Shown here in pieces: positions 1-5,893 of a DNA stretch of 5,893 nucleotides. The notes beneath the pieces were generated by a model that did not search any database, had not been told where the DNA came from, and saw only the letters and a list, made by a program, of their open reading frames with translations. This DNA is from a virus (taxonomy: Duplodnaviria > Heunggongvirae > Uroviricota > Caudoviricetes). Where the stretch lies: IMG/VR virus record IMGVR_UViG_2534682175_000012; one strand, given 5' to 3'. Numbering within the stretch: the stretch's first letter is position 1; each line of letters begins with the position of its first letter. The position numbers and the translations under genes are program-made.

Positions 1-1119
1 TCAAATAACCAACTTAACCCATTCCTGACCTCGAGTATCGTTATAGCGATCGGTGGTTGCCTGGACTTTATGCCCTAGTAATGTTTTTGTATCGATACCC
101 TGTGCACGGTACAGCCGTTCTGATAGAGAGCGTTGTTCATGAAATGTTGGCGGAGTTTTTCCTGCTGGTGGAATTATCCCAGCCAGATCCCGTGCTTTGG
201 CAAAGTAGTCGCTCAGGTTGTCTTTACTCATCGGCTTCGGTTGTTTCTGGTGCCGACTATGGATTAGATATGGACTTAATATTCTGTCTCGGCACCCATC
301 AATAACTTCTTTTAACGTTATCCCAATGGCATCACAGCGTAGTGTAAGCGGTAACGCCAGACGCATTCCGGTTTTTCCCTGGGTGATATGCAAGTGTTCG
401 TTCCACACATCTGAAAAACGCATGTGGCAAATGTCATCACGGCGCTGACCAGTAACAATCGCAAGAAGCATTGCGTTACGGATAAAGTGTTTTTCAGGCG
501 TTGCATTGTAAATTTTTTGCCAGTCTTCCATGGTGAGCCTGGCTCTGGTTACTTTAGGGATCGGTTTACGGGTAGCCTCCGGAGGATTCCATCCAGGAGG
601 AACTTCCCCTGCATGCTGTGCTTCTTTATAAATATCAACCCATAATCCACGATTTACTCTCGCTGTGCTGACCATGTCTTTATCCAGCCACTCATCCAGT
701 ATTAATGCAAAGTCTCTTACTTCCAGTTCTTTCAATGGGTGGTTTCCCAGACGGGAAACCAGGTATGCAGCCATTCGAGTTTTTTCTTTGTGAGTTGTAG
801 CTGCAATATCTCCATTTTTCAGTCGCGCGTCCTGTATTTTCAGATATCGATCAACCCATGCCTTTAATCTGATGCCCCGACGTTTTGTTGCTGACGGACT
901 TTCATCAATTTTGCGCATGAAATATTCAGCTTCTGCTGCAGCTATTCGCTGATTGGCTGTGGAAGCGATTTTTTCTGCTTTGCCTTTGTCTGTTCCGAGA
1001 CCGTGAAATTTTCCAGTCACAGGGTTTTTATACTGGTAGTAAACCCTGCCAGTTCTGCGATCAAACTTTTCGTAAAGACCGGTTACGTCAGTGCTGTTTT
1101 TTCGTGGCCTCGGTGACAT
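1..1119 (-). CDS. int: Tyrosine-type site-specific integrase, lambda Int family (prophage integrase)
   Basis: Complete 372-aa ORF: ATG at 1119-1117 with AAGGAG about 10 nt upstream, stop (rc TGA) at 3-1. By eye the translation is collinear with lambda Int: N-terminal arm-binding-like region (YYQYKNPVTGKFHGLG), then catalytic residues in order: TGQRRDD (Arg), QGKTG (Lys), FHEQRSLSERLY (His-x-x-Arg), LLGHK...DRYNDTRGQEW (His and Tyr nucleophile). Family assignment rests on recalled lambda Int sequence, not a search. Confidence 0.93.
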   Translation of the reverse strand: MSPRPRKNSTDVTGLYEKFDRRTGRVYYQYKNPVTGKFHGLGTDKGKAEKIASTANQRIAAAEAEYFMRKIDESPSATKRRGIRLKAWVDRYLKIQDARLKNGDIAATTHKEKTRMAAYLVSRLGNHPLKELEVRDFALILDEWLDKDMVSTARVNRGLWVDIYKEAQHAGEVPPGWNPPEATRKPIPKVTRARLTMEDWQKIYNATPEKHFIRNAMLLAIVTGQRRDDICHMRFSDVWNEHLHITQGKTGMRLALPLTLRCDAIGITLKEVIDGCRDRILSPYLIHSRHQKQPKPMSKDNLSDYFAKARDLAGIIPPAGKTPPTFHEQRSLSERLYRAQGIDTKTLLGHKVQATTDRYNDTRGQEWVKLVI

Positions 1120-1357
1120 GAGTTAAAATCTCCTTCAGTGCATCATCATCGCCAGTATGAATTTCCGGCGCAATTCCCGTTTCACCAGGTCCAACAAATA
1201 CTGCCCGGCGATCTATCAGCCAACGCCCACGAATTTTTTGTGGTCTTGGAACGATGTATCCTAGTTTTCCGTATTTCACCAGGGTAGTGTTTGTTATTGG
1301 GAGACTGAACCGTTTTGGTTTCCACTCGTCGAGCGTTATCAGGTACTGTTCGCTCAT
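1088..1357 (-). CDS. xis: Excisionase (Xis-like recombination directionality factor)
   Basis: ORF immediately upstream of int, overlapping it by 32 nt as in lambda xis-int. ATG at 1357-1355 is preceded by GGAG; the ORF-track start at 1366 is a GTG three codons upstream. N-terminus MSEQYLITLDEW...IVPRPQKIRGRWLIDRRAV resembles lambda Xis (MYLTLQEW...). The exact start is uncertain. Confidence 0.75.
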   Translation of the reverse strand: MSEQYLITLDEWKPKRFSLPITNTTLVKYGKLGYIVPRPQKIRGRWLIDRRAVFVGPGETGIAPEIHTGDDDALKEILTHVTEATKKQH

Positions 1358-1418
1358 GGCTATCACTCCGGAACGCGCCAGTTGCAGAATACCAACGACA
1401 ACTGGCGACGGTTGAACA

Positions 1419-3890
1419 TTAAAAATCAGCCTGACTCGGGATCAGTTTTTGCCAGATAGCTGAAACGTATTTTGCCTGGTAACGAGCGTCATCAAGTGCA
1501 TTATGGCGCTCACCTTCGAATGGGATAGCAGTTCTGGCATCGAAGTCTATGGCTTTCCCCAGCTCAACGATTGTGCGTACATCGCGATCGTTGTAGTAAC
1601 GCCACGGGCAGGGGATCCCCTGCCGCTCGTATGAACGGCGCAAAATAGTGTTGTCGAAGTTGGCTCCATTTCCCCAGACCTGAACAAAAAATTCACCGGA
1701 GTTTTCGTCGATAAATTCCCGCAATTGTAACAGTGCATCATCTAACGGGATTTCATCGGTCATAATGGCAGATTGCGCTTCGCGTGATTGTTTAAGCCAC
1801 CATTTAATGGTGTCCCGATCAATGACTCCGCCAGCAGTTTCCAGATCGATAGTCTTACTAAATTCCGGTCCCATATCTCCGGTTTGCGGATCGAAAAATA
1901 TTGCACCTATTGAGATGATCGGGGCATCAGGATTTTTTCCCATGGTTTCAAGGTCGATCATTAGATGGTCACACGTCCTGCTGGTGGATGTGATTTCGTG
2001 ATGACCGTTCACCTTAATTGGGTGATCTGCCGTCTCGCCAGTTTCATTATCGCTATTGTGATGCTGATTGCCGCCAGTGTTCTCCTTGTGTGGATGTTCA
2101 GCGCCTTCCATTTCCTCCGGATCATCTTCCTGAACTTCAACCTGATACTCTTCATCGAATGTTTCTTGGTATGTTGCGTCGCCCATCACCGCGCCACAAT
2201 CAGGGCAGTTGCCGCCGCCGGTCTGACCGCAAGCGGTGCAGGCTTTTTCCGGTTCCTGTTGCACTACTGGTTCAGGTTGTTTCGTTTCTGGCTCGTTTTG
2301 TTGCGTATTTTGGCTGTTTTGTTCCGCTTTCTGGTCGTTCTGTTCCGTTTCTTGCTGGTTCTGGTTCGCAGAATCGCGGGTCTGGATCCCCTTAACCCAT
2401 TTCGGATCATTCGGGTCGCTAATCCCTTCAACAAATTCACCACGTGATACTGCAAGCAGTTCATCGGCGTCAGGCTGGCTGATATTGGCTGCCTGCATAA
2501 TTTTGTTTACTTCGTCAGCGGTAACTTTTACCGGTTCTGGCTGTGCGGTCGTGTCAGATGCACCAGTATTTTGTTGTGAACCTGAGTATGTACTGTTTTT
2601 GCGGGCGAAATATTCTTCTTTCGTGATTTCAGTAGCCCCGGCAGCCAGCGCCTTATCCAGACCAGAAAGTTTGTTTGCGCGACCGTATTTTTCTCCGTCC
2701 TTATCGGCGAAGAGGAAATAGAACGGCCCCTCACGCTCTACAGATGGTTCAGCTTCCGGCGCGGTTTCATTTTTTGGGATATCAGATACCTCAGTTTCCA
2801 CTGCATCAGTTTGTGTTTCTGATGACTGGAGAACATCAACAGTGCTCTGATTTGTTCCTTCATCTTCAAACACGCCCTTTGTAGTCAGGTATTCAGTAAT
2901 GTATTTGTTCAGTGCCACAGGATCTTTGTGAATGTCGATCGGACGCTCACGGACAAGGCCAAAAATAGTTTGGCGGTCGTAGCGAAGGGCATCAGGCTGT
3001 TTGCGCATTGATGCCGAGATACGCTTCCAGTCTTCGCGGTCGTTGTCGATAACTTCATTTTTTGCCCAGCGATGGATGCTGCCGTCAATGTTTCCGGCAT
3101 CCACATCACCAGGCCAGAGAGCGTAGGCCAGTTCGTCATCCAGTGTTTTCCATGTCTGCTTGTATTCGCGATGAATGACTGCAGTGACAGGGGAGATATT
3201 TTCTGCTGAGTTTTCAGTGTGCTGTCGGTTGACTCTGGCGCGGGCGAGATCAACAGCAGACGTGTATTTTCCGGTTTCCTTGCGTTCACCTTCGCGACGT
3301 TTTTTCCAGATGCGCATCTCTGCCTGAATTTCGGGCCATTTAGCTCCAGGCTTACATTTATGCTTAACCCACCCGATGGCATGCAACTTAAGTTCTGGAT
3401 ACATGGCGTTAACTTCTGGCATTTTCATCAACGCTTCAACGATATGTCCGTCGAATGTTGCCATGTCTTCCTGCAACAATTCCTGCGCGCTAATCACCAT
3501 ATCAACGGTGATGTTTTCACATGTGTCGAACTTAACCATGACAGCGTTCTGTACTTCAGGGGCCAGCTTGTCAAAAGTGACGTTCATCGGATCTGATTCA
3601 GTCTCAACCGGGACAAAGGAAGCAGACTCCTCATCCCAGCGGTTTTCCTGCATATATTCAGCATCCCAGGAATCGAGGGCAGGGCGGGGTATACCGGGTT
3701 TATCCTCGCAAACAAGAAATTTATAAGCGCAGTCCTGAGCAGCCGGATAATGCTCCAGGAATTGCCAGTGAAATTTTGCGCGGGCGCGACGTTCATCACC
3801 GGCTTCAATGGCAGTGGCTACAGCGACTGCACCTTCTTCCTTTATTGCCTGTTCGTCCGGAATGGCGGCGCAAATAAAGACTTTACTCAT
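1419..3890 (-). CDS. Large multidomain prophage protein: N-terminal domain of unknown function, Q/N/E-rich linker, Cys4 zinc ribbon, C-terminal DEDDh (DnaQ/SbcB-like) 3'-5' exonuclease domain
   Basis: Uninterrupted 823-codon ORF, ATG at 3890-3888 with GAGG about 10 nt upstream. C-terminal motifs seen in the translation: Exo I MIDLET (D646, E648; nt about 1947-1955), Exo II GNGANFD (D746; nt 1653-1655), Exo III RHNALDDARY (H796, D801; nt 1488-1505). Cys4 cluster CTACGQTGGGNCPDCG (res 551-566; nt 2193-2240). Low-complexity NQNQQETEQNDQKAEQNSQNTQQNEPETKQPEP (res 507-548). His-rich stretch at res 598-631. Sits directly upstream of xis, where lambdoid phages keep recombination/exonuclease genes. 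A relationship to RecE-like 'exodeoxyribonuclease VIII' proteins is suspected from memory only. Confidence 0.85.
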   Translation of the reverse strand: MSKVFICAAIPDEQAIKEEGAVAVATAIEAGDERRARAKFHWQFLEHYPAAQDCAYKFLVCEDKPGIPRPALDSWDAEYMQENRWDEESASFVPVETESDPMNVTFDKLAPEVQNAVMVKFDTCENITVDMVISAQELLQEDMATFDGHIVEALMKMPEVNAMYPELKLHAIGWVKHKCKPGAKWPEIQAEMRIWKKRREGERKETGKYTSAVDLARARVNRQHTENSAENISPVTAVIHREYKQTWKTLDDELAYALWPGDVDAGNIDGSIHRWAKNEVIDNDREDWKRISASMRKQPDALRYDRQTIFGLVRERPIDIHKDPVALNKYITEYLTTKGVFEDEGTNQSTVDVLQSSETQTDAVETEVSDIPKNETAPEAEPSVEREGPFYFLFADKDGEKYGRANKLSGLDKALAAGATEITKEEYFARKNSTYSGSQQNTGASDTTAQPEPVKVTADEVNKIMQAANISQPDADELLAVSRGEFVEGISDPNDPKWVKGIQTRDSANQNQQETEQNDQKAEQNSQNTQQNEPETKQPEPVVQQEPEKACTACGQTGGGNCPDCGAVMGDATYQETFDEEYQVEVQEDDPEEMEGAEHPHKENTGGNQHHNSDNETGETADHPIKVNGHHEITSTSRTCDHLMIDLETMGKNPDAPIISIGAIFFDPQTGDMGPEFSKTIDLETAGGVIDRDTIKWWLKQSREAQSAIMTDEIPLDDALLQLREFIDENSGEFFVQVWGNGANFDNTILRRSYERQGIPCPWRYYNDRDVRTIVELGKAIDFDARTAIPFEGERHNALDDARYQAKYVSAIWQKLIPSQADF
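2247..2372 (-). repeat. Degenerate short tandem repeats encoding the Q/N/E-rich low-complexity linker of the 823-aa protein
   Basis: The plus strand at 2270-2370 is built from reiterated GTTTTGTT / TTCTGG / GTTCCG blocks (for example ctgttttgttccgctttctgg, then cgttctgttccgtttcttgctgg). Translation is NQNQQETEQNDQKAEQNSQNTQQNEPETKQPEP. Confidence 0.5.
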
Positions 3891-3982
3891 TTTGTTTTAC
3901 CTCATTACAGATTTAAGGGTGAACAAATCCCTGCCATTGCTGGCATATAAGAATGAAAGCGGATGTTTATTACGGAACTGTT

Positions 3983-4174
3983 TTAAAGACCTGCCGGGAT
4001 TTCGTTATTATCCTGGTGAATAACTTTATCGACCGGGTAACAGTTACCGGGAATTTTCTGTTCGGTTGCTGCAGTCATACATTCCTGCATTGTCCTGTGA
4101 ACACTGACTGCAATATCAACTGGCTCTCCGGAAACAAGATAAACTGTCAGAACAAGCGCAAATGCTGAATTCAT
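3983..4174 (-). CDS. Small hypothetical protein (63 aa) with N-terminal signal-peptide/TM-like hydrophobic segment
   Basis: ATG at 4174-4172 overlaps the stop of the upstream ORF in an ATGA arrangement; AAGGA 9 nt upstream. N-terminus MNSAFALVLTVYLVSG is hydrophobic; the rest is polar with two Cys. The ORF-track frame extends to 4228, and an alternative ATG lies at 4183. AT-rich with no recognisable family. Confidence 0.5.
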   Translation of the reverse strand: MNSAFALVLTVYLVSGEPVDIAVSVHRTMQECMTAATEQKIPGNCYPVDKVIHQDNNEIPAGL

Positions 4175-4359
4175 TGTGCACATCCTTTTGGCATCAGACG
4201 TAAACGAGCCAGCATTGAAACAATGCATATTTTATTTAATAGCTCCCGTTCTTGTTTTCTCTTGTTAATGGCATCTTCAGTAAATACTGGGTTACTGATA
4301 GTGACACCAATTTCAAAACAACCTTCAGACGTATTAACGTTTGGTAATAACGTTTTCAT
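4171..4359 (-). CDS. Small hypothetical protein (62 aa)
   Basis: Internal ATG at 4359-4357 of the 97-aa ORF-track frame is preceded by a strong GAGGA about 7 nt upstream. Its stop overlaps the start of the downstream gene (ATGA). Translation MKTLLPNVNTSEGCFEIGVTISNPVFTEDAINKRKQERELLNKICIVSMLARLRLMPKGCAQ. No family recognised. Confidence 0.55.
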   Translation of the reverse strand: MKTLLPNVNTSEGCFEIGVTISNPVFTEDAINKRKQERELLNKICIVSMLARLRLMPKGCAQ

Positions 4360-4376
4360 TATCGCGTCCTCAACAA

Positions 4377-4524
4377 TGAATTTTGTGATGCGGTGCCTGG
4401 TGCCTCCAGGTGACGTTAACCAGTTAACAATTAACGCCGGATACAGAGAACCCACCCATAACACTGTTTTTGGTTTTAACTGTTCCGCGTGCGCTCAGCC
4501 GCATTCACCACATCACAAAATTCA
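4377..4524. promoter_or_regulatory. Repeat-rich intergenic control region bounded by a perfect 14-bp inverted repeat (candidate operator or divergent promoter region)
   Basis: TGAATTTTGTGATG at 4377-4390 and its exact reverse complement CATCACAAAATTCA at 4511-4524. Inside: tandem GGTGCCT x2 (4392-4405), inverted CCTGG/CCAGG (4396-4410), and GTTAACCA-GTTAACAA-TTAAC (4415-4435). The left arm lies 18-31 nt upstream of the 62-aa gene start. Confidence 0.35.
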
Positions 4525-4599
4525 CTTTAAAAAGGGCGGCAGAGCAGTCACGGAGTAAAACTGATACCGCCAAACGTCACCAGAAAATTGATAACAGAG

Positions 4600-4900
4600 G
4601 GCGTTGCAGCGGGGTTGTCACTTAAGCGTATGGTCAACCTGACAACCCGGTGTCCTCAACGGGGAAGGAATAACCCCGCCATACTTACCGCCGCGCCATT
4701 TCGCGGATTGCCACAACCGGAAGCGCACGGTCGACGAAAATTTAACGACAGGCTATCTATGAACCAGCAACCTCGCCGTGCGCTTTCGCGTTATGCTCTG
4801 ACTTTTCAGAGAAATATCCTTTCAGTAAACTGTCAGTACCGGATGCTCACCCGTGTCCGGCGCACGCACTCCACCTCACCCGTGGAGAACTCCTTAAGTA
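4600..4900 (+). ncRNA. GC-rich structured island: candidate structured 5' leader or ncRNA upstream of the 73-aa ORF
   Basis: About 51-58% GC per 100 bp versus about 38% in the flanking small genes. Hairpins identified by hand: 4612-4620/4640-4648 (9 bp), 4660-4664/4674-4678, 4691-4695/4702-4706, 4717-4730/4776-4789 (about 13 bp with one G-U, 45-nt loop), 4839-4843/4856-4860 and 4869-4874/4882-4887. No minus-strand ORF spans the region. Strand is tentative. Confidence 0.3.
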
Positions 4901-4920
4901 CCAACCCTCAGGATGGTGAA

Positions 4921-5142
4921 ATGACTAGTAAAAATGTAAATATCCAGTTTAACCACGATGTTTCTCCTGCCGGACTTGCGGATGAACTCACTGCTATAAA
5001 AACAGCAATTATGCTACTTGTTGCTAAGTTGCCAGCAGCATCACAACCATCAGATATTTGTGACTCATTACGTAAGATGAATTCAACAAAATGCAACGAG
5101 ATGGCATCACTTATTGAAATAGCTATTGATTTTAATGATTAA
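4921..5142 (+). CDS. Small hypothetical protein (73 aa), encoded opposite to the surrounding operon
   Basis: ATG at 4921 with AGGA 7 nt upstream (4910-4913), TAA at 5140-5142. AT-rich with rare codons (ATA, CTA, AGT), typical of acquired cargo. Translation MTSKNVNIQFNHDVSPAGLADELTAIKTAIMLLVAKLPAASQPSDICDSLRKMNSTKCNEMASLIEIAIDFND. The same frame is open upstream to 4588, but that part is R-rich and uses rare Arg codons, so it is treated as leader. Confidence 0.5.
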   Translation: MTSKNVNIQFNHDVSPAGLADELTAIKTAIMLLVAKLPAASQPSDICDSLRKMNSTKCNEMASLIEIAIDFND

Positions 5143-5506
5143 TCGAAATCTCATGGCTAACTGTAACACTCCCGTCTGTGGCGGGGTGCTTTAAATCACA
5201 GGAGTTAACGCTTTTTGTTGCAAAGTAATTTTCAAGGGGGTCTATTCGAATCCCTTTCTTTTTCATTAACAAGCCAAACCCCTTATCAATGATGTCCATT
5301 AGATCCAGGAAGTATTTTTTATGTAAATCCTGGTTATCAGAGAGCTGCTTCTCTTCGTACAGACCGATAAAGGCACGACGCACGTTACCGGATATAGTAT
5401 AGATGGTTTCTTTTTCTACGGTACTCAGGTCAAGAGTCGCCAGTTGGGAACGAACTATATTCGCTGCCATTTCCTGGAATTGCATTGGTAAATCTTTAAA
5501 TTCCAT
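5132..5506 (-). CDS. Hypothetical protein (124 aa)
   Basis: ATG at 5506-5504 with GAGG about 7 nt upstream; lies 22 nt downstream of the 72-aa gene, implying an operon. Its 3' end overlaps the 3' end of the plus-strand 73-aa gene by 11 nt (convergent). No family recognised. Confidence 0.6.
   Translation of the reverse strand: MEFKDLPMQFQEMAANIVRSQLATLDLSTVEKETIYTISGNVRRAFIGLYEEKQLSDNQDLHKKYFLDLMDIIDKGFGLLMKKKGIRIDPLENYFATKSVNSCDLKHPATDGSVTVSHEISINH
5167..5196 (+). terminator. Weak candidate intrinsic terminator for the plus-strand 73-aa gene
   Basis: CCCG(5171-5174)-tctgtgg-CGGG(5182-5185) hairpin followed by tgCTTTaaaT, about 30 nt after the TAA. The stem is short and the T-tract poor, and it sits inside the 3' coding region of the convergent 124-aa ORF. 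Confidence 0.2.
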
Positions 5507-5528
5507 TATTAGCCTCGTTGGTTAGCTA

Positions 5529-5747
5529 TTAACGTGGGTATGTAATCATTCTGGCAATGCTTAATGCCGCTGCTTTTTCCAGCCTGGTGATATCCTGCTC
5601 CAGAGCGGACAGATTTTCAGCCTGCTTAGCCCTGGCTTCATTGGCCCATTTCAGATCCTGCGCTGCATTAATTTTCTGGCGCATCCACTCATAAAGTTCA
5701 TCATCGGTATAGTCTTGTGCGATGATGACGGGTTCTCGTTTCTGCAT
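5529..5747 (-). CDS. Hypothetical small protein (72 aa), predicted helical/coiled-coil
   Basis: ATG at 5747-5745 with GAGGA 6 nt upstream. Charged, heptad-like sequence (ANEARAKQAENLSALEQDITRLEKAAAL). No family recognised. Confidence 0.6.
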   Translation of the reverse strand: MQKREPVIIAQDYTDDELYEWMRQKINAAQDLKWANEARAKQAENLSALEQDITRLEKAAALSIARMITYPR

Positions 5748-5776
5748 ACTGATTCCTCGCGGTGCTGTTTCGCTTA

Positions 5777-5893
5777 TCAGCCGTTAGATTTTGCGGAACT
5801 GGAAAGCGCCTGTTTAAATTCGTTGAAGCTGAGAGCTTCTTCGCCTTCGGCAAGACCTTCGAAGTATTCTTCGTAAGCCTTTTCCATGATTGT
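5777..5893 (-). CDS. Short or 5'-truncated ORF (at least 36 aa, acidic), first visible gene of the right-hand minus-strand operon
   Basis: Not in the ORF track (too short); translated by hand: ATG at 5887-5885, MEKAYEEYFEGLAEGEEALSFNEFKQALSSSAKSNG, tandem stops TGATAA at 5779-5774. The frame stays open to the window edge, so the true start may lie outside. Confidence 0.3.
   Translation of the reverse strand, partial: TIMEKAYEEYFEGLAEGEEALSFNEFKQALSSSAKSNG

Follow-up and report, generated by a model that had tools for sequence, protein, structure and literature searches.

A reversed 73-aa accessory gene lies in the sieB position of a Qin-type dicBF operon of a lambdoid E. coli prophage

Positions 3891-5893 of the window (the whole 5,893-nt stretch of DNA that was analysed) are the promoter-distal half of an early-left operon, the Qin-type dicBF operon of a lambdoid E. 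coli prophage. Accessory pieces are nested in this operon, and one of them carries a 73-aa gene that runs against all the others and belongs to a family with conserved orientation and position. Our best explanation of the whole arrangement, to which we give a probability of about 0.5, is that the reversed gene serves the lysogen state and would be silenced by the operon transcript, which is antisense to it. The features of the segment are listed below.

3983-4174, minus strand: ydfD, 63 aa, DUF1482, "lysis protein YdfD" (Pfam PF07358, E = 2.8e-25)
4171-4359, minus strand: dicB, 62 aa, cell-division inhibitor (Pfam PF05358 DicB, E = 1.9e-40, full length)
4327-4536, minus strand: STnc100-like stretch between dicF and dicB (RF02076, 38.1 bits, below the gathering score of 47, E = 9e-6)
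4534-4585, minus strand (read 4585-4534): DicF small RNA (Rfam RF00039, full model 1-52, 76.7 bits against a gathering score of 48, E = 3.3e-16)
4586-4906, minus strand: GC-rich 5' leader of dicF, 321 nt (near-invariant in phage Tritos, phage PhiR42_1 and strain F9792)
4838-4914, no strand given: three-hairpin element immediately before the reversed gene, conserved ahead of reversed cargo (hairpin 1, 4838-4861; hairpin 2, 4869-4887; third hairpin, 4890-4914, with CTCC paired to the Shine-Dalgarno sequence AGGA)
4891-5131, no strand given: indel of about 241 bp carrying the 73-aa gene alone (alignment to the "124-aa-only" prophages L085, L102 and L126)
4907-5508, no strand given: AT-rich 602-bp indel carrying the 73-aa and 124-aa genes (missing from Tritos and PhiR42_1 by alignment and from K-12 Qin by gene map)
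4921-5142, plus strand: reversed 73-aa gene, PHROG 7249 (dN/dS; family; Shine-Dalgarno AGGA 7 nt before the ATG)
5132-5506, minus strand: 124-aa early gene, PHROG 6937 (PHROG matches; 238 homologues)
5234-5267, plus strand: terminator-like hairpin with a T-run, found by pattern scan only, 92 nt past the 73-aa stop and inside the 124-aa gene
5529-5747, minus strand: ydfC, 72 aa (annotated at the syntenic place in F9792, K-12 and phages)
5777-5893, minus strand: ydfB, truncated at the window end, with its true start beyond 5893 (the syntenic ydfB is 129 bp in F9792 and K-12)

The minus-strand order is ydfB, ydfC, the 124-aa gene, a long leader, the DicF sRNA, dicB and ydfD, followed by the exonuclease gene, xis and int. 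Membership in the dicBF operon is given by dicB and ydfD downstream of dicF and by ydfC and ydfB upstream of it, all on one strand and syntenic with K-12, Tritos and F9792. Annotations at matching places agree, with ydfD in the F9792 locus and K-12 Qin and DicF in phage Tritos and K-12, and the alignment of ydfB to its relatives extends past the window end. The window ends before the repressor region; in F9792, whose locus is 95% identical, genes for an HTH repressor and for Cro/CI lie about 0.35 kb beyond ydfA. An anti-phage role has already been reported for DicB. Compared with the dicBF operon of K-12 Qin (ydfABC-dicF-dicB-ydfD), the order, the strand, DicF, DicB, YdfD, YdfC, YdfB and the long untranslated leader are the same; however, K-12 Qin, like Tritos and PhiR42_1, is without the 602-bp piece, and the window operon runs on into an intact 823-aa exonuclease gene, xis and int, whereas ydfE of K-12 is a pseudogene interrupted by IS2. 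The published dicBF operon likewise has a long untranslated region, and dicF, dicB and ydfD are among its named components (PMC5069750), so the original prediction of a compact set of uncharacterised products does not hold for these neighbours. Since the operon has already been characterised, the finding in its original form adds little; the part worth retaining is a 73-aa family under purifying selection, with no known relative, that always lies backwards in the sieB position.

The 73-aa ORF is the sole strand switch in the window operon and, judged by its substitution pattern, is a real gene under strong purifying selection. In its own frame, dN/dS is 0.085-0.18 against the window copy and at most 0.35 between two distant relatives; among the other five frames it exceeds 1 in four and is 0.28-0.42 in the codon-antisense frame. 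The family is small and consists of proteins of about 73 aa in Escherichia, Salmonella and Yersinia prophages, whose length is conserved at 30-40% identity across the three genera and whose good Shine-Dalgarno sequence is conserved among relatives. The protein is small, acidic and helical, with a predicted three-helix model (AlphaFold pLDDT 67.8). Its convergent neighbor, the 124-aa protein, has an N-terminal domain (MEFKDLP...GLYEEK, about 55 aa) that is conserved and a C-terminal part that varies, a domain mosaic in the alignment, and is modelled as a three-helix core with a disordered tail (AlphaFold pLDDT 62.3).

Neither protein has a match in Pfam or NCBIfam, and in PHROGs both fall into families of unknown function only. 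PADLOC-DB 2.0 gave no match to either at E ≤ 1 and none to the alternative cargo proteins at E ≤ 0.01; the sole PADLOC entry is a weak HamA1 match, at the cut-off, from an unrelated 155-aa protein of locus L260. A PDB profile search yielded no credible match, and Foldseek against PDB and BFVD returned none at E ≤ 0.001, although searches of this kind tell little about small helical bundles. The GTDB species representatives yielded no relative of the 73-aa gene. A 15-nt contig scan (CCGKGTCCGGCGCAC) used a query so short and GC-rich that it gave chance matches in high-GC genomes, and only its E. albertii match is relevant.

The 73-aa gene occupies the sieB slot of lambda, P22 and Rac, and its orientation and 3'-end convergence match those of sieB as well. 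Thirteen contexts of the family were compared, namely the window, F9792 and Salmonella, Yersinia, E. coli and metagenome contigs (L007, L010/L011, L012, L042-L049 and L256-L263). In 13 of 13, the 73-aa homologue is oriented against the early-left genes and reaches or overlaps an early gene with its 3' end; wherever a repressor gene was recognised, the distance to it is about 0.4-1.1 kb. The sieB systems share with the window the early-left slot just promoter-distal of the first early genes, the orientation against the operon and the 3' junction: sieB of Rac, on the plus strand, overlaps ydaF by 4 nt, sieB of lambda (34482-35036, plus strand) abuts N, and the 73-aa gene (4921-5142) and the 124-aa gene (5132-5506) overlap by exactly 11 nt (5132-5142), as the original prediction had stated. 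In P22, the sieB promoter and RNA start site are annotated, and the sas RNA, which has been sequenced, spans the Shine-Dalgarno sequence and AUG of sieB (PMC13397905) and silences the gene as an antisense RNA (PMC12197685, PMC7067206); from the geometry, the window operon transcript necessarily covers the same two sites of the 73-aa gene. However, the proteins are unrelated (73 aa in the window, 162-192 aa for SieB), and an internal second start like that of esc in the P22 sieB/esc/sas system is not evident in the 73-aa gene. The SieB domain PF14163 is absent from the 73-aa protein in a Pfam search in which Rac SieB scores 1.5e-31. By eye, the sequence has no membrane segment or long hydrophobic stretch, and the model consists of three soluble helices.

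This geometry suggests how the gene might be controlled. The 73-aa accessory ("moron") protein would be made from its own start signals in the lysogen, as long as repression keeps the early-left operon silent. Induction, or infection by a phage with the same immunity, would fire the operon, and its transcript, running antisense over both the 73-aa gene and the ribosome-binding region in front of it, would shut the gene off, as the P22 sas RNA does with sieB. Our best guess is that the protein has a lysogen-state function that the phage silences for its own lytic growth; the precedent for such a role would be the exclusion or abortive infection of other phages. A similar concept is known from BstA of BTP1, a prophage defence protein whose aba element provides built-in self-immunity. 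The likeness is confined to the concept of a lysogen-state function that is neutralised during the prophage's own lytic growth, whereas the 73-aa gene has no sequence or structural relation to BstA, and its proposed self-immunity would be antisense or transcriptional.

The leader of dicF, a minus-strand feature, is on the plus strand the DNA upstream of the reversed gene, and candidate signals lie there. Two copies of the direct repeat CTCACCCGTG (4846-4855 and 4875-4884) lie in the three-hairpin element, whose conservation extends to Salmonella relatives and to the DNA ahead of four distinct families of reversed cargo. In its alignment 91.9% of cells are paired, and hairpin 2 has two compensatory pairs, both from one sequence; its folding energy, over a 95-nt antisense stretch, is no better than that of shuffles (z = 0.2). 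A known riboswitch or Rfam family was rejected for the leader elements, Rfam being silent at the element in six related loci. A scan of the window and three relatives found no sigma-70 consensus promoter for the 73-aa gene; hairpin 1 is preceded, at a distance of 6 nt, by a weak TAAACT (4826-4831), and the relative L012 has TAAAAT at the same spacing. A site comparable to the terminator-like hairpin follows the 73-aa homologue in L042, though not in L046 or L010. We also built a covariance model, R1, of the sas-type motif (GCCKG..CCAC..CMGGC..GTGGT) from 31 distinct copies. It scores 51.8 bits in P22, 51.6 in lambda and 35.1 in Rac, reaches 10.9 bits (E = 0.88) in L012 and gives no match to the window leader at E ≤ 10. 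Membership of the window leader in the sas-motif family was thus rejected and, since R1 misses this leader, a sas-like RNA in the window is proposed by analogy. The 73-aa family and a 77-aa gene are each found behind either the window-type leader or a sieB/sas-type element.

The 73-aa protein might instead serve the phage during infection or induction, through anti-defence, host takeover or regulation of the immunity region, rather than lysogen exclusion. Small, acidic, helical proteins like this one are common among anti-defence and host-takeover proteins, the gene sits in the early region beside the host-directed products dicB, dicF and kil, and the promoter scan recognised no constitutive promoter for it. 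However, the gene runs against the early operon in all 13 contexts, as does the lysogen-expressed sieB, and this constant opposite orientation makes co-expression with the early genes awkward; we therefore consider such a role unlikely.

The junction between ydfC and the dicF leader is a hotspot, at which empty, 124-aa-only, 124-aa plus 73-aa and alternative-cargo states all occur. The unit of about 241 bp that carries the 73-aa gene is nested inside the 602-bp indel, and the 124-aa gene, which had been taken for backbone, is itself accessory and lies within that indel. Of 5,426 complete E. coli genomes, 88 carry the 73-aa gene, 717 the 124-aa gene and 4,762 the backbone. Among the IMG/VR loci with the 124-aa gene, 52 of 80 have no 73-aa match and two more have only a 34-aa remnant. 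The 73-aa family is found at 8 of 119 type-1 sites. Relatives of the 124-aa protein of 109, 133 and 135 aa are paired with reversed genes of 91, 92 and 77 aa at the same junction. We found no paper in the literature that describes the sieB-position slot as a hotspot.

These data also bear on whether the 73-aa and 124-aa genes form a two-component cassette (toxin and antitoxin, or effector and self-immunity), with one product coming from the lysogen and the other from the induced operon. Compared with Tritos, PhiR42_1 and K-12, the two genes form a single insertion. Their 3' ends overlap, a terminator-like site of the 73-aa gene lies within the 124-aa gene, and the last 15 or so codons of the 124-aa gene differ with the presence or absence of the 73-aa gene. 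The C-terminal half of the 124-aa protein also weakly resembles a 57-71-aa partner of distant 73-aa homologues (hhalign probability 54%, E = 1e-4). However, the genome and locus counts show that the 124-aa gene mostly occurs without the 73-aa gene; 73-aa homologues converge on unrelated partners (a zf-C4_ClpX protein and proteins of 86, 90 and 123 aa), the partner family is also paired with an unrelated 92-aa reversed gene, and neither protein is matched by a toxin-antitoxin or defence model. An obligate or specific partnership was rejected on the first two of these grounds, and the cassette as a whole appears improbable.

If the reading of a lysogen-state gene silenced by the operon is extended beyond this prophage, the sieB/sas-type slot and the window-type leader slot could together be one general, hypervariable cargo position of lambdoid phages for dozens of tiny, mutually unrelated proteins that are made in the lysogen and silenced in antisense by the early-left operon. 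The 73-aa family would then be a new small anti-phage effector, acting by exclusion or abortive infection, with self-immunity at the RNA level, drawn from an uncatalogued reservoir. We put this forward tentatively, as a possibility that is less probable than the reading for the window itself. Different prophages carry different small genes at the sieB-position site, and our count of cargo families is at least 37 for the sas-type motif and 5 for the window-type leader. If the reversed genes are antisense-silenced exclusion or defence factors, the slot would be a cheap source of single-protein anti-phage functions, and the P22 sieB/sas mechanism of 1993 would be widened from one gene to a class.

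The original prediction had regarded the block at about 4525-5142, the GC-rich structured island plus the ORF, as a single inverted, GC-shifted insert, a moron. There is indeed an oppositely oriented ORF with a composition step near it, and the remaining genes from ydfB to int are all on the minus strand, as had been said. However, DicF, inside the block, sits on the minus strand (4585-4534), and 4586-4906 is near-identical in phages without the insert, the leader being kept with or without cargo in the alignment of Tritos, PhiR42_1 and F9792; the stretch at about 4525-4900 is thus neither inverted nor inserted, and the actual indel borders are 4907-5508 and about 4891-5131. The shift in GC content runs in the opposite direction. 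The GC-rich piece, consisting of the leader (0.539) and dicF (0.558), is backbone, and the variable DNA is AT-rich, at 0.356 for the 73-aa ORF, 0.382 for the 241-bp unit, 0.392 for the 602-bp indel and 0.403 for the 124-aa ORF, compared with 0.467 for the whole window. A single inverted insert with the borders first proposed is refuted by the strand of DicF, the leader alignment and the indel borders.

What stands of the moron is an accessory gene in opposite orientation, present or absent at one site in the early-left operon; its claimed boundaries and GC direction do not. Related prophages do differ in this segment but share int, xis and the exonuclease gene, and an invariant housekeeping core was found in dicF, dicB, ydfD and ydfC, though not in the 73-aa and 124-aa genes. 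The classic definition of a moron includes its own promoter and terminator. Like the lambdoid morons in the sense of Hendrix and Juhala (HK97 gp15, lambda bor and lom), the 73-aa gene comes singly, is present in some prophages and absent from others at one fixed site, is flanked by conserved neighbors and deviates from them in base composition; for a promoter and a terminator of its own, it shows only weak pattern matches.

Folding of the stretch at about 4525-4900 is moderately better than that of shuffles on both strands (z = -2.4 and -2.7), and the similar values mean that folding energy does not assign it to a strand; folding energy was therefore rejected as support for a structured RNA in the dicF leader, with z about -2.5 on either strand. 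The Rfam scan of the window returned DicF and the sub-threshold STnc100 match only, and a similar sub-threshold STnc100 match adjoins the 73-aa homologue in L046.

Finally, that the 73-aa ORF is a chance or decaying frame antisense to the untranslated region of the operon, without a product, would fit its few database clusters (7 at E ≤ 1e-3), the frequent spurious upstream extension of the ORF by gene callers (P0147, P0148) and the known truncated remnants (L066; P0126, P0127), but is very unlikely given the strong purifying selection in its reading frame, the length kept across three genera at such low identity and the conserved Shine-Dalgarno sequence. The accessory DNA lies inside the DicF/dicB precursor transcript and could therefore alter the amounts of the division inhibitors in pathogenic E. 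coli, among them enterotoxigenic E. coli (ETEC) of serotypes such as O169:H41 and O6:H16, in which the closest copies are found.

An ORF scan placed all long ORFs of the window on the minus strand, and profile searches named the small genes that follow the exonuclease gene. The features are as follows, with the reversed ORF and its neighbor included:

1-1119, minus strand, integrase (ORF scan)
1088-1366, minus strand, excisionase (ORF scan)
1419-3890, minus strand, 823-aa exonuclease, after which the small genes come (ORF scan)
3983-4174, minus strand, YdfD, a DUF1482 protein (Pfam)
4171-4359, minus strand, DicB (Pfam, E = 2e-40)
4585-4534, minus strand, DicF (Rfam, 76.7 bits against a gathering score of 48, E = 3e-16)
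4586-4906, minus strand, 5' leader of dicF
4921-5142, plus strand, 73-aa ORF
5132-5506, minus strand, 124-aa ORF

The matches to DicF, DicB, and YdfD, together with the canonical order ydfA-ydfB-ydfC-dicF-dicB-ydfD-ydfE seen in K-12 Qin, indicate that segment 3891-5893 is the distal half of a dicBF-type early-left operon in an intact-looking lambdoid prophage. The segment is matched in 4762 of 5426 complete E. coli genomes, and the RefSeq genes under the match in the locus of F9792, an ETEC O169:H41 strain (L001), are ydfD, dicB, two hypothetical proteins, ydfC, and ydfB. The larger part of the segment is already known.

Several minor features of this known part were recorded. Between dicF and dicB, window 4327-4536 (minus strand) has an STnc100-like match of 38.1 bits, below the Rfam gathering score of 47; a similar match (44.6 bits against the same gathering score) at 4667-4889 (minus strand) of L046, a prophage of another type, adjoins a distant 73-aa homologue, and the two stretches may both have diverged from a prophage sRNA or leader. 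In several ETEC genomes (e.g., O6:H16), where ydfD is annotated just as a DUF1482 protein, an IS1 insertion splits the segment; the operon is undergoing disruption in some lineages. A 247-bp stretch of Aeromonas phage AP1 (MT713136.1, 249906-250152), unannotated in that 254-kb jumbo phage record, is 98% identical to window 4350-4596, which covers most of the dicB-dicF spacer plus dicF, and looks like contamination or a very recent transfer. The 823-aa "exonuclease" (1419-3890, minus strand) carries YdfE_N, YdfE_C, and Rv2179c-like domains in the annotation of related loci; its middle is long, acidic, Q/E/T-rich, and of low complexity, with a CxxC...CxxC motif (CTACGQTGGGNCPDCG), and its K-12 homologue, ydfE, is an IS2-interrupted pseudogene.

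The original prediction described a strand-switched, GC-shifted island in this segment, and both its observations and its interpretation held in part. The 73-aa and 124-aa ORFs are both present and overlap by 11 nt (ORF scan), but the structured stretch that had been joined to the 73-aa ORF is a separate thing, holding DicF on the operon strand (Rfam). Nor is that stretch an insert: the 321 nt from DicF to 4906 are almost invariant across phages Tritos and PhiR42_1 and strain F9792 in our alignment. It folds moderately better than shuffles on both strands (z = -2.4 and -2.7), so folding energy does not give the choice of strand. The GC shift runs the other way, the GC-rich piece (0.539) being backbone and the variable DNA AT-rich (0.356 in the 73-aa ORF and 0.392 in the whole indel; window, 0.467).

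The variable DNA consists of nested units. Relative to Tritos and PhiR42_1, 4907-5508 aligns as a single clean 602-bp insertion that contains the 73-aa and 124-aa genes, both of which are missing from K-12 Qin too. Among 80 collected IMG/VR loci, each encoding the full-length 124-aa protein, the full 73-aa gene was found in 26, a 34-aa remnant only in 2, and no match in 52; alignment against loci with the 124-aa gene only showed the 73-aa gene to be a further indel of ~241 bp (about 4891-5131). Loci with and without the 73-aa gene also differ in the final ~15 codons of the 124-aa gene. Of the 5426 complete E. coli genomes, 88 have the 73-aa gene and 717 have the 124-aa gene at a coverage of at least 80%. 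Some other prophages have, at this junction, proteins of 109, 133, and 135 aa that are related to the 124-aa protein through its N-terminal ~55 residues alone; their genes converge with reversed genes of unrelated kinds (91, 92, and 77 aa). The state of the site after the leader was scored in a sample of 119 viral contigs containing the window-type leader:

empty-type site (without a Shine-Dalgarno sequence plus an ORF of at least 40 aa), 78 of 119 contigs
77-aa gene, 12 of 119
92-aa gene, 10 of 119
73-aa family, 8 of 119
91-aa gene, 7 of 119
another 69-aa gene, 1 of 119
contig end too near for scoring, 3 of 119

Given these varied states among prophages, the site is a hotspot, as had been guessed, with units and borders unlike those described. 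At the junction itself, the 11-nt overlap TTAATCATTAA (window 5132-5142) is near-palindromic, so that either strand reads a TAA stop from it; loci without the 73-aa gene retain this end of the 124-aa gene (...ATTAATCATTAA).

Judged from its sequence, the 73-aa ORF is a real gene. In its own frame, dN/dS was 0.085-0.18 against relatives in F9792, L010 (a Salmonella prophage, 73% identity), and L012 (a metagenome contig, 63-64%), and 0.35 between two distant relatives; dN/dS exceeded 1 in four of the five other frames, and the codon-antisense frame gave 0.28-0.42, as expected. A profile search of 1.84 billion representatives added about a dozen proteins of 70-107 aa. Members of the family align over their full length, conserve the pattern ..S..GL..EL.AIK.A..L..AK.P....P..I.DSL.......K..ELA.LI, and come only from Escherichia, Salmonella, and Yersinia prophages; none was found in the GTDB species representatives. 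The 73-aa and 124-aa proteins fall into PHROGs 7249 and 6937, both of unknown function, and have no match in Pfam, NCBIfam, or PADLOC. Their predicted structures are three helices (pLDDT 67.8) and a three-helix core with a disordered tail (pLDDT 62.3), respectively, for which PDB profile, Foldseek-PDB, and BFVD searches returned nothing significant.

The genomic contexts of the 73-aa family were inspected in the window, F9792, Salmonella phage 118970_sal3 (L007), a Salmonella Cox-type prophage (L010/L011), the short contig L012, and Salmonella, Yersinia, and E. coli lambdoid prophages plus metagenome contigs (L042-L049, L256-L263). In all contexts fetched, the gene runs against the early-left genes and converges on an early gene, the two 3' ends abutting or overlapping by up to 83 nt; where recognizable, the repressor gene is ~0.4-1.1 kb away. 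Two prophage types have a second reversed gene directly upstream of the 73-aa homologue, indicating that the reversed unit can hold two genes:

L260 480-947, plus strand, 155-aa protein with a two-span membrane hairpin (PHROG 6315)
L258 2410-2916, plus strand, 168-aa soluble protein (PHROG 1244)

The converging partner varies, being a 57-71-aa "LKHVIALLLEDAKRL" protein, a zf-C4_ClpX protein, a 123-aa protein, or, in the window, the 124-aa protein, and the "LKHVIALLLEDAKRL" module is also found with the 92-aa reversed gene, which is unrelated to the 73-aa family. The changing partners and the module beside the 92-aa gene argue against a specific 73/124 pair.

A reversed gene at this position is known from the exclusion gene sieB. 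In Rac, sieB runs opposite to kilR, ydaF, and ydaG and shares 4 nt with ydaF; in lambda it abuts N (34482-35036, plus strand); and in P22 it lies between ral and gene 24, with an annotated promoter and RNA start site. This placement identifies the 73-aa gene as the occupant of the sieB slot, where it is moron-like in being present or absent at one site. The 73-aa protein as a SieB homologue was ruled out by Pfam comparison.

The motif GCCKG-N6-10-CCAC-NN-CMGGC-N2-4-GTGGT sits upstream of distant 73-aa homologues and likewise precedes all three sieB genes; the copies recorded are:

lambda, L384 1197-1229 (lambda 34396-34428)
P22, L385 912-945
Rac, L009 about 4066-4105
IMG/VR copies, L264-L383

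An exact-pattern scan of IMG/VR gave at least 120 matches; of the 120 listed, a single one, on a 71%-GC contig, is a chance match, and the other 119 are clearly related copies. The two degenerate positions covary in every one of these 119 listed copies (T-A in 110, G-C in 9). For 31 distinct copies, pairing holds in 94.6% of cells, and the observed covariation score was reached by no shuffle, with most stem positions set by the search pattern itself and only the K/M pair and the sixth pair unbiased. Among the matches listed, the opposite strand predominates in the 2.5 kb upstream at 74 of the 120 loci, and the first ORF after the motif, callable in 91, belongs to at least 37 unrelated families. 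Most of these proteins are small (40-190 aa), and SieB and the 73-aa family are among the families; all 10 families scanned have unknown function or no PHROG family. TAnnnT follows GTGG in 68 of the 120 listed copies, which reads as an extended -10 (TGnTAnnnT). The motif has no Rfam family. Its reverse complement falls within the 3' part of the 127-nt P22 sas antisense RNA, as the sequence is printed in Table 2 of PMC13397905, and the 5' part of that printed sequence is complementary to the Shine-Dalgarno sequence and AUG of sieB; sas is cited in PMC12197685 and PMC7067206 as switching sieB translation (Ranade & Poteete 1993). This sas-type element, conserved ahead of dozens of differing small reversed genes, is the most interesting by-product of the analysis and merits separate follow-up. 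A strong copy (49.7 bits) lies at L004 3053-3090 (plus strand; phage PPompW_132418), between ydfC and a gene annotated at 3105-3461 on the minus strand; this suggests either that the operon has a second slot for reversed cargo or that the strand given for this gene is wrong.

The sas-type motif is not present in the window, and a covariance model of the motif that scores P22 and lambda at 52 bits and Rac at 35 bits finds nothing in the window leader. That leader has its own three-hairpin element:

4838-4861, hairpin 1, within 80 nt before the ATG of the 73-aa gene
4869-4887, hairpin 2, within the same 80 nt
4890-4914, third hairpin, CTCC paired with the Shine-Dalgarno sequence of the 73-aa gene

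The element is conserved upstream of the reversed genes of 73, 77, 91, and 92 aa and in the relatives from Salmonella and L012; the comparative evidence for it is thin (two compensatory pairs among 10 sequences, one sequence giving both), and folding against shuffles gave no energetic support. Hairpins 1 and 2 remain at empty sites (Tritos, K-12), within the dicF leader. Their loops hold a direct repeat, CTCACCCGTG, at 4846-4855 and 4875-4884 (plus strand), 29 nt apart (0.24 copies expected by chance; two reached in 6 of 200 shuffles), which could be a protein-binding site. The 77-aa gene follows the window-type leader in PPompW and the sas-type motif in L327, the 73-aa family also occurs behind both leader types, and hairpin 1 is similar to the G/C-class motif stem (GCCGGA...TCCGGCGC, as in L315). 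We regard the two leader types as analogous in function, not as established homologues.

Collectively, these results show the 73-aa gene to be an accessory gene that codes for protein and lies reversed at the sieB position of a dicBF operon, whose transcript must run antisense through it. By analogy with sieB and sas of P22, the 73-aa gene would be expressed while the operon is repressed; once the operon fires, convergent transcription and antisense RNA over its Shine-Dalgarno sequence and AUG would silence it, which may keep a lysogen-state activity, probably of the exclusion type, from harming the lytic growth of the phage itself. The weak points of this mechanism are that a pattern scan of the window recognized no promoter for the 73-aa gene, that its candidate terminator (5234-5267) is at pattern level only, and that database searches gave no functional homology.

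In public annotations of this region, the dicF leader is often crossed by long plus-strand ORFs that are spurious (L003 4334-4669 and 4726-5034). Reversed cargo genes are also often extended upstream into the leader (proteins P0147 and P0148; ORFs of L054 and L055), giving 134-, 145-, 157-, and 214-aa versions of the 73- and 91-aa genes.

Follow-up and report, generated by a model that had tools for sequence, protein, structure and literature searches.

A pair of overlapping small prophage genes very probably represents dicB and ydfD of the dicBF operon

The two small genes at positions 3983-4359 on the minus strand of the analysed stretch of DNA (5,893 nt in total, in the following referred to as the window) were identified with high confidence as the dicB-ydfD pair of the dicBF operon in a Qin-like lambdoid prophage of Escherichia coli, with published mechanisms for both proteins and an inferred coupling of their translation. 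Both genes are already known and have been studied experimentally before, and no evidence contradicting their identity was found. Gene identity, family membership, operon context, the conservation of the overlap and purifying selection result from the present analysis; the mechanisms involving MinC, ZipA, ManYZ and IspG as well as the rescue by DicB and SulA are taken from the literature.

The original prediction had stated that neither protein matches a recognised family, which does not hold true for either of them. The 62-aa product of the upstream gene (4171-4359, minus strand) matched the Pfam family PF05358 with an E-value of 1.9e-40 and 136.8 bits compared to a cut-off of 27, residues 1-62 being aligned to profile positions 1-62, and reached 132.8 bits for NCBIfam NF049927 (cut-off 100). 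It was identical to the cell-division inhibition protein DicB of K-12 at 62 of 62 residues (100%). The 63-aa product of the downstream gene (3983-4174, minus strand) matched the family DUF1482 (Pfam PF07358) with an E-value of 2.8e-25 and 88.4 bits compared to a cut-off of 25, residues 4-61 being aligned to profile positions 1-57, and it matched phrog_1092 with an E-value of 2.8e-37. It showed 95% identity to YdfD of K-12, from which it is distinguished by three substitutions (A6V, Y12F and N57I), and 100% identity to the protein of E. coli F9792, which RefSeq lists as 'lysis protein YdfD' (WP_001083283.1). The residues C32, C45, Q39, K40, I41, P42 and G43, which were invariant in an alignment of 25 sequences of the family, are present, and the cysteines were likewise conserved in an alignment of 21 sequences. 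The protein carries the family motifs QKIPG and NNEIPAG together with both cysteines. At the DNA level, a region of 601 nt was 98.3% identical to K-12 MG1655, where it is annotated as dicB and ydfD. Sequence searches against the PDB gave no match for DicB or YdfD.

The coordinates and the stop-to-start overlap given in the original prediction were exact when read on the minus strand. The ORF of dicB (4359-4171, 62 aa) extends from the ATG at 4359-4357 to the TGA at 4173-4171, and the ORF of ydfD (4174-3983, 63 aa) from the ATG at 4174-4172 to the TAA at 3985-3983. Accordingly, the two ORFs share the four bases ATGA at 4171-4174. The predicted Shine-Dalgarno sites were also found, with a GGA-type motif 7-8 nt before both starts. 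For dicB, this is the GAGGA at 4367-4371 on the minus strand, 7 nt before the ATG and invariant in an alignment of six sequences (start context on the minus strand from 4359: ...GAGGACGCGATA ATG AAA ACG...). For ydfD, the AAGGA at 4183-4187 on the same strand precedes the ATG by 8 nt and falls into the 3' end of dicB (start context around 4174: ...AAAAGGATGTGCACA ATG A ATTCA...). The predicted energies of the duplex with the anti-Shine-Dalgarno sequence were -6.0 kcal/mol for dicB and -8.6 kcal/mol for ydfD. With a G+C content of 36%, the description of the ORFs as AT-rich clearly applies only to dicB, while ydfD showed 43% compared to 46.7% for the whole window. Similarly, the upstream product had been described as basic and helical; DicB is basic with a pI of 9.0, and a helix was confident for residues 28-55 only in a single-sequence AlphaFold2 model. 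YdfD is acidic with a pI of 4.7, and the hydrophobic start that had been noticed for the downstream product corresponds to its residues 4-14.

The sRNA DicF together with its terminator hairpin was found at 4534-4585 on the minus strand (Rfam RF00039, full model, 76.7 bits compared to a gathering score of 48, E-value of 3.3e-16). It lies 175 nt upstream of dicB on the same strand, in the same order as in K-12. Since DicF is located just upstream, the dicBF operon is represented in the window by its distal part, and the identity of the operon is fixed by DicF. A consensus scan found no minus-strand promoter between DicF and dicB. The complete order in the window is a ydfB-like gene, a ydfC-like gene (5529-5747), an ORF of 124 aa (5132-5506, minus strand), DicF, dicB, ydfD, a gene for an exonuclease of 823 aa (1419-3890, minus strand), xis (1366-1088, minus strand) and int (1119-1, minus strand), the last of which reaches window position 1 with its stop codon included. 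E. coli F9792 has an identical gene order, and its exonuclease, xis and int are intact as well; the best match of the whole window among complete E. coli genomes was 96.6% identical. The placement of the pair in a cargo region, as originally predicted, has to be corrected, since the genes belong to the early leftward operon that is repressed by DicA and corresponds to the pL operon of lambda, and do not form a moron beside int.

Some further observations were made for this region. The ORFs of xis and int overlap by 32 nt (1088-1119, minus strand), as is usual in lambdoid phages. The 124-aa ORF between the ydfC-like gene and DicF matched phrog_6937 and gave no Pfam match; it is absent from the Qin prophage of K-12 and present in F9792, where RefSeq annotates a small hypothetical gene beside it on the opposite strand. 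The prophage of F9792 adjoins potC. DNA with 85-98% identity also occurs in records labelled Aeromonas phage AP1, Actinobacillus phage vB_Apl-pPE4 and Veillonella parvula MAG. These labels most likely originate from contamination, chimeric assembly or mis-binning and do not reflect the true host range.

The 823-aa protein comprises a C-terminal Rv2179c-like 3'-5' exoribonuclease domain (Pfam, E-value of 1.5e-67, residues 642-813). At the same position, K-12 contains a truncated 'exonuclease' pseudogene (ydfE) followed by an IS2 remnant, and its int (intQ) is also a pseudogene. The gene in the window is the intact counterpart of ydfE. Roughly the middle third of the protein is very acidic, rich in Q, E, N and T and of low complexity, and the pI of the whole protein is 4.6. 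Between ydfD and the exonuclease gene, an intergenic stretch (3891-3982, minus strand) contains a small hairpin at 3945-3932 followed by a T-rich tail, which resembles a terminator. A strong terminator after ydfD was rejected, as the hairpin is weak with 5 bp and the folding of the region equalled that of shuffled sequence (z = 0.08). About 55 nt directly upstream of the exonuclease gene (3891-3950) were nearly invariant in four loci, even where YdfD is 48% identical, and this stretch is better conserved than the neighbouring ydfD. A function in regulation or termination is conceivable, as is a boundary of mosaic recombination.

Among 5426 complete E. coli genomes, 4591 contain the 601-nt region, with a median of two copies per genome, and 3990 of these cover 80% or more of its length; the sampled genomes annotate both genes as dicB and ydfD. 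In six aligned copies from Escherichia and Shigella, the junction CAATGAAT and the Shine-Dalgarno site of dicB were invariant down to a DNA identity of 84%. The overlap of 4 nt, as ATGA or GTGA, was retained in all nine intact dicB-DUF1482 pairs examined. Even in the diverged alleles of a PPompW phage and of E. coli RM10466 and EC16, the four-base overlap of the two genes (GTGA or ATGA) is maintained, and tblastn gave identities of 61% for DicB and 48% for YdfD against the diverged phage alleles. A GGA or GGAG motif was found at an equal distance before ydfD in most alleles, those of Salmonella and Citrobacter having only GGGGA. Altogether, overlap and Shine-Dalgarno site are conserved across alleles to about 50% protein identity. 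In the phage collection, a DUF1482 gene abuts the DicB homologue in 20 of the 20 records bearing DicB. The conservation of the pair and of its overlap in related prophages, which the original prediction had proposed as a check, is thereby established.

Compared to the window, dN/dS amounted to 0.17-0.45 for dicB and 0.12-0.23 for ydfD where the substitutions sufficed for a measurement. These values (0.12-0.45) indicate that the diverged alleles are under purifying selection. Frame-disrupting changes in homologues, which the original prediction had named as an argument against the pair, were found in one ydfD copy of Shigella flexneri (locus L008, 3001-3188), which carries a -2 and a +1 frameshift next to an intact dicB. 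Accordingly, ydfD is dispensable in some lineages, and the frameshifted copy is consistent with the gene decay of Shigella. Of the possible start codons of ydfD, the one at the overlap (ATG or GTG) alone was common to all 13 alleles examined, which identifies the form of 81 aa reported by some gene callers as an artefact. The corresponding ORF (4228-3983) was rejected as ydfD, since in three alleles an in-frame start is completely missing further upstream. A genome scan at the species level with exact peptide words of YdfD gave six loci, all from Escherichia or Shigella except for one contig labelled Veillonella; such a scan says little about distant relatives of YdfD, for which the tblastn search against phages is more informative.

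Of the published activities, the MinC-dependent inhibition of division was described for a K-12 DicB identical to the protein in the window (PMC6832061, PMC4967827), and lysis and IspG binding were reported for a K-12 YdfD with 95% identity to it (PMC8835842). DicB binds MinC and thereby blocks FtsZ rings; the DicB-MinC complex reaches the septum via ZipA and depolymerises the Z ring, which leads to filamentation (PMC6832061, PMC4967827). Expression of the dicBF operon from a pL-like promoter is under the control of DicA, which is a repressor of the CI/C2 type (PMC6832061, PMC4967827), and inactivation of RNase E revealed a ydfABC-dicFB-ydfD transcript of 1,608 nt, longer species being not detected (PMC10448788). 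Transient expression of dicBF raised the resistance to lambda about 100-fold, since DicB blocks the ManYZ-dependent entry of DNA, for which its interaction with MinC is needed; the deletion of ydfD had a minimal effect on this phenotype (PMC6832061). Both the Kil-like inhibition of the host and the superinfection exclusion considered in the original prediction are thus matched by DicB, and the published activities of the two proteins support the more general view of a co-expressed host-interference module of a prophage.

Induction of YdfD lyses cells, and the co-expression of dicB or sulA prevents this lysis, as described in the citations of Masuda 2016 in PMC8835842 and PMC11430063. As far as these citations go, the rescue by both division inhibitors implies that lysis depends on ongoing division. 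Lu et al. (PMC8835842), who also remarked on the partial overlap of dicB and ydfD, determined a Kd of 18 uM for the binding of YdfD to IspG and observed a rescue by overexpression of ispG or by HMBPP. The part of YdfD that binds IspG is the hydrophobic N-terminal segment, and cysteine mutants of YdfD still bind IspG (PMC8835842). This mechanism is the work of one laboratory, the Kd of 18 uM is weak, and the hydrophobic binding segment may be sticky in pull-downs.

That both ORFs are untranslated chance frames in AT-rich prophage DNA has a negligible probability. Both proteins gave full-length matches to curated families, have been purified and have published phenotypes (PMC4967827, PMC8835842), their starts, Shine-Dalgarno sites and overlap are conserved, and diverged alleles show purifying selection; set against this, the ORFs are short and the six-frame list contains many overlapping ORFs of like size. 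A canonical toxin-antitoxin pair, in which YdfD would be the toxin and DicB its dedicated antidote acting by direct binding, was also judged to be highly improbable. Two small genes with overlapping stop and start codons are typical of type II toxin-antitoxin operons, and DicB abolishes the lysis by YdfD in the work cited in PMC8835842 and PMC11430063, but the unrelated division inhibitor SulA rescues equally well according to the citation of Masuda 2016 in PMC8835842. Since SulA rescues as DicB does, the cited results point to a rescue through division arrest and not through a dedicated antidote. Moreover, DicB is itself toxic (PMC4967827, PMC10448788), and its phage resistance is barely altered without ydfD (PMC6832061). 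No known toxin, antitoxin or defence family was found for either protein, as Pfam and NCBIfam gave DicB and DUF1482 only and PADLOC gave nothing. DicB and DUF1482 are not obligate partners, since the DUF1482 genes in phages of Klebsiella, Salmonella and Citrobacter have no detectable DicB and overlap unrelated small genes (phrog_22279 or phrog_3722). Accordingly, the toxin/immunity pair of the original prediction is not supported; of its toxin with a rescuer, the cancellation of YdfD lysis by co-expressed DicB stands within the cited account of Masuda 2016, whereas the role of a dedicated antidote does not, and nothing points to a regulatory module.

The hydrophobic start of YdfD raises the question of whether the protein is exported by Sec or inserted into the membrane, where it would kill by a holin-like direct action on the envelope instead of inhibiting a cytoplasmic enzyme; this was considered improbable. 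Residues 4-14 (AFALVLTVYLV) agree with a hydrophobic region of about 7-15 residues, the Kyte-Doolittle maximum is 2.58 for a window of 11 residues and 1.66 for 19 residues, the latter just above the usual threshold of 1.6, and the cleavage-like VSG/EP in the allele of the window obeys the -3/-1 rule. The two family-invariant cysteines would also allow a periplasmic disulfide. However, in the alignments of 21 and 25 sequences, the hydrophobic stretch is not preceded by a Lys or Arg in any homologue, the uncharged stretch comprises just 11-13 residues with a conserved G-E-P at its end, and many homologues carry Asn at position -3 (LNTG), which turns VSG/E into NTG/E. In the best AlphaFold2 model (pLDDT 81.8), which is weak evidence, residues 4-12 form a beta-strand paired with residues 18-26, and a helix (29-38) and short strands come next, resulting in a small alpha/beta domain. 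Since the other four models were poor (pLDDT 54-62) and no match to the PDB was obtained for the model with Foldseek at an E-value of 0.001 or below, a small soluble domain is no more than hinted at by this model. In the Masuda study of 2016, YdfD reportedly remained toxic after deletion of its 22 N-terminal residues. The rescue by ispG or HMBPP and the IspG binding of cysteine mutants likewise argue against killing from the envelope (PMC8835842). On the basis of the sequence features, periplasmic export and the signal peptide proposed in the original prediction are not supported, while an association of YdfD with the membrane is possible.

Taken together, the dicB-ydfD pair would work as follows. 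Derepression of the DicA-controlled pL-like promoter, located outside the window, would give a single transcript, from which DicF would be excised and both dicB and ydfD would be translated. The 62-aa DicB would act together with MinC, so that FtsZ rings dissolve and division stops, and the same DicB-MinC interaction would block ManYZ and hence the entry of lambda DNA. The 63-aa YdfD would lyse dividing cells, reportedly by binding to IspG and the resulting starvation for isoprenoid (undecaprenyl) precursors. Given that the start of ydfD overlaps the stop of dicB and that its Shine-Dalgarno site is part of the dicB coding sequence, YdfD most likely originates from ribosomes that have completed DicB. 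After termination, these ribosomes probably start again on ydfD, or they at least open the fold of its initiation region. With such a coupling, the production of the lytic YdfD would follow that of the division inhibitor preventing its lysis. Both the coupling and this purpose are inferred; as ydfD has its own Shine-Dalgarno site, it could also be initiated independently.

For the window itself these findings are of little consequence, since its genes are annotated and their activities are published, and no new toxin/immunity system is hidden in the region. The closest known system is the cryptic Qin (Kim) prophage of K-12, in which the identical DicB protein, the place of its gene between DicF and ydfD, the Shine-Dalgarno site and the start are all as in the window. 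Its ydfD also encodes 63 aa of the DUF1482/YebW family with two conserved cysteines, and overlaps dicB by 4 nt. Compared to the window, Qin differs in the three substitutions of YdfD given above and lacks the 124-aa ORF between ydfC and DicF. Furthermore, IS2 interrupts its exonuclease gene (ydfE) and its intQ has become a pseudogene, whereas the exonuclease, xis and int are intact in the window. This arm shows the K-12 Qin locus as it was before decay.

Like DicB, Kil of phage lambda blocks the assembly of the FtsZ ring and is expressed from the early leftward (pL) operon. In contrast to DicB, which needs MinC, the action of Kil on FtsZ depends on ZipA and proceeds without MinC (PMC3961180), and the two proteins have no sequence similarity. 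A Kil homologue (phrog_294, septation inhibitor) was found in phage Evi (locus L012, 2647-2868) exactly in the slot of dicB-ydfD, between matching upstream ORFs and a matching exonuclease gene and without a DUF1482 partner. In this phage, one division-inhibitor module is swapped for another, and the presence of Kil in the slot is consistent with a position devoted to the control of host division. YdfD resembles single-gene lysis proteins (E of phiX174, A2 of Qbeta and LysM) in being small and in reportedly blocking the supply of cell-wall precursors without degrading the wall (PMC8835842). It differs from them in that its target is reported to be the MEP pathway enzyme IspG, and in its location in the early operon of a lambdoid prophage with a late lysis cassette of its own; ydfD is not the sole lysis gene of a small phage.

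DUF1482 genes occur in other phages with other partners. In Klebsiella phages (L013/L014, 2891-3192), the gene overlaps a basic ORF of 37 aa (phrog_22279) by 4 nt, and in Salmonella phage SW-37 and a Citrobacter phage (L015/L016, 2801-3198) it overlaps an ORF of 66 aa (phrog_3722) by 1 nt (TGATG); no DicB homologue was detected in these phages by tblastn. It is a speculative and rather unlikely generalisation that the DUF1482/YdfD genes are obligatorily coupled via a stop/start overlap to whichever small host-takeover gene precedes them, with the coupling as a safeguard that delays lysis in early phage development and the partners other than DicB as possible new division inhibitors or suppressors of YdfD lysis. 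If it were true, the phrog_22279 and phrog_3722 partners could replace DicB as division inhibitors or suppress the lysis by YdfD in another way. For specialists in prophage-host interactions, the comparison shows that the stop/start overlap of DUF1482 genes persists even where the upstream gene is not dicB.

Follow-up and report, generated by a model that had tools for sequence, protein, structure and literature searches.

The structured spacer beside the DicF small RNA of a prophage probably comprises two opposite-strand elements, a DicF precursor and a hairpin leader of a small gene

The DNA analysed here, referred to as the window, is a 5,893-nt stretch of viral origin (IMG/VR record IMGVR_UViG_2534682175_000012) in which a phage Int gene at 1-1119 is the sole integrase. 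Part of its segment 4400-5200 is matched in 4721 of 5426 complete E. coli genomes. An earlier note made from the sequence alone had drawn attention to a GC-rich, hairpin-dense island in front of the only plus-strand gene, and both observations hold: GC content is 0.548 for 4600-4920 compared with 0.467 for the whole window, and the ORF at 4921-5142 is the sole convincing plus-strand gene of the window. What had been overlooked is the minus-strand DicF gene (4534-4585), which adjoins the region on its left and was found by Rfam as a full-length match to RF00039 (76.7 bits for a gathering score of 48, E=3.3e-16); this DicF is identical to K-12 dicF (alignment A1). An Rfam cmscan of the whole window at E<=1 returned nothing in 4586-4920, the matches being DicF and a sub-threshold STnc100 (4327-4536). 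On the right, the last 11 nt of the convergent operon gene overlap the 3' end of the plus-strand ORF. The 124-aa product of this gene matches phrog_6937 (E=3e-82) and its N-terminal 63 aa are common to phrog_1363; across loci, the 'MEFKDLP' proteins display a conserved N-terminal domain of about 55 aa followed by variable C-terminal tails.

Table 1. Features between DicF and the convergent operon gene, with positions in the window
Feature	Position	Strand	Basis
DicF small RNA (52-53 nt, including a terminator hairpin of its own)	4534..4585	-	Rfam RF00039
DicF-proximal precursor UTR, within the 190-nt pre-DicF	4586..4716	-	conservation and K-12 identity
Putative stem for RNase III processing of the polycistronic dicBF RNA	4718..4788	-	inverted repeat and K-12 190-nt end
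Promoter-like site: -35 TTTTCA (4803-4808), 17-nt spacer, -10 TAAACT (4826-4831)	4803..4831	+	hexamers, comparison
5' leader of the plus-strand mRNA, ~85 nt, three hairpins	4838..4920	+	fold and comparison
Small protein gene, 73 aa, phrog_7249, function unknown; cassette gene at the junction	4921..5142	+	PHROG, homologues
Convergent operon gene, 124 aa, 'MEFKDLP' family, phrog_6937	5132..5506	-	ORF list, PHROG
Two candidate weak terminator hairpins inside the convergent gene (in 5168..5257)	~5168-5190, ~5234-5257	+	scan, fold of 5143-5275

Most of the reported region is conserved because DicF adjoins it. From 4534 to about 4905 the window is ~98% identical to the ydfC-dicF region of K-12 (alignment A1), and the part nearest to DicF (4586-4716) is identical to K-12, shows 97-100% identity in nearly all of 102 unique DicF loci and is kept even beside alternative small-RNA alleles. 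This part contains a 9-bp stem (4612-4620/4640-4648) and small hairpins at ~4655-4676 and ~4691-4706, with a compensatory change of GGGG/CCCC to GAGG/CCTC in a small hairpin, and its folding z-score is only about -1. RNAalifold on 84 DicF-upstream sequences gave a covariation term of -0.59 kcal/mol, the sequences being too similar and the long stem being missed through alignment gaps, and a scan of genome contigs for DicF, returning only 8 loci, brought little extra diversity. In K-12, RNase E cuts at the 5' end of DicF to give the 53-nt DicF (Faubladier 1990; Ragunathan 2023, PMC10448788), a site that transfers to 4585/4586 in the window, at the 3' end of this DicF-proximal part. The 190-nt DicF species of K-12 is RNase III-dependent, the 53-nt species is RNase E-dependent, and RT-PCR shows one ydfA-dicF transcript (Balasubramanian 2016, PMC5069750; Ragunathan 2023, PMC10448788).

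The 13-bp stem with a 45-nt loop of the earlier description is indeed present as an inverted repeat (4718-4730/4776-4788) of 13 nt with 92% complementarity and 45 nt between its arms. With arms taken as 4718-4734 and 4773-4788, about 16 pairs form with one A-C mismatch and one bulge, and with the flanks the helix grows to roughly 22 bp. A 190-nt species that ends at the DicF 3' end (4534) would begin at 4723, within the arm 4718-4730, so that the RNase III cut behind the 190-nt DicF would fall in the stem; it is expected at ~4722-4723 by transfer of a cleavage shown in K-12 only. Base pairing in the stem is kept across 83 loci, whereas the apical loop (4735-4772) varies, having been replaced by at least four unrelated sequences. 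As substitutions in the stem comprise 18 of G-U type and 7 of A-C type, and the fixed A-C mismatch becomes a G-U pair if read on the plus strand, these changes alone do not assign a strand.

To the right of the stem, the hairpins at 4839-4860 and 4869-4887 both occur in the minimum-free-energy fold, as had been reported. Hairpin 1 (4839-4846/4853-4860) stands at the 5' end of the leader and includes U-G and G-U pairs, hairpin 2 pairs 4869-4874 with 4882-4887, and the weak hairpin 3 (4899-4918) has a 3' arm that contains the Shine-Dalgarno AGGAUG (4910-4915); an anti-Shine-Dalgarno CUCCU (4890-4894) offers an alternative pairing with 4910-4914. The Shine-Dalgarno of the window reads AGGATGG, not AGGAGGG, and lies in a hairpin 3' arm in all leader types. 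The 10-nt repeat CTCACCCGTG is present at 4846-4855 and 4875-4884 as noted before, but since the motif is not conserved in the second loop of homologues, its repetition is probably incidental. Hairpin 2 has at least four different stem sequences among homologues and is degraded in one leader type (L012, 13 loci).

In a set of 31 distinct leaders, pairing is seen in 92.5% of alignment cells versus 84.5% in shuffles, and covariation reaches 0.186 versus 0.063 (0 of 500 shuffles as high), most of it contributed by two or three lineages and hence by few independent events. G-U cells number 53 as opposed to 8 A-C cells. On the plus strand the leader folds with z=-2.09, the minimum-free-energy structure making up 0.47 of the ensemble; the corresponding minus-strand values are -0.14 and 0.03. 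The structure counts, the G-U asymmetry and the strand-asymmetric folding all favour the plus strand. By interval, 4586-4920 has z-scores of -3.2 (plus) and -1.8 (minus), 4838-4923 has -2.1 and -0.1, and the long stem has about -1.7 on either strand; folding is thus only modestly better than chance. Pairing of the leader with DicF as a trans partner was also considered and set aside, the predicted duplex (-26.5 kcal/mol) being weaker than the shuffled mean (-30.9 kcal/mol), with 435 of 500 shuffles at least as good.

The earlier statement that no promoter-like element lies just upstream of the ribosome-binding site of the ORF is correct for that immediate stretch only; about 90 nt upstream of the ATG, on the other hand, a promoter-like site is found, from which the plus-strand start would fall at about A4838. 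This site agrees with 8 of 12 consensus positions and was left uncalled by a scanner with a threshold of 9 of 12. A -10-like hexamer occurs 6-7 nt before hairpin 1 in five of six unrelated upstream contexts (TAAACT, TGnTAAAAT, GATAAT with a -35 of TTGAGA, TGnTAACAT and TAAAAT), the Salmonella context L133 having a poor -10; the promoter hexamers are invariant across loci while the spacer varies. In K-12 RNA-seq, a single study with low antisense counts and of a strain other than that of the window, antisense reads amount to 7.2 RPM over ydfC (sense 3.1 RPM) and to 0.08-0.34 RPM over dicF, dicB and ydfB, with dicF at ~0.08. The difference between dicF and ydfC implies that the plus-strand transcript begins between them and does not cross 4600-4800. 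Moreover, the antisense strand of a p19-captured 22-bp dsRNA of K-12 is identical to window positions 4854-4875, just downstream of the promoter-like site. Literature searches on ydfC antisense transcripts and on ymfI returned nothing relevant.

K-12 itself has no ORF here but retains the promoter-like site together with hairpins 1 and 2, so these elements may also, or instead, serve the minus-strand RNA. This leads to the alternative that the dicBF transcript of the minus strand makes use of hairpins 1 and 2 (4839-4887), for processing, stability or anti-termination of the DicF precursor, the adjacency of the plus-strand ORF being an incident of a recombination junction. Hairpins can form on either strand, both are found with no opposite-strand ORF in K-12 and in 59 of 133 DicF loci, and one Salmonella change (CCAGA/TCCGG) pairs as G-U on the minus strand only. 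Against it, the hairpins accompany plus-strand ORFs in at least five contexts that have no DicF operon, hairpin 1 reaches 9 bp on the plus strand only, through its U-G and G-U pairs, in keeping with the G-U excess given above, the minus-strand fold is no better than shuffles, and the -10 hexamer keeps a fixed distance from hairpin 1. In addition, 45 of the 133 DicF loci are without the hairpins, so DicF biogenesis does not need them. We consequently regard a minus-strand function of the hairpins as improbable, and a plus-strand leader as the better account of them.

The region splits near 4800-4838 into two modules of different evolutionary linkage, 4586-4699 and the stem arms being present wherever the DicF slot occurs and 4800-4920 in part of the loci only. 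This bears on the proposal of the earlier note, in which a single structured RNA of the plus strand would span the whole island (4600-4920) and be fused to the ORF; it would act as a long leader, or as an independent non-coding RNA that forms an RNA-dependent toxin or defence module with the small protein. The z-score of -3.2 for plus-strand 4586-4920, a frame that in the window is open upstream of the ATG back to 4588 and an ORF of unknown function at a prophage accessory position speak for such a single RNA, but ~4586-4800, with the 13-bp stem, is the minus-strand DicF precursor UTR, ~98% identical to the K-12 ydfC-dicF spacer, and is linked to the DicF slot and not to the ORF. ORF homologues elsewhere, in Salmonella and other contigs, have no DicF and no long stem and share only the DNA from 4839 onward, K-12 antisense over dicF is minimal (~0.08 RPM) and the promoter-like site lies downstream of the long stem. 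Nor is the open upstream frame conserved: a 184-aa ORF from TTG 4588 was rejected because, in 15 of the 20 loci carrying the 73-aa ORF, the upstream frame stays open over no more than 7-14 codons, which speaks against a conserved longer protein starting near 4588. No reverse transcriptase, PADLOC match, tandem RNA repeats or Rfam family was found in the region. A single plus-strand RNA is accordingly very improbable. The idea of an ORF read from a structured leader survives in part, as a plus-strand leader with two adjacent hairpins, the leader being only ~85 nt long and the DicF-less homologues sharing DNA only from 4839 on.

The 73-aa ORF, annotated as WP_000202161.1, looks like a real gene on comparison with its homologues. 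The reading of it as a chance open frame antisense to an untranslated operon stretch, to which its short length, the lack of a Pfam or NCBIfam family and a structure model of modest confidence lend something, is hardly credible in view of homologues from E. coli, Salmonella and a metagenome that match over the full length (90, 73 and 63% identity), with 39 invariant residues, conserved length and differing genomic contexts, the phrog_7249 match (E=5e-46), a strong Shine-Dalgarno at a fixed distance and eleven other ORF families in the same slot. The protein forms 7 clusters in the 90% database plus 10 remote representatives, none of them annotated, and AlphaFold yields a three-helix model (pLDDT 69.5) that is too generic and of too low confidence for a fold search. 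Pfam, NCBIfam and PADLOC gave no match for the ORF or its neighbour, and PHROGs led to families of unknown function only; the Pfam and PADLOC searches covered the two genes beside the region, the next operon gene upstream and the equivalent pair in locus L003.

With no toxin or defence partner found in Pfam, PADLOC or PHROGs, the toxin/defence idea gains no support, and because most of the island is the known DicF precursor, there is no pointer to a new RNA class or defence system. A retron or reverse-transcriptase RNA module was discarded, as was rightly anticipated in the earlier note, since the window has no such ORF and Pfam and PADLOC are negative. A type III toxin-antitoxin system (ToxIN-like) does not fit a single 10-nt sequence occurring twice with no tandem array and no toxin family match, nor a type I system an ORF of 73 aa (not <60 aa) whose hydrophilic product is, by prediction, soluble and made of three helices, not a membrane toxin. 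Reading the hairpins as integron cassette (attC) sites was rejected with no IntI and a single cassette per locus. The notion that the plus-strand ORF and the 'MEFKDLP' C-terminus form a cognate toxin/immunity-like pair is weakened by the occurrence of the same C-terminal domain beside two unrelated plus-strand ORFs and by loci in which the 'MEFKDLP' protein has the N-terminal domain only.

Regarding distribution, 133 sampled DicF loci comprise 29 with an ORF at the junction, 59 with the leader and no ORF, and 45 with neither. Leader and ORF also occur together without DicF, as in L133, L134 and L135, where homology begins exactly at 4839 and the Rfam search is negative for DicF. The junction is occupied by at least 12 unrelated families of small ORFs, diverse and 59-101 aa long, all preceded by this leader and a strong GGAGG, with one ORF per locus examined. 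One of them matches the YmfI family (NF051477, E=5e-31), and the cassettes include YmfI-like or weakly GhoS-like and zinc-ribbon proteins. The cassette boundaries fit exchange between conserved flanks. Morons of lambdoid prophages are independently transcribed accessory genes, for example bor and lom of lambda. As part of the joint reading of two elements, 4803-5142 is quite likely a self-contained moron of this kind: presence, absence and swapping among homologous prophages are seen in the 133 DicF loci and 12 ORF families; a promoter of its own is suggested by the 8/12 match, the -10-like hexamer in five of six contexts and the K-12 antisense RNA and dsRNA downstream; and for a terminator of its own there are weak candidates only (~5168-5190 and ~5234-5257), the second listed by the terminator scan and followed by CTTTTTCATT.

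Taken together, the "structured RNA island" probably consists of two back-to-back elements on opposite strands, a minus-strand DicF precursor and a plus-strand promoter and hairpin leader for a small gene. For the minus-strand half (4586-~4800), the role has been demonstrated experimentally in K-12 and would carry over to the window through the ~98% identity, whereas the plus-strand half (4803-5142) is deduced from comparative evidence and the K-12 antisense-RNA data. The former is already known; the short promoter-plus-hairpin leader is undescribed.

To reach DicF, a dicBF-type transcript has to cross the 124-aa gene and, in antisense, the plus-strand ORF. Upstream of the gene block, related loci (L001-L003) have a cI- or dicA-type repressor gene and a divergent regulator gene of the cro or dicC type. 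In the window, the operon transcript would start on the minus strand from a repressor-controlled promoter to the right, beyond 5893, and traverse both genes on its way to DicF; RNase III would then cut in the long stem at ~4722-4723 to give the 190-nt pre-DicF, and RNase E at 4585/4586 to release the 53-nt DicF. On the other strand, a weak sigma-70 promoter (-35 4803-4808, -10 4826-4831) would start at ~4838 an mRNA encoding the 73-aa predicted three-helix protein, the 5'-terminal hairpin 1 probably stabilising the mRNA and hairpin 3 partly hiding the Shine-Dalgarno, which probably dampens or regulates translation. Lying antisense to the repressed early operon, the gene is expected to be expressed in the lysogen; once the operon is derepressed, convergent transcription together with RNase III acting on the sense/antisense duplex would silence it. 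More tentatively, the promoter and three-hairpin leader could be a portable expression platform at a lambdoid-prophage hotspot, beside the DicF slot and antisense to the early-left operon, for small proteins of at least 12 families expressed in the lysogen, switched off on derepression of the operon by convergent transcription and RNase III and further controlled after transcription by the Shine-Dalgarno hairpin. If so, the proteins of this platform could serve superinfection exclusion, defence or host modulation in the lysogen.

Annotation pipelines and the DicF literature take the spacer as one minus-strand UTR, while comparative data and the K-12 dsRNA and antisense data indicate a promoter inside it that fires in the opposite direction. 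[quoted passage not shown] Moreover, the presence of this leader, in many prophages of E. coli and Salmonella, before a dozen small proteins that are uncharacterised and unrelated to one another makes these a candidate set of lysogen-expressed genes with a common, testable expression signal.

Among known systems, the closest is the dicBF operon UTR of the Qin cryptic prophage of K-12, with ~98% identity, a stem at the mapped RNase III site, the RNase E site at the DicF 5' end and the same downstream gene order (DicF, dicB, ydfD-like); like it, the region of the window lies directly upstream of DicF on the same strand, is homologous to the K-12 spacer and has the stem at the 190-nt end. In K-12, however, the region directly follows ydfC, whereas in the window the 124-aa 'MEFKDLP' gene and the opposite-strand 73-aa gene lie between, and the untranslated stretch before DicF is ~546 nt. 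The papers on K-12 dicBF describe the region as minus-strand precursor only, with no internal promoter on that strand (Faubladier 1990; Balasubramanian 2016, PMC5069750; Ragunathan 2023, PMC10448788), and no mention of an opposite-strand promoter or leader was found in the dicBF literature compared.

The ymfI gene of the e14 prophage of K-12 resembles the plus-strand ORF in being a small opposite-strand ORF at the same early-left place, convergent and overlapping with ymfJ, but its upstream sequence is different and devoid of hairpins 1-3, and the window ORF is unrelated to YmfI. The ompA 5' UTR and the isrK-orf45 mRNA of Gifsy-1 are examples of 5'-terminal stabiliser hairpins and Shine-Dalgarno-sequestering leaders. 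With these the window leader has no sequence or Rfam relationship and, for it, no trans-acting activator was identified; the likeness consists in a hairpin at the inferred 5' end and a Shine-Dalgarno in a hairpin 3' arm. With morons such as lambda bor and lom, the plus-strand element shares a small accessory gene of variable presence, a promoter-like site of its own and an orientation independent of the repressed early operon. Unlike classic morons, it lies antisense within the early-left operon, beside a small-RNA gene and with no evident terminator, and at a single junction at least 12 unrelated ORFs share one conserved promoter and leader.

The window represents the early-left arm of a lambdoid prophage, with nearly all of the genes on the minus strand. 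Since DicF was identified by Rfam at 4534-4585 (minus strand), the reported region starts, in DicF orientation, 15 nt upstream of this small RNA, which the earlier note had missed. The features described there were borne out, namely the raised GC content (0.548 for 4600-4920 vs 0.467 for the whole window), the 13-nt inverted repeat (4718-4730/4776-4788, arms 45 nt apart), the 10-nt repeat CTCACCCGTG (4846-4855 and 4875-4884) and the two small hairpins, both present in the minimum-free-energy fold. The thermodynamic significance of the island fold is modest (z-score for 4586-4920 of -3.2 for the plus and -1.8 for the minus strand). Reading the island as one plus-strand RNA, on the other hand, is largely wrong: most of it is the already-known minus-strand DicF precursor, and its right-hand part goes with the plus-strand gene. 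This composite explanation, with the DicF precursor on the minus strand and a promoter, leader and ORF on the plus strand, is considered likely.

Coordinates of the features in the window and, where a contig is named, in related contigs
Feature	Position	Strand	Remarks
Integrase	1-1119		
Excisionase-like ORF	1088-1366		
Exonuclease	1419-3890		823 aa
ydfD-like DUF1482 gene	3983-4174		
dicB	4171-4359		Pfam DicB, E=2e-40
DicF small RNA	4534-4585	minus	Rfam, 76.7 bits, E=3e-16
Promoter-like site	-35 TTTTCA 4803-4808; -10 TAAACT 4826-4831	plus	
Hairpin 1	4839-4846/4853-4860	plus	8-9 bp; U-G and G-U pairs possible only in plus-strand RNA
Hairpin 2	4869-4874/4882-4887	plus	at least 4 alternative stem sequences in this position
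Hairpin 3	4899-4918	plus	Shine-Dalgarno sequence in 3' arm in every leader type
Contigs with leader and C4/isrK matches	L133 1900-1987; L145 3298-3485; L154 7170-7358; L215 2874-3062		

Among the neighbouring genes, the exonuclease contains at its centre (2190-2400, minus strand) a low-complexity Gln/Asn/Glu/Pro-rich stretch (QNQQETEQNDQKAEQNSQNTQQNEPETKQPEP...) followed by a Cys-rich CxxC...CxxC motif, both located between the N-terminal region and a C-terminal 3'-5' exonuclease-like part. A sub-threshold Rfam match to STnc100 (4327-4536, minus strand; 38.1 bits vs a gathering score of 47, E=9e-6) covers the spacer between DicF and dicB and reaches into the start of dicB.

From 4534 to about 4905, the window aligns at ~98% identity with the ydfC-dicF sequence of the K-12 Qin prophage, and part of 4400-5200 is matched in 4721 of 5426 complete E. 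coli genomes. In K-12, DicF is excised from a polycistronic transcript starting at dicBp, RNase III making the 5' end of a 190-nt species and RNase E the 53-nt DicF (PMC10448788; Faubladier 1990). A 190-nt species with the DicF 3' end (4534) would begin at ~4723, within arm 4718-4730 of the 13-bp stem. In minus-strand RNA this helix reaches ~22 bp, interrupted by one mismatch and one bulge. Its pairs persist across 83 related loci, in contrast to its 45-nt loop, which is swapped for at least four unrelated sequences. Given the position of the 190-nt end, the kept pairs and the replaced loop, the long stem is best interpreted as the stem at which RNase III processes pre-DicF. The segment 4586-4716 varies hardly at all among 102 unique DicF loci and is retained also next to alternative small-RNA alleles in the DicF slot.

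Several such alleles, preceded by the same RNase III stem, occupy the equivalent of 4534-4585 in related loci (L146, L150, L156, L167, L212, L215, L239 and L253), with differing seed regions and terminator hairpins, e.g. GGGCGGACATCAGCCAGCAATGAAACTGATGCCGCC and GGGCGGGTATCACAAGGGAAAACAAAAAACGGATACCCGCC. In the three of these loci scanned (L150, L156, L215), the Rfam DicF model stayed below its gathering score, and these alleles may represent DicF-like sRNAs that act on other targets and have yet to be described. A Salmonella enterica DicF homologue (L127 3643-3920) differs markedly in its upstream region: most of the precursor block of 190 nt is absent, and only an 'ACCACC...GTGGT...AAAAG.CAGGC.CACAACACGAAAGC' module remains, shared with e14 and some E. 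coli loci.

On the plus strand, folding of 37 distinct leaders gave three common hairpins. The stem of hairpin 2 occurs for example as CUCCAC/GUGGAG, CCCAAC/GUUGGG, ACCACACG/CGUGUUGGU or GCCACA/UGUGGU, and hairpin 3 shows in several types a compensated CUCCAU/AUGGAG instead of CUCCU/AGGAG. Across 31 distinct aligned leaders, pairing cells reached 92.5%, compared with 84.5% in shuffles and 29-47% with slid partners, and the covariation score of 0.186 (0.063 in shuffles) was attained by none of 500 shuffles; only a few lineages contribute to this signal. The plus strand is favoured because G-U cells exceed A-C cells 53 to 8; likewise, the window leader folds well as plus-strand RNA (z=-2.09, with 47% of the ensemble in the minimum-free-energy structure), and its minus-strand fold does not exceed chance level (z=-0.14). 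Since the second-loop copy of CTCACCCGTG is not conserved in other loci, its sharing by the two loops is probably incidental. Direct pairing of DicF with the leader was also assessed and proved no better than that of shuffled sequences.

The leader also behaves as a module. In a sample of 133 DicF loci, neither small hairpin was present in 45, hairpins without an opposite-strand ORF (the K-12 type) were found in 59, and hairpins followed by such an ORF in 29. Full-length homologues of the 73-aa ORF (73% and 63% identity) occur in a Salmonella prophage (L133, L134) and a metagenomic contig (L135), whose DNA homology to the window extends from precisely the first base of hairpin 1 (4839) through the ORF; DicF was not found there by Rfam, and the long stem is absent too. 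The module precedes other small ORFs in further unrelated contexts without DicF (L145, L154, L160) and stands behind another unrelated upstream sequence in L215, beside an alternative small-RNA allele in the DicF slot. Counted over all the loci sampled, the same leader and a strong GGAGG precede ORFs of at least 12 unrelated families (59-101 aa) that begin at this junction. In several of the contigs with the leader before small ORFs (L133, L145, L154, L215), Rfam matches above the gathering scores also show a C4 antisense RNA a few kb away and, in L145, L154 and L215, isrK as well.

A -10-like hexamer lies 6-7 nt ahead of hairpin 1 in five of six unrelated upstream sequences: TAAACT (window type), TG-preceded TAAAAT, GATAAT (with -35 TTGAGA), TG-preceded TAACAT and TAAAAT. 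The hexamers are constant among variants and the spacer is variable. From the -35 and -10 positions, a plus-strand start is predicted at about A4838. In K-12 total RNA-seq, ydfC showed 7.2 RPM antisense and 3.1 RPM sense, with 0.08-0.34 RPM antisense for dicF, dicB and ydfB, and a 22-bp RNase III-generated dsRNA was captured at U00096.2 1647116-1647140 (Huang et al. 2020, PMC7373196, counts from Table S1c). The antisense strand of this dsRNA, UGUCCGGCGCACGCACUCCACC, is identical to window 4854-4875 (plus strand). Although the counts are low and come from one study in a strain other than the window's, these data indicate that both strands are transcribed across hairpins 1-2 in K-12 and that antisense transcription begins between dicF and ydfC, matching the prediction. 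The proposed structured leader of the ORF stands in a shorter form, hairpins 1-3 from ~4838, and not for the whole ~300-bp island.

The ORF starts at ATG 4921; an in-frame extension to TTG 4588 lacks conservation: in 15 of the 20 loci carrying this ORF, the upstream frame is open for just 7-14 codons. The 73-aa product is predicted as a small three-helix protein (pLDDT 69.5) with 39 residues invariant across homologues; it matches phrog_7249, a family without assigned function, and gave no match in Pfam, NCBIfam or PADLOC. The suggested toxin or defence module is unsupported, as neither a reverse transcriptase nor a tandem RNA repeat nor a toxin family is present in the window. A terminator-like hairpin (5234-5257, plus strand) followed by CTTTTTCATT, 92 nt beyond the ORF stop and inside the convergent 124-aa coding sequence, could be the end of the plus-strand mRNA. 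This convergent 'MEFKDLP' gene (5132-5506, minus strand), compared with equivalents in L001, L003, L012, L017, L034 and other loci, has a conserved N-terminal domain of ~55 aa, encoded alone at some loci, and hypervariable C-terminal tails of 0-160 aa; the genes overlap opposite-strand ORFs by 11-56 nt at their 3' ends and belong to phrog_6937, 1363 and 2151, without assigned function.

By sequence identity with K-12, where the minus-strand mechanism was demonstrated, the early-operon transcript would traverse the 124-aa gene and the stretch antisense to the small ORF and would be cleaved by RNase III in the long stem and by RNase E at the DicF 5' end. For the plus strand, we infer that a weak constitutive promoter would give an mRNA probably protected by its 5'-terminal hairpin, hairpin 3 probably damping or regulating translation of the small accessory protein in the lysogen. 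Once the convergent early operon is derepressed, this mRNA would be silenced via transcriptional collision and RNase III duplex cleavage.

Among known systems, ymfI of the E. coli K-12 e14 prophage (L351 5498-5839) is likewise an opposite-strand small ORF at the same early-left place, in convergent overlap with ymfJ. Matches to the YmfI family were obtained for two of the cassette families at the window junction (E=5e-31 and 7e-13), the one with the weaker match also giving a marginal match to the GhoS endoribonuclease (21.2 bits vs a cutoff of 21). Upstream of e14 ymfI lies the dicF-dicB spacer motif GCGCTGAGCCGCATTCACC, DicF being absent. The opposite-strand promoter and leader, together with the cassette hotspot marked by them, appear undescribed in the literature consulted and would represent a variation on the theme of morons, independently transcribed accessory prophage genes.
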